Shown here: positions 1 to 64,000 of the stretch, piece by piece
Layout of the letters: every line of letters starts with the position of its first letter
Position numbering within the stretch: position 1 is the first letter of the stretch
Notes under the pieces: model-generated
The model's database searches: none
The model's input: only the letters and a program-made list of their open reading frames with translations
What the model was told of the DNA's origin: nothing
Position numbers and translations under genes: made by a program
From: Candidatus Heimdallarchaeota archaeon
GTDB taxonomy: Archaea > Asgardarchaeota > Heimdallarchaeia > Hodarchaeales > Hodarchaeaceae
Direction of reading: 5' to 3'
Assembly (NCBI GenBank): GCA_019057635.1
Contig: DXJL01000156.1
Coordinates: 1-64,000, forward strand
Length of the DNA: 64,000 bases

Positions 1-40
1 ATATGAAACACTTAATGGCTTTGATCCGAATAGATACATG

Positions 41-393
41 ATCTTTTTTGTCTTTTATGCCAATATTTCTCGTATTCGCTGACCGCTCTCTCTGACAATC
101 TCAAAAGTCCTCCCTCCCTTACTTCTTCAATCCCGAGGTGATGACAAAAAAATTTTTCTTAATTCTTAGGTCATATTTCCTTGTAACTACGTTAGACGAG
201 TTACCCGTCAAAGGCAAGAGAAGAATGGCCCAATCTGGTGGAAATTCATAAGTGTTTGGGAAATCGCAAGCAGATCTGATTCAAGTAGTCCCAATGGAAA
301 GCAAACATTCTCTTGTTGCTAACCTGCCAGATAGCGGTGTGTGACTCATCCTGTCCAGAACTATTTGCTAAATAGTTGTCTGACAAATATAGT
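41..393 (+). mobile_element. Non-autonomous, internally deleted (MITE-like) derivative of the TnpB element at 54330-55742
   Basis: Flanked by CATG at 37-40 and 394-397. 82-93 is an exact 12-mer match to revcomp 55650-55661. 183-215 matches revcomp 54946-54978 at 29/33. 282-397 closely matches revcomp 54326-54441. The segments are collinear. Confidence 0.85.
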
Positions 394-415
394 CATGAAG
401 ATTTTTCATAATCTT
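282..415 (+). ncRNA. Putative orphan omegaRNA (TnpB guide scaffold plus flanking guide)
   Basis: Homologous to the tnpB 3'-end/right-end region where omegaRNAs are encoded. The hairpin AACTATTT-GCT-AAATAGTT replaces AACTC-GTTTTCAA-GAGTT of the full element. Boundaries are approximate. Confidence 0.5.
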
Positions 416-728
416 ATGATACAATTAGGTGTAGAACCATATTCGGAAACTGATCTTTCTTCTGAGGATCCTTCAACCTATTGAAAAAACGATAGTCTTC
501 CTTTAGTGTAAATTAGGGCTAGTCTGCCATAAATTTCTTAGACTAAGTCTGAAATTTGAATAATTATTTATCGAAATAATCTCTTAATTATCTTACTTAC
601 AGAATATGTAGTAAATTACATTTATTAATGTCCATTAGAGAGAGAGGAATTGACGAATATCAGCTGTTAAGACGAGAAAAGCGTCAAAAATAGCTTTAGT
701 ATAAAACAAATCGTAGACGTGTATCACA

Positions 729-3173
729 ATGTCGAAAAGTAGAGAAGAAAAATCTATTCTGTGGTTTGATGAACTCAGAATAGAAGATGTGCCCTTAGTC
801 GGCGGAAAGAACGCATCACTGGGCGAAATGTATCATCATCTAACCAGTAAAGGAGTGAATATTCCTAATGGTTTTGCAATTACCGCAAGCGCTTACAGAC
901 ATCTCCTCCGAGATGCAGGGATCGAGGATGCGATCAAAGACGCTTTAGCTGGGTTGGACACTCATGATATCAGAAACCTCCAAAAAAGAGGAAGGAAAGT
1001 CCGTGAAATTATTCGTTATGCTAAATTACCCGCTGATCTCGAACAAGAAATCCGCAAAGCATATCAAGAATTATGTGAAAAATCAGGTCAGGAAAATGTG
1101 GATGTTGCAGTACGATCTAGTGCTACAGCTGAGGACCTTCCCGATGCTTCGTTCGCAGGTCAACAAGAAACTTATTTAAACGTCCGCGGTGAAGAATCTC
1201 TTTTAGATTCCTGTCGTTCATGTTTTGCAAGTTTATTTACTGATCGAGCAATCTCTTATCGTCAGGACAAAGGATTTGGTCATTTTGATGTTTACTTATC
1301 CATCGCCGTTCAGTTAATGATTCGCTCAGATTCGGCTTCTTCAGGAGTGATATTTTCCATCGATACCGAGTCAGGATTCGAACGAGCAGTCTTTATTACT
1401 GGAGCTTACGGACTTGGTGAAACTGTTGTCCAAGGTTCGGTGAATCCAGATGAATGGTATGTATTCAAACCAACATTGAAAGAAGGTAAGCGACCTATTG
1501 TTGGTAAACGATTGGGATCAAAGGAAATTATGATGGTTTACACCTCTGATAGCCGACGCCCAGTTAAAATAGTAGATACACCAGATTCAATGCGAAAAAC
1601 TTTCTGCGCATCGGATGACGAAGTTCTGAAGTTATCTGAATGGACTGTTATTATTGAAGAACACTACGGAAAAGCCATGGATATTGAATGGGCGAAAAAC
1701 GGTGATGGTGACTATGAGGGTGATGGTGAGCTTTATATTGTACAGGCACGACCTGAAACAGTTCACTCACAAAAGGCCACCAATGTCATAGAGACGTATG
1801 TACTGAAAGAAAGAAGCACAGAACTAGTACATGGTCAAGCGGTCGGCGCCAAGATAGGTCAAGGTGAAGTTAATGTCATTAAAACATCTGCTCGTATCCA
1901 TGAGTTCAAAAAAGGACAAGTTCTTGTTACGGATATGACAGACCCTGATTGGGAACCAATTATGAAGATTGCAGCAGCAATTATAACAAACCGCGGTGGA
2001 CGTACTTGTCACGCTGCTATTGTCTCACGTGAACTAGGTATTCCAGCAATTATTGGTACAGAAAACGCAACCAAAATTTTGAAAGATGGAATGAAAGTCA
2101 CAGCTTCCTGTGCAGAAGGACAAGATGGTATTGTTTTCGATGGGATTCTACCTTATGAAATCGATATCGTGGAACTTGATAATATTCCTGAAACACGTAC
2201 AAAAATCATGATGAACGTTGGTATCCCTGAAAAAGCCTTTGATCAAGCACAAATTCCAAATGACGGAGTAGGATTAGCCCGAGAAGAGTTTATCATCAAT
2301 TCATATATCGGTATTCATCCTCTTGCGTTAATTCACTACGAAGAACTCAAGGAAAAGGCTGAATCTGATCCTGAAATTCGCGAAATAATTACTAAAATTG
2401 ATGCAAAAACCAATGCCTATCCAGATAAAGAAGAATTCTTTATTGAGCAATTAGCAATGGGAATCGGCCGAATTGCAGCCGCATTCTATCCAAATGATGT
2501 CGTAGTCAGGATGTCGGACTTTAAAACAAACGAATACATCAATTTAATCGGTGGAATTTTGTATGAACCAACAGAATCGAATCCCATGATTGGATGGCGT
2601 GGTGCTTCACGTTATTATGATGAGACTTATGCACCAGCATATATCATGGAATGTAAAGCAATTAAACGAGTCCGTGATGATATGGGTTTGACGAACGTCA
2701 TAACAATGATTCCCTTCTGCCGTACCGTTGAAGAAGGAAAGAAAGTTATCGAAATAATGGCAAAAGCTGGATTGAAACAAGGTGAGAATGGACTAGAAGT
2801 CTATGTAATGGCTGAAGTTCCTTCAAACGTCATTCAAGCTGATGGTTTTGCTGAAGTTTTCGATGGATTTTCGATTGGAAGTAACGACTTGACACAATTA
2901 GCCCTTGGTCTTGATCGTGATTCTGAATTAGTTGCGCACATCTATGATGAACGAAATGAATCCGTAAAGAGATTAGTAAAATCGGTTATTGATGTTGCAA
3001 AAGCTCATAATCGGAAAATTGGTATTTGTGGACAAGCTCCTAGCGATTTTCCTGAATTTGCTACTTTCTTAGTCGAATGTGGAATTGACTCGATGAGTTT
3101 AAACCCTGATACAGTCGTTAAAACTAAACTCGATATTGCAAAAAAAGAGAAAGAATTAGGAATTCAACCATAA
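729..3173 (+). CDS. ppsA: Phosphoenolpyruvate synthase (pyruvate, water dikinase)
   Basis: VGGKNASLGEM, VAVRSSATAED, phospho-His motif GGRTCHAAIVSRELG, FSIGSNDLTQ, GICGQ; 814 aa. Confidence 0.97.
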   Translation: MSKSREEKSILWFDELRIEDVPLVGGKNASLGEMYHHLTSKGVNIPNGFAITASAYRHLLRDAGIEDAIKDALAGLDTHDIRNLQKRGRKVREIIRYAKLPADLEQEIRKAYQELCEKSGQENVDVAVRSSATAEDLPDASFAGQQETYLNVRGEESLLDSCRSCFASLFTDRAISYRQDKGFGHFDVYLSIAVQLMIRSDSASSGVIFSIDTESGFERAVFITGAYGLGETVVQGSVNPDEWYVFKPTLKEGKRPIVGKRLGSKEIMMVYTSDSRRPVKIVDTPDSMRKTFCASDDEVLKLSEWTVIIEEHYGKAMDIEWAKNGDGDYEGDGELYIVQARPETVHSQKATNVIETYVLKERSTELVHGQAVGAKIGQGEVNVIKTSARIHEFKKGQVLVTDMTDPDWEPIMKIAAAIITNRGGRTCHAAIVSRELGIPAIIGTENATKILKDGMKVTASCAEGQDGIVFDGILPYEIDIVELDNIPETRTKIMMNVGIPEKAFDQAQIPNDGVGLAREEFIINSYIGIHPLALIHYEELKEKAESDPEIREIITKIDAKTNAYPDKEEFFIEQLAMGIGRIAAAFYPNDVVVRMSDFKTNEYINLIGGILYEPTESNPMIGWRGASRYYDETYAPAYIMECKAIKRVRDDMGLTNVITMIPFCRTVEEGKKVIEIMAKAGLKQGENGLEVYVMAEVPSNVIQADGFAEVFDGFSIGSNDLTQLALGLDRDSELVAHIYDERNESVKRLVKSVIDVAKAHNRKIGICGQAPSDFPEFATFLVECGIDSMSLNPDTVVKTKLDIAKKEKELGIQP

Positions 3174-3274
3174 TTCCCCCTTTCTTCATTTTTTCTAATT
3201 TCGCTTAATAGAGTTCTTTTTGGGAGGGTAAACACCCTTTTTTACATTATCTATTGTAATAGAAACATTTGGAA

Positions 3275-4366
3275 TTATTCCAAATCAATTTCTGGATTTA
3301 AAAATGTTAAGAGATAAGGAGTAAGAGTATCCGAGTTTTTTACGATTAGCATTGAAATTCCTTCAATATTTCCGACTTCGAAAGGGATAAAATTAACATA
3401 TTTTGCTTTTTCCCCTTCTAGTTCAATTGTTAGATGATTTATTCCGAATGCTGTCGGATAGGAAATTGAAAATTGACCAGAATTTTCAGGAAGAGTTGCT
3501 TTCCCCAAACTTCCTTGAAACTTGGGGAGAAGATAGACCATTCGTTCTAGAGCCAAAATAAGTTCGCTATAACAGATTTCTATGCTTTTCAACGGAGATG
3601 GCATTTTACCATACGCAAATTGTGAGTAAAAGAGGGAGGATTTCCGATCTCGAAAGGTAGGTAAATCAATCAACGACGAAATTACACCAGAAGCCCGTGC
3701 AATAGGGCCTGCCAGATTAGTACTAACTATTTCGGAGTTGGAAAGAAAATTCATATTATTCAATGCTTTCTTAAGTTTAACTGAGTTCTCGATAATTTTT
3801 ATTATTCTTTTTACCATTCTTCTATGGCCATTTATTGATCGCATAAGTTTAGAGATTGTAGTATGGTCGAGCTGCTTTAAGGCAATTCCAGGTCTCATCA
3901 CACCAAAAGGAAATTGAGAGTCCCATAAATCCTCAAATGTATCTTGTACCGAAGTAACACCTTGATAAGCAGTTTTAGAGAGGTCTGTAATTGAAAAGAT
4001 ACTTGATATCTTTACAAAAATGTTGAAAATTAACAAAACTTTTTCCCAATTTAATAAAAATCCTCTGTACAAAGCCATTTTCTCAGATATAAATTGGCCC
4101 GTCAATTTTTCAATTGCTTCAGTTAGAAAAATTTGCCGAGAAAGAGCTACAAGTGGTTGATCCCTTTCCAAACTGGAAATGACATTCACGTAAGATTGAT
4201 TTTGTAATTGACTATTTAATGACTTTTGTTGAAGCCAAAAATCCTTTGAGCTGCCTGTAAGTGTTGCCTTTACCACTTCCGTGTATTTGCTTGCGGTAAC
4301 TTTGTATAAATCAAGAATTTCCTTTCGTCCTCGTTTGGCCTCTTGCATACCAATTGACTCTGACAC
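3275..4366 (-). CDS. Degenerate NuoD / group 4 [NiFe]-hydrogenase large-subunit-like protein lacking the Ni-binding cysteines
   Basis: AIEKLTG..SEKMALYRGFLLNWEKV and NLAGPIARASGV resemble NuoD/EchE segments. No CxxC at either end. Confidence 0.6.
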   Translation of the reverse strand: MSESIGMQEAKRGRKEILDLYKVTASKYTEVVKATLTGSSKDFWLQQKSLNSQLQNQSYVNVISSLERDQPLVALSRQIFLTEAIEKLTGQFISEKMALYRGFLLNWEKVLLIFNIFVKISSIFSITDLSKTAYQGVTSVQDTFEDLWDSQFPFGVMRPGIALKQLDHTTISKLMRSINGHRRMVKRIIKIIENSVKLKKALNNMNFLSNSEIVSTNLAGPIARASGVISSLIDLPTFRDRKSSLFYSQFAYGKMPSPLKSIEICYSELILALERMVYLLPKFQGSLGKATLPENSGQFSISYPTAFGINHLTIELEGEKAKYVNFIPFEVGNIEGISMLIVKNSDTLTPYLLTFLNPEIDLE

Positions 4367-4485
4367 TCCATTTTATAAAGTTCAGCTTCACTTCATCGAT
4401 ATATTGTACGGCAAATTTATCTATACAAGAGCGAAATTGTCGCTGCGATAGTTATTCATTTATTATCGAATTCAGAGGTGACAAT

Positions 4486-6585
4486 GTGGGTCTAAAGCCA
4501 GAACGTATGAGTATTGCCAAAATTACAGTTGATCACGCAGCAGGCCGATCTTTTCTGAGTAATATTGGGGCTAAACTTGAGCTAGAATTAATTGATTTAG
4601 TAAAGACAATTAGTATTGAACCCAACCCCCCAACTAAGAAAGAATCCAAAACAATAGCATTATTAGAAGAATTTTCGCGCCTTACCGATTTAATTGATTC
4701 ATTATCACTTACAAATAAACGCCAGAAGATTGATCTTGAGCGAGATGAGCTGGAGGAGATAAATTTCGAGGCCGAAAAATTATTCGACCGAACTGGACAT
4801 ATTGTTGCCGAAGTTGAAAAACTTCAAGCTCAGAAACAAAATTTAAGCGTGGTTCGTACAGCAGTTCAATCCCTCGATGCATTACAGGGATTAGATATTC
4901 ACGATGTGCAAGATTTTGGAACTGGTACCCATTTTTATGCTGTTCTTGGTTTTCTTAAGGGAATTCACAGTTTTCGCTTAGAAATGGCTCTCGATCAGCT
5001 AACTGGTGGAGAATTCATCTATAAGCCTATCAGTTCAGATAAAACTAAAAATATTTGCTTGATTGGAGTTATGAAGCGATTTAGTGGTCCTTTGGATCGT
5101 CTTCTTAGTGGACTTGGGTTTGAACCAATCACTATTCCCCCGAAAATTGTTGGTCCACCTGAAGAAGCAAAGAAAAAGGCGAACGCTCTACTAGAGCACC
5201 TAGAATTAGATTATGTAACTCTTAAAGAGAAAATTAATTCTGAATTAGGGAATGAAATAAATAATATTCGAGCTATGACAGAACAGCTTGAGATTGAATC
5301 TACTCGAATTTCTCTTCTCCAGCGAAGTCAGTTAAAGAATGAGAAGTACATAATTTGGGCTTGGATTCCCAAAAGACAGATTAAATCACTTAAGCGGATG
5401 ACGGCTAAAATCGATTCTAGCATAACTTTGAATATCATTGCAAAGCCTAAGCTTCAAAGTGAGGAATTTCCTTCATCTATCCATAACAATATATATTCTC
5501 GCAATTATGAGGATCTAATTCATGGATTTGGAACCCCTGGATACAACGAATGGGATCCTACCAAGGTACTTAGCATTTTAATGCCCATTTTCTTTGGTAT
5601 TATGTTCGGAGATGTAGTAGATGGATTTATTGTTTTTCTAATTGGATTATATGGGTTATCATTGAGTAAAGAGAAGTACTCCACAAATTCAATGCTTTCA
5701 GAGCTTCAAACATACTTCGATAAAGGAGGGCCTATCTTAGTTACCTTTGGATTAACAGCAATGGTTTTTGGGTTTTTGTTTGGCAGTTTTCGTGGGTTAG
5801 GCGGGGAACACGCCCATCATCTCGGCCTTGAACCCTTGTGGTTTAGTCCAGAGGCTGAAGGAGGCCAGTTCGCATTATTGGAATTTGCGATCGTGCTAGG
5901 TATACTAGTAATTTCTCTTGCTTTGTTTATGCAGTTCATCAACCTGTTATCACACGACAAATGGGAAGCCATTTTTCTACCTGGGATGTTCTTAGTATTT
6001 TACATTTCACTTTCATTTTTGCTCTTTGCTTACGGTCCCGATCCAATGAAGTGGATTTCGGAAACTACTGGAAGTGTTGACTTACTCGCGTTACAAGAAA
6101 AAACTGCTCATAGTTTAATTGGTCATAATTTAGGTCTTGATTGGGTTGCTGACATGGGTATACCTGTGTTTGCTATTGGCCCTGTTAGTTATCCCATGTT
6201 CTTTTTACTCGTTTCATTTCTTTTAACGACAATATATCATTTCAAACATGGTATGGATGGCATGAGTGAATGGTTAGATTACACAATTACAATGATTTCG
6301 AATACAATATCATTTGCGAGGATATTCGCTTATAATATGGTTCATGGGTCATTATCCTTAGTTTTCATTCAAATTCTCGCTGGTAGCGGAGAAGGTTGGG
6401 CGGATGTATTACCAGGAATGATTATAGGAGCTCCAGTTGTTATCGGTTTAGAGTTACTCGTTTCATTCTTACAGTCCTTACGTCTCTGTTGGGTAGAATT
6501 TTTCGGAAAACTAGGTTATCAAGGAACTGGGCGTAAATTTATTCCATTTAAAGAAAACCGTTGGTTTACAGCAATTACAGGCTAA
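4486..6585 (+). CDS. atpI: A/V-type ATP synthase subunit I (a)
   Basis: P..Y.E.DPT, FFGIMFGD, essential Arg in SNTISFARI, LQSLRLCWVEFFGK. Start reassigned to GTG 4486, after a GAGGTGA RBS. Confidence 0.92.
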   Translation: MGLKPERMSIAKITVDHAAGRSFLSNIGAKLELELIDLVKTISIEPNPPTKKESKTIALLEEFSRLTDLIDSLSLTNKRQKIDLERDELEEINFEAEKLFDRTGHIVAEVEKLQAQKQNLSVVRTAVQSLDALQGLDIHDVQDFGTGTHFYAVLGFLKGIHSFRLEMALDQLTGGEFIYKPISSDKTKNICLIGVMKRFSGPLDRLLSGLGFEPITIPPKIVGPPEEAKKKANALLEHLELDYVTLKEKINSELGNEINNIRAMTEQLEIESTRISLLQRSQLKNEKYIIWAWIPKRQIKSLKRMTAKIDSSITLNIIAKPKLQSEEFPSSIHNNIYSRNYEDLIHGFGTPGYNEWDPTKVLSILMPIFFGIMFGDVVDGFIVFLIGLYGLSLSKEKYSTNSMLSELQTYFDKGGPILVTFGLTAMVFGFLFGSFRGLGGEHAHHLGLEPLWFSPEAEGGQFALLEFAIVLGILVISLALFMQFINLLSHDKWEAIFLPGMFLVFYISLSFLLFAYGPDPMKWISETTGSVDLLALQEKTAHSLIGHNLGLDWVADMGIPVFAIGPVSYPMFFLLVSFLLTTIYHFKHGMDGMSEWLDYTITMISNTISFARIFAYNMVHGSLSLVFIQILAGSGEGWADVLPGMIIGAPVVIGLELLVSFLQSLRLCWVEFFGKLGYQGTGRKFIPFKENRWFTAITG

Positions 6586-6586
6586 A

Positions 6587-7702
6587 ATGACTACGATTAA
6601 ACATAATCAGGAATATGAAATTATGGCTTTTCATCAGATCCGTGAAGCAAAGGACTATTCTTTTATTAACGCAAGGATCAAAGCACGTCGAAGCCAGCTC
6701 CTAACAACAAGTGATTATGAGCACATTCTAGATATTTCTTTAGAAGATGGAATTTCTGTTTTACTCGAACATCCCCGCTATCATGATGCACTCCGAGAAA
6801 TGTCTTCTCAGTCGAGTCCACCCTCCCTAATGATAGAAAAATCATTAACTGACTCGCTTCAGGTTGAAATTCATTCCCTAATGAAGAATCTTCCTAATAC
6901 GGATCAAGATTTTTTATCATTCTATTTGAAGAAAAATTCTCTTAAAATAATTGAAGACATTCTTTTTAAATTACATAACTCGGATAGTAAACCTTTAGAT
7001 TTAGCAAATCGCTATATTTCCTCTCCCGAAGAACGTGTAGAACTAATCCAAGCCACACAAGTCACCTCAATTGAAGAGTTAGCAGAAACAGTGACAGAAA
7101 ACTGGTTACGGAAAGCTATTTTATCCTCGCTTGATATATACAATGAAACAAAGGATATTTTAGAAATTGTTTATAGAATAGAGCGCGCGTTCTATGAAGA
7201 ATTGGTGAAAGTAAAAATTCCAAATCTCAAGAGAATGAGCAAAACTATAGCGGAGAAAGTTTTAGGTATAGAAATAGACCTGAATAATATTAACATTGTT
7301 CTTAGACAAAAAGCAATGAAAAAAATTGGTTCTTCAATCGAATCCTTAGTTATACCCCTTCACTACCGTTTAAAAGCGGATTTTGATGATTTACTAAATG
7401 CTTCGTCACTCACAAGCGCATTCTCGATATTAGAATCAACCTATTACGTTGATTTTACCCGAAAGGTTCATAATAGCTACATCATGAAAAAATCGATCGA
7501 AATGTTAGAACAAATACAACAAGAATATTTCTTACGATCGCTAACAAGTATTATGGCTGGTTATCCCTTCCATTTGGGTATTCTACTAGGTTATTATCAC
7601 TATCGGAAACAAGAAGTTGAAAATCTACGTATTATCTTTGAGTCAAAAATTAAAGAGGTAGACATTGAATTTACACGAAATTTACTCATTTACAGTATAT
7701 GA
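6587..7702 (+). CDS. atpC: A/V-type ATP synthase subunit C (d/AC39)
   Basis: DYSFINARIKARRSQLL, EIDLNNI, EVENLRII; lies between subunits I and K. Confidence 0.88.
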   Translation: MTTIKHNQEYEIMAFHQIREAKDYSFINARIKARRSQLLTTSDYEHILDISLEDGISVLLEHPRYHDALREMSSQSSPPSLMIEKSLTDSLQVEIHSLMKNLPNTDQDFLSFYLKKNSLKIIEDILFKLHNSDSKPLDLANRYISSPEERVELIQATQVTSIEELAETVTENWLRKAILSSLDIYNETKDILEIVYRIERAFYEELVKVKIPNLKRMSKTIAEKVLGIEIDLNNINIVLRQKAMKKIGSSIESLVIPLHYRLKADFDDLLNASSLTSAFSILESTYYVDFTRKVHNSYIMKKSIEMLEQIQQEYFLRSLTSIMAGYPFHLGILLGYYHYRKQEVENLRIIFESKIKEVDIEFTRNLLIYSI

Positions 7703-7768
7703 TGCTAGCAAAATGATTCACAGAATCTAATAGAAAATTTAAAATGAATAATCAAAAAGTGAAAAAAC

Positions 7769-8128
7769 ATGAACACAACACAATTAAAACAGATATTTAA
7801 GGTACAATTCGTAGTAGGCACATTAGTATTAGTCTTACTAATCCTTACGATCTCTGTCTCTTCGATTGTTGCCAGTCCAGAATCAGCACAATCAGTTGCT
7901 CAAGTGGATTCCAACTGGGGATTGGGATTAGGAGCAGGTATCGCTATTGGTTTGGCAGGATTAGGAGCAGGACTTGGGCTTGGATCAGCAAGCTCTGCAG
8001 CAATTGGCGCCATTTCAGAAAGGCCAGAAGTATTCGGAAGAACGATCATTTTCATTGCGTTCATAGAAGGAATAGGTGTATTCGGGTTCGTTATAGCATT
8101 CCTACTTTACCTATCATTAGGTGGATAG
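7769..8128 (+). CDS. atpK: A/V-type ATP synthase proteolipid subunit K (c) with an N-terminal hydrophobic extension
   Basis: Gly-rich helix GLAGLGAGLGLG, ERPE loop, ion-binding Glu in FIEGIGVFG. Confidence 0.93.
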   Translation: MNTTQLKQIFKVQFVVGTLVLVLLILTISVSSIVASPESAQSVAQVDSNWGLGLGAGIAIGLAGLGAGLGLGSASSAAIGAISERPEVFGRTIIFIAFIEGIGVFGFVIAFLLYLSLGG

Positions 8129-8302
8129 GTATAACTAGATTGATTACGTAATCTTATTAATCGATCTTTGCCTTTAAATCAGATTAAATCGTTTAATGAA
8201 GGGAAAAGATTTTTCCCTACATAAAACAGTTTACTTCAAAAATTGAAACGCAAAGATCTAAAATTCCCCTATCCTTGTAATAAATCCAGTGTAAAATTAG
8301 TT

Positions 8303-8608
8303 CTACATTTCTTCAGCTTTTCCACTTTCAAGAATCAAGTCACTAAGTGTTTTCTGTTGTTTTGAAGCTAATAGAGCATCTTTTTTTGTTTGATATTGTA
8401 CAACTAGATATATTTCTATAATAGCAATGATAAAGAAAACAAGGATTGTTAAAATTAGAACAAATTCACTTACGGGGGATTCGAAAGATTCTGAAAGTAG
8501 ACTCCCGATGTAAACGCCGAGAATAACCATAATGGGTAAATTGAAAGCCGAAGCAGCAACATTGGCGGGAGTACCTAACTGTCGTCTTCTTCTCTGTTTA
8601 ATTGTCAT
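8303..8608 (-). CDS. Small two-TM membrane protein, possibly AtpZ/AtpI-like
   Basis: Two hydrophobic helices with the pattern P...LG..IG.LL...F..P; last gene of the molybdoenzyme operon. Confidence 0.45.
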   Translation of the reverse strand: MTIKQRRRRQLGTPANVAASAFNLPIMVILGVYIGSLLSESFESPVSEFVLILTILVFFIIAIIEIYLVVQYQTKKDALLASKQQKTLSDLILESGKAEEM

Positions 8609-8613
8609 ACAAA

Positions 8614-9105
8614 TCAGCTAAATTTCTTCTCATTCACTTCAAAAATACTCTCTATGATTTGCTTATACCCTGTACAACGACAAATAATTCCATTTATCAT
8701 CTCTTGAATCTCTGCAAAAGTGAATCGCTGCTGTTGGGTAAGAATATAATAACCCATTATTAGAAATGCGCCTGTGCAAAATCCACATTGAACTGCACCG
8801 TGCTGTATAAAAGCATTTTGCAAATTAATTGCGTGTTCTATCATAGAAATTCCTTCCACTGTGATGACATCGCAGTTCATTGCTTCTTGGGCTAGAACTA
8901 AACATGATTTAACTGGTTTATCGTCAAGAAGAACTGTACAAATGCCACAATCTCCAGCCCAACAGGCAGCTTTGACTGATTTCACCTGAAACTGATTTCG
9001 AAGCACATCTAATAATGTCTCATTGGAGGTGATATTCGTAAGTCGTTTCTGGCCATTCAATGTGAGAGAAAGTGTTTTCATTCCTAGAGTCTCCTCTTTA
9101 ATCAT
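8614..9105 (-). CDS. Xanthine dehydrogenase family 2Fe-2S small subunit (CoxS/XdhC-like)
   Basis: CWAGDCGICTV, QCGFCT, CRCTGY. Confidence 0.93.
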   Translation of the reverse strand: MIKEETLGMKTLSLTLNGQKRLTNITSNETLLDVLRNQFQVKSVKAACWAGDCGICTVLLDDKPVKSCLVLAQEAMNCDVITVEGISMIEHAINLQNAFIQHGAVQCGFCTGAFLIMGYYILTQQQRFTFAEIQEMINGIICRCTGYKQIIESIFEVNEKKFS

Positions 9106-9968
9106 TCTAATACCTCCTTGAGTATAGTTCTAGTAATCATTTCAGCCATGTGCATTCTATATTTCTTACTGGCACGTATATCGTCAATTGGTCTCAAAAT
9201 TGGAGTAATTATATCCCATATATCTCTGAATTTTGCTTCATCAAGTTCCTTTTTCTCTCGGACAATATTATCGGTTATATCGATCAATAAAGGAGTTGGA
9301 GCCATGGCGGTATAAGATAAGCACGTCTTTTTTTCATTGTGAAAGCAAGCTACGCCAACTAGCGCTAAATCTTCTGAACTTCGCTTCATCTTCTTAAAAG
9401 AGGATCTTGATCCCTTCTTAGGACGCGGTATACTAATGGAAGTAATAATTTCATCTGAAGATAAAAGATTACGTTTTACACCAGTAAAAAACTGATTGAT
9501 TGGGACTGTCCTTTGCCCCTTTGCTAAAGATGAAATATTGATTTGTGCATCTAAAACGTAAAGAGAAGCTGCAGAATCAGCTGCAGGTGACGATGTACCA
9601 ATATTTCCACCAATAGTAGCCCGATATCGAAGAATTTCATCCGCTAAATCTGCCAAGGATTGATATAATGCGAGATATTCCTCTTTTATAATTGGGATTG
9701 TAAGAACTTCTATAATAGGTGTGACAGCACCAATTTTAAGTTCTTGTTCCGTTATCCTTATAGTTTGAAGTTCTGGTATCATTTTCAGATTAATAACAAC
9801 TTTTGGTTGAATTAATCGATGACGTAGTTCGATTAATAGATCTGTTCCCCCTGCAAGTAATTGTGCTTCATTTTTATACTGATCAAGAAGCTCTAAAGCT
9901 TCTTTTAATGATGAAGGAGTAATTAAATTAAATTTTGGAAGACTTGAGTATGAAATGATGTTCTTCAT
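9102..9968 (-). CDS. Xanthine dehydrogenase family FAD-binding subunit (CoxM-like)
   Basis: LAGGTDL, RATIGGN, DDIRASKKYR. Confidence 0.93.
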   Translation of the reverse strand: MKNIISYSSLPKFNLITPSSLKEALELLDQYKNEAQLLAGGTDLLIELRHRLIQPKVVINLKMIPELQTIRITEQELKIGAVTPIIEVLTIPIIKEEYLALYQSLADLADEILRYRATIGGNIGTSSPAADSAASLYVLDAQINISSLAKGQRTVPINQFFTGVKRNLLSSDEIITSISIPRPKKGSRSSFKKMKRSSEDLALVGVACFHNEKKTCLSYTAMAPTPLLIDITDNIVREKKELDEAKFRDIWDIITPILRPIDDIRASKKYRMHMAEMITRTILKEVLE

Positions 9969-12340
9969 GGCTTTTCCTCCATCAATTGTTTCTTTAAAGA
10001 GGTAATTAACTCAGGCCGTTGCTTTTGAATTTCAGACCAGACTCTTTCTGAAGTAATTGGTAAATCAAATATTTGTACATTAATTGCATCTGCAATTGCA
10101 TTTCCTAATGCGGCTGGTACACCAATCATTGTTAGTTCTCCAATACCTCGTGCTCCGTGTGGACCATCCTCTTGGGGATTTTCAATAAAGTATGAAGAGA
10201 ATTCCTTTGGGATATCTCCAGGTCGGGCAATAATATAATCAACAAAGCTGGGATTAAGCAACTCCCCAGTCTTAGAATATTGTAGTTGCTCAGATGTGGC
10301 AATAGAAAGGGCCATGACACTGCCGCCAAGTACTTGCCCTTCACATAATTGTGGATTGATAGCTTTACCAATATCAAAAGCAGAGACTATTTGATTGATT
10401 GTAATTTCTCCAGTTAATGCATTAAGTTCAAGTTCGACACCTTGAGCTCCAAATGTTTCAAATATGGCTGGATTACCAGCTCCAGTATCAGAATCCAGAA
10501 TAGTCATTTTAGCTATATATTTCCCATGACCAATAACAGGCCCACCAATGGATTCGCCTGTTGGATACATATAGCCCATCACCACTTCAGAAAGACTCAA
10601 GTGGTTCCACGGTTCACCTTTAGGAAAAATTAATTCGTTCTTAATGACTAAATCGTCTTTTATCACTCTTAATACTTGAGAAGCAGTTTCAAATATCTGT
10701 TCTTTTGCGTTAATACAGGCGTTTTGGACCGCATTTCCATCCATAAATAGAGAGCGTGATCCAACGGTTTGCCATGTATAGGCATCCCTATCAGTATCCC
10801 GATCTCCTCTAATCTTTACTTTCTCGATTGGCAAACCAAGTTCATCTGCCGCAATTTGTGCTAGGCTAGTTAACGTACCTTGACCCATCTCCGAGGTTCC
10901 AACTGAAAGTATAACACTTCCATCTTCATTAAACTTAACGTATGATGAAGAGGCACTGTTTGGGGGTTGTGCAGGTCCTTTCATAAAACCAGCAATCCCA
11001 ACACCTCGAAAAATCCACGGTTTAGGAGGAGGAGTCTTTTTCTTTTTTTTAGTAAGCTCACTCCAAACTTTATCTAAACATTCATCTATACTACCAGCAT
11101 CTTCTCTCAGACGATGTTGATTCCCTGTAATCCCAGAACCTGGCTTTAAGGTATTTATCTTGCGAAAAGTAACTGAATCTAATCCTAATTTCTTTGCGAT
11201 GATTTCATTTTGTCGTTCGATCACCCAATGAAGCTCTAAATGCCCAAAACCACGAAAAGCTGTCGCGTATGGTTTATTCGTATAAACTGTGTATGAATCT
11301 GATTTAATATGCTCTATATCGTACGGGCCTATTGAAACATAGCCAGCAGCTCTGCCTACATTGACTGCATAGTCAGCACAGGCACCTGAATCCCAAATAT
11401 ATTCAATCTGCTGAGCTGTTACTTTCCCTTGTTTAGTAACACCTGTTTTCAGTTTTGCTACCATTCCTACCCGTATCGGAGCGCTTCTGAAGTTCTCTTC
11501 TCTTGTTAAATGTAATTTAACGGGACGATTGTTTGCTTTTCGAGAGAGTAAAACGACCAAAGGTTCGAAGTTAAGTCCTGCTTTTCCTCCAAATCCACCT
11601 CCAAGGAGAGGTGAGTATACAGTAATATTAGATGTCGGTGTTGCAAAAGTAATACCCAATAGATAACGTACGGTGAATGGCGATTGTGCAGAGGACCATA
11701 CTTCTATAGTTCCGTCTCTACGGTAATGTCCTATAGAAACTATTGTTTCTAAGTATGCATGGGATATTTGGGGCATACTATAACTGTGTTCGAAGATTTC
11801 ATCAGCTTGTTTAAACCCATCTTCTATGTTACCTTTTCGTAATTTAAAATGATTTGCAACATTTGTTCCTGGAATGGGATGAAAAGCGGGGGAATGATTA
11901 TAGTCAGCCATTTTTTCATGGACTAATATTTGTTTGGAGTCCATTGCTTTAACAGGATCTAAAATAGGTTCTAATGGCTCATATTCTATCTTTATTAATG
12001 ATAATGCTTCTTCAGCAATAGCCTCTGATTCTGCAGCTACAGCCACAACAGGTTGTCCAATCCAAACAACTTTTTCGACCGCGAGAATATCTCGATCCCC
12101 AGCGTAAAGACCAATTTTTACAGGCCAATCCTTTCCAGTAACAATAGCGACCACTCCAGGTAATTTTTCTGCTTCGGCTGTGTCTATTGAAAGTATTTTT
12201 CCGTGGGCGATTGGAGAGGCAAGAAATTTTCCTGTGAGCATATTTGGAATGTAATCTATGTCAACTGCGTACATTGCCTGGCCAGATACTTTATCATTGG
12301 CATCTTTTCGGGGAACTGACTGACCAACATATTCATTCAT
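9965..12340 (-). CDS. Xanthine dehydrogenase family molybdopterin-binding large subunit
   Basis: GGGFGGK, active-site loop AFRGFG, EMGQG, GARGIGE. Confidence 0.93.
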   Translation of the reverse strand: MNEYVGQSVPRKDANDKVSGQAMYAVDIDYIPNMLTGKFLASPIAHGKILSIDTAEAEKLPGVVAIVTGKDWPVKIGLYAGDRDILAVEKVVWIGQPVVAVAAESEAIAEEALSLIKIEYEPLEPILDPVKAMDSKQILVHEKMADYNHSPAFHPIPGTNVANHFKLRKGNIEDGFKQADEIFEHSYSMPQISHAYLETIVSIGHYRRDGTIEVWSSAQSPFTVRYLLGITFATPTSNITVYSPLLGGGFGGKAGLNFEPLVVLLSRKANNRPVKLHLTREENFRSAPIRVGMVAKLKTGVTKQGKVTAQQIEYIWDSGACADYAVNVGRAAGYVSIGPYDIEHIKSDSYTVYTNKPYATAFRGFGHLELHWVIERQNEIIAKKLGLDSVTFRKINTLKPGSGITGNQHRLREDAGSIDECLDKVWSELTKKKKKTPPPKPWIFRGVGIAGFMKGPAQPPNSASSSYVKFNEDGSVILSVGTSEMGQGTLTSLAQIAADELGLPIEKVKIRGDRDTDRDAYTWQTVGSRSLFMDGNAVQNACINAKEQIFETASQVLRVIKDDLVIKNELIFPKGEPWNHLSLSEVVMGYMYPTGESIGGPVIGHGKYIAKMTILDSDTGAGNPAIFETFGAQGVELELNALTGEITINQIVSAFDIGKAINPQLCEGQVLGGSVMALSIATSEQLQYSKTGELLNPSFVDYIIARPGDIPKEFSSYFIENPQEDGPHGARGIGELTMIGVPAALGNAIADAINVQIFDLPITSERVWSEIQKQRPELITSLKKQLMEEKP

Positions 12341-12379
12341 TCAATTTTCACCATTAATATAGATAAGTGTTGTAATACG

Positions 12380-12676
12380 TCATCCTCCTCCCACAATTTC
12401 CAAAAAACCAATTCGATCAACTCTTACATGATCTTTGGAATTCAAAATAGTATCTAATCCTGTTGTTGATCGATTCACCACATGTCCATTTACCAAAAGA
12501 ATTGTTGCTTGATGTAATTTCTCATGATTCAGAAGAAGCAATTTTAAATCAGGGTCCTTTTGGATTAATGTATTTACTACATCTTGAATTGTAGGTTCTT
12601 TATCTAGTATCTCTAATTCGATTTCAGAACCCAAATTTGCGCCTAATTTCCCAAAAAGCTGAACATGTATTTTCAT
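12380..12676 (-). CDS. MoaD/ThiS/SAMP ubiquitin-like sulfur carrier
   Basis: Beta-grasp pattern (ILLVNG) and C-terminal GGG; directly upstream of the molybdoenzyme genes. Confidence 0.85.
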   Translation of the reverse strand: MKIHVQLFGKLGANLGSEIELEILDKEPTIQDVVNTLIQKDPDLKLLLLNHEKLHQATILLVNGHVVNRSTTGLDTILNSKDHVRVDRIGFLEIVGGG

Positions 12677-12792
12677 TATAAGTGGGATAGTTTAGATATA
12701 ATCTGTTGAAATATTTTCTTCTTTCTAGGGTTTTTGAATATCAAAAGCTAGAAGAAGAAAATCTGAGCTAGTCTGAATTTGTTACAATTGAC

Positions 12793-13683
12793 TTAAAGAG
12801 TAGGAAGAAATAAGAAAAACACTCCCAGCACTATCAAAGATGCTGCAAAAAGTCTCTGCCTAATATCTTCCTTAAATAGGATACGTGCTAGAATCATTGC
12901 AAAGAATATATTAAGAGCTCCAATCGGTTCGACTATGGAAACATCTAGATAATTGAAAGCTACAATCAATGCAAGATATGAATAGGCATTTGTGATACCT
13001 GAAACTACGCTAATACTTGGATTTGTTTTGATGACATAATAAGGCTCAATCATTTGTCCTTTAAATATCAAAATGGTAAACAATATAATAGTAATTAACA
13101 GATATATCAAGAAGGCATAAACTTCAGGTGTAAAATTATCTGTTGCGGCAAAACCATCAATTATTCTTCCTATTGCCATTAAAAGTGATGCACTAATCAT
13201 TAACTGGGCTGATGTATTAGTAAAGACTTGTTTTAAAGAATTTTTAAATGATGATCCCTTTTGCAAATAAGATAAACCAATAAATATTGACACCACACCA
13301 AATAATTTCGTAAATGTAATTTCTTCACCAAGTAAGATAGTAGAGAATAGTAATAAGAATATTAAGTTAAAATTATATAGGGGAGTAACTAAACTAATAT
13401 CTCCTTCTTTTAACGAAGCGGTATACATCCAAAAGGCAAATGAATAGAATATACTTGATATCATAGGAAAAATTATCATTTCCGAAACTTTTATATGCAT
13501 TATAGCAAATGGGAATAGACTTACTGCCCCAAATCCGAAAAAAACTGCCGTAATTGCAAGTGATTTATCCTCGATTGAGTCTTTACCAAGTAATTTCAAA
13601 AATATTCTTTCAAAACCTAGAAGAATTATCCTGACAACCAATGCTAGAGTTAATATTCCAGTACTCACAAAATTACTTTCCAA
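12793..13683 (-). CDS. EamA/DMT family transporter
   Basis: About 10 TM segments in two repeats; ISLVTPL, LLGEEIT, ILFKEDI. Confidence 0.88.
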   Translation of the reverse strand: MESNFVSTGILTLALVVRIILLGFERIFLKLLGKDSIEDKSLAITAVFFGFGAVSLFPFAIMHIKVSEMIIFPMISSIFYSFAFWMYTASLKEGDISLVTPLYNFNLIFLLLFSTILLGEEITFTKLFGVVSIFIGLSYLQKGSSFKNSLKQVFTNTSAQLMISASLLMAIGRIIDGFAATDNFTPEVYAFLIYLLITIILFTILIFKGQMIEPYYVIKTNPSISVVSGITNAYSYLALIVAFNYLDVSIVEPIGALNIFFAMILARILFKEDIRQRLFAASLIVLGVFFLFLPTL

Positions 13684-14388
13684 TTAGGTTGATTCTATCA
13701 GATCAACTAGTTGAGAATAATTCTGAATTGTTCGAAATGATGGCGTAATAACTTTTGCTACCTGTTCCTCGTTTGGGTTGAACCAAATAGGTGTAATTCC
13801 GATAAAGGCTGCAGGATTGATATCATTTTTCAATGAATCTCCTACCATGAAAGTATTTTCTGGAATACCTCCCATTAACGACAAAGTATGATAGAAGATT
13901 AGTGGATGAGGTTTTTCATGGCCAACAGCCTCCGAGGTAACAATCCCCTCAAACATATCTCCAAGGCCTAAGAGGCTAATTTTTTTATATTGGATATTTG
14001 CCTGCATATTAGTAATAATGCCCAGACGATAATTTTTCCTTTTTAATGAATCTAATGCATCTTTCAACCCAGGATATGGAGTCATTGTTTCATAAAAACC
14101 AGCATAATATCCATCTAGAAGAGCTGAAATTAAATCAGTATTCGGAATACCAGTTGCTATCTCAACAAACTTTTGAAAGTACAAAGCTCGAGAATGTGAT
14201 GCAGCAGAATCAGCTAGAAATCTCTTAATCCAAGAACGGCTGTCTGAATACAGTTTACTAAATTCTGCAAACTCCATGTTCGCTCCTTGCTCATTCCAAC
14301 TTTTGTGAGCTTGAGTAAGCCCTTTTCGTTGAGCTGTATCATAATCATATAGCGTACCATCCAGATCAAAGAGAACAATTTTAGACAA
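13684..14388 (-). CDS. HAD-superfamily hydrolase (YjjG-like)
   Basis: FDLDGTL, ITN, KPHP, VGDSLKND. Confidence 0.9.
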   Translation of the reverse strand: MSKIVLFDLDGTLYDYDTAQRKGLTQAHKSWNEQGANMEFAEFSKLYSDSRSWIKRFLADSAASHSRALYFQKFVEIATGIPNTDLISALLDGYYAGFYETMTPYPGLKDALDSLKRKNYRLGIITNMQANIQYKKISLLGLGDMFEGIVTSEAVGHEKPHPLIFYHTLSLMGGIPENTFMVGDSLKNDINPAAFIGITPIWFNPNEEQVAKVITPSFRTIQNYSQLVDLIEST

Positions 14389-14487
14389 AAAACAACACCC
14401 TTAGTCTGTGCACGATAAAAGAATTTCACTGCTTTAAGAATTTTTCAGCTATGCTCTATGATTTGTTTGAAATAAAAAAGAAAATGG

Positions 14488-14520
14488 AAAACTAAGCATC
14501 AAAAAAGTTGCTTAGATTTT
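14488..14520 (-). terminator. Hairpin just downstream of the OFOR beta gene
   Basis: Inverted repeat AAAACTAAGCA...TGCTTAGATTTT, with T-rich tracts downstream on the minus strand. Confidence 0.35.
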
Positions 14521-14527
14521 TTTTGCT

Positions 14528-15400
14528 CTAATGCCTCATAGAATCTATCAGTTTCTGGAGTTGAGGTAAATTTACTTCCCGTTTATACAGGGGATCCTTA
14601 TTTGTTTTATAAACTGGTAAATAATCCTCAAAAGTTGGTTTTTCATTCTTATAGAAAACACCCAAAGGTAATTTCCCTTTCTCGGTAGCTCTTTTGAAAG
14701 CCTCAGTTCTATTTTTTGGATCATACGATTCTTCTAAATAATATACATTTTCCCTGAACCATTTCCAAGTGTTTATCTTATTAAATGATACACAAGGTTG
14801 GAGGATATCAACAAAAGAATATCCTTTGAAAGATATAGCTTGTTTAATTACCTCTAAAGATTTTTCTTGGTTTGCAATTGAAACTCGTGCAACGAAAGCT
14901 GCATCTAATGCAATAGCCAGTGCTAATGGATTGAATGGTTCATTTGTAACACCTTGTACTTGAACTGGTGTAATAAATCCAAACTGGCTTGTTGGCGAAG
15001 CTTGACCTTTTGTTAATCCGTATACCATGTTATCATGTGCAAGATGGGTAATATTTGGATTTCTCAGGATATTATGGATAAAATGGTTACCACCTTCACC
15101 AAATGAGCATCCGTCGCCACTCTCAACAATGACGGTAAGCTCAGGATTAGCTGCTTTAACTGCCATTGCTGCAGCTACTGCCCGCCCGTGTAGACCATTA
15201 AATACGTTAGTTTTCAGATAATGAGGAGTTTTTGCCGCTTGACCTATACCCGATGCCATAACCAATTCTTCAGGTTTTATATCTAATTCAGTTAATGCTT
15301 GTTTTACAATTTTTAAAATACTAAAATTTCCACATCCGGGGCACCACGCCACGTCTGTTTCATGGGGCATATCATAAATACTTGTATCCATGTATTTCAT
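14528..15400 (-). CDS. 2-oxoacid:ferredoxin oxidoreductase beta subunit
   Basis: [16 protein letters not shown] motif GDG...[12 protein letters not shown]. Confidence 0.95.
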
Positions 15401-15403
15401 CTC

Positions 15404-17107
15404 CTATATCTTTTCAATAAACTCCTTCACTTCTTCTACACTGAAAGGCATACCGTTATATTTCAGAAATTGATCGGGTTTGATGTTGAATTCCAATGTA
15501 ATCACTTTACCGAATTGAGCGGTAGCATTGTTTTCAACTACAACAACCTTTTTTGCTTTTTTCAGGTAATCAATAGTATCTTCTGATAATGGATACACTT
15601 GTTTGAAATGGAGAAAAGCCACATCTTTCCGGTTCGATAGCTCTAGAGCTTCTTTCACAGCACTATAGGTCGACCCCCAGCCTATCAGCAAAATAGAATA
15701 ATCTGCAGGGCCAATTAATTCAGGTTTAACGAAATCTTCTTTTAATAATTTGAGTTTTTTATATAGACGTTTATCTACCATTTTGGGTCTTAAATCATGG
15801 ACATCCTCTGTAATGTGGCCTTCTTCATCGTGTTCATCACTATCCACATTTACTAATCCCGATCCATAACCTGGGATTCCTCGAGGAGAAATACCATTCT
15901 CTGTAAGGAGATATCGTTTGTAGTTTTCATCCGTCTTTTCAATATACTTCGTATTTTTAATGTTCGTAAGATCCAGATCGGGAAGACTATAATGTGAATC
16001 AACAAGGAATTGATCACTAAGTATGAATACTGGAACTTGATACTTATCTGCGAGATTAAATGCGTGCTGCGTCAGAAAAAAAGCTTCTTCTGCATTTCCC
16101 GGAGCAAAAATTGCTCGTGCGAATTCTCCATGACCCCCATTTAGTACAAATTGTAAATCCTCTTGACCTGTTCGCGTTGGAAGTCCTGTTCCTGGTCCAG
16201 GACGCTGTGCTATGTGGAAAACCATTGGAGTTTCCAAGATTCCTGACAATGATAGTCCTTCGGTCATAAGAGCAAAACCTCCTCCAGAAGTTGTAATCAT
16301 AGCTCTTGCACCTGCGTACCATGCGCCAATTCCTTTGTTAACCGCAGCAATTTCATCTTCTGCCTGATCTATTATAATCCCAAAATCTTCTGCCTTTTGG
16401 GAAAGGAAGATCAATACTCCTGTCGAGGGGGACATAGGATAGGAGGAGATAAAGTTGAGTCCTGCTGCGATACTTCCCATTGCGATTGCTTGTGATCCAT
16501 TTAATGTAAGATAGTTCTTTACTGAATCATCTTTTTGAAGATCAATTTTAAGTTTCCCATCTTCCAGCATTTGATTCCCGATCTCGATACCGCGATGGCA
16601 AGCCTTGATATTGTTTTGGAGGATAGTATCCCCTTTTGGCGAGAACTTTTTTGTTAAATATGCCTTAGAAATGTTCCCTTCTACACCAAAAAGTGCAAGG
16701 AATATACCGACAGAGACGATATTTGTATAGATCTTACCACCGATCTCATTAGCAATTTTTGTAAAATCAACTTTGATAATATTTGCTTTGTTTGGACAGT
16801 ATTCTTCTGCTATATTCCCCTCTTCACCAATGATAATTGTTTCTGGTGATATTCTGTGTTCCAAGTGTTTAAGCGCTTTTGAACTTAAGGGAAATAAAAT
16901 GTCAATTCGATCTATAAAGGCTGATCGTGATTTTTCATCTGAAATTCGTATTAACGTGGAGTTAGTTCCTCCTCGAATTCGCGACATGAATTCTGAAGTA
17001 CTATAGACATGATAACCAGACAATTTAAGCATTCCAGTTACAAGTTGCTCAACTGTTGCAATACCTTGTCCTGCTTCTCCGCATAACACTATTGATACTT
17101 CTTTCAT
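15404..17107 (-). CDS. 2-oxoacid:ferredoxin oxidoreductase alpha subunit (gamma-alpha fusion)
   Basis: [30 protein letters not shown]. Confidence 0.95.
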
Positions 17108-17384
17108 ATTAGTATACTTCCGAAAATTAATTTTTCATTAATCTGTTTTGATTGATGTGCTCTTCAAGGCAACATAAGGAAATTACACTCATGTTAAATC
17201 GCTTAATGTTTTGTTTATCGAAATAGGGTAAAATCATTATGAGCGTTGATTTCGCAAAACTCAAACCTAGCGTTAATTTCCCTGAAATAATTTGAATTCT
17301 CCCTTCCTATTTAAGGTTGTAGTCCAAGATATCAAGGTGATTCATTAAATTCCGTGAGGTTTTTATACCAAATTATGATATGAA

Positions 17385-17780
17385 GTGATAGGGAAACCAT
17401 TGGGAACTCATGAAATTATCCAAGCTTTTGAAGCAGTTTTCGGAGAAATGATTGACCTTCCAGCATGTATTTCCATATGTGACAATGATGGGCTCCTCAT
17501 ATATTCAGTGGGGGAATGTGCAGACCAATGGGTCTTAGAATCGTTGTTATCATATCTGATCATGTCATATGAAGCTACTCATGAGAAATTAGCACTAACA
17601 GATGAGAAACTCGATAGTCTCGTGATAACTACTGGGAATAAAGTCTATTACATTGATAATATTGGGGGAAAGGACGGATTATTTATGATAATTCAAACCA
17701 CTCCAGTCTTAATGAACAAAGTTCTCCCCTTTCTTAAAAACATCGTAATTAATGTTGAAAAATCGTTATCTAGGGGATAA
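17385..17780 (+). CDS. Roadblock/LC7 (MglB)-like protein
   Basis: 131 aa; ISICDNDGLLIYS strand-turn-strand motif in an alpha-beta-beta-alpha-beta-beta-beta-alpha pattern. Confidence 0.6.
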   Translation: MIGKPLGTHEIIQAFEAVFGEMIDLPACISICDNDGLLIYSVGECADQWVLESLLSYLIMSYEATHEKLALTDEKLDSLVITTGNKVYYIDNIGGKDGLFMIIQTTPVLMNKVLPFLKNIVINVEKSLSRG

Positions 17781-18023
17781 AATGATTATAACTTCATACA
17801 AAACATGATATACTATCTCAAATCTCTATTTTCTAAGAAAGAGCAGGATTTTACTAATTTTATTTGTGTAGATTTTGATTTATCCGGAATAGTTGACTTA
17901 AAACATTTTTTTCTGGAAACATCCGACCATCAAGTAACTTTTTAATTTCCCAATATTTCCCCTTACTCTGTCTAAGGTATGCTAATTGAATATAATTCAG
18001 TATTTAAAGGAAGATAGTTATGC

Positions 18024-19109
18024 ATGGGAAAAATTAGAGTAGCAATTGCGGGATTAGGTAATTGTGCATCAGCCTTAATTCAAGGAGTTCACTATTATCG
18101 CAATGAAAAACCAGATACACGGGTTCCAGGACTTATGCATGTAAAATTTGGTGATTATCATGTCCATGATTTGGAATTCGTTGCTGCTTTTGAAGTCAAT
18201 AAAGATAAAATTGGGAAGAAAATAAGTGATGCGATTTGGATTGAACCCAATTGTACCCCAAAGTTCTCTGATATCCCTGAAATCGATGTAATCGTTCAAC
18301 CTGGACCTATCAATGATGGTGTTGCTTCTCACATGGTGGATTCTTTCCATTGTTATGATGAAGCGAAAATGAGTCCTGTTGATGTAGCTCAAGTCTTAAA
18401 AGATGCAAAAGCTGACGTATTGGTTAATTTTCTGCCAGTTGGAAGTGAGAAAGCTACACGTGTTTACGCACAAGCATGCCTAGATTCTGGAGTTTCTCTT
18501 GCCAATGGAATTCCTTCGTTTATTGTTTCAGATCCAACGAAAGAATGGCCAAATAAATTTGAAGAGAAGGGCATTCCTATTGCTGGAGATGATATAAAAT
18601 CTCAAATAGGAGCTACGATTCTACATCGTGTTCTGACCAAATTAATGTTGGATCGTGGAATCGAAATTGAGAAAACTTATCAATTGAATGTCGGTGGAAA
18701 TACTGATTTTGAAAATATGAAGTACGAAGCTCGTTTAACGTCAAAGCGGATAAGTAAAACAGAAGCAGTTACAAGTTTAATGCCCCATGATGTACCAACA
18801 CGAATTGGCCCCTCTGATTATGTACCTTTTTTAGGAGATAGAAAGATCTGTTACTTGATGCTTGAAGGACGAAAATTTGGTGATCAACCTGTTTCTATTG
18901 AAGCAAAATTAAGTGTCATTGATAGTCCCAATTCCGCAGGTGTTATGATAGACGTCATCCGGGCTTTAAAAATTGCCAGAGATCGTAAAATCGGTGGTCC
19001 ATTAATTTCAATGTCTTCGTATTCATTTAAACACCCTCCAGTTCAAGTACCTGATTTTGAGGCTCATGAACGTGTTGAGGCATTTATCCGTGGAGAAGTA
19101 GAAAGGTAA
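18024..19109 (+). CDS. ino1: myo-inositol-1-phosphate synthase
   Basis: GLGNCAS, GDDIKSQIGAT, QLNVGGNTDF, DSPNSAG. Confidence 0.95.
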   Translation: MGKIRVAIAGLGNCASALIQGVHYYRNEKPDTRVPGLMHVKFGDYHVHDLEFVAAFEVNKDKIGKKISDAIWIEPNCTPKFSDIPEIDVIVQPGPINDGVASHMVDSFHCYDEAKMSPVDVAQVLKDAKADVLVNFLPVGSEKATRVYAQACLDSGVSLANGIPSFIVSDPTKEWPNKFEEKGIPIAGDDIKSQIGATILHRVLTKLMLDRGIEIEKTYQLNVGGNTDFENMKYEARLTSKRISKTEAVTSLMPHDVPTRIGPSDYVPFLGDRKICYLMLEGRKFGDQPVSIEAKLSVIDSPNSAGVMIDVIRALKIARDRKIGGPLISMSSYSFKHPPVQVPDFEAHERVEAFIRGEVER

Positions 19110-19124
19110 AATCTTCGACAGCAC

Positions 19125-20063
19125 ATGGTGCTCGATTTGGCAACTAAGTCATTATTTCACGATATTTACGATTTAATTAGATTACCTCTATGTATAATGG
19201 GTTCTCTTGCTGGGTTTACTGCAGGATTAATTGTTTTATTAGTTCAGAACCCAGGTTACAATATTATTACGCTACTTTCACAATATTGGCAATTAGGAGC
19301 GTTAGGTCTTTCAATCCCATTTCTTATTGTAGGCGCTTCAATGGCTATTAATGATTACCATGATTATGAGGCTGATCGTATAAATGGAAGGATTGATAGA
19401 CCGCTTGTTCGAAATTCTAAGCTTAAACCACAATATGTCCTCTATGGGTCACTCTCAATGATTGGACTTGGAGTTTTGATTTCTCTCTTCCTCTTTAATA
19501 GCAATTTCTTAGTACCTATTGGTGTTATCATTTTTAGTTTTCTATCAATATCATACAATTTATGGACCAAAGAAAAAGGGATTTTAGGGAATATCACAGT
19601 TGCTGCAAGTAATACTGCTCCTTACCTATTAACTCTAGTGGCTCTTGATGCTCAAGATCTAGATACCGTACTTGTCGTTGTTGTAATGGCAATTATTGTC
19701 TTTTGCGGTGTATTGGGACGTGAATTAGTAAAAGGAATTATGGATATCGAAGGTGATCAGAAAACCGACTCCCGTACATTTGCTGTTCAATACGGTCCCA
19801 AAAGAGCCGTACAAATGGCTTCTTTCTTTTTTATTCTCTTAATTATTCTCATACCTATACCTATGTTCATTAAATTTCAGCATAATTATCTCTATCTTAT
19901 TTTAATGATGATTACTGTTTTTCTGTTTCTCTATACTGTTGGTATTTTATATAACGATCCTTCTATTAAATCAGGAAAAAAAGCTAGATCCTATACTCGA
20001 ACTGCTCTTTGGATTGGATCTGCAGCATTTTTAGTTGGAGCTATTGCTCTTTCTGGAGTTTAA
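19125..20063 (+). CDS. UbiA-family prenyltransferase (DGGGP synthase-like)
   Basis: NDYHDYEADRINGRIDRPL and RELVKGIMDIEGD motifs; multi-TM. Confidence 0.85.
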   Translation: MVLDLATKSLFHDIYDLIRLPLCIMGSLAGFTAGLIVLLVQNPGYNIITLLSQYWQLGALGLSIPFLIVGASMAINDYHDYEADRINGRIDRPLVRNSKLKPQYVLYGSLSMIGLGVLISLFLFNSNFLVPIGVIIFSFLSISYNLWTKEKGILGNITVAASNTAPYLLTLVALDAQDLDTVLVVVVMAIIVFCGVLGRELVKGIMDIEGDQKTDSRTFAVQYGPKRAVQMASFFFILLIILIPIPMFIKFQHNYLYLILMMITVFLFLYTVGILYNDPSIKSGKKARSYTRTALWIGSAAFLVGAIALSGV

Positions 20064-20086
20064 ATCACGACTATTAAGGGATAAAA

Positions 20087-21469
20087 TTGTTCGGAGAACC
20101 AAATAAATTCGCTTGGCAAATGGCTCAGAAGACTAATCTGCGCGAGGGAACAGATGGAGTATATAAAATTATTAGAAATCTCTATAGATACCAACAACAA
20201 AAACTAACTAATAAGGAATTTGCAAAATTAGTTGGAATTCCAGTGCCAGTTGTCTCAGCTGTTCGGGGGGAATTGATGAAAGCAAAATTTCTGAAAACGA
20301 AAAATCTTCTTAGCTCAACGGCTATATCGTGGATTGAAAAGGAATTGGGATTGCGATTTGAATTCTCCTTCTTTCAAGAGTTTTCTCCTTCTTCTCCCAC
20401 ACTTACTCCAGAACATTTGTCATTTTTTAATCCAATAATTAAAGCTCTTGAGGGCCGTCCGCCACCTGAATATAAATACGATCAATCAAGAAGCACTACT
20501 GAAACCGTATTAAAACGAGCTATAATAATGGCAAGAAATGGGGATGTAGAAGGAAAGAAAATAGTTTTACTCGGTGATGATGATGGATTATCACTGGCAC
20601 TTGCGCATCTTGATTGTGCTCGTGAAATTTTGGTGATTGATATTGACTCACGAATTTTAAAGTTAATAAATGACTTTACCGAGAGAAATAATTATTCAAC
20701 TTTGATACGTACTCAATTATGGGATATAAGAACCGCTTTTCCAGAAGAGTGGTTGAATCATTTTGATACGTTTGAGATGGATCCACCTTACACTGTTTCA
20801 GGATTTAAACTGTTTGTAACACGTGCTCTTTCATTAATTAATCCTGATTCAAGTTCACATGGGTATATTTCCTTTGGGAATAAGTCACCGTTTGAAAAGT
20901 GGGAGTGTCAAGAACATTTAAATACACATGGACTTGTTATCGAGGAATTTATTCCTAATTTCAACAAGTATATTGGAGCAACAATACTTGGAAGCACATC
21001 TAATCTGTATATTGTTGGCTCAATCCCACAAAAAGTGTGTAGGACAGAGTTAACAGATCAACAACAAGCAATCTATACTTTTGATGAAAAAAAAGTAAAA
21101 GATTTACCAACAGTAGGGTATCAGATAATTGCAGAATTCTATGGAGTGAGTAAAGAAATCTTAACTGATGGTGATCATCTAAAGGGAATCGCCTTACTTG
21201 GATTAGAGCAGAGTCAACTTCATACCGAGGAAGTTTTTTTAAAAGAGTATTCTCCATACGGAGTATCAATCATCTTTATTTTAGTAGAAAGTCATTGTCA
21301 CATCCATACGTGGCCTGAACATAACTATTTATCGTTGGATTTATTCGTATGTGAAGCAAAGGAAAAAGCCGAAACATTCTTTCACTACTTATTAAGAAGT
21401 ATAAATCCAGTCGATTATCATAAATTTCAATTTTATCGGGGACATCCCCCATTATCAGATGAGTCTTAA
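20087..21469 (+). CDS. Fusion: branched-chain polyamine synthase (BpsA/DUF43)-like domain plus pyruvoyl S-adenosylmethionine decarboxylase (SpeD/SpeH) domain
   Basis: DQ..ST.ET...R, GDVEGKKIVLLGDDD and FDTFEMDPPYT (BpsA-like). C-terminal GVS....LVESHCHIHTWPE..YLSLDLFVC (AdoMetDC self-cleavage site). Confidence 0.85.
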   Translation: MFGEPNKFAWQMAQKTNLREGTDGVYKIIRNLYRYQQQKLTNKEFAKLVGIPVPVVSAVRGELMKAKFLKTKNLLSSTAISWIEKELGLRFEFSFFQEFSPSSPTLTPEHLSFFNPIIKALEGRPPPEYKYDQSRSTTETVLKRAIIMARNGDVEGKKIVLLGDDDGLSLALAHLDCAREILVIDIDSRILKLINDFTERNNYSTLIRTQLWDIRTAFPEEWLNHFDTFEMDPPYTVSGFKLFVTRALSLINPDSSSHGYISFGNKSPFEKWECQEHLNTHGLVIEEFIPNFNKYIGATILGSTSNLYIVGSIPQKVCRTELTDQQQAIYTFDEKKVKDLPTVGYQIIAEFYGVSKEILTDGDHLKGIALLGLEQSQLHTEEVFLKEYSPYGVSIIFILVESHCHIHTWPEHNYLSLDLFVCEAKEKAETFFHYLLRSINPVDYHKFQFYRGHPPLSDES

Positions 21470-21482
21470 GGTGTAAAAGTAA

Positions 21483-22136
21483 ATGTCAAGTCGTTTGGAA
21501 GATCAAAATCATGAATTCAACTTTCTAAACGAACTAGGTAGAAAAGCAGTCCACTTGACTGTGTTAATTATTCCTTTTAGTTACCATGTACTTAAAATCG
21601 AGTTATGGTTTATAATTTTGTCATTATTCGGTGTTTTATGCTTTTTCATTCCGATGGAGCTATACCGTCTTAAGGTCAATCCAAGAACATGGTTAAACTT
21701 CATAACTCGGGAAGCAGAAAAGGATGAAGTTGCAAACTATATTCCTTCAACACTTATTTGGTTAGCAGTATTGCTTGGAGTTTACTGTTTTTATTCAATG
21801 GAAATAGCAGAATTGGCATTATTAGCAACTGTACTTGGAGATTCTGCTGCAGCGCTTATTGGAAAAGGAGTAGGGCAGCATAGATTGCCCCTTACTAAGG
21901 AGAAAACAATAGAAGGGTACTTGGGAGGAGTAGTATTCGCTTACATAATTGGATTTGCCTTTCTATATATAATTGGAATGCCCTCCCTAATCCTCCCTCT
22001 CTTACCCGCTGTTGCGATAGCAATATTCGATTTTTTTGAAGATTTACCATATTGGGCGGCAGATAACCTATTTCACCCATTAATAACGCTTGCCCTCGCA
22101 TATATCTCAATTATTCTAGGAATTATTAATGTTTAA
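21483..22136 (+). CDS. CTP-dependent polyprenol/diacylglycerol kinase family (SEC59/DGK1/VTE5-like)
   Basis: RKAVH, GDSAAALIGK, KTIEG, DN motif; multi-TM. Confidence 0.82.
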   Translation: MSSRLEDQNHEFNFLNELGRKAVHLTVLIIPFSYHVLKIELWFIILSLFGVLCFFIPMELYRLKVNPRTWLNFITREAEKDEVANYIPSTLIWLAVLLGVYCFYSMEIAELALLATVLGDSAAALIGKGVGQHRLPLTKEKTIEGYLGGVVFAYIIGFAFLYIIGMPSLILPLLPAVAIAIFDFFEDLPYWAADNLFHPLITLALAYISIILGIINV

Positions 22137-22143
22137 TTCCTCA

Positions 22144-22875
22144 TTACGGTTTTCCTGTTAATGGTATCATCTTATTTGAATTGCATACATCACAATGATT
22201 ATTTTTGATGAAACAATTCTTACAATAAGGCGTACTACAGCTGGGATTACCACACATTACCGTAGCAAGAGCATTACATGAATTACATACAGTTTTAGAT
22301 CCAAATATATTCCGAGATTGCCCGTAACGCTTGATTCGATAGTATACAATAATACTAAGTAATATTAGAAGGAAAAAGAGGAAGGGAACGACGAAAGGAA
22401 GATCAAAGAGTGTTTTGGGAATCTCTGTTGCATCAAGCAATATCTCAGATATTGTCACTTGATAGAATAAATCTTCATTATGGAAGGGATCTGTTTCATT
22501 ATTGAAGGCCTCTCCATCTATAAAAAACACGTTAAACGTTTTTGTATCACCTGCTTTCATATATACTCCATCATATATACCCAATATGCCCTTTAGAAAT
22601 CCCACATTTGGTGGAACAGTTAGATCTGGATACAGTTCATATAATTCATTGGGTGCATTTGGATCGTTTGGATCGTGAACCCATACAGTACCATTTTGCC
22701 GCTCTACAACCTCCGTTTCAATCCACAAAGTATAGTTGAGCTTAACAACGTCATTTAGTTCTACAAGAGTATCAGGTGTAACGTCTATTGCGTTACTTAG
22801 CTGAATACTTCCACTAGAAGCTGGAATAATCAGAAATGAGAAGAAAATAAGTGGTAAAAAGCTTCTACGATCCAT
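22144..22875 (-). CDS. Single-pass membrane protein: signal peptide, FKBP-like domain, TM helix, C-terminal 8-Cys zinc finger
   Basis: DVVKLNYTLW, GF.KGILG..MKAGDTKTF and LFYQVTI are FKBP-like. The C-terminus is CxxC-x7-C-x4-C-x4-CxxC-x6-CxxC. Confidence 0.6.
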   Translation of the reverse strand: MDRRSFLPLIFFSFLIIPASSGSIQLSNAIDVTPDTLVELNDVVKLNYTLWIETEVVERQNGTVWVHDPNDPNAPNELYELYPDLTVPPNVGFLKGILGIYDGVYMKAGDTKTFNVFFIDGEAFNNETDPFHNEDLFYQVTISEILLDATEIPKTLFDLPFVVPFLFFLLILLSIIVYYRIKRYGQSRNIFGSKTVCNSCNALATVMCGNPSCSTPYCKNCFIKNNHCDVCNSNKMIPLTGKP

Positions 22876-22986
22876 TCTTGATCACAGGGTAAGTCAATGA
22901 GCCATTTATTGGAAGAGGATTTTTATATTTATTTCTTCTAAATAGGAGAAGAAAAATATTATGCTCTCAGAATAACAACACCTTAA

Positions 22987-23403
22987 GTGAAAATGGTAAC
23001 ACCTTCAGGCTTAACATTAAAATTTGTCCTTCAAGGCTGGGCTGCTAATAATTCTCGTCGATCAGAGGGCATAGCATTTCTAGCTCAAGATCCAGCTACA
23101 GCTCGAGCGAGAATTGAGGCATTCAAAGATAAAACTCATCGGATTTTGATTTGTCCTTTATTAGATTGGTCGTGGTCAGATATCGCTAATGAAGTTGCAG
23201 GAGTTGTTACAGATCATGGAACAAGAGTTTCCAGAGGATCAGAAGTTTCTGGAATTGTTCAGGTCGCTGCTGTATTAGGTACTAGAGAAGCTACTGCCAA
23301 AATTAAAGATGGAGATTATGTACAGATAATTTGTGAAGGAAATGAGGCACTAGCGAAAATTTTTGAACCAATAAAAAATGTTTCTGGTATTAAAGAAACC
23401 TAA
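22987..23403 (+). CDS. Stand-alone PEP-utilising mobile (swivel) domain protein with the catalytic His absent
   Basis: AGVVTDHGTRVSRGSEVS...AVLGTREATAKIKDGD aligns with the PpsA segment AAIITNRGGRTCHAAIVS...AIIGTENATKILKDGM in this window. Confidence 0.75.
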   Translation: MKMVTPSGLTLKFVLQGWAANNSRRSEGIAFLAQDPATARARIEAFKDKTHRILICPLLDWSWSDIANEVAGVVTDHGTRVSRGSEVSGIVQVAAVLGTREATAKIKDGDYVQIICEGNEALAKIFEPIKNVSGIKET

Positions 23404-23409
23404 AATTCG

Positions 23410-24027
23410 CTACTCTTCTTCTATTCGATTTCCTACAGAAGATTGTACCTCTTGTTCTGCTAGTTTTAATTTCACGTAACTATCCCATTCCTCCTGATTT
23501 TTACGAAATTTTTCTTCCCATTTTGTGGAGAGTGATAATAATTGATTTTCATGTTGGGTTGTCATCGTTGTAAGGTTAGACTCCAACTCCATTACTGTAG
23601 TGTTCAGGCGCGAGAATTGTCTTAATGTTTCTTCTTTCTCACTTTCCAAAGTCTTAGCTCGCTGTTCTAATATTTTTACCTGTTTTTGCAGACCATCTGT
23701 TTCTGCTTCTTTTTTTGTAAGAGATTGTTGGAGTTCTTCTACTATATTAGAATCTGTTTGAGAACTTTTTCTAGCGTGGGTACGTGCCTTCTTGGCAACA
23801 CTGATGGAATATTGGTTGAGAAGATCCTGATTGATCTTTATTAGTTGATCCGTGATCTCTCGGACGAAGTTTTCAGCTTGATAAACAGGTACACTTGAAT
23901 GAGCAGGAACTCGACGTGGTATGGATTGTAAAAATTTATCACGAGATTCTCCTAGTTGTCTTTTGGACTCAGAAATAAGAGGGTCGAATAATTTCATAAT
24001 ATAATTTCCAAGATCGGAATCTGACAT
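23410..24027 (-). CDS. Coiled-coil hypothetical protein
   Basis: Heptad-rich E/Q/K/L C-terminal half. Confidence 0.6.
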   Translation of the reverse strand: MSDSDLGNYIMKLFDPLISESKRQLGESRDKFLQSIPRRVPAHSSVPVYQAENFVREITDQLIKINQDLLNQYSISVAKKARTHARKSSQTDSNIVEELQQSLTKKEAETDGLQKQVKILEQRAKTLESEKEETLRQFSRLNTTVMELESNLTTMTTQHENQLLSLSTKWEEKFRKNQEEWDSYVKLKLAEQEVQSSVGNRIEEE

Positions 24028-24323
24028 AGAATCACACTGGGGATATCATACAAGACAGTACTTTTAGTGTAATTTATACACTCTTTTTAATATTGGTATT
24101 TTTTACAAATCATTTTTTATTCTTTATTGAAACTCAAACTTCAGCGAGATTTAAGAATATTAAAAAAGGAATTCAAAGTCATTTGACATACTTATGCTGG
24201 TTTACCTTAATTATAATCGTAATGTTGGTAAAAGGAGGGTGAATTAGAGAATTTCTCCGAATTCTCATAATATTAGCACACCTTTATAATAGATACACAG
24301 AAGAACATTATAGGGATATAATT

Positions 24324-24692
24324 ATGTCTTATCAAGATGATATGAACGCTTTAATCCAAAATGGATATGTGTCAATCGTTACAATTTTAGATCCTAATGG
24401 GGCACCCTATTGGACAAACCAACCCGAATGGCATGTTGACGGCCCTGCTCTTTTATCCTCATGGCAAAACAAAGAGCCAGGTGTTAATATTGCTGGAGTT
24501 CGTTACTCCAGTATGGTTAATGATTGGGAAGTTGGCAACTTTGTAGCCCGAAATGTAGGCGGAGCAGGAATAATTTGCCTAGTACGAGCGCCAAATAATT
24601 ATTATTTTTTGACCTGGACTCCTGGTGATGTTCAGATTCCTTCTATCAATGTCCACGGCGAAGTAGCAAAGATGGCTATTAAATTCCAGTAA
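24324..24692 (+). CDS. Profilin-like protein (eukaryotic signature protein)
   Basis: 122 aa; MSYQ N-terminal helix, TILDPNG..YW and GVNIAGVRY match the profilin pattern (MSWQ.., AI...DG..WA, G..v.G.KY). Confidence 0.8.
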   Translation: MSYQDDMNALIQNGYVSIVTILDPNGAPYWTNQPEWHVDGPALLSSWQNKEPGVNIAGVRYSSMVNDWEVGNFVARNVGGAGIICLVRAPNNYYFLTWTPGDVQIPSINVHGEVAKMAIKFQ

Positions 24693-24705
24693 ATATTCAT
24701 CCACT

Positions 24706-24722
24706 CCCTTTCTCTTTTTTTT
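24706..24722 (+). terminator. Archaeal oligo-T terminator after profilin
   Basis: Pyrimidine tract ending in a long T run just after the stop codon. Confidence 0.5.
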
Positions 24723-24854
24723 ATTGAATTTTCCTATTCGTCAGAGTCTTAAGTCATATTTCTTTTAAGATGAGTAAAACTTTCATTCATTATTCTTTTC
24801 TTTATGAGAAGATGTTTTGAAATATCAGCTTCTAGATCGCTAGATGAGTAACAA

Positions 24855-27659
24855 ATGAACGGCCAATGGAAAAATACTTTTGTTTCACTAAGCAACATTA
24901 GAAATAATCTTCTTGCGGTAAGTTCCACCTCAGATAATTCATCATATGACTTTGTAAATCAATATCTCTTACAAATGACAGTTTTATGGACTTTACAGAA
25001 ACATCGGTACTTCAATGATGATGAAAACTATTTTATTACGATGTTCCATTTAATTGAAAAGAATGATCAAAATATTCCTTTCAATACCTACAATGAGTTT
25101 ATAAATTCATTATTAATAGAATTGTCTTCACTGAATGATAATCATCTTAGCATAGATCAACGATTTGGGAGATTACGAGGCTGCAAATCTGCGATATTTA
25201 TCAATATCTCACTTTTACAAAAGAAAGCAAATTTCTCTAACGCAAGATACTACAATTCATTAAAATCGCTTTTGAGTGATAATGAAATTTCCAAGTCACT
25301 GGGAATATTAACAGTTCTTGATCGAATAGATTTTGAAATTAACGGAACATTTTTGGGATCCTTATATGAGTGGTTGATATCATCTAGAACCAAAAGGAAA
25401 GGTGGAGTATATTATACTCCCGTGGAACTAACAGCTTATATTTCGCGCTACTCAGTAAGAACGCTACTAATGGGTCAGTTGGGGGTTAAATCTAGATATT
25501 CACTTGATGCCTGGGTTACTTATTTCGAGTCCCTTGATAGCACTGGTTTATTAAGATTGTATGAAACATTAATTAATTTAACGATACTAGATCCCGCTGT
25601 TGGTACTGGACAATTCCTAGAAAGTGTTATTGACGAATTATTATCAATATATTCTAAGCTAGTCAGAAAATTTAAAGCTTTAAATCTGTCACTACCGCTC
25701 AATCTTATTACCAATCGATCTCATAACACTGGAAACCTAATCGATCTTACAAAGATTACAGATCAGACAGAATTTGAATTCTATCTATTAACACATCTGA
25801 TTTTTCCAAAATCATTATATGGAGTAGATATAGACCCTTTTGTTATTCCTTTCACAAAGACTCGGTTATTTATTTATGCTGCTCAACGAATTAACCATCA
25901 TGAGAAAGATTTTCATTTCATTAATCCATTCCAGTGTAATTTAAAGGTTGGAGATGCACTGTTGATGGCTTGGGAGGATTTCTTCCCAAAAACATTGACT
26001 AAGAAAAATAATTTCTCTCTTATTCTTACAAATCCCCCTTATATTGGAGAAAGTGACAATAAGGAACTATTTAGGAAATATTCGGTTGCTTTTCCTACGT
26101 ATTATGAGGGAAAACTCAACATTTGGTATCTATTTTTTCATTTAGCCCTTAATTTAGTTCAATCTGGAGGTATTGTATCTTTTTTAGTCTCTAATTATTG
26201 GTTGACTGCCTCAGGAGCTTCAAAATTACGTAAAAGAATGCTGGAAGAAACTTTTATATTAGAATTTATTGATTTTAAAGAAAATCGTTTGTTTAAAGGA
26301 GCTCAAGGTATTCATTCTAGTATAATAACCATAAAGAAACTGAAAAAGCACAATTCATCCATAAATTGTGTTTTCTATACAAAGAAAGAACCAGTGAACA
26401 GTCAACTTCTAAATAAAATGTCGGATCAATTGGTATTCCAAATTAACCAGAAAAATCTTACTTTACACAATTGGGATGACTATTTTCATTTTCTTCCTTC
26501 TGATGTCTCTCTCATACTGAATAATATGATTAATAAATCCTCTCCTCTTAAAACCTCCACCTACACAGTAAAAGAAGGCTTGATCACAGGTCTTAACAAG
26601 ATTACTAAACGTCAAATTGAGAAATATGGATACCCTATAACTTGGATAAATCGTGGCATATATGTGTTTGATAGTAAAAATAAAAATGACCAAAAGACTA
26701 TTCAGACATTTACAACTGAGGAAAATGAATATTTACGTCCTTTATACAAAAGTTCATCTATAGTGGATTATTCAACACGAGCTAAGACTGATCAACGCTT
26801 TCTTTATCTAGTAAGGAGAGATGTAGATATTTCCACAATCCCAAATATAAAAAAGCATCTTGAACAATACCAAACAGCTACGCACAATTCGTTAGATCAC
26901 CCTCCATATATTAATCGTCCTCGACAAAAAGACATCTTTCTCTCTCCAAAACTTGTGACTCCTCAAAGAGCACGGAAAACAAACTTTGGATACAGCTTTA
27001 CAGAATGGTTTGCTGCTCAAGATGTATATTTTATTCTCGAAGAGAGAAACTCAATTCAAAAATTGAAAATTCTCCTTATTCTTCTGCAATCGAAGGTATC
27101 TTTCTACTGGTTCTCTTGGATGGGGAAAAAAAAGGGCTCTCAGTTGGAGTTTTTTGGTGAGTCAGTTTCTAACTTTCCCATTCCTAAGAAATTGAATAAA
27201 GGAGATCTTCTAGCGCGGATCGCTGATTATTTAATTTTTCTGAACTCCTTTGAAAACAAGTCAAATGAATATGAACATATAAGGAGGTTTCTAGAAGAAG
27301 GAATCGCTAATGTTGTTGTTTATAAGAGTTATTTTAACGACTTAATTCTCACTTCTCCAAGTCAAAATCAACTTTACGAGGATGTTTGTGATTTTCTAGT
27401 TAAATCCCTCGAAGAAATTGACATAGAACATTTTTTAAAACTCCGACATGCCATTTCTGTCACAGAAAGTGTTACCACGACTAATAAGACAAACTTTATG
27501 GATTTAAAAGAGTCTATCTTATCTACAATTAATGCCTCCTTTCATAAATTAGTTTCTGATCAGAGGATTGAAAAACTGAACAGTGAAGTAAGCACAAGCC
27601 ATATTGTAGAACAGATTGGCAATTATTATGATTCTAAAAACATTAAAGATACAACATAG
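24855..27659 (+). CDS. Eco57I/TaqI-like gamma-class N6-adenine DNA methyltransferase with TRD; no evident nuclease domain
   Basis: GVYYTP, ILDPAVGTGQF, YGVDID, NPPY, TaqI-C-like C-terminal region. Confidence 0.88.
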   Translation: MNGQWKNTFVSLSNIRNNLLAVSSTSDNSSYDFVNQYLLQMTVLWTLQKHRYFNDDENYFITMFHLIEKNDQNIPFNTYNEFINSLLIELSSLNDNHLSIDQRFGRLRGCKSAIFINISLLQKKANFSNARYYNSLKSLLSDNEISKSLGILTVLDRIDFEINGTFLGSLYEWLISSRTKRKGGVYYTPVELTAYISRYSVRTLLMGQLGVKSRYSLDAWVTYFESLDSTGLLRLYETLINLTILDPAVGTGQFLESVIDELLSIYSKLVRKFKALNLSLPLNLITNRSHNTGNLIDLTKITDQTEFEFYLLTHLIFPKSLYGVDIDPFVIPFTKTRLFIYAAQRINHHEKDFHFINPFQCNLKVGDALLMAWEDFFPKTLTKKNNFSLILTNPPYIGESDNKELFRKYSVAFPTYYEGKLNIWYLFFHLALNLVQSGGIVSFLVSNYWLTASGASKLRKRMLEETFILEFIDFKENRLFKGAQGIHSSIITIKKLKKHNSSINCVFYTKKEPVNSQLLNKMSDQLVFQINQKNLTLHNWDDYFHFLPSDVSLILNNMINKSSPLKTSTYTVKEGLITGLNKITKRQIEKYGYPITWINRGIYVFDSKNKNDQKTIQTFTTEENEYLRPLYKSSSIVDYSTRAKTDQRFLYLVRRDVDISTIPNIKKHLEQYQTATHNSLDHPPYINRPRQKDIFLSPKLVTPQRARKTNFGYSFTEWFAAQDVYFILEERNSIQKLKILLILLQSKVSFYWFSWMGKKKGSQLEFFGESVSNFPIPKKLNKGDLLARIADYLIFLNSFENKSNEYEHIRRFLEEGIANVVVYKSYFNDLILTSPSQNQLYEDVCDFLVKSLEEIDIEHFLKLRHAISVTESVTTTNKTNFMDLKESILSTINASFHKLVSDQRIEKLNSEVSTSHIVEQIGNYYDSKNIKDTT

Positions 27660-27714
27660 ATTAAGGAATTTTAAATTGATAATTAATTTATCTTTTTGAG
27701 TTTTAACTTAGTGA

Positions 27715-28653
27715 TCAATTGAAATAGTAATCAAGAGATCGTATTTGATCTTGAGAGATAATATTTTTCATTCGTTTCTTAATTGATTTCACATAAGAAA
27801 CTTGCTCAATTTTTAGGCTATAATTCTGAGCTGTAAGAAATATCCAAACATTCCATAATGCCCGATTTATCCATCCTCGACTTCCTGGTTGCTGTAGTTG
27901 TGTAAAATTCTCAAGGAAAGGTGGTTTATACATATCAAACAGTTCCACAGTAAACCATTTCCTAGTTCTTGATGATTTCCTTACTCTAGGAACTGATCTA
28001 GAACCCTCAGGAGTATAACAATCTCCAATTGCAGCATTTCTCCTCCATCCAATCCAATCTATTGACTCAAGATACTTCCTGAAAGCCAATTGGTGAAAAG
28101 GACTCCCTAGCCCAAATCCATGAAATTTTTGGACAGTTATTGAACGAAATTTGGCTAACCAAGCAGCAACATCGAAAACACTTCCTTTCTCGTTAATTTT
28201 TAGCGGGGAAACCATTCCTCCCAATCCGATATTGGAGACTGAATAATCTACAGTATTAATTTTTGGAAAATGAACGACTGGTAAAATTGGATGATCAATA
28301 CTCTGCATTAGAGTCGACCAATTGCTAAAAGATTTGTACGGATTTCCGATGACATCAAGATTCACAATTAAATCACTGTCGTTTACCCCTATATTCTTAA
28401 GAAAATCAGTATAATTTTCTAACGAAATTGAGATTCCTGAATGATGTGCACTATAGGCACCAGAGTCAATCATTATAGGTCCGTCGAAAGAAAAGTAGTC
28501 ATGCAAACCTTTTGCTTTAATCCTTCGAAAGAACCTTCTAAACTGCCAATATGAAAACAATATTCCAGATTTTTTTTCATGCATGCATTGTCTAATTTCA
28601 TTTGCATGTACCCAAGGAAAAAATCCCTGTACAAAACCTAAGTATAATTTCAA
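27715..28653 (-). CDS. TGT/DpdA-like transglycosylase homolog 1
   Basis: IMIDSGAYS, NLDVI, LPVVH, IGLGGMV, FHGFG, SID: the TGT-barrel motif order. Confidence 0.75.
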   Translation of the reverse strand: MKLYLGFVQGFFPWVHANEIRQCMHEKKSGILFSYWQFRRFFRRIKAKGLHDYFSFDGPIMIDSGAYSAHHSGISISLENYTDFLKNIGVNDSDLIVNLDVIGNPYKSFSNWSTLMQSIDHPILPVVHFPKINTVDYSVSNIGLGGMVSPLKINEKGSVFDVAAWLAKFRSITVQKFHGFGLGSPFHQLAFRKYLESIDWIGWRRNAAIGDCYTPEGSRSVPRVRKSSRTRKWFTVELFDMYKPPFLENFTQLQQPGSRGWINRALWNVWIFLTAQNYSLKIEQVSYVKSIKKRMKNIISQDQIRSLDYYFN

Positions 28654-28769
28654 AAGAAATTTTACCCCTAAATCAATTTAATACATCACAAAAATATGTT
28701 GTTACCATTCGTATAATCATACATAATTTTCTTCTATAATTAGCTGTGTGATAATAAAGGTGTAGATAT

Positions 28770-29243
28770 ATGTCACCATCGAAATACCTCCTCATTATCT
28801 CATGTGGGAAGAAAAAATCCGAGGAACTTAAACACCATGCTTTGAAAGCAGAGGAGGCATATAAAGGACCAATGTTTCAAGTCATAAACAAAGCGAAAAG
28901 GGAAAATAGGTGGGGAGATAATCTGAAACTAGGTATCGTTTCAGCAAAATATGGATTCTTACGAGCAAGTGACTTGATCACCTATTATGATCTTAAAATG
29001 ACAACAGCTATTGCCAAACAACTTCAATCGCAAGTAATTGAGAGCATTCAAAGTTGGCATGATGCTGAATTATTTTCATTAATATATGTGATCATGGGTA
29101 AGGATTATTTAGCAAGTGTGAAAGGATTGGAAAATTACATTAAAACAGATATCAGAATTGAAAATATGGGAGGATTAGGCATTGGACAGCGAAAACTCTT
29201 GGATTTCCTCAATTTATTAGATATTTCTGGTTTAGATTCGTGA
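28770..29243 (+). CDS. DUF6884/YaaA-like protein
   Basis: LIISCGKKK, AEEAYKG.MF, IVSAKYG, YDLKM, GLGIGQR. Confidence 0.72.
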   Translation: MSPSKYLLIISCGKKKSEELKHHALKAEEAYKGPMFQVINKAKRENRWGDNLKLGIVSAKYGFLRASDLITYYDLKMTTAIAKQLQSQVIESIQSWHDAELFSLIYVIMGKDYLASVKGLENYIKTDIRIENMGGLGIGQRKLLDFLNLLDISGLDS

Positions 29244-29255
29244 GGAGAAGAAAAA

Positions 29256-30317
29256 ATGAGCTTTGCTTTAGGAACTCCCATCAATGCTCGAACAAGACCT
29301 TGGAAATATGATTGGATTGTAAAACCTGATTCCTTGATGATCTCTGCTATCGATTTAATGGAAAATTCAAGTTTATTTGAGAAAATAAAGAAAATCGGGA
29401 TTCACGAGTATTTAGAATGGGACGGTCCTCTAGTCTGTGATTCTGGGGCGTTTTCTGCCATTAATCGGAAAAAGAAGATCAATGTTGAAATCGAACAATT
29501 AAAACTCTATTATCGAGAGTTAACAAGACAAGATCCAAATATTATCAAGATCACACTAGATTATCCTGATGAGAACATCCTCTCGAATTATCTAGAATTG
29601 CTTCCATATGAGGTCCAACCAGTCATTCCGTATAACCAATTACAGCTTTTGGAGCAAATTGCAACAGAATCTGGATTACCTGAATGGAGCTTCATTGGAC
29701 GCTTAGTTCCTTTAATGAGAGGAGGTAGTGGATATAAAAGTCGATTGTTTTCTGCTATCAACGATTTTAAAAACAAATTAGATGAATTTTCTTATAATGA
29801 AAAATGTAGAATATGGGCCTTGGGAGTAGGTGCACCTAGTATTCTGATCGAGGTATTAACAGCCGTGGATGGATGTGATTCATCTCGTTGGAGAATTACT
29901 GGCTCTAATATGATTTTACTTCCGCATGGAGGGGAACGGGGAGTTGGTAACAAGACTAAATGGAGGGGAACTCATCGTAGAATTACAGAGGGGGATGAAA
30001 AAATGTTGGTTTTACAGATTTTACAACAAATAGATACTCTCTCAGGAGGATTAGAAACTCTTGATAAATCATTATGGTTTAATAAGAATCCTAAACAACT
30101 TAAAAATCATTTTGAGGTAAATTTACCGAGTATTGGAGAGCTTATAGAAAAATTAAGAAACAATATTCAAACAATGACGGTTTACAACTTAGAATTGCTA
30201 TTAAGAAGTTCTGGAAATCTACGTCTTATATTCAATTACTTTGCTGCGTTGCATTACAAGCTAGAAGAAAGAGATAATACTAATTATGGGAACAATAATC
30301 CAAACTTCATAATCTAG
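29256..30317 (+). CDS. TGT/DpdA-like transglycosylase homolog 2
   Basis: GIHEYLEWDGPLVCDSGAFS (cf. GLHDYFSFDGPIMIDSGAYS in homolog 1), TLDYP, IGRLVP, WALGVG, CDSSRW. Confidence 0.72.
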   Translation: MSFALGTPINARTRPWKYDWIVKPDSLMISAIDLMENSSLFEKIKKIGIHEYLEWDGPLVCDSGAFSAINRKKKINVEIEQLKLYYRELTRQDPNIIKITLDYPDENILSNYLELLPYEVQPVIPYNQLQLLEQIATESGLPEWSFIGRLVPLMRGGSGYKSRLFSAINDFKNKLDEFSYNEKCRIWALGVGAPSILIEVLTAVDGCDSSRWRITGSNMILLPHGGERGVGNKTKWRGTHRRITEGDEKMLVLQILQQIDTLSGGLETLDKSLWFNKNPKQLKNHFEVNLPSIGELIEKLRNNIQTMTVYNLELLLRSSGNLRLIFNYFAALHYKLEERDNTNYGNNNPNFII

Positions 30318-30329
30318 AGAGGCTAATCA

Positions 30330-32747
30330 ATGAATAATCCGATTGAAAACAAAAAAGACTCCAAAATAAGATCAGGTTCCGATAATTTTTTTGAGAATCA
30401 GATTATTTACTGTCCAGAAACAGACAATCTCGATAGTAGCTTATCTCAACTGAAGAACAAAAGTCCTAGATTGATTATTCATGATATTTCTCATAATTTC
30501 TATCCACCAAAAGTACAATTGATTCCTAATAGAAGATTCAAAGGGAAGCACAATTGGAAGTCCACTCTTATCTATCATGACGAAATTTCTCTGGACGAAT
30601 TTTTGAATCAAATAACTAATATTTTCAAGATTTCCCGTTCTGTACTGAAATTGGATGGATTTTTAGCTGTTAAGGTGAATGGTTCGATCAAATCGTTTAT
30701 AAAAAAAATTTTGGATACTATCTTTTATCAAGAAAATTTTATGAACGAGATTATATTAAATTCCCCAATACAAATTCACTATTCCAAGGAAAGTGCATAC
30801 TTTGAGAGGACTGATTATTTCTTATTATATAGCTCTTCAAATCCTCAAAAAATAAATCCTGTGTATGATGAAAAGGAAAGTGGAGGGTACTGGCACTCAT
30901 TTATGTCCAAAGGACAAGGATCTCCGAAAAATTTTCTTATAAATGGTAAGATGGTTCTATTAAATCCCCCTAGTGGAACTCATTGGAAATTGAAACAGGA
31001 GTCCATACTTGAACTTTGTAAGAAAGGACAGATTCGATTGAATAGGAGAGGGAATCCTGAATATTGGGTACCACCTAAAATCGGACAAATAATAGATACG
31101 AATTGGCTCGATCTAGATATCCTTACAATGAGCAAAGGAAAAGATCGAAGTTCATATTATATGCGGCTCTTCCAGGTGTTATTGACATCAAAGCAACTTG
31201 TTGTCATTATAAACCCTAGAGATGTTAAATCTTTAATAGAAGCCTCTAACTTTGATTTAAATTGGATATGTTTGGTTGAGGATAAAAAAACAGTTGATGT
31301 CCTGAAATCTGAACTTATACAGGAAAATCTGAATTATTCAGTAGGGGTTGCCCAGAATTCAAAAGTTTCACATCTCGATTTGTACAAGATACCCTTACTC
31401 GAAGAACAGATAGAGGAATTACCTTCGTACAATGAGAAAATTAGTAAATTAAAACCTGTTTCAATGTATTCAAATGATACTAATAAAGAGATTCAAGCCG
31501 AGAATGAATTAGGTAATATATTAATTCAGGGGGATTGTCTCCATGTTTTACGTTTACTTCAGACAGAATACCATCAGGCTATAAAACTAATTTATATTGA
31601 TCCTCCCTTCTATACTGGAACCAATGAATTGCTATATATCCCCGTTCAAAAAAGAGATAATTCAAATGTTATACAAAACAATAAATCAGACATTTCGATA
31701 AAAACGGTGGCTTATGAAAATGTATTTACGAGTAACACGCCAATAGAAGACTTTAAACTCTGGTTCAGAAAACGTATTATTCTAATGAGGTCGTTATTAC
31801 GTCCAGATGGTTTTATATTTGTAAGATTTGATTATCATTTTGGCCACTATGCGAGGGAAGTTTTGAATGATATTTTTGGCCAGGAAAATTTTGAGATTGA
31901 ATTTATTATCCGTCGTATGAAAAAGAATTTATCAGAAAAGCAGTTAAATCAACAGACCCACTTAATTGTGCATTCTGATTCGTTATTCGTTTATCGTGGG
32001 AGCAAACAGGCAAAGCTTAGGCATGAAATGATAAAAAAGAGGAGCAGAAAGGGCCAAGATGAAGCAGAAATTGAGTATTCCAATGATAATCTGTGGATTG
32101 ACATTGCTGGATACCAAAAAGTAAAAAGAACTTTATATCCAACAGAAAATTCTGAAGTCTTATTAAAACGCATTATTGAAATTAGTACTTCAAAAAGTGA
32201 TATTATTGCTGATTTTTTTGCTGGGTCAGGGACTACACTCGCTATGGCAGAACAACATAAACGGAAATGGTTGGGTATTGACATTGGAATGTTATCCATC
32301 AATGAAATACGGAAAAGATTATTGAAGATAGAGGGAAGGAAACCATTTGCTTTTCATGAATTAATACTGAAACCTAATAACCGTAAATCCGACAAAAATA
32401 GGAAATTTGGTTTTAATATAAACGTCAGCAAACATCCAGTTGCTCAAGGGACTGAAATAGTGTTAACATTAATAAATTTGCTGCACACCCCTCCATTGAG
32501 TAAATTACAACATTATTCATATTTAAACTTGATCGATTATTGGGAAATTGATTGGTATTATAATAAATCAATGGCAAATATAGGATGGTATTCTTATAGG
32601 CAAATAATAAGAAAGGAGGTAGAAAAGACCGTCGCAGTTTCCGCTTGTCATGAATATTCGCATTCTGGGGAATATAACATTTGGATAAATGTCATTGATA
32701 TCTTTGGAAATTCTCATCATAAGACAATCAAAATTGATTTACTATAA
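30330..32747 (+). CDS. Mod-like beta-class DNA methyltransferase with a degenerate N-terminal duplicate MTase domain
   Basis: The C half has LIQGDCL, IYIDPPF, YPT and DFFAGSGTT. The N half repeats the scaffold without the catalytic motifs. The C-terminal IDYW...VIDIFGN domain is present. Confidence 0.85.
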   Translation: MNNPIENKKDSKIRSGSDNFFENQIIYCPETDNLDSSLSQLKNKSPRLIIHDISHNFYPPKVQLIPNRRFKGKHNWKSTLIYHDEISLDEFLNQITNIFKISRSVLKLDGFLAVKVNGSIKSFIKKILDTIFYQENFMNEIILNSPIQIHYSKESAYFERTDYFLLYSSSNPQKINPVYDEKESGGYWHSFMSKGQGSPKNFLINGKMVLLNPPSGTHWKLKQESILELCKKGQIRLNRRGNPEYWVPPKIGQIIDTNWLDLDILTMSKGKDRSSYYMRLFQVLLTSKQLVVIINPRDVKSLIEASNFDLNWICLVEDKKTVDVLKSELIQENLNYSVGVAQNSKVSHLDLYKIPLLEEQIEELPSYNEKISKLKPVSMYSNDTNKEIQAENELGNILIQGDCLHVLRLLQTEYHQAIKLIYIDPPFYTGTNELLYIPVQKRDNSNVIQNNKSDISIKTVAYENVFTSNTPIEDFKLWFRKRIILMRSLLRPDGFIFVRFDYHFGHYAREVLNDIFGQENFEIEFIIRRMKKNLSEKQLNQQTHLIVHSDSLFVYRGSKQAKLRHEMIKKRSRKGQDEAEIEYSNDNLWIDIAGYQKVKRTLYPTENSEVLLKRIIEISTSKSDIIADFFAGSGTTLAMAEQHKRKWLGIDIGMLSINEIRKRLLKIEGRKPFAFHELILKPNNRKSDKNRKFGFNINVSKHPVAQGTEIVLTLINLLHTPPLSKLQHYSYLNLIDYWEIDWYYNKSMANIGWYSYRQIIRKEVEKTVAVSACHEYSHSGEYNIWINVIDIFGNSHHKTIKIDLL

Positions 32748-32843
32748 GCTAAATTAACAATAAAGATACACATAAGCAACCTAGATAGATATATGTATTT
32801 AAGAATTCAAATCATAAGTAAAAGACTTTTGTAGGTTAAAATT

Positions 32844-33263
32844 ATGACCGTTATGCATTCAGAAATTGAGTTACCTAGAACTTACGAAACAGATATAATA
32901 AACATTACTAATAAGGTGAAAACTGCCGTAAATCGATCTAAAATTAAGGAAGGAATTGTTTCTATTTTCAATGCAGGTTCTACTGGTGCAATCATCACTT
33001 TGGAGTTTGAACCAGGCCTCTTGAAAGATATTCCAGAGTTTCTTGAACGGATTATTCCTAAATCAATAACTTATCATCATGAACAAACGTGGCACGATAA
33101 TAATGGCCATAGTCATGTTCGTGCATCCCTAATGGGTCCATCTTTAACTGTGCCAATCCATGAAGGTAAATTAATTCATGGGACTTGGCAACAAATCGCT
33201 TTCCTTGAATTGGATGATAAACCTCGTGATAGGCATTTGATTGTAACAATAATTGGGGAATGA
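32844..33263 (+). CDS. YjbQ/UPF0047 family protein
   Basis: GSTGAI, NGHSHVRASL, GTWQQI. Confidence 0.92.
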   Translation: MTVMHSEIELPRTYETDIINITNKVKTAVNRSKIKEGIVSIFNAGSTGAIITLEFEPGLLKDIPEFLERIIPKSITYHHEQTWHDNNGHSHVRASLMGPSLTVPIHEGKLIHGTWQQIAFLELDDKPRDRHLIVTIIGE

Positions 33264-33383
33264 TCTATCAGCTTGAAAATTCTTAGTTAATCAACAGCCT
33301 TAAAAATATCCTAGATAACCACAATTAGGCAAGTAAAGGATTATTCGAGAAAACAAGAAAATCGTTTACGAGAATTTTTTGAA

Positions 33384-33839
33384 TTGAGATTAAGGATTGT
33401 TTATCGAGTGACTGTGTTTGAGGATGCTCATGGGTACTTAAATAGCTCTATTAGGGTTTACGTAAACGCAACCACTACACTTGATAAGTTATTTGCGGTT
33501 AAACTCGTGGTACTAAGCATGATCATCGCTGTTGATGCTTTGATGGAAGGTGTTGGCGCAAAATCAAATACTTCATTCCAAAGTCACTTTGAGGATTCCA
33601 ATTTCTTTTTACCACTGGCTGCATATGAACAACGTATCACAGAGTTGCAATTGCTTGAAGAACAAAATTCTCAAATCAAAGATTTATCATTAGCCATACG
33701 TTTACAACAATCCATTCACACGTTAAAGTTTGTATATGGCAAACATGGCTTTCGATCGCTGTTGTCCTTGAACATTAAAGATTTTATCAACAACGCCATG
33801 TTTTTTATTTTAGAAATAAAAGAATTGGTGGAGACATAA
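33384..33839 (+). CDS. Hypothetical protein (start uncertain)
   Basis: 151-codon ORF filling the gap; no recognised motif. Confidence 0.4.
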   Translation: MRLRIVYRVTVFEDAHGYLNSSIRVYVNATTTLDKLFAVKLVVLSMIIAVDALMEGVGAKSNTSFQSHFEDSNFFLPLAAYEQRITELQLLEEQNSQIKDLSLAIRLQQSIHTLKFVYGKHGFRSLLSLNIKDFINNAMFFILEIKELVET

Positions 33840-33870
33840 GCTTCACCTGTTGTGATCTAAACTGAAGAAT

Positions 33871-34869
33871 TTATGCGTTAGCTGATTTTCTTTTCTTGCG
33901 TACCCAAGCGGTGGGGTCTTGAATTATGACTGGTTTTGCAGCTGCCCCTCGTTTCACTTCAAATTTTTCCATCCCAAGCCCACGTGCAAGCTCTTTGAAG
34001 CGATTTCTGATAGTGACGGGAGTAGTTCTTGCTGGAATGGCAATTTGTTGCTGAGTACGACGCTCGCCAGTTTGAATGGATGCAATATAGATTGCTGCTG
34101 CTGCTAATGACATTGGTATTTTCCCTATGGTTAATTTTTTATCACGAGCTTCCACAAGGATATCAATAGCAATTTTACGAGTATACATTGTTAATCCGAG
34201 ATTTTCTCCAAGACGGTTAACCAGAGTTATCGGATCGGTAGTAGATTTGTTCATATTTACATTTTGGAGGAAGATTCGAATGCATCTACCTAATTCCTTA
34301 GAAGTTATATTAGCAACTTCAGAAGTATCTTTTAAAGTAATAGCGGTTCCTTTTTTACGACAAGCCAAATATATTGCCGCACTCATCATACCAATTACCG
34401 ATCGCCCTTTAATGAGATTTTTTTCGAGAGCTAATTTGTAGATATGGACAGCTGTTTCACATGTGTCATCAGATAAATTTAAATGCGATCTGATGCGTTT
34501 GAGTTCCATTAATGCGTTTTTTAAGTTCCGAGTAGTCCGATCTTGGATCCTTTCATCCATTACAGTTAAACGAGCGAATTTTGCTTGTGTTTCAGTGTTT
34601 AAGGATTTACCATAGGAATCCTTGGATTTTCCTCCAATAACGGTTCGTAACTCATTATTGTTTAACAAAGTCGAAGGTAATCCAACTCTGACTCTAGATT
34701 TTTCTTCTTGAGCATTATACGCTCGCCATTCAGGTTCATGGCTGAAAATCGCGCTATTAGCTACTAAACCACATTCTGCGCATATGATTTCACCACGTTG
34801 ATCGTCATAAACCATATCAGGACTCTTACATTCATTACAGCTCTCGTAAGCCAAATTAAAACTCTCCAA
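33871..34869 (-). CDS. tfb: Transcription initiation factor IIB
   Basis: Zn ribbon CNEC...CAECG, PEWRAY B-reader, two cyclin repeats, TIRNRFKEL. Confidence 0.95.
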   Translation of the reverse strand: MESFNLAYESCNECKSPDMVYDDQRGEIICAECGLVANSAIFSHEPEWRAYNAQEEKSRVRVGLPSTLLNNNELRTVIGGKSKDSYGKSLNTETQAKFARLTVMDERIQDRTTRNLKNALMELKRIRSHLNLSDDTCETAVHIYKLALEKNLIKGRSVIGMMSAAIYLACRKKGTAITLKDTSEVANITSKELGRCIRIFLQNVNMNKSTTDPITLVNRLGENLGLTMYTRKIAIDILVEARDKKLTIGKIPMSLAAAAIYIASIQTGERRTQQQIAIPARTTPVTIRNRFKELARGLGMEKFEVKRGAAAKPVIIQDPTAWVRKKRKSANA

Positions 34870-35306
34870 AGGTATTAATCGATACGAAGTAATTCATCTG
34901 TATCACAATTGTCGGTGAATCATTCACGAAAAATAGCTTATTAAAAGATACCTAGAGAGAATATCCTTAATATACATAAATAATGTGTTAATTATGTGTA
35001 TATATAAATGAAATGTGAAATCCCCCTCGCTAGCAAAAAGAGTAGATGTCGATCTCCACCCTTTATCGTCTATATATTGATATTGAGGTGCATCAACTGG
35101 TAAAATTGAAGACGGATGGATCTATTCTCAATTAATATCCTTGGAAGTCGAATTACGATCTTTTTGAAGAAACGAAATTACATACAAAAAAATTGTTGAA
35201 TTTAAATTGTCTGACCTGGTTTCAATAAACAGAAGAGGTAAAAATAACTTCTTCTCTTATTTCTTAATCAGAAGTTGAGATACTCAAAAGGAAATAGATG
35301 ATTTTC

Positions 35307-35744
35307 CTATATTTCATCGTCTAAACAGATATTACAATTTTCGTGGGTAATTCCATATTGTCGGTGATATTTACACAAAAATTTGCCGTTATCTATAAAT
35401 TTTAGAATTCGTTGGACTTCACGTGGGGCGTAGCTATCTTCCTCTGCAATTCGGCGTGCAGACTCAAGAATTTCAGTCGTTACTTCTGGCTCAAAGGTAA
35501 CTTTGTTCCCACGGGTATTTTTTTTCCCCTCTTTATCCTTATATTGTGAGATAGCTGGTTCTGTGAGTCTGAATTTTTTAGCAATTTCTGTTTGAGGCAT
35601 GTGATGTTCATTAATAAGCGTATTTGTTAACACGCGACGGATGGCGGGAAGAACGTACCATACAATTACCTCTTGGGGTTGTACGAGTTTTTTCAACCGT
35701 TTGGGCCCTGTTTTAATATTAGTTTTAGTACCGGACATATCCAT
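35307..35744 (-). CDS. Archaeal HTH transcriptional regulator with C-terminal Cys/His motif
   Basis: PQEVIVWYVLPAIR, QTEIA...LTEPAISQY, C..H......C..C. Confidence 0.8.
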   Translation of the reverse strand: MDMSGTKTNIKTGPKRLKKLVQPQEVIVWYVLPAIRRVLTNTLINEHHMPQTEIAKKFRLTEPAISQYKDKEGKKNTRGNKVTFEPEVTTEILESARRIAEEDSYAPREVQRILKFIDNGKFLCKYHRQYGITHENCNICLDDEI

Positions 35745-35911
35745 TCAAATCAAGAGGGATTTCCAAGAAAGATTAACAATCGTTATTCTGTGTTAGTCAA
35801 CTCAAGATCAGATTTAAAAACCTTTTTAGAAGAAGGCCGTCAGATATAGACTAAAAAAAGACAATACTTAAACAATGAACTGTAGAATCTCAAAATGTCA
35901 GAGATTCTTCT

Positions 35912-37267
35912 TTGAATGAATATTTGTCATCGGATGTGAGAATTTTACAACAAATGGAGTCAGAATTAATGGAACCAAGAGGGGAGTGTATTCTTATACT
36001 TCCATATCCGAATACAAAGAATGATCTGTTTCTAAATAATGAAATGCGACTACTAGTGAAGTCATCTAATTATAAAATTATGGAAGAGGTCCAATTACGG
36101 ATAAATAATCCCAAGTATCTATTTTCACCCAGTCAACTTGTCGATTTAAAATACAGGATTGGAGAGCAAGTAGATTCAATCATAATTGTAGGAGTGCATT
36201 TATCAGCGAAACAGCATATTAATCTGGAAGAAAAACTAGAATGTTTGATAATTGATAAATTTGAATTAGTTCTTGAGATTTTTGCACTCAGAGCCATGAT
36301 GGAAGAAGCTAAGATACAGATTCAATTAGCTCAGCTTAAATATGAAAGTCCTCGTCAAAGATTGAGGTTGATGAATCGTTTAAGCATAGGTGGGGCATGG
36401 CATACAGAACGTGCAGGCTTTCGAGGAACAGGAGAAAACCCGTTACATGAATTTGACGCAGGGACTAAAAAACGTGAGGCCCACCTAAAAGGAAAGCTTG
36501 CCACATTGAAGCAACAACGTGTAGAACGAAGATTGAATCGCAAGAGGTACCACCATGATAGTTTATATATGAGCATTGTTGGTTATACTTCTGCTGGAAA
36601 ATCAACTTTGTTAAATGCATTAACAAAAACCAATGAAGCAAGTGTTAGTTCTCGACTCTTTGAAACCCTAGATACCCGTATCAGAAGTTTTGTACTAGAT
36701 GATCTGAAAATCTTTGTTACAGATACTGTAGGATTCATAGAAGACTTGCCCACATTTTTAATTGATTCTTTTCGATCTACTCTTGAAGAAAGTTTAGCTG
36801 CAGATATAATATTGATAGTAATAGACGCTAGTGAATCATCGTTAGATTTAATTCTTCAAAAGTTAAACGTTACAATTAATACAATAAATGAGATCAACCC
36901 TCAAAATAATCGTGTGCTAGTCATCAATAAAATAGACTTATTAACAGAAAACGAACTTGAAACACGGGAAAATCTTCTAAAAAAACATTTTCCAGAATAT
37001 GAAATAGTTTGCATCTCAGCAAAGGAAAGAATTGAACCTTTAACAAGAGTAATTGAGAAATTTCGTCCTAAAAAGAGTTATTTAATTAAATACACACCCA
37101 GTTTTATTTTTCGATCCTTTTGTCATGAATTTGCTACCGTTGAAAAGGAAGTATTTGGCGATCACTGGTCAATGATCTTCTCCATTCGTAAGCCGACATA
37201 CGGTCTCGACTTTATAAAACGGAAAGCAGAGGCTCTTCAAGTTTCAATTGAAATCGAGGCTGCGTAG
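35912..37267 (+). CDS. hflX: GTPase HflX
   Basis: LEIFALRA..EAKIQIQLAQLKY, GYTSAGKST, LFETLDT, DTVGFI, NKID. Confidence 0.93.
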   Translation: MNEYLSSDVRILQQMESELMEPRGECILILPYPNTKNDLFLNNEMRLLVKSSNYKIMEEVQLRINNPKYLFSPSQLVDLKYRIGEQVDSIIIVGVHLSAKQHINLEEKLECLIIDKFELVLEIFALRAMMEEAKIQIQLAQLKYESPRQRLRLMNRLSIGGAWHTERAGFRGTGENPLHEFDAGTKKREAHLKGKLATLKQQRVERRLNRKRYHHDSLYMSIVGYTSAGKSTLLNALTKTNEASVSSRLFETLDTRIRSFVLDDLKIFVTDTVGFIEDLPTFLIDSFRSTLEESLAADIILIVIDASESSLDLILQKLNVTINTINEINPQNNRVLVINKIDLLTENELETRENLLKKHFPEYEIVCISAKERIEPLTRVIEKFRPKKSYLIKYTPSFIFRSFCHEFATVEKEVFGDHWSMIFSIRKPTYGLDFIKRKAEALQVSIEIEAA

Positions 37268-37271
37268 AAGT

Positions 37272-38465
37272 ATGAAGGATCGGTCTATAAGTGTAAATTT
37301 CTTTACTTCCATTTGGATACTAATTCTTGCTAGTTTTTTAATTCAACCTATATTCGTTTATACCTTGAGTACATCATATTATTGGAACCTGCAGGAAGTG
37401 GGTATACCGGATGCATGGATGTATTCCCAAGGATCTTCAGAGATTACAGTTGCTATAATTGATTCAGGCGTAGATTTTACTCACCCTGATTTACAAAACT
37501 CGAGGTGGGAGAATCCAGGAGAAATCCCAAATAATGGTTGGGACGATGATAAAAATGGATATATTGATGATTATGTGGGATGGGATTTTCAGGACAATGA
37601 TAATAATCCATCACCTCCTCTTCCCCCTGTGATCGGGAGTAAGCATGGAACGTTTATCGCAGGTTTAATAGCCGCAGATGATGATGATGATATCTTTGTA
37701 GGTGTTGCTCCTTCTGTCAAGATTATGTCGTTACGTTTTTTTCGTCCTGATCTTAGCTTTTTTGTATCAGATTGGCCAAAATTAGTAGGTGCTATTAATT
37801 ATGCAGTTGAACAAGGAGCATTAATCATTAATCTATCCCTACAAGCAAATGGGATCCCTCCAAATGAAGTTTATGAGGCTATCCAGAATGCATACCGAGC
37901 AGGGGTTATCATCGTAGGTGTAACAGGTAATAATAAAGATTATGTGACTTATCCAGGTAATTATAGTGAGGTAATCGCTGTTTCAGCAACAACAAGCTCC
38001 CAAGTCATTGCTGATTTTTCTGCTCCTGGGTCGCAAAATGAGATTTGTGCACCAGGAGATGACGTATATTCAATTACTGGATATAACTCATCCGTTGTTC
38101 TTGGTTCTGGAACTTCTTATGCTACTCCTCTAGTTTCGGGGTCAGTTGCTTTAATATTATCCTTAAATCCTTTATTAACAACGGAAGAAATACGAATGAT
38201 TTTACATGAATCGTGTGTTGATTTAGGAGAAGAAGGAAAAGATCTTGTATATGGCTATGGTTTATTAAATATTACTTCTGCATTAGAACGAGTTGTAACA
38301 GATTTCAATACTTCATCTGTCACTGTTAGTTCAACTAGTTCTTCAACTAATTCTTCTCCATTCAACAAAATGGAATCCGATTTAGTTGTATTAGGTATTG
38401 CATATGCTCTTTTATTGAGCATTGTCATACTTCTTGTTATTAAGAAAGAAATAATCAAATCGTGA
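37272..38465 (+). CDS. Membrane-anchored S8 (subtilisin-like) serine protease
   Basis: Catalytic triad IIDSG / HGT / GTSYATP, signal peptide, Ser/Thr linker, C-terminal TM. Start moved to ATG 37272. Confidence 0.92.
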   Translation: MKDRSISVNFFTSIWILILASFLIQPIFVYTLSTSYYWNLQEVGIPDAWMYSQGSSEITVAIIDSGVDFTHPDLQNSRWENPGEIPNNGWDDDKNGYIDDYVGWDFQDNDNNPSPPLPPVIGSKHGTFIAGLIAADDDDDIFVGVAPSVKIMSLRFFRPDLSFFVSDWPKLVGAINYAVEQGALIINLSLQANGIPPNEVYEAIQNAYRAGVIIVGVTGNNKDYVTYPGNYSEVIAVSATTSSQVIADFSAPGSQNEICAPGDDVYSITGYNSSVVLGSGTSYATPLVSGSVALILSLNPLLTTEEIRMILHESCVDLGEEGKDLVYGYGLLNITSALERVVTDFNTSSVTVSSTSSSTNSSPFNKMESDLVVLGIAYALLLSIVILLVIKKEIIKS

Positions 38466-38479
38466 AATTACATACCTGC

Positions 38480-39652
38480 TTATTTTTTACCACATTTAAC
38501 TTTGGTGATTAGATCTGCAACCTCTAAAAGATCAGATGTGAGTGGTACAAGCTTCTTCTGAGCTCCTTCAGTTAATGCGACTGATCCTATCTCAGTTCCG
38601 TTAAGGCATGCCATTTGTCCAAAGTTGTTTTCGATTACAAGTTTTACTGCTTGTACTCCTAATCGAAGTCCCAAAATTCTGTCAAAGGAATTAGGAGTTC
38701 CAGCTCGCATTGTGTGGCCAAGAGTAACCTCACGAATATCATACTCCGCATCTTTTCTTATGAAGTATTCCCGAAGTTCATTTTGATTGTTTAATTCCCT
38801 TACAAGGATTTTAGACATATTTAATTTTGCGAGTAGCGGGTTTCCAAAGTCATCCTTTGGTAATTCATCAATATCTTGGGGTGAAATTGTTGTAAAATCA
38901 CGTTCTAAAGATTCTTTTGTTGGAATAGCACCTTCACTGCAAGCAATAATGTGATATTTACGTCCAGAGTCAACACGATCTTTCAAAATCTTAATAATAT
39001 CATTTTGTAAATCAAATGGTTTCTCTGGAATTAATATGATATCTGTACCAGCAGAAATTCCGCTCACTAATGTTAACCACCCTGCATCACGGCCCATTAC
39101 TTCAACAATGAATATTCGTTGATGTGAGCGAGCTGTAGTCGTAATGTTGTCCATTGTGTTAGAAGCAAGTTGAATTGCAGACCAGAAACCGAATGTATAG
39201 TCAGTACTGGATAGGTCATTGTCAATCGTTTTTGGAACACCAATAACGTTTGCTCCAGCAAACTTATACATAGCTGCAGCAACTCCTAACGTGTCATCCC
39301 CGCCAATTGTAATGAGTGCGTCAAGTTTTAATTTTTTAACTTGAGAAGCCATCATTTCTGCTGTGTTTTTAATAGCCTTTTCTCGTTCAATGGGATTCTG
39401 AATATTTTTGCTCTTTTTGTACGGATTAGTGCGGGATGTGTAAATCAATGTGCCTCCAACAGTGTGCAGATCATCGAGAGTTGAAACATCTAATTCTCGC
39501 GTACGATTCTCTAAAAACCCCTTCCATCCCTTCTCAATACCAATAACGTTGTAACCAGCATCTGCAGCCTTTAAAAGGATACCATAAATCACACTGTTCA
39601 ATCCTGGACAATCTCCTCCACCAGTTAAAATACCTATAGTTTTTGACATCAT
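38480..39652 (-). CDS. PfkA-family 6-phosphofructokinase, probably PPi-dependent
   Basis: TGGGDCPGLN, GGDDT, PKTIDND, EVMGRDAGW. Confidence 0.92.
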   Translation of the reverse strand: MMSKTIGILTGGGDCPGLNSVIYGILLKAADAGYNVIGIEKGWKGFLENRTRELDVSTLDDLHTVGGTLIYTSRTNPYKKSKNIQNPIEREKAIKNTAEMMASQVKKLKLDALITIGGDDTLGVAAAMYKFAGANVIGVPKTIDNDLSSTDYTFGFWSAIQLASNTMDNITTTARSHQRIFIVEVMGRDAGWLTLVSGISAGTDIILIPEKPFDLQNDIIKILKDRVDSGRKYHIIACSEGAIPTKESLERDFTTISPQDIDELPKDDFGNPLLAKLNMSKILVRELNNQNELREYFIRKDAEYDIREVTLGHTMRAGTPNSFDRILGLRLGVQAVKLVIENNFGQMACLNGTEIGSVALTEGAQKKLVPLTSDLLEVADLITKVKCGKK

Positions 39653-39783
39653 ACATCGATCCGCTGAGTACCTTCAACAGGATATGTAGATTTACCGTGC
39701 TGAAATTAATACTTCTCTCTACCATTACTGGTACTGGAAATTACAATTGAAAGAAAAAAAGGAGAAAGGGAGGTTTATTCCAC

Positions 39784-40614
39784 TTATCGTAGTTTCCCAT
39801 AACAATGTGGGCAAAAAAACGCGTTATTGGGTACTTGTTTTCCACAGAACTTACACCCAGCTTGGGCCCCTCCTTTAGGTACCGCCTTTTTCACAACAGT
39901 TCTTTTTTGTGTAGGTTGACCTTTTGTAGAGGAAATAGCCATCTTTGGTCGCTTCTTGTTTGTACTAGGTTTAGCTCCACCTGATCCACCACTCCATTGG
40001 AGTGTAGGTTCCCACTCACCTGCGGGAGCAGCTCTTTTTCTTTTAACTTTTGGTGCCTTGCCTTGTCTTAAACCAACCACGGTCACAATAACGCCACTTA
40101 AAGCAAGTAATACTGGCGTAAGAATCCCTAAAAATTGAACAATCACAACTCGGCGTGTAAAAATCCTAATTGGCGATGATCCTGTATTTGATACCCTGAT
40201 AAATACGTTTGCCTCCTCTCCTTGTGAAAGAGGATCAAAAAATGATAGAGAAATTTGTTTACTTGACGTTCCTTCTGGTTTATCATAACTTCTTGTGGTA
40301 CCAGCAAGAGATGCACCAGTCGGGAAACTATTAGTCTTGAATATAAGTGAAAATTCACAAGAGTAAGCAGCATCAGCGGAAAAGATGAAAATAACCTTTA
40401 AATTTAACATTAACGGCGATGCAGGTATCCTCCCGACTTCTACTTCACCTGCAAGGTTACCAGCAGATATTGTCACTTCGTTAGTTAAATCCGATGTTCT
40501 TCCCCCAAAAGGTGGAAAAACAATCCACGCAACATTAAATAATGAAAAGACTATAACTCCGATGATTACTAATCCAATTCCCAGAACACTTAATTTCGAC
40601 GCCATTTTTACCAC
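39784..40614 (-). CDS. Two-TM membrane protein with basic linker and C-terminal zinc ribbon
   Basis: N- and C-proximal TM helices; terminal CKFCG...FCPHCY. Confidence 0.7.
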   Translation of the reverse strand: MVKMASKLSVLGIGLVIIGVIVFSLFNVAWIVFPPFGGRTSDLTNEVTISAGNLAGEVEVGRIPASPLMLNLKVIFIFSADAAYSCEFSLIFKTNSFPTGASLAGTTRSYDKPEGTSSKQISLSFFDPLSQGEEANVFIRVSNTGSSPIRIFTRRVVIVQFLGILTPVLLALSGVIVTVVGLRQGKAPKVKRKRAAPAGEWEPTLQWSGGSGGAKPSTNKKRPKMAISSTKGQPTQKRTVVKKAVPKGGAQAGCKFCGKQVPNNAFFCPHCYGKLR

Positions 40615-40783
40615 TCAAACATCGTTAAATCCGTGTATTTTTTTGACTTAAATACTTACTATTGGAATTTTACTTGGAGGTTAAATAAATATTTCGAATT
40701 TCACAAGTAATTTCCTCCTGAAATCGAAAGGCATAAATGATTCAAAAATGAAAATCTTTCAATAATCTTGATGAGGTTTTGCT

Positions 40784-41917
40784 ATGAAAAAACAAGTTGG
40801 AATTATGTTAATATTGTATTTCTTCATGCTTAGTGGTCAACCACTTACAGCAAATAATGCTACAATCAATGAACCCCTCCAAAAAATTGCCGTGATACTA
40901 GATTCACCCGAATTCTATCATTCTTCGTATACTGATGACGTTCTTAGGGGGTTTAGGTACATTAATCAGACATACCAGATTGATTTTGACGTATTTCAGC
41001 TCGAAAATTATACACGTAACAAGATAGCCCCATATGAAGTTACTTATACTTACAATGGATCAAGTACAAATCATACTCACCTTACTGAAACTCTGATACA
41101 GACTAATCAGTATGATTTGTTTGTACTTGTAGGATATGAATTAAGGAGAGCATTTAATGTTTCAGCTTATACTGAAACTAATTTCCTGTTTTATGATTTA
41201 GCGGGAGAGTTTCCAACTTTTACAGGTAGAAGTATTCCTGACAATCTATTTGTAGTGAGTTTTCAAGAAAATGAGACAGCCTTCATTGCTGGATCATTAA
41301 CAGTTGCAGAATTTTATCCTTTACCTCCTAAGATTGGAATAGTTGGTTCTTGGAAAGGAGACGCAAGGACTCGTCAATTGATTGCAGGGTTTCAAAGTGC
41401 TATATTTAGAAATACTACAGATATAGATATTTCGATATCTTACATCGATACATATATTGATCAAGAAAAAGTCCAGACTATTGGTTCTGAGTTTTCTAAT
41501 CAGAATATCGAACTAGTTTTTACCGCTCTTCAAGCTAATAACACCTTAACTATGCTAAACTCAGTTACAAGCGGAGATGTGGTTTGTGTGGATTTGAATC
41601 AATCCATGAGTGTGATGAAAAATAATACACGTGCGTTAACCGAAATTTTCAAATCTTTTAACGATACTCAAGGATTTTTCGGAGGTATCGCGGCCAGTTT
41701 TGGAATATCTGATGACATATTCTATGCTAATGGATGGTCTGATCCTTCGGTCGTCAATAAGACCATGGTTGAATTGTACGAGGAAGTTTTAGCTGGGGAC
41801 CTGATTATCCCAACCGATGTGAAGTACGCTTCAAATACTCCAAATATTTCTTTGTTAATGGTTATCTTGGTTATTTTACCAATCCTATCAACGAGAAAAA
41901 GAAGATCGAACCGATAA
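40784..41917 (+). CDS. BMP/PnrA-like substrate-binding protein with a C-terminal membrane anchor
   Basis: F.ENETAFIAG, KIGIVG, AGFQSA; signal peptide; P-x-TM-RKRR tail. Confidence 0.75.
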   Translation: MKKQVGIMLILYFFMLSGQPLTANNATINEPLQKIAVILDSPEFYHSSYTDDVLRGFRYINQTYQIDFDVFQLENYTRNKIAPYEVTYTYNGSSTNHTHLTETLIQTNQYDLFVLVGYELRRAFNVSAYTETNFLFYDLAGEFPTFTGRSIPDNLFVVSFQENETAFIAGSLTVAEFYPLPPKIGIVGSWKGDARTRQLIAGFQSAIFRNTTDIDISISYIDTYIDQEKVQTIGSEFSNQNIELVFTALQANNTLTMLNSVTSGDVVCVDLNQSMSVMKNNTRALTEIFKSFNDTQGFFGGIAASFGISDDIFYANGWSDPSVVNKTMVELYEEVLAGDLIIPTDVKYASNTPNISLLMVILVILPILSTRKRRSNR

Positions 41918-41942
41918 TCCGTAAGCAGGAGTAAAAAATTAA

Positions 41943-42740
41943 ATGAAAGAGGCGCTTTGTATCATTGGTGGATCTGGATTCTATGATTTTTTACCCTCTC
42001 CATCAGAAAAACTTGTGGAAACTCCATTTAGCTCAGAACCCGTAGGGATTTATTATTCCGAAGTTAAAAATAGAGATTTGTATTTTTTACCTCGTCATGG
42101 TAAGGGCCATTCGATTCCACCCCATCGTATTAATTTCAGAGCGAATATTTATGCCTTACATCACCTTTCAATCTCTAGAGTGCTATCGACAAGTGCAGTA
42201 GGTAGTGCCCAGACTGAAATCAAACCTGGAACTTATGTGCTCTTAGATCAATTTATTGATTTTATTCGTCCAATTACATTCTTTGAAGACGGTTTCAGTA
42301 TTAAATTTTCTGATGGACATGAATTATCAGGTGTTGTACATACCGATATGACTCAACCTTATTGTCCAGATCTACGTCACCATATTTCTGAAGTACTCTC
42401 ACAAATTCCTCATTCCCGACTTCATGGGACGTATTGTTGTGCGGCAGGTCCAAGATTTGAGACCCCTGCAGAAATAAAAGCTTTCCAATCCATGGGTGGA
42501 GATGTTGTTGGTATGACCAATTCCTCCGAAGCAATACTCTGTCGTGAACTGGGGATATGTTACAGTTCAATTGCTGTAGTAACCAACTTCGCTGCAGGAC
42601 TTCAGCAACAGGTGAATCATCAGGAAGTTATCGATTTATTTAACCAACGAGCGTCTGAGCTAAAGAATATTCTAAATGATGTAATAGAACTCATCCCCCC
42701 AAACAAAACGTGTTCATGCAGGAGTCATCTCTCTGAATAA
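41943..42740 (+). CDS. mtnP: Methylthioadenosine/methylthioinosine phosphorylase
   Basis: IIGGSG, RHG..H..PPH.INFRAN, GPRFETPAE, VVGMT. Confidence 0.9.
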   Translation: MKEALCIIGGSGFYDFLPSPSEKLVETPFSSEPVGIYYSEVKNRDLYFLPRHGKGHSIPPHRINFRANIYALHHLSISRVLSTSAVGSAQTEIKPGTYVLLDQFIDFIRPITFFEDGFSIKFSDGHELSGVVHTDMTQPYCPDLRHHISEVLSQIPHSRLHGTYCCAAGPRFETPAEIKAFQSMGGDVVGMTNSSEAILCRELGICYSSIAVVTNFAAGLQQQVNHQEVIDLFNQRASELKNILNDVIELIPPNKTCSCRSHLSE

Positions 42741-42900
42741 AATCAAGTCTGAAGTCGGAAAGTGATATTTTCGCTGTTTCACTTAGAGGTAAATCATTTT
42801 GGTAAGAATTACTTCATACTCTTCGTTGAGCTTCTCGAGATAAACATCACTACACTTAAGTAAAAATTCTATTATTGTATGTCCTAGTGAGTAATCCACA

Positions 42901-42931
42901 TTCCAGCAAGGAAAACTTGAAATTGCTGGAA
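42901..42931. promoter_or_regulatory. Perfect 9-bp inverted repeat upstream of metK
   Basis: TTCCAGCAA-N13-TTGCTGGAA, ending 17 nt before the ATG. Confidence 0.4.
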
Positions 42932-42948
42932 CATGGAAGGTTGATAAT

Positions 42949-44112
42949 ATGGTTCAAACAGAACATCTTTTTACTTCTGAATCAGTAACCGAAGGACATC
43001 CAGATAAAATGGCTGATGCAATATCGGATAGTATCCTTGATGCGATACTGATAAAAGACCCTGAGGCACATGTTGCATGCGAAACTTACCTTACAACTGG
43101 TATGGCGCTTGTTGGCGGTGAAATTTCAACTAATACATATGTAGACATTCAAAAAGTGGTTCGGCAAAAAATCAAAGAAATTGGTTACGTAAATTCAGAT
43201 ATGGGTTTTGATTATAAGAGCGTAGCAGTACTTAATGCTATTCATGAACAAAGTTCTGATATAGCCCAAGGAGTTAAACGGCCAACACCCGAAGAACAAG
43301 GAGCTGGAGATCAAGGAATGATGTTCGGATATGCGTGCTCAGAAACGGATTCTTTTATGCCCTTACCAATTACGCTTGCCCACAGCTTAACTAGTAGGCT
43401 GGCAGAAGTACGTAAGAATGGAAAACTTCATTGGTTACGACCCGATGGGAAATCTCAGGTAACGGTTCAATACAAAGGTGATGTGCCCTCTAAAGTTCTA
43501 TCTGTGGTCATTGCAGCACAGCATTCATCAGAAGTGACCCATTCGCAAATCAAAGAGGAGATCATTGAAAATGTTATCAATCCTGTTATACCATCGATGT
43601 ATCTAGCCGAAAATACTGAATTCTTTGTAAATGAAACAGGACGATTTGTAATTGGAGGTCCTCACGGCGATACTGGGCTTACTGGCAGAAAAATAATTGT
43701 AGATACTTATGGTGGTGTAGGTTCACATGGTGGTGGGTGTTTTTCTGGAAAAGATCCTTCTAAAGTTGATCGTTCAGGATCTTACGCTGCACGCTGGGCC
43801 GCAAAAAATGTTGTTGCTGCGGGATTAGCGAAAAAGTGTGAGATACAAATCGCATATGCGATAGGAGTTTCAAAACCATTATCCATTTATCTCGAGACAA
43901 AAAGAACTAATAAAATCCCAGAGAAAATTATTCTTGACCTTATCAAAACATATTTTGATTTCCGACCTGGAATGATCATTCAGAGGTTGAATCTCAAGCG
44001 TCCAATTTTTGCTAAAACAGCTGCTTATGGTCACTTTGGAAGAGAAGATCCTGATTTTACATGGGAAAAGACTGATATTGCTCCTATCTTAAAAGAAAAC
44101 GCTGGTCTTTGA
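42949..44112 (+). CDS. metK: Methionine adenosyltransferase, bacterial/eukaryotic type
   Basis: [43 protein letters not shown]. Confidence 0.97.
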
Positions 44113-44151
44113 TCTTCATAACGGATTTCATTTCAGAATCAATTAATGATC

Positions 44152-44754
44152 CTAAAGAATCTCTCTCTTCTCTCTCCATTTTGTATAGTTTCGTAAGCAG
44201 ATAGGACAACAAAAATAATGGCGTGTGTCTTTGATTTTTATAGTTTCATAATCTTCAGAGATTTTTTTCCCACAGTATTCGCATTTCAGATTAATAACCG
44301 TCCCATGTTGAGGGATGCGATGTGCTTTTGAAAAAACTTCTTTGATTAATATCTGAATACGGACTTGTTTAATTGATTGATGAGCTTGGAGATTCTAGAA
44401 GAGCATTTGAATCATGGTGATTGGTTGAAATTGTGTTATTATGAGGAGATTGTAGGTATATAAAACTTTATAAGATGATTTGATTTCGTCTAAGGATTGT
44501 AAATGGTCAACAAATGATTGAACATCGTCTTTCATAACCTGAAAATGTAGAATCGCTGAAAGATCTCCTGTTAATGTATGAGGATTCAAGTAAATTCCGA
44601 AATGATCAATGACGCCTATTTTAATTAACTTATCGATCCGAGCTTGAACAGTGGGAACAGTAAGCATCAGTTCCTCTGCTAGTTCGGAATACGTAGCACG
44701 TCCTTTCTCATATAGTCGATTCAAAATTGTTAAATAAGAAGAATCTAAATCTAT
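44152..44754 (-). pseudogene. Lrp/AsnC-HTH plus TRASH-domain copper regulator (CopR/CopT-like), interrupted by an in-frame TAG
   Basis: The frame continues past TAG 44395-44397 into CEYCG...HYFCCPIC and stops at 44152. The expected start position is ATA (44752-44754; xDLDSSYLTIL). Divergent from copA. Confidence 0.82.
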
Positions 44755-45123
44755 TAGGGAATTAGTTCACTTCATCTGAATAACTTGTTTTGTCTAGAAA
44801 GATCAATCGATAAGTAATTACTTAAAATATTAAAGCTCTACCTAAATTGACTACCTTTCTATTGGAAACGGGAATTTCCAAAAATGAATTTCCTCTTTTG
44901 TTTCAACGAAATTAACCCTTTTAACTTGTATCTTATTATAATCTGAATCCTTTAATTTTTAAGTGCATGATCCTATAAGCGAAATTTTGTAGAGGGTAAA
45001 ATAAGTGAAAAGAACAACTATAGGATTTTTTAGGATTTAGCCCCTAATCATTACTTTATTCGGACTAATTTACCTTTAAATCCACGTTCTTTAAAAATTA
45101 TGGTAAAATAAGGTGATAAAAAG

Positions 45124-47931
45124 ATGTCACAAATCCTTAAATGCGCAATTTGCGATTATACAGAACCTGTTCCAATGCATTGTAGACAATCCATGCATTT
45201 AGAATTAATTGATGGTAAAGAGCAATTAGTCTGCTGGATGGGTCCTTCTTGTGGTGTACAAGACATTCCAACTCATTGTGGAAAACCTATGACACTCGAG
45301 GAAGGAGATTCTCCTGAACGAGTCGATTCTCCTGAATTAGAAGATGGAGGAAAATCCTCTTCCTTTAAAGAAAAAGAAGATCCATTAAGTGGATCCTCTT
45401 CCTTGAAAAATGTTAATTTATCGATAACTGGTATGACTTGTGCCTCTTGTGTAGCTTCTGTAGAGAAAAAGTTAAGCAAAGTGAGTGGGGTACACAAGGT
45501 TAATGTAAACTTAATGACAGAAAAAGCCAATATAGTATTTGATCCCGAAAATGTTTCCATAAAGAAATTAATTACCGATGTGGAAAGCATTGGTTACGGA
45601 GCCGAGAATCTAGAGGTGAAGGCGGGAGCTGCAAATCAGCTTGATTTAAAAATTGAGGGTATGACTTGTGCAAGTTGTGTGAGCTCTATCGAAAAATCTC
45701 TTACAAATGTTGCTGGAGTAACAAATATTACAGTAAACTTAACAACAGAAAAAGCCCACGTAAAATTCGATCCTTCAGTCATCAGTGAAACTGAGGTAAT
45801 AAAGCGAATTGAAAACGTTGGATATGGGGCTACACCAATTATTTCAGATATGAGGACTGAAGATCGAGAAAAGTTAGCACGAGAACGGGAGTACAAACGT
45901 CAAAAAATGAAATTTTTTTCTGCGATAATTTTTACAATTCCTGTGTTTTTATACAGTCTTGGTTATGTGTTGGGTTTAAGAATACCCTTACTATTACCAG
46001 ACCCCTTTATTCTAGGTATTAATACGAGACAATTCGTAGTTATGTTATTCACTATGCCAGTTGTGTTTATTGCTGGCTGGCAATTTCATAGGGGTGCAAT
46101 AAAAGTACTTCGTCATCGTCAGTTCAATATGGATGTTCTCATCTTTATTGGGACTAATGCGGCATTTTGGTATTCCGTTGTATCATTGTTTATCCTAAAG
46201 GGCGAAGTTTTCTTTGAAACAGCAGCATTCTTGATCACATTTCTGCTCTTAGGGAAATTTTTAGAGGCTCGTGCAAAAGGTCAGACCTCACAGGCTATTC
46301 GGAAATTAATTGATCTGCAAGCGAAAGAAGCAACCGTATTGGTGGAGGGTCAAGAGACAAAAATTCCTATTGAAGATGTAACTGTAGGTATGGTAGTACT
46401 GGTTCGTCCAGGTGAGAAAATACCAGTTGATGGTTCCATCCTTGAAGGAAAATCTACAGTTGATGAATCAATGATCACTGGAGAATCTATGCCTGTTAAA
46501 AAATCTGTAGGTGACAAAGTCTTAGGTGCGACAATTAATAATAATGGCCTTTTGAAAGTACAGACAAGTAAAATTGGTGCGGATTCAGCGTTAGCTCAAA
46601 TTGTTAAACTAGTTGAGGATGCGCAAGCATCTAAAGCTCCAATTCAGCGACTTGCGGATATTGTCTCTGGCAGATTTGTCCCATCTGTAATATTAATCTC
46701 CCTAATTACCTTTTTAATATGGTTTAGTCTCTTTACATTTGGTATTCTACCTACATCACTGATTACTGATCTGAATATGAGCCCCTTTGTCTTTTCTTTA
46801 AAATTAATGATAGCAGTGCTAGTGATTGCCTGTCCTTGCGCTTTAGGATTAGCTACTCCAACTGCAATTATGGTTGGTACAGGAAAGGGGGCTGAGAAAG
46901 GAATTTTGATTAAAAATGCCGAATCATTAGAGGCTGCACAAAAAATCGACGCTTTAATATTTGATAAGACTGGCACCTTAACTAAAGGGAAACCTCGTGT
47001 AACAGATATAACTGTATTAAAAAAAGACTTGACTGAAGACGATGTATTAAAGTGGGTCGCCTCTGCCGAACGAGGTTCCGAGCATCCATTAGCTCAGGCA
47101 ATTTTAGAAACAGCTACTGAAAGAAAAATTTCATTATGGGAGCCTAAAGATTTTGAAGCAATTCCAGGTAAAGGAGTTCGTGTACGTGTCGATGGTACGA
47201 TTGTCACTGTAGGCAATAGAAAATTGCATGAAGTAGATGGTTTAATTACAGATTCTATAGAAGCTCTAATGCAAAAATTGGAGAGCCAGGCAAAGACAGT
47301 AGTATTGATTTCTCTAAACAAAGAGCTGATAGGCCTTTTGGGAATTTCAGATCCAATCAAAGAAACGAGTAAAATCACTATTCAACTTCTTAAGGAGATG
47401 GGAATTCAAACTTACATGGTTACTGGCGATAATAATCGTACAGCTGAAGCTATTGCAAGGGAGTTAGGTATTATTGAAGTATTTGCAGAAGTTCTTCCTC
47501 AAAATAAGGCTCAGATAGTTAAAAATTTACAACAAGAAGGTAAATTCGTGGGTATGGTGGGTGATGGGATTAATGACGCTCCTGCTTTAGCACAGGCTGA
47601 TGTAGGGTTTGCGATAGGAAGTGGTACCGACATTGCTATTGAAACTGGAGATATTGTCCTTATTAAGGAAGATCTTCGGGATGTAGTAGCAAGTATTCAA
47701 TTAAGTAGTAAAACTCTTTCAAAAATAAAGCAGAATCTCTTCTGGGCATTTATTTATAATGTTCTCGGCATTCCCTTAGCAGCAGGTGTTTTATTCCTTC
47801 CATTCGGCGTATTACTCGTTCCTGAGATAGCTGCTGCAGCAATGGCCTTCAGCTCGGTATCTGTAGTTTCAAATAGCCTCTTACTCCGATATTACTCTCC
47901 TAGTGCTCAGAATACTAAGATCCTCGCCTAG
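45124..47931 (+). CDS. copA: Cu(I)-exporting P1B-type ATPase
   Basis: Two GMTCASC HMA domains, TGES, CPC, DKTGT, SEHP, GDGIND, YN...MAFSS. Confidence 0.96.
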
Positions 47932-47983
47932 GACATTAATTCTAATTTCTTTTCTTTCGACCAAATTCCTCAATCTGAGTAAA

Positions 47984-48012
47984 TTTCTCTAATTTTTCTG
48001 AAATTAGAGAAA
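47984..48012. terminator. Perfect 12-bp hairpin after copA (terminator or operator)
   Basis: TTTCTCTAATTT-TTCTG-AAATTAGAGAAA. Confidence 0.45.
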
Positions 48013-48150
48013 GACGATAGAAATTTAAACACCTAAGTCATAAAAACAACTACTTGAAAGGAGTGTGGAAAGTACCTTTCACTAGAACTTACTTCCATTC
48101 ATCCTCAAATCTAAACAAAAAACTACTTCTCCAATGCTTCGGAAACAGGG

Positions 48151-49170
48151 ATGAGTTGTCAAATGTACGAGTTGGCGCCAATTCGCAAATTATCTGAGGT
48201 AGATTATGCTCGAGCTGATACATTTGGCGATAGAGCATGTTCCCTCTCACGCTTAATGGCACGAGGGTATCACGTTCCTAAGGGTATTGTAATATCTACA
48301 AAGGTTTTCAAACGATATCTTAATACCGCTCCAGGGACGAAACGAATTGATCAGTTAATTGAGCAAGTTTCCCCTGCAACGATTAACGAAACTGCGCAAG
48401 AAATTCAGGATTTAATTAATTTTAGTCCTGTCCCAATGCAGATGGCAAATCAAATAGCTAATGCAATAACTTCACTTTTAGAAAATTCTCCTTCTCAGGC
48501 ATTAATTGTTCGGACTTCGGCTAATGTAGAAGGGTCATCGCGACATGTTTGTTCTGGAAGGGGAGTACATTTCAATATGAATGATATCAGCCAAATTATT
48601 CGTGTCGTAAAGAATTGTTGGGCATCAGCGTATACAGCTGATGTACTGAAAGATTTGATAAATGTGGGTCTTGCCCCTGATAGCGTTTGGGTGGCTGTTA
48701 TTGTCGAAAAAATGGTGCAGGCTAATATCAGTGGGATAATGTATATCGAAAAAGGTAATAAGGAAGAGAAAATCCACATTGAAGCCAATTGGGGAGCTCA
48801 AGTTCACCATTCTGAGGATGGAATTTTCCCTGACCATGTCATCATAGATCCATCCGAGACAAAAATTGGAGAACCTATCGAAACATTTAATGCGTACAAA
48901 GGAAAAATTTTTCAAATATCTCCCGAAAATCATCAATTGGAAATTATCGAAAACGATCCAGCGAAAAGAAATGTACTTTCGCTAGATCAAGCAAAAATTT
49001 CAACTCTAGCTCAATTAGCTAAAAAAATTCATGATGATTTTGAGGTAGGCTATATGATTGAGTTTGTATTTGATGAAACTGACACCTTGTGGTTATTGGA
49101 CGCTGTACCACTTTCGGTCCATAAGAATCTCCACAAAATAGGTCAATCCTCGGTGGTTAAAACGACCTAG
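48151..49170 (+). CDS. Stand-alone, divergent PEP synthase/PPDK N-terminal ATP-grasp domain
   Basis: FGDRACSL, VPKGIVI, IVRTSANVEG, AVIVEKMV, IEANWG, IEF, WLLDAVP align with the PpsA N-domain. Confidence 0.82.
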   Translation: MSCQMYELAPIRKLSEVDYARADTFGDRACSLSRLMARGYHVPKGIVISTKVFKRYLNTAPGTKRIDQLIEQVSPATINETAQEIQDLINFSPVPMQMANQIANAITSLLENSPSQALIVRTSANVEGSSRHVCSGRGVHFNMNDISQIIRVVKNCWASAYTADVLKDLINVGLAPDSVWVAVIVEKMVQANISGIMYIEKGNKEEKIHIEANWGAQVHHSEDGIFPDHVIIDPSETKIGEPIETFNAYKGKIFQISPENHQLEIIENDPAKRNVLSLDQAKISTLAQLAKKIHDDFEVGYMIEFVFDETDTLWLLDAVPLSVHKNLHKIGQSSVVKTT

Positions 49171-49182
49171 AATTAATTATCA

Positions 49183-50373
49183 TTATTCAAAGAACAAAAG
49201 CTCTAATGTTTCTTTCATAGGGGAGGAAAGACGGTAGTAAACTTCTCTACCTTCCTTGAAATAGGAAATGATTCCCGCTTTCAAAAGGGTCTGACATTGA
49301 TACGTTAAGGAAGAATCTTTAATTCCTGACCTCTCCTGGAGCTCTGATCGCTGAATTGAACCCTCTAAATAATCAAGAAAGATCATCTCCTCTAAAATTT
49401 CCTTCTTAGGAAGTGCGTTCTTTTTTATACGAGTTAAAGAACGGGTAAATGATGGAGAAATGGCTTTTAATGGATCTATTATAGGCCAGAACTCTCCTCC
49501 AGATTCATCTTTTTCTTCTTGAACGATTCGAGCATTATTATCGATAATGAGTCTTAGAGCTTTCTCGAAACTCAATCTGGATACTACACTTTGAAAATCA
49601 TCGAGAGTAATTTTTTGGACCTTGTTTCGATCAATAACTTTGAGGGGGATATTTCTAATTATCCAAAGAGCAAGTCCTGGAAGACCCAATGATAGAATAC
49701 CTGCATAGCGCAATATATTCATAGGTAGGAATTGTGTACTTTCAAGGAAATCCATCCTTTCCTTTAATATTTGGACGATTTCGGTATGACTAGGCTTTTT
49801 ATAATGGAAGAAGAGTGGTTTATGGTCAAATAATACTAACTCCTCACTTTTTGACCGTCTTCTTAACCAATGATCTTCAATTGAATTTAATAATGTCACA
49901 ATAACTATTTTATCATGGCTAGAGCGTCGGAGAAGATCCTGGAAGGAAGTAAATGATAAATCATCCCAAATTGGAAAGATATCATCCAAGAAGAATATCT
50001 GCGTCGAGGAAAAATCTGTCTCTTCCCACCACTCCCAAAATTTATGATCGTACTGAACATAACGAGAATAGTTAGGACCGACGATACTATTAATTTCCTG
50101 CGAAATAAAACGTGCAGCAGAAGATTTTCCGATTCTTCGTGGCCCCAAAAGTGTTAAGGAAAGGATTTCATTTGGTAAAGGCGTAGCATTTACCATTTGT
50201 CCAAGTAAATGGCTTAATCTCTGAATTTCAGAAGTATTGATATAACACTGAGGAAAAGAAATAGGGAAGTCATCCTGAAAAACATTATTAAGCATCTGAC
50301 TAAAATTTAATTGCTCACGCCAATGCCGCGAGTGTTTTTTACCTTCTAGAAATAATTTTCCAGGAGAATCCAA
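49183..50373 (-). CDS. P-loop (AAA+-like) ATPase with a C-terminal ArsR-type winged HTH
   Basis: Walker A GPRRIGKS, Walker B FFLDD, GLPG; C-terminal SSLTYQ...L...GII...KEGREVYYRL. Confidence 0.7.
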   Translation of the reverse strand: MDSPGKLFLEGKKHSRHWREQLNFSQMLNNVFQDDFPISFPQCYINTSEIQRLSHLLGQMVNATPLPNEILSLTLLGPRRIGKSSAARFISQEINSIVGPNYSRYVQYDHKFWEWWEETDFSSTQIFFLDDIFPIWDDLSFTSFQDLLRRSSHDKIVIVTLLNSIEDHWLRRRSKSEELVLFDHKPLFFHYKKPSHTEIVQILKERMDFLESTQFLPMNILRYAGILSLGLPGLALWIIRNIPLKVIDRNKVQKITLDDFQSVVSRLSFEKALRLIIDNNARIVQEEKDESGGEFWPIIDPLKAISPSFTRSLTRIKKNALPKKEILEEMIFLDYLEGSIQRSELQERSGIKDSSLTYQCQTLLKAGIISYFKEGREVYYRLSSPMKETLELLFFE

Positions 50374-50848
50374 CTAAGAAGCCTCTAGTGATGTAATATA
50401 TATTCGAACTATTTAAATTATTTGAATTTTCTTTGTATATTAGAAAAACCGACTTAAAATAGAAATATCTATTTAATTATTATGTTAATATTTATTTTAC
50501 ATCTACCGCACTTTATGAGAATCATGTCCTCAATATCCTAATTTATTATGATGATTGCACATTTCATTTGATTTAGTCCAGCTATAGTGTTATTCATTCA
50601 TTTCTTAATCCGAAATCTCATTTTACAGTCCTCTTACCAAATATAGTCTTATTCAACGAATATTGACAACAAATGGAGTAGCTGGAATTATCTAGGTAGG
50701 TAAAAGATAAGGTTATCGTTGGAAAAATGATTTTAGATCTTTTAACACTTATGTGGGGTCTTGACAATAGCAATAACTGATAAAAATAAGAAAAGATTTA
50801 CATCTAGATGGAATTTGTTTTTTCTAAACCATTTGTGAGTGATGTATA

Positions 50849-52030
50849 ATGGTAGCCCTATTGCTTGAAAGTGTGAATAAGGGTAGAAAATCTATTAAGG
50901 CCTTTTTACACGATTTAGGGTCTCTGAAATACATATTCTTTTTTCTAATTTCTCTCCACTTAGTTTTGGGGGTATTCTTCCTTCCATTATTCTCGAGTGA
51001 TTTTGAAAGGAACCTTTTTTATGGGGAAGCCTTTTGGAAACATGGTTTTCAGGTTTATGATATGACGCCACTCGAGATCGATCCTAATTACTCGATTGGT
51101 GATCCCACCTCGGGGATTCTATCATATCCAAATACAACTTTTGATTATCCAACTCTCCAGTTATTATTTTGGGTTGGAATTGCGGCCCTGCCCTTTCCTC
51201 AAATCACAGCGAAATGGATTTTGTCAATCTTTGATATATTTAATACGATCTTGATTTTTGAGCTATTGAAGCGGTTTTCGCCTAATGAAAATGGTAGTGA
51301 GAAATCTGAATTATTTGAAAAAGGATTTACTCTCTCCTATCTCTTATTTGCTATTCCCTTCTCTGCTATTGAAGGACAATCTACTTCTATTACCATTTTT
51401 TTCTTTTTAATTTCGATAGCATTGTATTCTCGTAATAATCAAGCGAGTTATTTGGCCGTTGGCCTTGGTTTCCACTGGAAATATGTAACATTGCTTATTC
51501 TTCCGTATTTACTTGTGAAGGATATCGGTTCGGTGAAAAAAATGTTGAGTGGCCTTGGTTATCTTGTTGGTTGTTTAATTTTATTGTCCTTCCCACTATT
51601 CTTTTCCCAGTTTATATTGTCATACTTTAGTTTTTTTGGGAACTTATCTCTATACTCTGGGCAAATCCCCTCTAATCCTTTGTTGATATCGAAATTGTAT
51701 ATATCATCGATTCTATCAACTGGAATGCTACTATTGGGTATTTTTATTTGGTTAAAACCAGTTTTAGAAAATAGAAAGATCTCATTCGATATCCAAGGAA
51801 TAATAGGTAGGGGATATTGGATTCCTTTACTCTTACTCCTTTTATTCTTAAAAATATATGCAACAGCATTTCCTTGGTACTGGATGTGGTTTTATGCGTT
51901 AATTGTCATTTTTCCAAGGAAAGACCGACGCTTATTTACTAAATTATTCGCGATTACGTTCGCGTTTGGTTTAGTCGACTTTGTAGATATGACTGTGGGG
52001 TTTGAGACTTTTTTCGGTTTTTTTTCTTAA
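50849..52030 (+). CDS. Multi-TM GT-C glycosyltransferase-like protein (GT87/PIG-M-like)
   Basis: SSDF loop, F.YP motif, EGQ, conserved K, FPWY.W; about 10 TM segments. Confidence 0.6.
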   Translation: MVALLLESVNKGRKSIKAFLHDLGSLKYIFFFLISLHLVLGVFFLPLFSSDFERNLFYGEAFWKHGFQVYDMTPLEIDPNYSIGDPTSGILSYPNTTFDYPTLQLLFWVGIAALPFPQITAKWILSIFDIFNTILIFELLKRFSPNENGSEKSELFEKGFTLSYLLFAIPFSAIEGQSTSITIFFFLISIALYSRNNQASYLAVGLGFHWKYVTLLILPYLLVKDIGSVKKMLSGLGYLVGCLILLSFPLFFSQFILSYFSFFGNLSLYSGQIPSNPLLISKLYISSILSTGMLLLGIFIWLKPVLENRKISFDIQGIIGRGYWIPLLLLLLFLKIYATAFPWYWMWFYALIVIFPRKDRRLFTKLFAITFAFGLVDFVDMTVGFETFFGFFS

Positions 52031-52065
52031 GTATGTAAACCTAGAGATCCTCTTACCTATTATTA

Positions 52066-53436
52066 CTACTGTCCAAGATACAGGCTACGTCCACGCGAGG
52101 GGAGTATCAACGGAATGTCAACAATATCTTTATACTTTTCTGGATGTTCACTATGAATAGGGATTAAGATTTCTGGGGCAATTTCTTCAACGATATGCTT
52201 TAAATCCTTGCGAGGGGCATGCCCTGAAGCATGAAATTGATGGAAATCAAGCTTAAAAGCTTCAACCCATTCCATCATTCGTTTATAGTCAATTAATCCC
52301 TCTTCAGAGAAAGGATCTCCATGTGAATAGAAATAAGTAGCTGATTTTGGTTTAATATCAATTAAATCCGTTAGGTTCCAAAAATCACAATGGAAAATAT
52401 ATTCTTCTTGAGCAAAATTAGGATTATCAATAATTGTGATGGAAGGATCGTTAATAATTTCCTGTTCCCAGCGATAGTATCGTCCTTTTGGTCGTTGATA
52501 AACCTCGATATTAGGGTCTTCAAAGGATGGGATATCCAAATGTACATCTTTTTGCAATAATTTCAGCAAGTGTGCCTGTTTCAAATTAATCATGAGTTTT
52601 CGTGAGTTTTTTGTGGCAGCAAAATAGAAACTTCTAAACCTGTCTATGTCTCTTAAAGTGTAATTTGCAATTGCCAAACCTTCGGTCATTTGAATAGTTT
52701 CTGATACATCTTGTTGTACCTGTGGCTCATTTAATTCAAAATCCTCATCAACATTGGTACCTTCCATTAATAAGATCTTTACCCCTTTCTTCTTAGCGAT
52801 ATTAATGAAGTCAGTTGTAAGATCTTTTCGCCATCCATGTAATCTCACATCACCTGAATAACCTATCACTAAATCTTCTTTACGATCTTCAATTATAAAA
52901 CCATAAGCTCCTGGGATAGAATGATCTACATGTACTGGGGTAATGGTTAATCCCGAAATCTGGATTGTATCTCCAGTACGAAATGTTCGCACATTAGATG
53001 AAGTATTATCAGACGGGGGTCGAATAAACGGTCTTCCAAATCTAGGTCGTGAGGTTTCCTGTACAGAGGTTAGTATAGTTTTTGCAGTTTCCCCCATATA
53101 GACAGGAATATCTTCTGATAGGAGATGAATGTTGCCGTAGTGATCCATATGAGCATGTGATAAGAAACAACCATGAATGTTCTTAATATCTCCCGGAAAA
53201 CTTACATTGAAGTCATCGGAGTATAATCCATTCATTTTAGGCAAAATATTAAATTCCAGGAAATCGGTTAACCCTTGGCTTGTACGTGGTTGTAAATATC
53301 CTGCGTAATAAATCCCTTCATTTTTAAAAGAACGACCAAAATCTAAAAGGATACTGGCATTTTCTTCCTCAAGAAGGAAACAATTACCCCCAATTTCATC
53401 AATACCACCATACGGTGTTAGTTTCATATTATTCAT
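52066..53436 (-). CDS. Beta-CASP metallo-beta-lactamase nuclease (RNase J-like)
   Basis: GG..EIGGN, SHAHMDH, DHS, SGD.R, HASGH, PIH. Confidence 0.88.
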   Translation of the reverse strand: MNNMKLTPYGGIDEIGGNCFLLEEENASILLDFGRSFKNEGIYYAGYLQPRTSQGLTDFLEFNILPKMNGLYSDDFNVSFPGDIKNIHGCFLSHAHMDHYGNIHLLSEDIPVYMGETAKTILTSVQETSRPRFGRPFIRPPSDNTSSNVRTFRTGDTIQISGLTITPVHVDHSIPGAYGFIIEDRKEDLVIGYSGDVRLHGWRKDLTTDFINIAKKKGVKILLMEGTNVDEDFELNEPQVQQDVSETIQMTEGLAIANYTLRDIDRFRSFYFAATKNSRKLMINLKQAHLLKLLQKDVHLDIPSFEDPNIEVYQRPKGRYYRWEQEIINDPSITIIDNPNFAQEEYIFHCDFWNLTDLIDIKPKSATYFYSHGDPFSEEGLIDYKRMMEWVEAFKLDFHQFHASGHAPRKDLKHIVEEIAPEILIPIHSEHPEKYKDIVDIPLILPSRGRSLYLGQ

Positions 53437-53460
53437 TCCTAGTTTTTCTTGTTGCTTTTC

Positions 53461-54276
53461 TTACTTCCGTTTCTTCAATATTAAAGCATAATGGTGATGG
53501 ATATTGGAAACAAAACTATATGGATAGCCATACGGTCTCAAATTTTTCTGATTTTGTAACCAAATTCGTTCTCCCAAAAAGGAATACCATTTTGTTAGAC
53601 GTAGGGGGAGTTCGAAGGCGAGAGGTATCATTTCTCCCTTATCCCTGACATTTTGGATAAATACAATTAGATGGGCTTGGGGAAGTAATAGTTCATGAAT
53701 TTTAGTGAATATATCTACCAATTCATTTAGGAACTCTTCTTTTTCTTCTATCATTCCTAAATCAAGAGGATTTTGCCCATATTGGAGGTCGAGACCTTTT
53801 TCTAAGCGTTCTTGTTGATTATAATCTTTTTTTTTCTTTAATATTCGCCAATATGGAGGAGAGGTGATGCAAAGAGAAAAAGATTGTTTTTCTAAAGTGG
53901 GTAGAAGTATTCGGACATCACCTTCAAGAACAGGGAACTTTGTTCTAGATTTTGCAGTTTTAAAATACTTAGGATAAAGTTCTATACCGATACCCTTTCT
54001 TGCTGTGTTTTCACAGGCAACTAAAGTCGACCCTGTCCCCAAAAATGGATCTAGTACTATTTCACCAGGTTTCGTGAAAAATTCGATGAATTCTTCTATC
54101 ATAGAGGGAGGAAATGACGCAGGATGTAAATCAATCTCATGTGAAATGTCACTTGGTCTACCATCGGCTATAAACCAAGATTTTGTAAAACGAATCCACT
54201 CTTTCCCCGAGAGTGCGTTTAGCTTATTCCGAGGATCAATCTTTCCTGAATCTTTCATCACTATCCACTCTCTCAA
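53461..54276 (-). CDS. Alpha-class amino DNA methyltransferase (probably N4-cytosine)
   Basis: HPASFP; LDPFLGTGST precedes TSPPY. Confidence 0.88.
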   Translation of the reverse strand: MREWIVMKDSGKIDPRNKLNALSGKEWIRFTKSWFIADGRPSDISHEIDLHPASFPPSMIEEFIEFFTKPGEIVLDPFLGTGSTLVACENTARKGIGIELYPKYFKTAKSRTKFPVLEGDVRILLPTLEKQSFSLCITSPPYWRILKKKKDYNQQERLEKGLDLQYGQNPLDLGMIEEKEEFLNELVDIFTKIHELLLPQAHLIVFIQNVRDKGEMIPLAFELPLRLTKWYSFLGERIWLQNQKNLRPYGYPYSFVSNIHHHYALILKKRK

Positions 54277-54309
54277 TCCATTTTTCTAAGTTAAAAATAT
54301 ATAATAAAA

Positions 54310-54445
54310 AGGTACGGTGAGGAATCATGACTAAAATTGTCAGACAACTCTTGAAAACGAGTTCTGGACAGGATGAGTCACACATCCGCTATCCGGCAGG
54401 TTAGTAACACTAGAATGGATACTATCCGTTGGGACTACTTGGGAG
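54310..54445 (-). ncRNA. Putative omegaRNA overlapping the tnpB 3' end
   Basis: Canonical position for an omegaRNA. The sequence is conserved in the copy at 282-397 up to CATG and diverges immediately after, at the predicted scaffold/guide boundary. Boundaries are approximate. Confidence 0.65.
54330..54349. repeat. Right-end terminal inverted repeat
   Basis: ACTAAAATTGTCAGACAACT versus revcomp of 55723-55742, ATCAAATTTGTCAGAACACT. Confidence 0.7.
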
Positions 54446-55611
54446 TCTGTAGGATAACGTTGAAGAATATTCCGAGCCGCGTTATAATCGGCATTCAGAT
54501 GAACCCCGCACCTCTGACAACAAAAGGAACCTCGCGATGTTCGATTCCGCTTATCTACATGGCCACACTTACTACATTGTTGGGAGGTATACGCTTCGTC
54601 TACCCGTACTACGGTCATTCCAACAAGTTTAGCCTTGTATTCAAGCATTTGAACCAATTGGGAGAAGGGAAGTTGAATAAACGACTGATTTATCCGTTTT
54701 CCTAAGTTGCAGTGCTGTTTCCATCCCGCATTATAACCAATGACTAAGGTCTTTATCTTCTGCTCTAAACAGTAGTTGATTATTCGACGGGAGATTTGAT
54801 GGAAGATATCGTGGAGCTTATTAATCCGTCTACGATGTAGGCGTTGTATACGACGAGTAGTATACTGATGATTACAGATGGTGGCTAAGGATCGATAATG
54901 CGCAAGTTGCTTGTTATACCACTGATTAATGGTCTTAACTACCCCGCCTTTGACGAGTAAGCCGTCTGACGTAGTTACGAGATTGGTAAGACCGAGATCT
55001 ATTCCCATAGTTCGGGATGGAAAATCAGAGGAAGGAAATGGTTGCGCTTGTACTTCATAGAGTAATTCTACCACAAAGCGATCATAAAATGGCACTAACC
55101 GCGCCCCAACACATGCTTCCGCTGTCAATGGAAGAGAATCCAGGGGAAAGGTCGGAAACCCTCGTGCCATGAGATTTCGAGTAAATAGAATTTGGCTATT
55201 ACGGATTCGAACTCTGCGCCGGGGAAAGCTCAGCATATACATTCCGTTCTTGGGTTTATATCTAGGGGTTCGGGGGCGGGTTCGAAACCGGCCAGGATCC
55301 TTTTTCCAAACTTTCAGCGCGTTAAAAAAGCTGCGCCAAGTTTGTTCTACCTGTCGTAGGACCTGTTGGGGTAAATAGCTATCAGACATGTCTTTTAATG
55401 CTAGATACACTGGTTCGTGCTTGAGGCGATGATATAGGTTGGTATATTGGATCCATTTCCCTGTACTGAAAAATTCTTGTCGTACCTCATATGTCGCTCG
55501 ATTATAGAGATTTTTGGCACAGGTGCACAAATCGGTGAAAATTGGCCTAGGTTTCATTTGCATTCGGATAGCTAATTGGGGTTGAGGGTTTTTCTTGATA
55601 CGCATTCCCAT
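54340..55611 (-). CDS. tnpB: RNA-guided endonuclease TnpB with rearranged RuvC-II
   Basis: AKNLYN, QQVLR, RuvC-I GIDLG, LVIGYN, VDEAYTS, CSKCG..CQRCG, RuvC-III NADYNAARNI. Confidence 0.95.
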   Translation of the reverse strand: MGMRIKKNPQPQLAIRMQMKPRPIFTDLCTCAKNLYNRATYEVRQEFFSTGKWIQYTNLYHRLKHEPVYLALKDMSDSYLPQQVLRQVEQTWRSFFNALKVWKKDPGRFRTRPRTPRYKPKNGMYMLSFPRRRVRIRNSQILFTRNLMARGFPTFPLDSLPLTAEACVGARLVPFYDRFVVELLYEVQAQPFPSSDFPSRTMGIDLGLTNLVTTSDGLLVKGGVVKTINQWYNKQLAHYRSLATICNHQYTTRRIQRLHRRRINKLHDIFHQISRRIINYCLEQKIKTLVIGYNAGWKQHCNLGKRINQSFIQLPFSQLVQMLEYKAKLVGMTVVRVDEAYTSQQCSKCGHVDKRNRTSRGSFCCQRCGVHLNADYNAARNILQRYPTDSQVVPTDSIHSSVTNLPDSGCVTHPVQNSFSRVV

Positions 55612-55722
55612 TCCTTTTTGGAATTTTCACTCTTATAAACTTGAGACAAAGAGAGAGCGGTGAAATTGATGAATGTGATGAAATTGAACCCTTTTTCTTC
55701 CCGACCAGTACTGATAAAAACT

Positions 55723-55742
55723 AGTGTTCTGACAAATTTGAT
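55723..55742. repeat. Left-end terminal inverted repeat
   Basis: AGTGTTCTGACAAATTTGAT, immediately followed by CATG. Confidence 0.7.
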
Positions 55743-55743
55743 C

Positions 55744-56391
55744 ATGCCTAAGATTCAGTGTATCATATTCGATGTGGATGGGACATTACTTGACAATACA
55801 AATTTTATAGTATCCCTATTTCAGGATACTGTAATAAAATATCTTGGACCAGCAAAAAGTATGTCTAGGAATGAAGTTTTGTCATTATGGGGTCCACCTG
55901 GAGATGAAATCTTTAGAAAAGTATTTCCACCCGAGGTAGTTGACGAAGCTTGGTCAGAATTTCTCATTAAGTATCGTAACACTCATACAAAAACGGGTTT
56001 TTTTTCTCGTGTGGAATTGAATGACTTTCGGAAATATGTTCAATATCTAGTAATTTTTACTGGTAAATCGCGTTATACTAATACCATCTCTTTGGAAGAA
56101 TTGGATATTACTGATTGTTTCGACCTTATCTATACTGGAAGTGATGTGGAAAATTCAAAACCCCATCCTGATGCACTGTTCCTTATATTAGAAGATTTAG
56201 ATCTGAATCCGGATAAAGTAATCTTTATTGGGGATAGCCATCTTGATATCATTGCAGGAAAGGCTGCAGGTATTCCAACCGCTGGGGCCGAATGGGGAGC
56301 AGTTGAGTTGGAAAAGCTCCTCCAAAGCAAGCCTGATCATGTTTTTAAGACCCCAAATGACTTTATCAAGTTCATAGAAAGCGCTTCATGA
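55744..56391 (+). CDS. HAD-superfamily phosphatase (PpaX/Gph-like)
   Basis: FDVDGTL, TGK, KPHPD, IGDSHLD. The true start is ATG 55744, inside the CATG repeat. Confidence 0.9.
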   Translation: MPKIQCIIFDVDGTLLDNTNFIVSLFQDTVIKYLGPAKSMSRNEVLSLWGPPGDEIFRKVFPPEVVDEAWSEFLIKYRNTHTKTGFFSRVELNDFRKYVQYLVIFTGKSRYTNTISLEELDITDCFDLIYTGSDVENSKPHPDALFLILEDLDLNPDKVIFIGDSHLDIIAGKAAGIPTAGAEWGAVELEKLLQSKPDHVFKTPNDFIKFIESAS

Positions 56392-56406
56392 TTTGGTCTT
56401 GATTTT

Positions 56407-58551
56407 ATGACTAAAAAAATGATTGAAACCACTTTTCCAATCATTGAAATAAGTCAACTCGCCATACCTGAACGCAGCAGCTATAAACCTATTTATCAGA
56501 TTTCTAAATGGTTTGCCCGACGATCTTCGGCTATTTTTAGGGCCATTCTCCTTAGCTGTACTCTTAATTCATCAGAGAATTTCATGGACGAATTTTATAA
56601 TGCTAAGGATAGTTTCAAAGATATAACTATTCTTGATCCATTTATGGGAGGAGGAACAACAATTATAGAAGCTTTAAGGCTTGGTATGCAATGTATCGGA
56701 GTTGATATTAATCCAGTTGCATGGTTTATCACTAAAACTGAGAGTGCTATGGTCGATATAGAAGAACTTCAAGGTTTAATCACAAAATGTGAAGAAAACC
56801 TTGAAAATGATGTGAAAAAATGGTATAAAACCTCCTGTCCAGTATGTGAGAATCCCGCTGATATAATTTACACTCATTGGGTCAAATGCTTACCCTGTCC
56901 GACATGTAATTCACTCATCCCTATGTTTCGTAATTTTCTTGTCGGTTATTTGGCTAATGAGGCAATCCTTCTCTGTCCCTCATGTTATGCAGTATTTCCT
57001 TCAAATAAACCGATCACATCAGATAATAGATGTCCTGAATGTACTCAAAAATTCAAACCGAGTGCGGGTTTTAGAAAGGGTAGAAAATTGCTCGAATGTC
57101 CAGATTGTGGAAATTCTGTCAATATCTTAAACTCTATTCGTTCGATTAAGACTCCTCTCGCTTGCAAACCGTTTGCCATTGAAGGATATTGTTGTCACTG
57201 TGCAAATGAGAAAGATCCTGATTCAGACCTTGCAAAATCTAGATATAAATTTATCAAAAGAGTTTCACAAACAGACAGAGATCTTTATAAAAAGGCTGAA
57301 GATCACTGGAAGAATTATTCAGGCATCTTTCTTTGGCCAAAAGAAGATATCCCGATTGGCATGACAACAAAGGTTTTATTAAATCATAACTATACTAAAT
57401 GGGCTGACCTATTTACATACCGTCAATTATTAACTTTGAGTTTAATTTTAAACTTCATTAAAGACATTGAAGAAGAACATCTCCAAGAGATGTTTTTAGC
57501 GGCATTTCTAAACCTCTTAAATCACAACAATTCGTTTACAAGGTATTCTCCTAAAGGGCAAAAAGTCGAGGGGATATTTTCTCGCCATGATTTTCACCCT
57601 TTGTCTACATTTGCAGAAAATAATGTGTGGGGGACGAGATATGGACGTGGAACTTGGATCAAATGCCTCAAAAGATTACTAGAAGGGAAGAAGTACAACC
57701 TTGAACCCTATAATTTTACGTCTATAAATTCCAAAGAAAAGATCTCTAAGCGTCGAAGAATCGTATCTGGTAAAATTGATGGAAAAGTATACAATGGAGA
57801 AATTGAGCATTTTCCTGATGAAAAAAGTAATTTACTTCTTCTCTGTCAAGACTCTGAAAAACTTCCCTTGTTTACAAATGGCGTTGACCTTTTGATCTCT
57901 GATCCCCCGTATGCTGATAATGTAAATTATTCAGAACTATCTGATTTCTTATATGTTTGGATTCGATTAATATTACAGGAAAAATATCCCTTCTTTATTC
58001 CAGTTGAGACTCCAAAATTGGGAGAGGCAATTGAAACAAAAAATAGAGGTACTGATTACTATTCCAAACTCTTTAATATTTTTAGAAGCTGTAAGAAACA
58101 GCTCATCCCAGGTGGGTTGTTTGTATTTACATTTCATCATGGTAATCCTGATACTTGGTTTAAACTTGCTGAAGTAATTGAATCGTCTGGTTTTAGCGTG
58201 GTTAAAACGCATGTTTTGCAGAGTGAAGCCTTGAATGTTCTGAATATCCAAAATAAGAAAGCCGTGTCTTATGATTTAATTCTTGTCTGCCAGCAGAATC
58301 AACAAAAAAGGAAAAAACCCCATAATTTATCAGAATTTGTAGAACGGTTAAGCAAGAATTATGATAAGAAATTTACCTATTATACTGAGATAGGTCTCAC
58401 AATACATACAAATAATGTGATAGTTGTATTCTTTGGTGAATATTTGGAGCTTATTTCAAAGGTACAACCAGTAAACTGGTCAGACTCAATTGCTAAATCT
58501 GATCTAAGAAAAAGTTGTAAAGACCTTTACTCGAGTAAAATTATTGCCTGA
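56407..58551 (+). CDS. DUF1156/COG1743-type adenine DNA methyltransferase with multiple Zn ribbons
   Basis: KWFARR, DPFMGGGT, six CxxC pairs, SDPPYADNVNYSELSDF. Confidence 0.88.
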   Translation: MTKKMIETTFPIIEISQLAIPERSSYKPIYQISKWFARRSSAIFRAILLSCTLNSSENFMDEFYNAKDSFKDITILDPFMGGGTTIIEALRLGMQCIGVDINPVAWFITKTESAMVDIEELQGLITKCEENLENDVKKWYKTSCPVCENPADIIYTHWVKCLPCPTCNSLIPMFRNFLVGYLANEAILLCPSCYAVFPSNKPITSDNRCPECTQKFKPSAGFRKGRKLLECPDCGNSVNILNSIRSIKTPLACKPFAIEGYCCHCANEKDPDSDLAKSRYKFIKRVSQTDRDLYKKAEDHWKNYSGIFLWPKEDIPIGMTTKVLLNHNYTKWADLFTYRQLLTLSLILNFIKDIEEEHLQEMFLAAFLNLLNHNNSFTRYSPKGQKVEGIFSRHDFHPLSTFAENNVWGTRYGRGTWIKCLKRLLEGKKYNLEPYNFTSINSKEKISKRRRIVSGKIDGKVYNGEIEHFPDEKSNLLLLCQDSEKLPLFTNGVDLLISDPPYADNVNYSELSDFLYVWIRLILQEKYPFFIPVETPKLGEAIETKNRGTDYYSKLFNIFRSCKKQLIPGGLFVFTFHHGNPDTWFKLAEVIESSGFSVVKTHVLQSEALNVLNIQNKKAVSYDLILVCQQNQQKRKKPHNLSEFVERLSKNYDKKFTYYTEIGLTIHTNNVIVVFFGEYLELISKVQPVNWSDSIAKSDLRKSCKDLYSSKIIA

Positions 58552-58557
58552 TATTGA

Positions 58558-59340
58558 GTGTATAGCATGAGCGACGAATCCAAATACAAACTAGTAATAG
58601 GAGATGTTAACCATGCTCTACCTAATATGGCAAAAAAACGTTTGTTTGATTTAATCATTGCTGACCCTCCATTTGGAATTTCCTTCAGCAAATCTTCTCA
58701 TGAATATGGAGCAGACGAATATCACCTATATAATGACGATTATACTACTGATAATTATTACGAATTTTCAAAAAAATGGATTTTAAATTGTTATAATGCG
58801 CTTAGTCCAACTGGAAGTCTTTATATTATATCTGGATGGACTAATCTTCAATACATTTTAAATGCACTTGAAACCACAGATTTTCATATGCTAAATCATG
58901 CGATTTGGCATTTTTCATGGGGGGTCTACACGAAACGTCGCTTTGTTACAAGTCATTACCATATTTTATTGCTTGTAAAAAATCGTAAGAAATATCAGTT
59001 CTATAAACAAAAGCATTATGATGAAGATGTTTTCTTTTGGCAGGAATACAATAGAGGGAATGACCCTCATCGTATTAAGGGACATCCTTGCCAACTTCCC
59101 ATAGTTCTCCTAGAAAAATTAATTCTAACCTCAAGTTCTGTAGGTGATCTAGTAGGAGATGTATTTTCTGGATCTGGAGGGACGATTCTAGCAGCGCGTA
59201 AGACTGAACGGGATGTAATAGGATTCGAACTTAGAGAAGAATATAAACCCATTATCGAAAAGAAAGCGTTGTTTGGGAAATCTCTATACAAATATAATCA
59301 GAAGAATACACTAGATTCTTACTTAGAAACACAAGAATGA
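58558..59340 (+). CDS. Small beta-class N6A/N4C DNA methyltransferase
   Basis: IIADPPF precedes HPCQLP and DVFSGSG; minimal TRD. Confidence 0.9.
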   Translation: MYSMSDESKYKLVIGDVNHALPNMAKKRLFDLIIADPPFGISFSKSSHEYGADEYHLYNDDYTTDNYYEFSKKWILNCYNALSPTGSLYIISGWTNLQYILNALETTDFHMLNHAIWHFSWGVYTKRRFVTSHYHILLLVKNRKKYQFYKQKHYDEDVFFWQEYNRGNDPHRIKGHPCQLPIVLLEKLILTSSSVGDLVGDVFSGSGGTILAARKTERDVIGFELREEYKPIIEKKALFGKSLYKYNQKNTLDSYLETQE

Positions 59341-59357
59341 GAGTATCGTCTCTCAAG

Positions 59358-61103
59358 TTAGTCTGAAACCAACAGTAGTTCTTTATACGAAGAACATTCA
59401 TATAGTTCTAATATTAAATCGTCGATTTCGTCTTTCTGCATAATTCGAGGCTGTGTTGATGGGTGAGAATTCTTGAATTGAGTTTCAATTGTCCCGAGAA
59501 TCTTTTCATTATCCTCTGGAGGTCGAATTGGAAGACGTTTCAGATTTTTGATTGAAATTGCATTTGTATATTTTGATCCAAGGTTGAATTGATTTTCATA
59601 ATACCAATGCATAAGACTAGAATTCAGTATTGCTAAAATGTAGTAAAGATAAATTGGTTTTCTTCGCCATTGTTCCTTTAACCGTATATTGTAAACATTC
59701 TGAGTTGTAAGAGTGTTATTTAAATCAATTGCAGCACAGGGAAATTGCTTTATTTTCTGTAACACAATTTTTGGTGATTTGTAGACATTTCGATTCTTTT
59801 TAGATTTAAATTCTATTGTGTCATTAAAAAAATGAGTAGATTTAATATAATAATGGTTAAAATCATCACCCGTAAGTATTGGTGTAATATGCTCTGACGA
59901 TTTACTGGGATTTATTAGGAATTGGATCAATAATTGACTTTTATCTAGAATCTCATGACATTGAGGACATTCAACTCTAGGTTTTCTACTTGATAATGGT
60001 ACCCACGATGTACAGAAATTACAGTACATTACTCCTCCTTTTTTACTTAGCTCTTCACCCCGCTGTATTGTTACATATTCTTCTAATCCTTTTGCATTTT
60101 TCTTAATTTGATCTAATACTTGGAAAGATGTTTTATCAGTTATGTTCGTAAATATATAATCAGTATTGGTCATGTAGACAGTTTGCAGAATTCTTTCCTC
60201 ATTATCTACAAGAATTTCATTCTTGGATTTGATTTTGTCAGTGAAGAGAGCTACAATTGATATGAATTCCTGTGTTACATGTTCAAATAAATCGTGAAAA
60301 AACAGAGATTTAATCCGATAGTTATGGAGAATGAATTTTCGCAGATTTGCATATTGATTAGACCGTGTTAAGTTTTTTGGGAGATATAATGCCAAGTAAC
60401 CACTATTTGATCTTAGTAAATATGTGCTTTGATATACAAATAGTTCAAACGAGTTCAAATTTCGTCTTGAACCTGATAGTTTAAATTTTTTGAAATAATG
60501 AGCTCTTTCCTCTTTTGTTAATTGACTTCCCCAAGGTGGATTTCCGATAATGAGGTCGAATCCAGGAAAATTCTCAGGTATCTTTTTCCAAGAAGTGAAA
60601 TCACTTTCTAGAAAATTCCCTCTCACTAGATTATTCTTCATCCACTTTGGAATAATTTCTTTGTCTATATCCCAGGAATGCCCTTTTAAAATTTCTTGGC
60701 ATCCAAGCAGAGTTCTAGAATTTATTTCCATGCCATACAGGTTGTTTAATATTTTCCTTCGATAATTTTTTGTCTTATTTATTCCTAATTCGGCAAGTCG
60801 TTGAGTTATAGAATCAGAAACTCCAAGTAATAAATGATAGGACGTTATTATAAATTCTCCTTGTCCTACTGAACCGTCAAGGATCGTAAAGCTTAGTATG
60901 TACGACAATAGTTCTTGTAAGACTTTGGTATTGCCTGAATTGATAATATTTTCAACAGATGAATGTGAAACATTAAACCTACGTCGCATTTGAAATATAA
61001 TTGCTTGTTGAATGGCTCGATTCGTCAATTCAAATGCGAGTGAACTTGGAGTGTTAAATGCACCGAAGGATTTTTTGAATTCACTATTCTTCATTGGATC
61101 CAA
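59358..61103 (-). CDS. Gamma-class (TaqI/Eco57I-like) N6-adenine DNA methyltransferase with a Zn-ribbon insert in the TRD
   Basis: GAFNTP, ILDGSVGQGEF, GNPPW, CNFC...CPQC, ILAILNS. Confidence 0.85.
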   Translation of the reverse strand: MDPMKNSEFKKSFGAFNTPSSLAFELTNRAIQQAIIFQMRRRFNVSHSSVENIINSGNTKVLQELLSYILSFTILDGSVGQGEFIITSYHLLLGVSDSITQRLAELGINKTKNYRRKILNNLYGMEINSRTLLGCQEILKGHSWDIDKEIIPKWMKNNLVRGNFLESDFTSWKKIPENFPGFDLIIGNPPWGSQLTKEERAHYFKKFKLSGSRRNLNSFELFVYQSTYLLRSNSGYLALYLPKNLTRSNQYANLRKFILHNYRIKSLFFHDLFEHVTQEFISIVALFTDKIKSKNEILVDNEERILQTVYMTNTDYIFTNITDKTSFQVLDQIKKNAKGLEEYVTIQRGEELSKKGGVMYCNFCTSWVPLSSRKPRVECPQCHEILDKSQLLIQFLINPSKSSEHITPILTGDDFNHYYIKSTHFFNDTIEFKSKKNRNVYKSPKIVLQKIKQFPCAAIDLNNTLTTQNVYNIRLKEQWRRKPIYLYYILAILNSSLMHWYYENQFNLGSKYTNAISIKNLKRLPIRPPEDNEKILGTIETQFKNSHPSTQPRIMQKDEIDDLILELYECSSYKELLLVSD

Positions 61104-61263
61104 TATTATTCTACCTAAATGTTATATCTTCTTTTGAGAGCTGAATAGTGTTTTACAGGTCACACTGCAGAAGATAGGATTTAAACTCTGCGATCAAAAA
61201 TATTGTATTCCATAATATGAGAAGAGAGAAATTTTTATACTCTCACAATTTATGTGAAGTTAA

Positions 61264-61716
61264 ATGAAAGGTCTAACTCATGTCTTCTTCGGAGTAGGAC
61301 TTGTTAGTGCTGTTTTAGCTTACTTACAGATATCCCTAGGTCTATGGGGAATCGGAACATTTATAATAGCACCAATATTTTCTCGTCTACCCGATTTTGA
61401 TCAAAAAATTGCGAAAATTACTTTTAATCAGGTTATTCCCCATCGAGGTATTCTTTCACACAATTTACTATATGGAGTTCCAATATTTTTGTGTTTCTAT
61501 GTATCTGATTCCCCAATATTCCTGGTAGCTATTATCTCGGTATTTGGAGCTCTTTTTATTCACGTTTTCGTTGATGCATTTAATTCAGGAGGTGTTTGGA
61601 TGGGACTCTTTCATCTATCATTTGCCAATTTTGGATGGGACTCGTTTTTAGGGAATTTAATTTTTAAGCTCGTAGGGATAGGATTACTAGGAATATCAAT
61701 TTTCGTCTATTTATAA
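61264..61716 (+). CDS. YdjM-like membrane metal-dependent hydrolase
   Basis: TH, LPDFD, HRG..SH, H.F.D. Confidence 0.82.
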   Translation: MKGLTHVFFGVGLVSAVLAYLQISLGLWGIGTFIIAPIFSRLPDFDQKIAKITFNQVIPHRGILSHNLLYGVPIFLCFYVSDSPIFLVAIISVFGALFIHVFVDAFNSGGVWMGLFHLSFANFGWDSFLGNLIFKLVGIGLLGISIFVYL

Positions 61717-61752
61717 TCTAAATAGAATTCACTGTCTGGAAAGCGATTCAAA

Positions 61753-62463
61753 ATGGTCGAAACAATATATCTTACCGATATGTACCAAAAAGAGTTTGAA
61801 GCGGAAGTTATTTCTGTAACTGATGATAAATTCATTGTACTTGATCAAACAGCCTTTTATCCTAAGTCGGGAGGAGTTGCTAATGATGAAGGCCACCTTA
61901 TCCGTGACAATGATGAGTTTAATGTTGTTTATGTAGGCAAATTTAGTGGTAAAATTTCTCATGAAGTAGATAAGCCAGGTTTAAAAGTGGGTGATAAAAT
62001 AATTGGAAAATTAGATTGGGATCGCCGTTACACATTGATGCGATATCACACAGCTGCCCATGTAATATCTGGCGCTTTTTATCATAATTTAAATGCTAAA
62101 ATAACTGGGAATGAGATTTCAATTGACCAAGGAAGAGTGGATTTTAATTTGGAAAACTTTGACCGAGCACTTATCGAAAAAGAAGTTAACAATTCGAACA
62201 TAATAATTTCCAAAGATCATTCTGTTGAAGTGTATTCTCTTGATAGGAAGGATGTTGAGTCAGATCCTGATCTAACGAAACTAGCAATGGGTTTACCTAA
62301 AAATATTCAAAAATTAAGAATTGTTGATATCAAAAATTTTGACAGACAACCTGATGGCGGGTGTCATGTCAGATCGCTAAAGGAAATAGGTAATATAAAG
62401 ATTAAAAAACTTGTGAATAAAGGAAAAAATAATAGACGTTTATATTTCACAATCGAATCTTAA
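61753..62463 (+). CDS. alaX: Alanyl-tRNA editing protein AlaX-M
   Basis: LDQTAFYP.SGG, MRYHTAAH, GGCHV. Confidence 0.93.
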   Translation: MVETIYLTDMYQKEFEAEVISVTDDKFIVLDQTAFYPKSGGVANDEGHLIRDNDEFNVVYVGKFSGKISHEVDKPGLKVGDKIIGKLDWDRRYTLMRYHTAAHVISGAFYHNLNAKITGNEISIDQGRVDFNLENFDRALIEKEVNNSNIIISKDHSVEVYSLDRKDVESDPDLTKLAMGLPKNIQKLRIVDIKNFDRQPDGGCHVRSLKEIGNIKIKKLVNKGKNNRRLYFTIES

Positions 62464-62475
62464 AGGTGAAAAAAA

Positions 62476-63831
62476 ATGGAAATAGTAGTCATAGGAGGAA
62501 ATGCTGCTGGCTTAAGTGCAGCTAGTGCTATCAGGAGAATACACCACGATTGGCAGATCGATGTATATGAAAAAGATCAATATATCTCATTCGGTTCGTG
62601 CGGTATCCCGTACTATGTTTCAGAAACCGTTGAAAATCTTCATAGTTTAATCACTCTCACGCCTGAAATAGTTGAGAAGAAAAGAAAAATACCCGTTCAT
62701 TTGATGAACGAGGTAATTGATGTTGATTTTAACTCAAAAACCTTAACAATTTTAGATAAGAATACAAAATCTCAGTATAATCGTTCTTATAAAATACTAA
62801 TTATCGCTACTGGAGCACACGCAACCTCCTCCCCAGAATTAAATCTTGAACATGAACGAATATTTTTCGTACATAATCTTAGTCATGCTGAAAAATTAAG
62901 AACTTTCTTGAAGACCCCTAACCATAAAATTCAATCTGTGGCCATAATCGGAGCAGGATACATAGGATTAGAGATGTTGGAAGCATATAAAGCACAAGGC
63001 ATTAATGATATTACGATTATTGGGCCTCGTCTTGTTTTTCGATCACAAAGCCAAGAATATTTACTTAAAGAGCTGAAATCTCATGAGATTAAGGCTATCC
63101 TTGGGAAAAGAGTAAGTCAACTAGAAGGTCTATCAAAGGACAGAATTAAAATTTATCTTGATGATCATTCCTCAATAGAAACAGATTTATTACAAATTTC
63201 CATAGGTGTTTCACCTGCAACTGACATCTTTATGAATAAAGGGTTACACATGCTGTCAAATGGGGCAATCTTAACAGATGAATATATGAAAACTAATATT
63301 TCTGATGTTTATGCAGCTGGTGATTGTATTGCATCATACCACCAAATTTTGAAACAACATGTATATTATCCTTTAGCGCCTGCTGCAAATAAACAGGGAC
63401 GTTTAGCTGGATCAATAATTGCTGGGAAAGAAGTTAGCCCTTATCCGGGTATCGTCGGAACTTCAATCTTTAAAGTTCTTGATCTTTATTGCGCGAGAAC
63501 TGGAATTTCATTAGAACAGGCTGTAGAAATGGGTTTTGATGCAGAATCTATACTGATTGAAAATAATGAGATTGCTCATTATATGGGTACAAAGAAGATG
63601 TCAGTCTTTTTGGTTTTCGACCCTAAAAGTCATCTTCTATTGGGAGCGGAAATAACTGCTCCTACTGCGCTTGGTGCAAAAAAAATTGATACCTTGGCCA
63701 CAGCTTTGTCTGCAAAGATGAAAATTGAGGATGTTCAGTCATTAGATTTGGCTTATGCTCCTCCATTCGCCCCAGTTTGGGATCCAATTTTAGTAGCCGC
63801 TAATATCGCAAGTAAGAAGCTAGCAAAATGA
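62476..63831 (+). CDS. CoA-disulfide reductase / NADH oxidase family flavoprotein
   Basis: GGNAAG, redox Cys in SFGSCGIPY, GAGYIG, YAAGD, LAYAPPF. Confidence 0.9.
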   Translation: MEIVVIGGNAAGLSAASAIRRIHHDWQIDVYEKDQYISFGSCGIPYYVSETVENLHSLITLTPEIVEKKRKIPVHLMNEVIDVDFNSKTLTILDKNTKSQYNRSYKILIIATGAHATSSPELNLEHERIFFVHNLSHAEKLRTFLKTPNHKIQSVAIIGAGYIGLEMLEAYKAQGINDITIIGPRLVFRSQSQEYLLKELKSHEIKAILGKRVSQLEGLSKDRIKIYLDDHSSIETDLLQISIGVSPATDIFMNKGLHMLSNGAILTDEYMKTNISDVYAAGDCIASYHQILKQHVYYPLAPAANKQGRLAGSIIAGKEVSPYPGIVGTSIFKVLDLYCARTGISLEQAVEMGFDAESILIENNEIAHYMGTKKMSVFLVFDPKSHLLLGAEITAPTALGAKKIDTLATALSAKMKIEDVQSLDLAYAPPFAPVWDPILVAANIASKKLAK

Positions 63832-64000
63832 GAATATTATAATCTTAGATAAATAATTAAGTTTCTTAGTCAGGAATTCATTCACAGTAACATTTGAAGA
63901 CAAGATCAGTTTTTTAATTTGCCACAATCATTTTACTTAAGAATGCTAATGTTTAAGGAAGTACATAATTCATTTTATGGGTCCACCTGAATCGATTGTT

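Follow-up and report, generated by a model that had tools for sequence, protein, structure and literature searches.

The closest described systems to the single-chain tandem methyltransferase considered here, an Asgard archaeal protein made up of an N-terminal (N) and a C-terminal (C) copy of one domain, are the type III Mods. EcoP15I Mod2 (4zcf), 6k0w and 7dsu belong to the same Pfam family, share its motif order and provide the best sequence and fold matches to both halves of the protein. In EcoP15I, ModA reads the DNA while ModB methylates it, one subunit being geometrically unable to do both (PMC4490356), and beta-class methyltransferases are described as homo- or heterodimers in which labour is divided (PMC7544214). 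The subunits of EcoP15I Mod2 are identical and asymmetric only on DNA, whereas here the asymmetry is genetically fixed within one chain. Likewise, a type III Mod subunit possesses the motifs together with a full TRD and forms a homodimer, whereas here both are divided between the copies. Type III Mods also have an adjacent res gene, while the tandem methyltransferase was found without Res and its recognition copy lacks the C-terminal domain.

CcrM, M.BceJIV, MboIIA and RsrI are Res-less, lineage-conserved adenine methyltransferases of the same fold which form dimers with unequal roles (PMC7544214). Unlike the present protein they are homodimers of fully equipped subunits, with CcrM carrying an extra C-terminal domain for non-specific DNA binding, and no fused pseudo-dimer is described among the CcrM-type orphan homodimers in the sections of PMC7544214 that are cited here. 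A different comparison is offered by METTL3-METTL14 and the ciliate MTA1-MTA9, which consist of an active subunit and a paralog with an eroded motif IV (PMC7544214). The logic of these MT-A70 pairs matches that of the two copies; however, they belong to another family (fold likeness to the N half at Z about 12 versus 19) and bind nucleic acids through zinc fingers or extra subunits and not through an insert of the dead paralog. The tandem protein has no Pfam match to the MT-A70 family, either as a whole (E up to 0.01) or as halves (E up to 10), and nothing points to common descent. Both the division of labour in EcoP15I and the METTL3/METTL14 pair had been cited in an earlier note on this DNA and are found in print in these two sources.

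Two methyltransferase domains per polypeptide are also present in M.FokI-type tandem enzymes, in which both domains are active and each methylates one strand, while here one of the two is a pseudo-enzyme. According to a survey, REBASE contains sequences of two fused methyltransferase domains (PMC10609329). No fused or pseudo-dimeric beta-class methyltransferase of the present architecture was found in a literature search whose scope excluded REBASE and most subscription journals.

Architecture of the tandem methyltransferase

The window, that is the whole stretch of 64,000 nucleotides of DNA that was analysed, contains an open reading frame (ORF) with two beta-class methyltransferase folds (PF01555, type III Mod-like). 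Judged from its sequence, the 805 amino acid product is composed of a pseudo-enzyme N copy (about residues 22-345), an active-looking C copy (about residues 395-682) and a C-terminal beta domain. The gene is laid out as follows:

30330..32747, + strand, tandem beta-class methyltransferase gene (ORF, 805 aa product)
30393..30755, + strand, N copy core, first half, residues 22-142 (equivalents of motifs IV-VIII), with a secondary structure that parallels the C copy
30756..31115, + strand, N copy insert at the TRD position, residues 143-262, homologous to the insert of Res-linked Mods
31116..31364, + strand, N copy core, second half, residues 263-345 (equivalents of motifs X and I-III), without YPTENSE and without FxGxG
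31365..31511, + strand, linker joining the copies, residues 346-394, weakly conserved and mostly of low confidence
31512..31913, + strand, C copy core, first half, residues 395-528, with motif IV (D424-P-P-F427, nt 31599-31610)
31914..32117, + strand, shortened C copy insert, residues 529-596 (longer by about 55 residues in the N copy and in ordinary Mods)
32118..32375, + strand, C copy core, second half, residues 597-682, with motif X (YPTENSE, 603-609) and motif I (F630-A-G-S-G634)
32403..32744, + strand, C-terminal all-beta domain, residues 692-805 (IDYWEIDW...VIDIFGN), strands only in the model

The whole protein matches PF01555 with 130.8 bits against a cut-off of 26.7, its best PADLOC model is MTase_III (E 1.4e-51), and a sequence search of the PDB returns 6k0w (E 2.8e-18) and 4zcf (E 1.4e-15); its top matches in NCBIfam and in the PDB are enzymes specific for adenine. 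The full-length AF2 model (pLDDT 78.9, pTM 0.81) is matched by Foldseek to 6k0w (E 1.1e-15). About 55 full-length homologs of 745-867 aa were found, and the ORF is uninterrupted in all full-length loci. The linker has a mean conservation of 0.30 and a pLDDT below 50 at residues 345-370 and 386-392, and the C-terminal beta domain aligns with that of single-domain Mods and of stand-alone N-type and C-type proteins (see below).

The earlier note had proposed an internal duplication, and the internal repeat does exceed chance in a comparison of amino acid sequences: when residues 1-370 are compared with 371-805, BLASTP aligns 43 residues at 37% identity (E 2e-6). Relatives of 610-750 aa have one such domain, onto which the N and the C copy each map; 42 of these single-domain relatives, from loci L021-L062, were used for this. 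The strings on which the proposal was based are all located in the translation of the ORF. SVLKLDGFLAV..KKILDTIFYQENFMNEII occupies residues 103-141 in the N copy and SLLRPDGFIFV..REVLNDIFGQENFEIEFI residues 487-525 in the C copy; DTNWLDL is found at residues 256-262 and DNLWIDI at 586-592, IINPRDVKSL at 293-302 and DFFAGSGTTL at 628-637, while PPSGTHWKLKQE...GQIRLNRRGNP spans residues 213-243.

The N copy retains the order of secondary structure elements of the beta class with all motifs absent. Its motif IV position reads D52-I-S-H and not DPPF, and DPP[FY] occurs there in none of 29 family members. The N half matches PF01555 over residues 81-183 (E 3.3e-5) with 24.4 bits, slightly below the cut-off of 26.7 bits, and the PDB sequence search aligns residues 8-169 with 7dsu, a chain of the Mbo45V Mod (E 4.9e-7). 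Modelled alone (pLDDT 80.8), it can be superimposed by VIA-align onto MboIIA 1g60 (Z 19.3, 224 aligned residues, rmsd 4.1), Mod 6k0w (Z 19.3, 219 aligned, rmsd 3.0), CcrM 6pbd (Z 19.1) and both 7dsu and 4zcf (Z 18.9), the alignments spanning residues 1-324 of the model; Foldseek likewise returns 6k0w (E 4.6e-12) and EcoP15I Mod (E 4e-11). In the predicted structure the N half is a complete beta-class methyltransferase fold. The earlier reading had depended on such a fold, and the Z values of 19 against beta-class methyltransferases bear it out.

The insert of the N copy, with the pattern SGGYWH..PPxGTHWKLKQ..IRLN..GNPEYWV..IDxNWLD, is better conserved than any other region, with a mean top-residue frequency of 0.76 and 30 of 120 columns invariant among 29 sequences; W188, H189, H218, W219, K220 and R236 are among its invariant residues. 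The second half of the N core has a conservation of 0.42 with one invariant column in 83, and its pattern of helices and strands is still that of the C copy. Many type III Mods have hypervariable TRDs; the insert of the N copy, by contrast, maintains about 30% identity between phyla, and it may be partly structural.

The C copy retains DPPF, YPTENSE and FAGSG in the order of the beta class, namely motif IV, the shortened insert, motif X and motif I (FAGSG, nt 32217-32231), the last of which is covered by the PDB sequence matches to 6k0w and EcoP15I Mod. PF01555 extends over residues 418-654 and scores 116.1 bits for the C half alone. Among the 29 family members motif IV of this copy is DPPF in 27, DPPY in one and DPPH in one; DPPH is found in the C copies of P0056 and P0129.

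Complementary losses and predicted packing of the two copies

The division seen in this one protein recurs in a 57-row alignment from which motifs were counted and in which insert length was taken as the number of residues between FGxxNF and NWxD. The tandem N copies lack DPP[FYH] and motif X (0/13 for each), have FxGxG in two of 13 and carry inserts of 118-141 aa, whereas the tandem C copies have DPP[FYH] and FxGxG in 13/13 and motif X in 12/13, with inserts of only 64-65 aa. All three motifs are present in 18/18 ordinary Mods, along with inserts of 113-168 aa. These counts agree with what the earlier note had read from a single sequence, namely an N copy that has lost DPPF and FxGxG and kept a TRD-like insert (119 residues at the TRD position) and a C copy that has kept its catalytic motifs and has a shorter TRD region (65 residues). 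Since FxGxG is still present in part of the N-type sequences (two of 13 tandem N copies and four of seven stand-alone N-type rows), some members may be able to bind SAM.

Selection follows the same division. Invariant columns make up 25% of the N insert, 3% and 1% of the two parts of the N core and 19-22% of the C core (29 sequences), and in three close pairs dN/dS is 0.31-0.46 in the N core, 0.13-0.36 in the N insert and 0.15-0.21 in the C core. Across the aligned sequences the complementary motif loss is family-wide and systematic, and the pattern of selection parallels the putative roles of the copies.

When the two halves are co-folded as separate chains the ipSAE is 0.84 (0.81-0.85 between runs; best control 0.00), a mark attained by 116 of 157 solved complexes and two of 215 mismatched pairs, although this score may be a matter of memory because solved beta-class dimers exist. 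At least 89% of contacts are common to the runs, and the partners have a pLDDT of at least 81. The halves are predicted to pack through homologous, equivalent segments, which comprise residues 502-510, 518-526, 531-549 and 559-590 on the C side and 118-129, 134-161, 166-183 and 254-261 on the N side. From the pattern of losses and this list of interface residues we infer that the N insert would face the pocket of the C copy, as in EcoP15I Mod2.

Relatives, distribution and gene neighbourhood

By sequence similarity the tandem protein is nearest, among single-domain proteins, to type III Mods linked to a Res gene: in 11 of 11 loci tested out of 42, the large ORF adjoining the methyltransferase carries a ResIII domain (PF04851). 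No homolog of the Res of one such locus (L022) was detected in the window's own genome, whose completeness is 91.6%, and no Res is found among the neighbours in the window, where the next gene downstream encodes UPF0047.

Proteins which correspond to only one of the copies also exist. Stand-alone C-type proteins with the same short insert (P0062-64 and P0066-68) are 551-605 aa in length, and stand-alone N-type proteins of 582-599 aa (P0132, P0137, P0138 and P0139), which were found by profile search only, have genes of their own in other Asgard MAGs. When the N half was used in a word-indexed search, the nine proteins returned were all partial tandem fragments, with no stand-alone partner among them. 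Searches of the phylum with P0064 yielded only tandem C copies and one ordinary Mod (in genome G001), a search of the class with P0063 yielded nothing at E 1e-100 in 83 genomes, and a search of the phylum with P0139 yielded only tandem N copies and a match in G286. The two G286 ORFs (685 and 503 aa) proved to be ordinary Mods with all motifs present. In a tree, N-type rows (13 tandem, seven stand-alone) and C-type rows (13 tandem, six stand-alone) are each gathered on one side of a branch (SH-aLRT support of 100 and 99), and their subclades are mirrored. In other Asgard MAGs separate genes encode the two members of the proposed recognition/catalysis pair, so that the division of roles either is older than fusion or alternates with it. 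The existence of stand-alone C-type proteins makes it possible that C-type proteins work without an N-type partner.

Of the 20 genomes sampled from one Asgard family (f1, Hodarchaeales by NCBI labels), 18 were found to carry the fused gene; elsewhere in the phylum (280 genomes, 29 other families) no match extended into an N half. An alignment scan of metagenome contigs with stand-alone C-type proteins gave 79 loci of which only one (L081, 53% identity) is close, and this proved to be a further tandem locus with the same neighbours. A profile scan of viral contigs with the N half produced 31 pattern matches and zero relatives. The genes for TFB, UPF0047 and an HflX-like GTPase are syntenic with the methyltransferase locus in 15-19 of 20 loci. 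The tandem methyltransferase, which nearly all sampled members of one family carry in a syntenic position and for which no Res was found, is therefore read as a domesticated orphan, with a housekeeping or epigenetic role, rather than as a defence gene.

Upstream of the gene lie the following:

29256..30317, + strand, TGT-like protein 2, 353 aa (DSGAFSA, LD, GVGAP and DGCDS motifs), weak TGT matches
28770..29243, + strand, DUF6884 protein, 157 aa (CGKKK corresponding to CxxxK, VSAKYG being LSAxxG-like), Pfam PF21818 with 44.9 bits
27715..28653, - strand, TGT-like protein 1, 312 aa, divergent, PHROG 887 'queuine tRNA-ribosyltransferase'
24855..27659, type IIG/PglX-like methyltransferase, 2.7 kb upstream of the tandem methyltransferase

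These neighbours recall the Dpd module (DpdA/DpdB/DpdC). In Salmonella, DpdA inserts preQ0 and DpdC converts preQ0 to the amide (PMC10164549); DpdC is a DUF6884 protein with the motifs CxxxK and LSAxxG (PMC11701544). The locus resembles this module in having two TGT-like proteins together with DUF6884, the domain of DpdC. The DUF6884 neighbour, present in 17 of 20 loci, is matched by PADLOC DpdC (E 1.9e-5) and has the domain and both motifs of a putative DpdC. TGT-like protein 1 matches PHROG 887 over residues 21-290 (E 5.8e-18) and has orthologs of at least 47% identity in 13 of 20 loci. TGT-like protein 2, which ends 12 nt before the methyltransferase gene and is upstream of it in 17 of 20 loci, has viral TGT-like clusters as its nearest Atlas clusters, with a DpdA cluster at 0.91 as a lead only, and its profile returned just chance-level rows from PDB sequences (E 0.06 and 0.42). 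The likeness to the Dpd system has limits: neither Pfam nor PADLOC gives a DpdA match for the TGT-like neighbours, and among the seven window proteins scanned against PADLOC there is no DpdB and none of the dpdD-K restriction genes. The window's own genome contains a canonical arcTGT (507.7 bits) and two weak partial matches to QueC (28-32 bits). In about seven loci a gene of ~430 aa lies between TGT-like protein 2 and the methyltransferase, and it encodes an MFS transporter in three of three tested. The link of the TGT-like and DUF6884 genes to the methyltransferase is one of adjacency only, broken by the MFS gene in some loci. The type IIG/PglX-like gene occurs in only eight of 20 loci. In one genome (G241) the methyltransferase seemed to have been lost; this is attributed to an assembly gap because a run of 100 N directly follows TGT-like protein 2.

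Proposed mechanism, alternatives and significance

The product of the gene is likely to descend from a type III Mod dimer as a single chain without Res, in which the N copy reads and the C copy methylates. This reading is built on the duplication, the folds, the complementary losses, the selection, the Res-linked relatives, the lack of a detectable Res and the distribution in one lineage. An ancestral Mod of the YPTENSE/GYW(H/R) subfamily would have duplicated and its copies would have taken on complementary roles. The N-type copy would have lost motif IV, motif X and, in this protein, the SAM loop, keeping the fold, the dimer surface and the large insert, while the C-type copy would have kept all catalytic and SAM-binding motifs and lost about 55 residues of its insert. 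Following fusion in this lineage, the copies would pack via the helix after strand 5 and the region of strands 6-7 into an intramolecular pseudo-dimer. The N insert would then, on the model of EcoP15I Mod2, recognise a specific sequence in DNA and present the target base in trans to the pocket of the C copy, which would most likely make N6-methyladenine from SAM. The fold, the family-wide complementary loss and the mirrored selection all support the suggestion of the earlier note that the asymmetry of such dimers may be hard-wired here in one polypeptide.

The N insert might instead be a docking or sensing module, for the TGT-like/DUF6884 neighbours or for a modified base, with the C copy finding its substrate via its remnant insert and the C-terminal beta domain. 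We consider this unlikely. In its favour, the TGT-like protein 2 and DUF6884 genes lie upstream at a gap of 12 nt, an arrangement that recurs in 17 of 20 loci, stand-alone C-type proteins exist, and the insert is not hypervariable but shows conservation from one phylum to another; against it, Res-linked Mods next to which BLASTP (E<1e-3) shows neither a TGT-like nor a DUF6884 gene have the same insert, the ~430 aa gene interrupts the adjacency in about seven loci and the N-type and C-type trees mirror each other, in agreement with an obligate pair. A substrate other than adenine N6 in DNA, such as cytosine N4, RNA or the exocyclic amine of a 7-deazaguanine, is quite unlikely in view of DPPF or DPPY in 28 of 29 family members (DPPH in the remaining one), of best NCBIfam and PDB matches that are adenine-specific and of nearest relatives that are Res-linked DNA Mods. 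It is nevertheless suggested by the operon-like neighbourhood of DpdA-like and DpdC-like genes, by the PF01555 family description, which includes both N6 and N4 enzymes, and by beta-class members that act on RNA (PMC7544214). DpdM, the only dPreQ1 methyltransferase described in the cited part of PMC10516641, was rejected as a model for the tandem protein because it is a metal protein of the DUF3109 family, and this also argues against a 7-deazaguanine substrate.

Type III Mod descent and the type IIG/PglX-like methyltransferase 2.7 kb upstream could mean that the gene continues to provide the modification part of a restriction system, with the nuclease located elsewhere or unrecognisable. This is very unlikely: the window's own genome yielded no homolog of the cognate type of Res, the synteny with TFB, UPF0047 and the HflX-like GTPase (15-19 of 20 loci) is unlike that of mobile defence islands, the IIG-like gene is confined to eight of 20 loci, and the N copy carries nothing in the C-terminal position at which the EcoP15I recognition subunit has the domain that contacts Res (PMC4490356). 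Hardly credible at all is a decaying N half, a relic of the duplication without a function of its own, which would account for the loss of all catalytic motifs and the weak conservation of the N core. Such decay is opposed by the insert, which is conserved better than any other part of the protein (30 of 120 columns invariant), by dN/dS values under 0.5 throughout the N regions of three pairs, by an ORF that is intact in each full-length locus and by the maintenance of stand-alone N-type genes.

Beyond the preferred reading of a reading N copy and a methylating C copy, a much broader one can be outlined, which is speculative and on the whole rather improbable. It would see an obligate two-paralog DNA adenine 'writer' in Asgard archaea, made of a dead reader and a reader-less catalytic subunit that are encoded by two genes or fused. 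In Hodarchaeales it would be a core chromosomal enzyme, co-transcribed with a 7-deazaguanine module of DpdA/DpdC-like genes and marking the cell's own DNA by two chemistries without a restriction partner. It would be a prokaryotic counterpart, through convergence or deeper kinship, of the eukaryotic m6A writers that pair an active with an inactive subunit. Such pairs (METTL3-14, MTA1-9) are, to our knowledge, the rule in eukaryotes, and Hodarchaeales are frequently discussed as the lineage nearest to eukaryotes among those sampled.

The view that beta-class enzymes need a dimer, one subunit reading and the other methylating, rests on few DNA-bound structures. If the preferred reading holds, evolution would itself have dissected this mechanism, as the catalytic copy was stripped of the insert and the reading copy of its chemistry, and this would provide independent comparative support for action in trans. 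The protein would also be a natural single-chain scaffold, useful for specificity engineering, in which recognition and catalysis can be mutated separately without the symmetry problem of a homodimer. Both copies would have stayed under selection, and would then have been joined or kept as a co-evolving gene pair.

A tandem of two beta-class methyltransferase copies

The tandem methyltransferase (MTase) is encoded by a single reading frame and contains an N copy (about residues 22-345), a linker and a C copy (about residues 395-682).

30330-32747 (+), tandem MTase ORF, intact, 805 residues

The whole protein matches PF01555 (N6_N4_Mtase) in Pfam with 130.8 bits, most strongly over residues 418-654, and its top NCBIfam rows are adenine-specific enzymes, every one of them far under the equivalog cut-off. 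The gene is single-copy in its own genome, that of an Asgard archaeon; close homologs carry the NCBI labels Hodarchaeales, Hodarchaeota or Heimdallarchaeota, and the nearest locus (L001) is 94% identical in protein sequence. An antisense ORF of 103 aa within the gene (window 31991-32302, minus strand) has "homologs" at other loci only through its overlap with the conserved motif X/I region of the other strand, and is most likely not a gene.

The internal duplication claimed in the earlier note is real. BLASTP aligns residues 1-370 with 371-805 over a stretch of 43 residues at 37% identity (E 2e-6). On its own, the N half hits positions 18-111 of PF01555 (E 3.3e-5) with 24.4 bits, slightly below the 26.7 cut-off. 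Residues 8-169 of the tandem match the Mbo45V Mod chain 7dsu (E 4.9e-7), and strands and helices follow each other in the same order in both halves of a full-length AlphaFold2 model (alignment of 29 sequences, pLDDT 78.9, pTM 0.81). When the N half is modelled alone (19 sequences, pLDDT 80.8, pTM 0.73), residues 1-324 of the model align with solved beta-class enzymes, MT-A70 enzymes coming next at Z of about 12, and Foldseek returns E values of 4.6e-12 to 6k0w and 4e-11 to 4zcf. The N half thus has the MTase fold, and the alternative that it has some other fold fails.

Structure alignment of the N-half model with solved beta-class enzymes (enzyme; Z; aligned residues; rmsd)
MboIIA 1g60; 19.3; 224; 4.1
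Mod 6k0w; 19.3; 219; 3.0
CcrM 6pbd; 19.1; 217; 3.6
Mbo45V Mod 7dsu; 18.9; 226; 3.4
EcoP15I Mod 4zcf; 18.9; 289; 9.1

An alignment of both halves with single-domain relatives (A2) shows two copies of one domain, with the order DPPF ... FGxxNF ... large insert ... NWxDI ... YPTENSE ... FxGSGTT. The N copy has D52-I-S-H at the DPPF position, IINPRDVKS at the DFFAGSGTT position and nothing at YPTENSE, and retains the insert (SGGYWH, PPSGTHWKLKQ, IRLN, GNPEYWV, IDTNWLD). The C copy has the DPPF, YPTENSE and FxGSGTT motifs, and most of its insert is replaced by a gap. None of the 29 full-length family members has DPP[FY] or FxGxG in the N copy, and motif IV of their C copies reads DPPF in 27, DPPY in one and DPPH in one. 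The earlier description of an N copy that has lost DPPF and FxGxG while keeping a TRD-like insert, and of a C copy with both catalytic motifs and a much shorter TRD region, therefore stands.

Motifs in the 57-row alignment (rows; DPP[FYH]; motif X; FxGxG; distance from FGxxNF to NWxD)
Tandem N copies, 13 rows; 0; 0; 2; 118-141 aa
Tandem C copies, 13 rows; 13; 12; 13; 64-65 aa
Ordinary Mods, 18 rows; 18; 18; 18; 113-168 aa

The selection pattern mirrors this complementary loss. Across 29 sequences conservation peaks in the N insert, with a mean top-residue frequency of 0.76 and 30/120 columns invariant; it is relaxed in the N core (0.47 and 0.42, with 4/121 and 1/83 invariant) and tight in the C core (0.65 and 0.71, with 19% and 22% invariant). 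In three close pairs with small counts, the N insert shows a dN/dS of 0.13-0.36 and the C core one of 0.15-0.21; the N core, at 0.31-0.46, is thus still constrained, as expected of a scaffold.

Origin and spread of the fused pair

Scanning one genome per species gave 62 loci. Tandems are encoded at L001-L020, and L021-L062 encode single-domain proteins (about 610-750 aa) of bacteria, CPR and Thermoplasmata; query residues of about 91-270 and 392-673 map to one and the same region of these relatives. A large ORF carrying ResIII (Pfam) adjoins the MTase in all 11 single-domain loci tested of the 42, downstream in at least 10 and in one also with a RE_endonuc domain, and the single-domain relatives are therefore ordinary type III Mod subunits. 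The next gene after the tandem in the window is UPF0047, and no match to the Res protein of L022 was found in the window's own genome (3.19 Mb, 91.6% complete). A descent of the tandem from Res-linked type III Mods, with loss of Res, is supported.

Among 301 sampled genomes of the phylum, the tandem is present, in full or cut by a contig end, in 18 of the 20 other genomes of the window's own family; in the 280 genomes from 29 other families no match begins before query residue 312. The two misses are a genome that is 71% complete (G217) and one with a 100-N gap exactly where the MTase should follow TGT-like-2 (G241). The "single-contig" genome of the latter is a scaffold with gaps: positions 9606-9705 of its locus (L160, G241:C1) are the 100-N scaffold gap, across which the 3' part of TGT-like-2 runs into an unrelated, carbamoyltransferase-like frame (named by eye from its sequence), giving a false 574-aa ORF. 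The class has 83 representative genomes, 22 of them in this family including the window's own. The NCBI labels of tandem-bearing MAGs vary between Hodarchaeales, Heimdall-, Prometh-, Thor-, Hermod-, Odin- and Sigynarchaeota, with one Bathyarchaeota.

The analysis supports the earlier interpretation and widens it to a pair that is fused in one Asgard family and split in others. At 44-49% identity, the C copy resembles six Asgard-labelled proteins, P0062-64 and P0066-68 (551-605 aa), which share the boundaries of its insert deletion and keep a middle domain of about 160 residues that is missing from the tandem. A search of 1.84 billion representatives with the N-half profile yielded 3962 hits at E <=0.001 and 38 at E <=1e-30, including further tandems (P0129, P0130, P0131, P0135) and four complete stand-alone N-type proteins, P0132 (583 aa), P0137 (599), P0138 (590) and P0139 (582), which combine a degenerate motif IV (DLPF, ELPY, DLPA, NLTH) and the absence of motif X with a complete insert and both the middle and the C-terminal domain. 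A further three N-type rows are short (310-342 aa), lie on contigs of 1.3-2.1 kb and may be fragments.

A quick maximum-likelihood tree was built from 57 rows and 360 columns. Every N-type row falls on one side of a branch with SH-aLRT 100, every C-type row on one side of another (99), and the 18 Mods group separately (94). The N-type and C-type sides have three subclades in common, namely seven tandems of the window's family (99 and 96), P0056 with P0129 (100 and 99), and a seven-row subclade of P0060, P0131, P0135 and four stand-alone proteins (89 and 96). This suggests a single duplication and a single division of roles, after which the partners would have co-evolved, with several fusions or fissions. 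The accessions of P0139 (MCY3414713.1) and P0063 (MCY3414527.1) belong to one block and to different contigs, a hint only that one MAG encodes both, unlinked. No published fused or paralogous reader/catalyst PF01555 pair was found in the literature searched, which comprised mostly non-subscription journals, nor in the term-searched passages of a 2020 review of the class (PMC7544214).

The gene neighbourhood

Three genes with possible roles in base modification lie upstream of the tandem.

27715-28653 (-), TGT-like-1, a divergent second TGT-like gene
28770-29243 (+), DUF6884 gene, upstream of the MTase with 12-nt gaps; CGKKK and VSAKYG
29256-30317 (+), TGT-like-2, upstream of the MTase with 12-nt gaps

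TGT-like-2 keeps the motifs DSGAFSA and DGCDS, which correspond to the TGT catalytic aspartates, and the Atlas places it close to clusters of viral TGT-like proteins and of DpdA, which is a lead only. TGT-like-1 matches phage PHROG 887 (E 5.8e-18). A canonical arcTGT is encoded elsewhere in the genome on another contig, so that both TGT-like genes are extra paralogs. The CGKKK and VSAKYG of the DUF6884 protein fit the CxxxK and LSAxxG motifs described for its family (PMC11701544); DUF6884 is the DpdC domain according to a preprint (10.1101/2025.02.24.639861), and PADLOC assigns the protein to DpdC (E 1.9e-5). The Salmonella enzymes DpdA and DpdB place preQ0 in DNA, where DpdC turns it into the amide (PMC10164549). 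The conserved set of two divergent TGT-like proteins and the DUF6884 protein could be a DpdB-less module, peculiar to this Asgard order, for 7-deazaguanine in DNA (or for salvage).

The tandem has DUF6884 and TGT-like-2 beside it in 17/20 loci, and two of the remaining three have almost no upstream DNA; TGT-like-2 occurs in 19/20 genomes of the window's family, in 2/2 of another (f2) and only weakly elsewhere. A gene of about 430 aa separates TGT-like-2 from the MTase in about seven loci and is an MFS transporter in the three tested (L005, L007, L010); this insertion belongs to one subclade, in which a DUF362 gene precedes DUF6884 in both loci tested (L007:3882-4799, L020:4037-4927). An EamA-type transporter lies upstream in L015 (L015:5316-6374). 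Such transporter genes next to TGT-like ones could indicate base salvage. Given the intervening MFS gene, and since the single-domain Mods (L021-L062) have no TGT-like or DUF6884 neighbours, the methyltransferase and this module are treated as only possibly linked in function.

Synteny in 15-19 of the 20 loci extends to a wider block of UPF0047, a 151-aa ORF, TFB (1.1 kb downstream of the tandem) and an HflX-like GTPase, and fits vertical inheritance within the family. The 151-aa ORF (window 33384-33839, plus strand) is kept in 19/20 syntenic loci and has no Pfam or PADLOC match; a 145-aa ORF (35307-35744, minus strand) is kept in 16/20. A gamma-class MTase of 934 aa (24855-27659, plus strand) has Eco57I/MmeI-type MTase and TaqI_C domains, a type IIG REase-MTase as best PADLOC row, a weak PglX match and no recognised nuclease domain in its first 230 or so residues; it is found in just 8/20 syntenic loci and is thus a variable neighbour.

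Predicted arrangement of the halves and proposed reading in trans

The pTM of the full-length model implies a defined arrangement of the halves. Co-folded as separate chains, the C half (residues 371-690, alignment A4) and the N half (22-345, A3) reach an ipSAE of 0.84 (runs 0.81-0.85), the best of three controls scoring 0.00; the ipSAE mark is reached by 116/157 solved complexes and 2/215 mismatched pairs. At least 89% of contacts are common to the runs, with a partner pLDDT of 81 or more. The confident interface is made of homologous pieces, the helix after strand 5 (N 118-129, C 502-510) and the FGxxNF/strand 6 segment (N 134-142, C 518-526) with the strands that follow, as would be expected of a pseudo-two-fold dimer that descends from a homodimer. 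The co-folding result may reflect memory, because beta-class dimers are in the PDB.

In EcoP15I the TRD is too far from its own active site for a single Mod to both read and methylate (PMC4490356), and the 2020 review generalises this trans arrangement to the beta class (PMC7544214). By analogy, the N insert of the tandem would face the C pocket. The strongest argument for this is indirect: an insert that is deleted from the only active copy and strongly selected on the dead one makes sense only if it works in trans. The earlier proposal that a Mod2-like asymmetry is hard-wired here in one polypeptide is supported by the complementary loss, the selection pattern and the predicted interface. 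The reading supported here is that the tandem has the division of labour of Mod2 fixed in its gene.

Follow-up and report, generated by a model that had tools for sequence, protein, structure and literature searches.

The Hodarchaeales genome studied here, that of an Asgard archaeon as the initial annotation had guessed, contains a real multi-copy family of mobile elements in which TnpB is the sole gene. One copy lies within the window, the whole 64,000-nt stretch of DNA that was analyzed. Our overall reading, which we hold to be probable, is that this is a non-autonomous insertion sequence carrying TnpB and its guide RNA, that it comes with gene-less derivatives of ~360 bp, and that both have true inverted ends and are moved in trans. 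The initial annotation had described a tnpB gene alone between inverted repeats and two CATG tetramers, with symmetric ends unlike the IS200/IS605 or IS607 layouts, and all of this is seen in the sequence.

Conserved ends and anatomy of the family

The window's genome (G000) holds ~7 tnpB-only copies (~1.4 kb) and ~18 gene-less mini copies (~360 bp). The 20 nt inside each CATG of the window copy match in inverted orientation at 15 of 20 positions, and for this copy alone the terminal repeat is not above chance: a repeat search of the 1.5 kb gave nine other inverted pairs (14-29 nt, 72-88%), with the terminal pair unlisted. The ends are considered real because they are conserved family-wide, not from the inverted repeat of a single copy. 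The pattern CATGNNNAAATTTGTCNGACAA, allowing ≤2 mismatches, has 65 matches in G000, while the reversed pattern used as control has none, so that the conservation of repeat and CATG expected by the initial annotation held across further copies; in sister genomes the same pattern gives 68, 28, 11 and 6 matches. By blastn, right ends terminate in CATG in 31/36 cases and have T directly before it in 34/36, and left ends are preceded by CATG in 6/7. The left-right end pairs (n = 19) are spaced at either 355-365 bp (14) or 1336-1424 bp (5), and 33-bp remnants consisting of a left plus a right end are also present. The inverted repeats are ~22 nt long, the outer 16 nt being the most conserved part. 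The same ends are found in sister genomes G002, G004, G011, G013, G018 and G020, and in metagenome contigs with TnpB identity down to 57%; these contigs keep the repeat's outer 16 nt and have lost the inner half of its palindrome. Close TnpB relatives in public genome and metagenome contigs are all solo, with the same repeats wherever both ends are on the contig. These are genuine double-strand terminal inverted repeats, neither IS605-type hairpin nor IS607-type asymmetric ends.

The window's full element spans 54326..55746 on the minus strand (1421 nt), and the blastn matches of other copies end at these positions. Read in its own direction, it runs from the left-flank tetramer CATG on the target side (55743..55746) through the left terminal inverted repeat (55721..55742; family consensus ATCAAATTTGTCNGACAA, slightly degenerate here) and a left non-coding stretch that is partly kept in mini copies (55612..55720) into an open tnpB encoding 423 aa (54340..55611). 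The right terminal inverted repeat (54330..54351; family consensus TTGTCNGACAAATTTAGT) overlaps the gene end and is followed by the right-end tetramer CATG (54326..54329), where the T just before gives TCATG, which is what the element itself encodes as counterpart to the TAM. The TnpB matches Pfam OrfB_IS605 (PF01385, 6.6e-21) and Cas12f1-like_TNB (PF07282, 4.1e-25), and has RuvC motifs IDLG, DEAYTS and NADYNAARN (D-E-D triad) with a CxxC...CxxC zinc finger; RuvC, zinc-ribbon TNB and the triad together are the domain set of a TnpB / OMEGA RNA-guided nuclease. Against solved TnpB/Cas12f structures its best match is 3.3e-21, with ISDra2 TnpB (8exa/8h1j) at ~7e-11. Its nearest TnpA-linked relative belongs to an IS607-type element at G000:C54, at 38% identity.

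A gene-less mini copy of 361 bp lies at 37..397 on the plus strand, with CATG at 37-40 and 394-397 and thus the same boundaries, as the initial annotation noted. It consists of the left end (repeat degenerate), an internal hairpin module, the scaffold discussed below (282-397) and the right repeat. The hairpin module comes from within tnpB (54930..54981, minus strand), where it codes for ...LVTTSDGLLVKGG...; it corresponds to query positions 766-817 in matches to mini copies, is flanked by inverted pair I6, and is nearly unchanged in both mini-copy subfamilies. Read depth peaks around it, at 54892-54975. Beyond the left CATG is a HAD hydrolase gene (55744-56391, plus strand; HAD_2, 3.6e-36), whose start codon is the ATG of that tetramer.

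Target junctions, flank bias and the predicted guide RNA

In a contig from run X1, 54323 is followed directly by 55741, so that 1417 nt (the 1421 nt of the element less 4) are missing; therefore an element-free allele with one CATG coexists in the sample. The initial annotation had proposed comparing empty alleles in related genomes, and these show one tetramer versus two in the filled allele at 9/9 loci with both flanks alignable (at the C82 locus, G020, G004 and G018 were too diverged for such comparison). For at least six mini copies of G002 the matching G000 site is empty, as is the G002 site for two G000 copies; at C150 and C70 both genomes carry the element.

Three variant loci show which bases come from the target. 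At C69 and at G002:C44 the empty allele has TATG and the filled allele TATG...CATG; at C31, CATG...CATA in the filled allele corresponds to a final A in the empty one. In all three, the empty allele has the outer variant base, and at the opposite junction the canonical inner base is retained. End variants within G000 affect only the outermost base in ten cases and only the innermost in two. Thus the outer base alone is target-derived, and at most the central AT is shared or duplicated. A 4-bp target-site duplication, which is how the initial annotation took the CATG pair, is not supported. These variant-site cases are few and from close kin, as G000 and G002 are 95-97% identical around the compared loci. 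Two further comparisons can be explained by no model without a point mutation: at L325 the empty allele has TATG and the filled one CATG/CATG, and for G002:C85 versus G000:C83 the contrast is TATG versus CATG, confounded by an adjoining 1.2-kb indel. In two of the empty alleles further positions differ (CTTA, and ATTA at C65, the latter with one flank only), and a divergent copy, C31:55324-56688, has TATG on both sides. The junction data also fit a one-sided cut after YAT, with the element ending in CAT, i.e. IS605-like logic.

The base preceding the left CATG is strongly biased: T occurs in 1/74 (A 35, C 28, G 10), versus an expectation of 0.375 (37.5%) from the genome background. At the mirrored right flank T occurs in 24/45. 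These statistics fit a VCATG TAM that would spare the occupied site (TCATG), although the bias could instead originate with the moving enzyme rather than TnpB. For the window copy the predicted TAM is the left CATG plus its preceding base, G at 55747. The initial annotation had read G-CATG and A-CATG at the two left flanks and T-CATG inside both right ends, all correctly, and had predicted a TAM that contains CATG and avoids the element's own TCATG; that much is strongly favored by the flank counts, while its narrower RCATG gives way to VCATG.

A guide-RNA (omegaRNA) scaffold of ~116 nt is predicted at 54326..54441 (minus strand), overlapping the tnpB 3' end and spanning the right repeat and CATG. 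This 116-nt stretch is common to full and mini copies, and the flank beyond is variable. When 29 right ends were folded to a consensus, the right repeat together with CAT base-paired with an upstream conserved GUGACU...UGUC. Two stems covary, the one adjoining the repeat helix with 3-4 pair types per position; the repeat helix is invariant, so covariation gives no support for it. An Rfam search had no match. The right repeat and CATG would form the 3' part of the scaffold, whose RNA ends are likewise predicted. The predicted guide would consist of the right flank's first 20 nt (54306..54325, minus strand), following the TnpB paradigm as set out in the accessible parts of PMC8612924 and PMC10711439.

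Search for the mobilizing enzyme and weighing of mechanisms

No transposase was found inside any copy, and mobilization must therefore be in trans, as originally proposed. An autonomous copy with a transposase, which the initial annotation suggested seeking by repeat consensus, did not emerge from whole-genome repeat-pair scans (22 nt with ≤4 mismatches; 16 nt with ≤2 mismatches): these gave only the 355-365-bp and 1336-1424-bp units plus chance pairs. Nor was there a candidate enzyme with matching ends in G000 (91.6% complete), G002 (93%) or 80 metagenome loci, and an IMG/VR scan for the repeat pattern gave 0 matches. By enzyme class, Y1_Tnp (PF01797) is absent from G000, G002, G004, G011 and G020, i.e. 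five of the seven carrier genomes, while the Y1 genes of G013 and G018 (two) adjoin a different tnpB, 27% identical. IS630-type DDE (DDE_3) had no match in the five carrier genomes searched. G000 has two serine recombinases with an N-terminal HTH (IS607-type), at C54 and C56, each beside other tnpB genes; with the queries used, G002, G004, G011, G018 and G020 yielded no IS607-type TnpA. Cas1-linked TnpBs have been reported in Asgard archaea (PMC10691335); Cas1 (PF01867) had no match in G000, G002, G004, G011, G018 and G020, and one partial match in G013. Among 177 TnpB loci screened by tblastn, serine TnpA-like matches turned up at two and Y1-like matches at four, all beside bacterial homologues of 29-34% identity.

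Several candidates were set aside. A 2.6-kb unit in G002:C8 and G000:C160 proved to be an M48 peptidase gene with a remnant of a left end on one side and one of the 33-bp remnants on the other. A 2.27-kb repeat beside the C104 remnant consists, by ORF reading, of a pair of genes resembling membrane transporters that has been duplicated. The DDE_Tnp_1 gene found immediately upstream of the C22 right end is part of a separate IS, which sits within a mini copy and has ends of its own (CAGTCTTCACG...). Two further DDE_Tnp_1 IS families have ends unrelated to those of the TnpB family (the three families were defined by copy comparison), and the remaining DDE_Tnp_1 loci gave no inverted repeats or family motif in a scan that left their ends undefined.

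We propose that insertion would occur at the palindromic CATG, with YATR tolerated, through an exchange that would share or duplicate at most the central AT and so resemble a serine-recombinase 2-bp crossover or a 2-bp staggered cut, by an enzyme supplied in trans. A serine-recombinase-type exchange and a DDE-type cut appear about equally likely, and each likelier than a Y1 transposase. With the adjoining right flank as its presumed guide, TnpB would be expected to cleave the site left by the element, beside VCATG, and to ignore the occupied TCATG; only insertions with a non-T left flank would then be re-copied and persist, a presumed homing role. As a more speculative possibility, about which we are tentative, the mover may be a kind of enzyme not yet tied to TnpB (not Y1, a known IS607-type, or a detectable DDE family) that acts on symmetric 22-bp ends and swaps no more of CATG than its central AT, with the VCATG motif of TnpB selecting the surviving insertion orientation. 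If true, the family would be an archaeal counterpart of the Fanzor-carrying inverted-repeat transposons, in an order often placed closest to eukaryotes.

Alternatively, the family could move by IS200/IS605 peel-and-paste, with a Y1 (HUH) TnpA encoded elsewhere acting on single-stranded DNA and inserting 3' of V-YAT; T-CAT would be the transposon-encoded motif, and the repeats would be near-terminal palindromes like those of haloarchaeal IS1341-type elements/PATEs. A strand-specific enzyme with TAM/TEM recognition, as in the accessible text of 10.1101/2023.03.14.532601, directly gives the orientation-specific left-flank rule; moreover cleavage following YAT at both ends would account for the junctions at the variant loci, the repeat has a palindromic core (TTGTCNGACAA), and the 33-bp remnants mirror 52-bp core deletions between near-terminal palindromes described for Haloquadratum in the part of PMC3119063 available. 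Yet we judge it unlikely. Besides the distribution of Y1 genes given above, the left end folds only weakly as ssDNA (mean -3.5 kcal/mol, z -0.66, n = 25 ends), the palindrome offers a stem of 5 bp with a 1-nt loop and has lost its inner half in the relative with 57% identity, hairpins leave unexplained why the 11 outermost nt should form inverted repeats, and the bases 5' of the right-end palindrome, at the position of the IS608-type DNA guide, vary among copies.

A cut-and-paste DDE transposon making a 4-bp CATG target-site duplication was the main reading of the initial annotation, and is the least probable of those considered. Symmetric terminal inverted repeats, CATG on both sides in most copies and the divergent copy with TATG on both sides would all be expected of it, and inverted terminal repeats occur in all six DDE-associated TnpB branches of PMC10691335; however, duplication would yield identical tetramers, whereas those at the three variant loci differ and match the empty allele only in their outer bases, and none of the units bounded by the repeats carries a DDE gene or any other gene besides tnpB. 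Very doubtful, too, is the view that the family is a fossil, with immobile copies whose flank pattern and conservation were inherited from a system now extinct. In its favor, pairwise identity among full copies is just 70-81%, several have stop codons, and the mobilizing enzyme was not found; against this, four of the tnpB genes still have open reading frames, identity among mini copies is 85-94%, and insertions are polymorphic both within one sample and between G000 and G002, whose flanks are 95-97% identical.

Relation to known TnpB carriers

The initial annotation treated inverted-repeat carriers of TnpB-family nucleases as a eukaryotic (Fanzor) specialty, which is out of date since Altae-Tran 2023 (PMC10691335): trans-mobilized prokaryotic TnpB elements with inverted repeats are already published there, as are solo TnpBs with the same ends. 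Since these, trans-moved solos and gene-less guide-RNA copies are all in print, our family refines rather than overturns the picture. It resembles the DDE-associated and solo TnpBs of that study (DDE-1 to DDE-6, e.g. IS630-linked) in having TnpB within symmetric inverted ends, in the tnpB 3' end lying ≤250 bp from the transposon end, and in solo copies that are presumed to be moved in trans. It differs in having no DDE gene with the same ends (IS630-type DDE being absent from five carrier genomes) and, judged by the text of that paper and not its end lists, in a CATG target of which only the center is shared, not TA. Literature searches found no description of a TnpB family with 22-nt inverted repeats abutting CATG.

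With Fanzor1/Fanzor2*, which ride eukaryotic TIR/TSD transposons (PMC3627910, PMC10711439), the family shares a TnpB-family nuclease on a non-autonomous inverted-repeat transposon and, as predicted here, a repeat and target-derived bases within the guide-RNA scaffold; such folding of repeats and target-derived bases into the scaffold is described for both Fanzors and IS607 TnpBs in the accessible part of PMC10711439. Unlike the Fanzors, as far as those texts describe them, it has an archaeal host, no real target-site duplication, and RuvC-I D-L-G as in ordinary TnpB instead of the Fanzor D-P-G signature (PMC10711439).

The family shows that in Hodarchaeales too TnpB occurs outside Y1/IS607 layouts, on symmetric inverted-repeat elements, and repeat and target bases may be built into its guide RNA as in eukaryotic Fanzors. 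It is also a clean natural case in which insertion sites alone may reveal what motif a TnpB targets, how it avoids its own element and where its guide is bounded. A palindromic, non-T-rich predicted TAM on a 423-aa archaeal nuclease should interest builders of compact genome editors, and the missing transposase is a concrete, findable target.

IS1341-type elements/PATEs, known from haloarchaea (PMC3119063) and Geobacillus (Meers 2023), are similar, in the portions of those sources available, in several ways: tnpB-only elements accompanied by gene-less derivatives that keep the ends and the guide-RNA portion (predicted in our case), insertion beside a 4-5-nt motif, and terminal-only remnants formed by inter-palindrome deletion (33 bp here, 52 bp there). 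In the same portions they are without terminal inverted repeats and need a Y1 TnpA and real hairpins; here, in contrast, inverted repeats make up the outermost 11-16 nt, hairpin formation is marginal, and 5/7 carrier genomes have no Y1 gene.

The likeness to IS607 (PMC6188088; accessible part of PMC10711439) is a short sequence common to junctions and target with no true duplication, which there results from a 2-bp crossover (GG there, AT of CATG as proposed here), together with fixed flank bases absorbed, by prediction for our family, into the guide-RNA scaffold, again per the available part of PMC10711439. IS607 ends are mutually unrelated, with direct-repeat motifs, in contrast to the 22-nt inverted repeats described here. 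G000 also contains another tnpB-only family, with asymmetric IS607-like ends that bear such direct-repeat motifs and are flanked by GG.

Structure and family of the inverted-end tnpB element

The element at 54326..55746 (-) holds one open tnpB gene of 423 aa (54340..55611, -), whose product matches Pfam profiles OrfB_IS605 (6.6e-21) and Cas12f1-like_TNB (4.1e-25) as well as solved TnpB/Cas12f chains; it has the RuvC motifs IDLG, DEAYTS and NADYNAARN and a four-cysteine zinc finger. The first of these is D-L-G, as is ordinary for TnpB, and differs from the D-P-G linked to Fanzors by Yoon et al. 2023 (PMC10711439). Close relatives of the gene in Candidatus Hodarchaeota and Heimdallarchaeota archaeon B3_Heim confirm the Asgard host proposed in the initial annotation.

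Inside the two CATGs (left flank, 55743-55746, -; right end, 54326-54329, -) lie 20-nt inverted repeats matching at 15/20 positions, and a gene-less mini copy at 37-397 (+, 361 bp) has ends identical in kind, so the arrangement first described, tnpB alone between imperfect repeats and CATG, stands. For the window copy alone the terminal pair is not above chance: an inverted-repeat search of the surrounding 1.5 kb lists nine other pairs of comparable quality and not the terminal one. It is conservation across the family that lifts the repeats above chance. With blastn, the element has 50 matches in its own genome (G000, where the window is C133:1-64000; 3.19 Mb, 214 contigs, 91.6% complete), including 36 right and 7 left ends whose matches break off precisely at the tetramers; the right ends show CATG in 31/36 and a T before the tetramer in 34/36, and 6/7 left ends are preceded by CATG. 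A motif scan gave 19 left-right pairs, 14 spaced 355-365 bp and 5 spaced 1336-1424 bp. The sequence CATGNNNAAATTTGTCNGACAA, with at most 2 mismatches, matches 65 times in G000 (reversed control, 0) and 68, 28, 11 and 6 times in the sister genomes G002, G020, G018 and G004, while its reversed control matches twice across all 22 genomes. The left-end consensus of most copies is CATG-ATC-AAATTTGTCNGACAA, and that of right ends TTGTCNGACAAATTT-AGT-CATG. In a relative from a metagenome, its TnpB 57% identical, the outer 16 nt remain in inverted orientation but the core palindrome has lost its inner half; the conserved feature is therefore a terminal inverted repeat rather than a hairpin.

Some left ends are fused to right ends through a shared 11-nt core, forming 33-bp units (G000:C84:3071-3103, C104:23050-23082 and C152:1633-1665; G002:C8:64499-64531, C35:1462-1494 and C50:11147-11179). 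These are either repeat-mediated core deletions or minimal mobile units, and correspond to the 52-bp core deletions between end palindromes that Dyall-Smith et al. 2011 (PMC3119063) describe along with tnpB-only elements and PATEs. Another G000 contig (C182:1-402) duplicates the start of the window's contig (window 1-400) with identical flanks, its mini copy having an intact left repeat where that of the window is degenerate; it is a strain variant or an assembly redundancy.

A HAD-family hydrolase gene (55744-56391, +) has as its start codon the ATG of the left-flank CATG; since the element sits exactly at this start, the gene is cut off from its upstream region. CATG targets will frequently fall on start codons. 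An N6_N4_Mtase DNA methylase gene (53461-54276, -; 3e-25) directly adjoins the right end, and another (56407-58551, +; 2.2e-14), just downstream of the HAD gene, encodes a 714-aa protein with an additional weak DUF1156 match below its cut-off.

Elements of this kind are already known, as follows from Altae-Tran et al. 2023 (PMC10691335), who describe inverted terminal repeats in all six DDE-associated TnpB branches, solo TnpBs whose ends are those of autonomous relatives, and Asgard TnpBs linked to Cas1. Our literature searches found no description of the present family; what is new lies in detail, namely that element and target have at most the central part of the tetramer in common, and that a strong one-sided flank rule predicts a TAM (the motif recognised by TnpB beside its target).

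Empty alleles and the contribution of the target

A contig from sequencing run X1 joins 54323 to 55741, omitting 1417 nt; the 6 letters at the joint (ATCATG) are ambiguous. The contig's depth is 8.3, against 5-6 for filled-form contigs, and an empty allele with a single CATG coexists with the filled one in that sample. The flanks of the loci examined are 95-97% identical between G002 and G000, so that further empty/filled pairs could be compared. At 9/9 loci with both flanks alignable, one tetramer in the empty allele corresponds to two in the filled. The empty tetramer is CATG for the window copy and loci L323, L327 and L337, TATG for C69, L325 and L330, CATA for L334 (where the flank has diverged) and CTTA, ending in A, for C31.

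Three loci have one variant junction: C69 (filled gttc-TATG-element-CATG-ttttt, empty TATG), G002:C44 (filled gtttg-TATG-element-CATG-gaatt, empty gtttg-TATG-gaatt) and C31 (filled CATG-element-CATA). In 3/3 the target already has the variant outer base; at the opposite junction, the inner base is the one canonical for the element. The observations of the initial annotation hold, and its interpretation does so in part: a 4-bp CATG target-site duplication would yield identical variant tetramers, and at all three loci the two junctions differ. At C65, with a single flank alignable, the final A of CATA is again present in the other genome. Among ends in G000, 10 vary at the outermost base only (TATG or GATG, reading inward) and 2 at the innermost only.

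At most the central bases of the tetramer are common to element ends and target. The junctions fit an exchange of the central AT, and equally a one-sided cut after YAT. Against so simple a reading, L325 has TATG in its empty allele yet CATG at both filled junctions, G002:C85 has TATG where G000:C83 has CATG, adjoining a 1.2-kb indel, two empty alleles deviate at further positions (CTTA, ATTA), and only one divergent copy has TATG on both sides. Between genomes, the outer base of CATG seems often to have changed from C to T. The indel sets a mini copy (G002:C85:15982-16343) against a 1.2-kb stretch resembling a putative membrane-transporter gene (G000:C83:20433-21637), which suggests a deletion beside the mini copy in G002.

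The left-flank rule and the mobilising enzyme

Left flanks from G000 (35) and from G002, G020, G004 and G018 (40) were pooled into 74 unique ones. Directly ahead of the left tetramer, 35 of these have A, 28 have C, 10 have G and 1 has T, whereas T precedes CATG at 37.5% of 16,852 genome-wide sites; the mirror position on the right is T in 24/45, and the remaining flank positions are not clearly biased. A one-sided rule cannot come from a symmetric enzyme alone when the ends it works on are nearly identical; something reads left flank and CATG in the orientation of the element. The simplest reading is that TnpB needs VCATG beside its target. The element's own right end is T-CATG, and TnpB would then cut the vacated site and spare the occupied one; insertions behind T would not be re-copied after loss. 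This follows the logic of TAM and TEM (the element's own counterpart) that Meers et al. (10.1101/2023.03.14.532601) demonstrated with IS605 elements. The mobilising enzyme could instead impose the rule.

As first noted, tnpB stands alone in the element at 54326..55746, and the other copies of the family likewise lack a second gene. Y1 transposases have 0 matches in G000, G002, G004, G011 and G020; those of G013 and G018 adjoin a different tnpB, only 27% identical. No Cas1 was found in six of the seven carrier genomes, nor an IS630-type DDE transposase in 5/5 genomes searched. DDE_Tnp_1 genes occur in G000 (3), G002 (15) and G020 (5) and not in G018 or G004, and the three families whose ends can be defined by copy comparison have unrelated ends. 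As single-stranded DNA, the left end forms a weak structure (mean -3.5 kcal/mol, z -0.66, n=25). Together these results lead us to prefer a mobilising enzyme that recognises the inverted ends as double-stranded DNA. We cannot choose between a serine-type 2-bp crossover, in which the right and left ends, once joined, would give a ~40-bp palindrome with AT at its centre, and a DDE enzyme with a 2-bp stagger. One of the three DDE_Tnp_1 families with definable ends is represented by an insertion sequence of the 419-aa type that has ends of its own (CAGTCTTCACG...) and lies within a mini copy (G000:C22:23762-24660, L257).

Chen et al. 2018 (PMC6188088) give as a rule for IS607 that both ends and the target carry the same dinucleotide. 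Two IS607-type serine recombinases (HTH then Resolvase domain) in G000 adjoin other tnpB genes, which they precede: G000:C54:5876-7584 (L031; N-terminal HTH) and G000:C56:27316-29282 (L032; Resolvase domain only in Pfam). No relatives of these recombinases were found in G002, G004, G011, G018 or G020. The C54 tnpB is the nearest TnpA-linked relative of the window TnpB (38% identity over 387 residues). G000 also has a second tnpB-only family (1662 bp, 430-aa TnpB, copies 85-87% alike; C104:14209-15871, C139:3638-5298, C152:3625-5286), with asymmetric IS607-like ends, direct-repeat GGACA motifs and GG at both sides. Against this expected IS607 look the window family is laid out differently, which agrees with its initial placement outside the IS607 type.

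Predicted guide RNA and an internal hairpin

The last 116 nt (54441-54326) are common to all full and mini copies. In a consensus fold of 29 right ends, a stem-loop directly before the right repeat shows 3-4 pair types per position. The fold also pairs GUGACU with AGUCAU, UGUC with GACA and AGA with UCU, drawing the right repeat and CAT into the predicted scaffold; these pairs are invariant and so gain no covariation support. An upstream hairpin, in an alignment read by eye, differs in sequence between subfamilies and keeps its self-complementarity. An Rfam search of the predicted guide RNA gave no match. Yoon et al. (PMC10711439) report repeats and target-derived bases within Fanzor scaffolds, and a fixed flank base within those of IS607 TnpBs; the predicted scaffold here is arranged likewise.

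A 52-nt segment from mid-tnpB (54930-54981, -), encoding the stretch directly past the RuvC-I aspartate, has a counterpart in the mini copy near window 170-215. It is nearly unchanged in both mini-copy subfamilies and forms a hairpin whose outer stem covaries; possible roles are those of a second RNA module, a binding site or a promoter. Metagenome contig depth peaks at this segment, and likewise at the right end.
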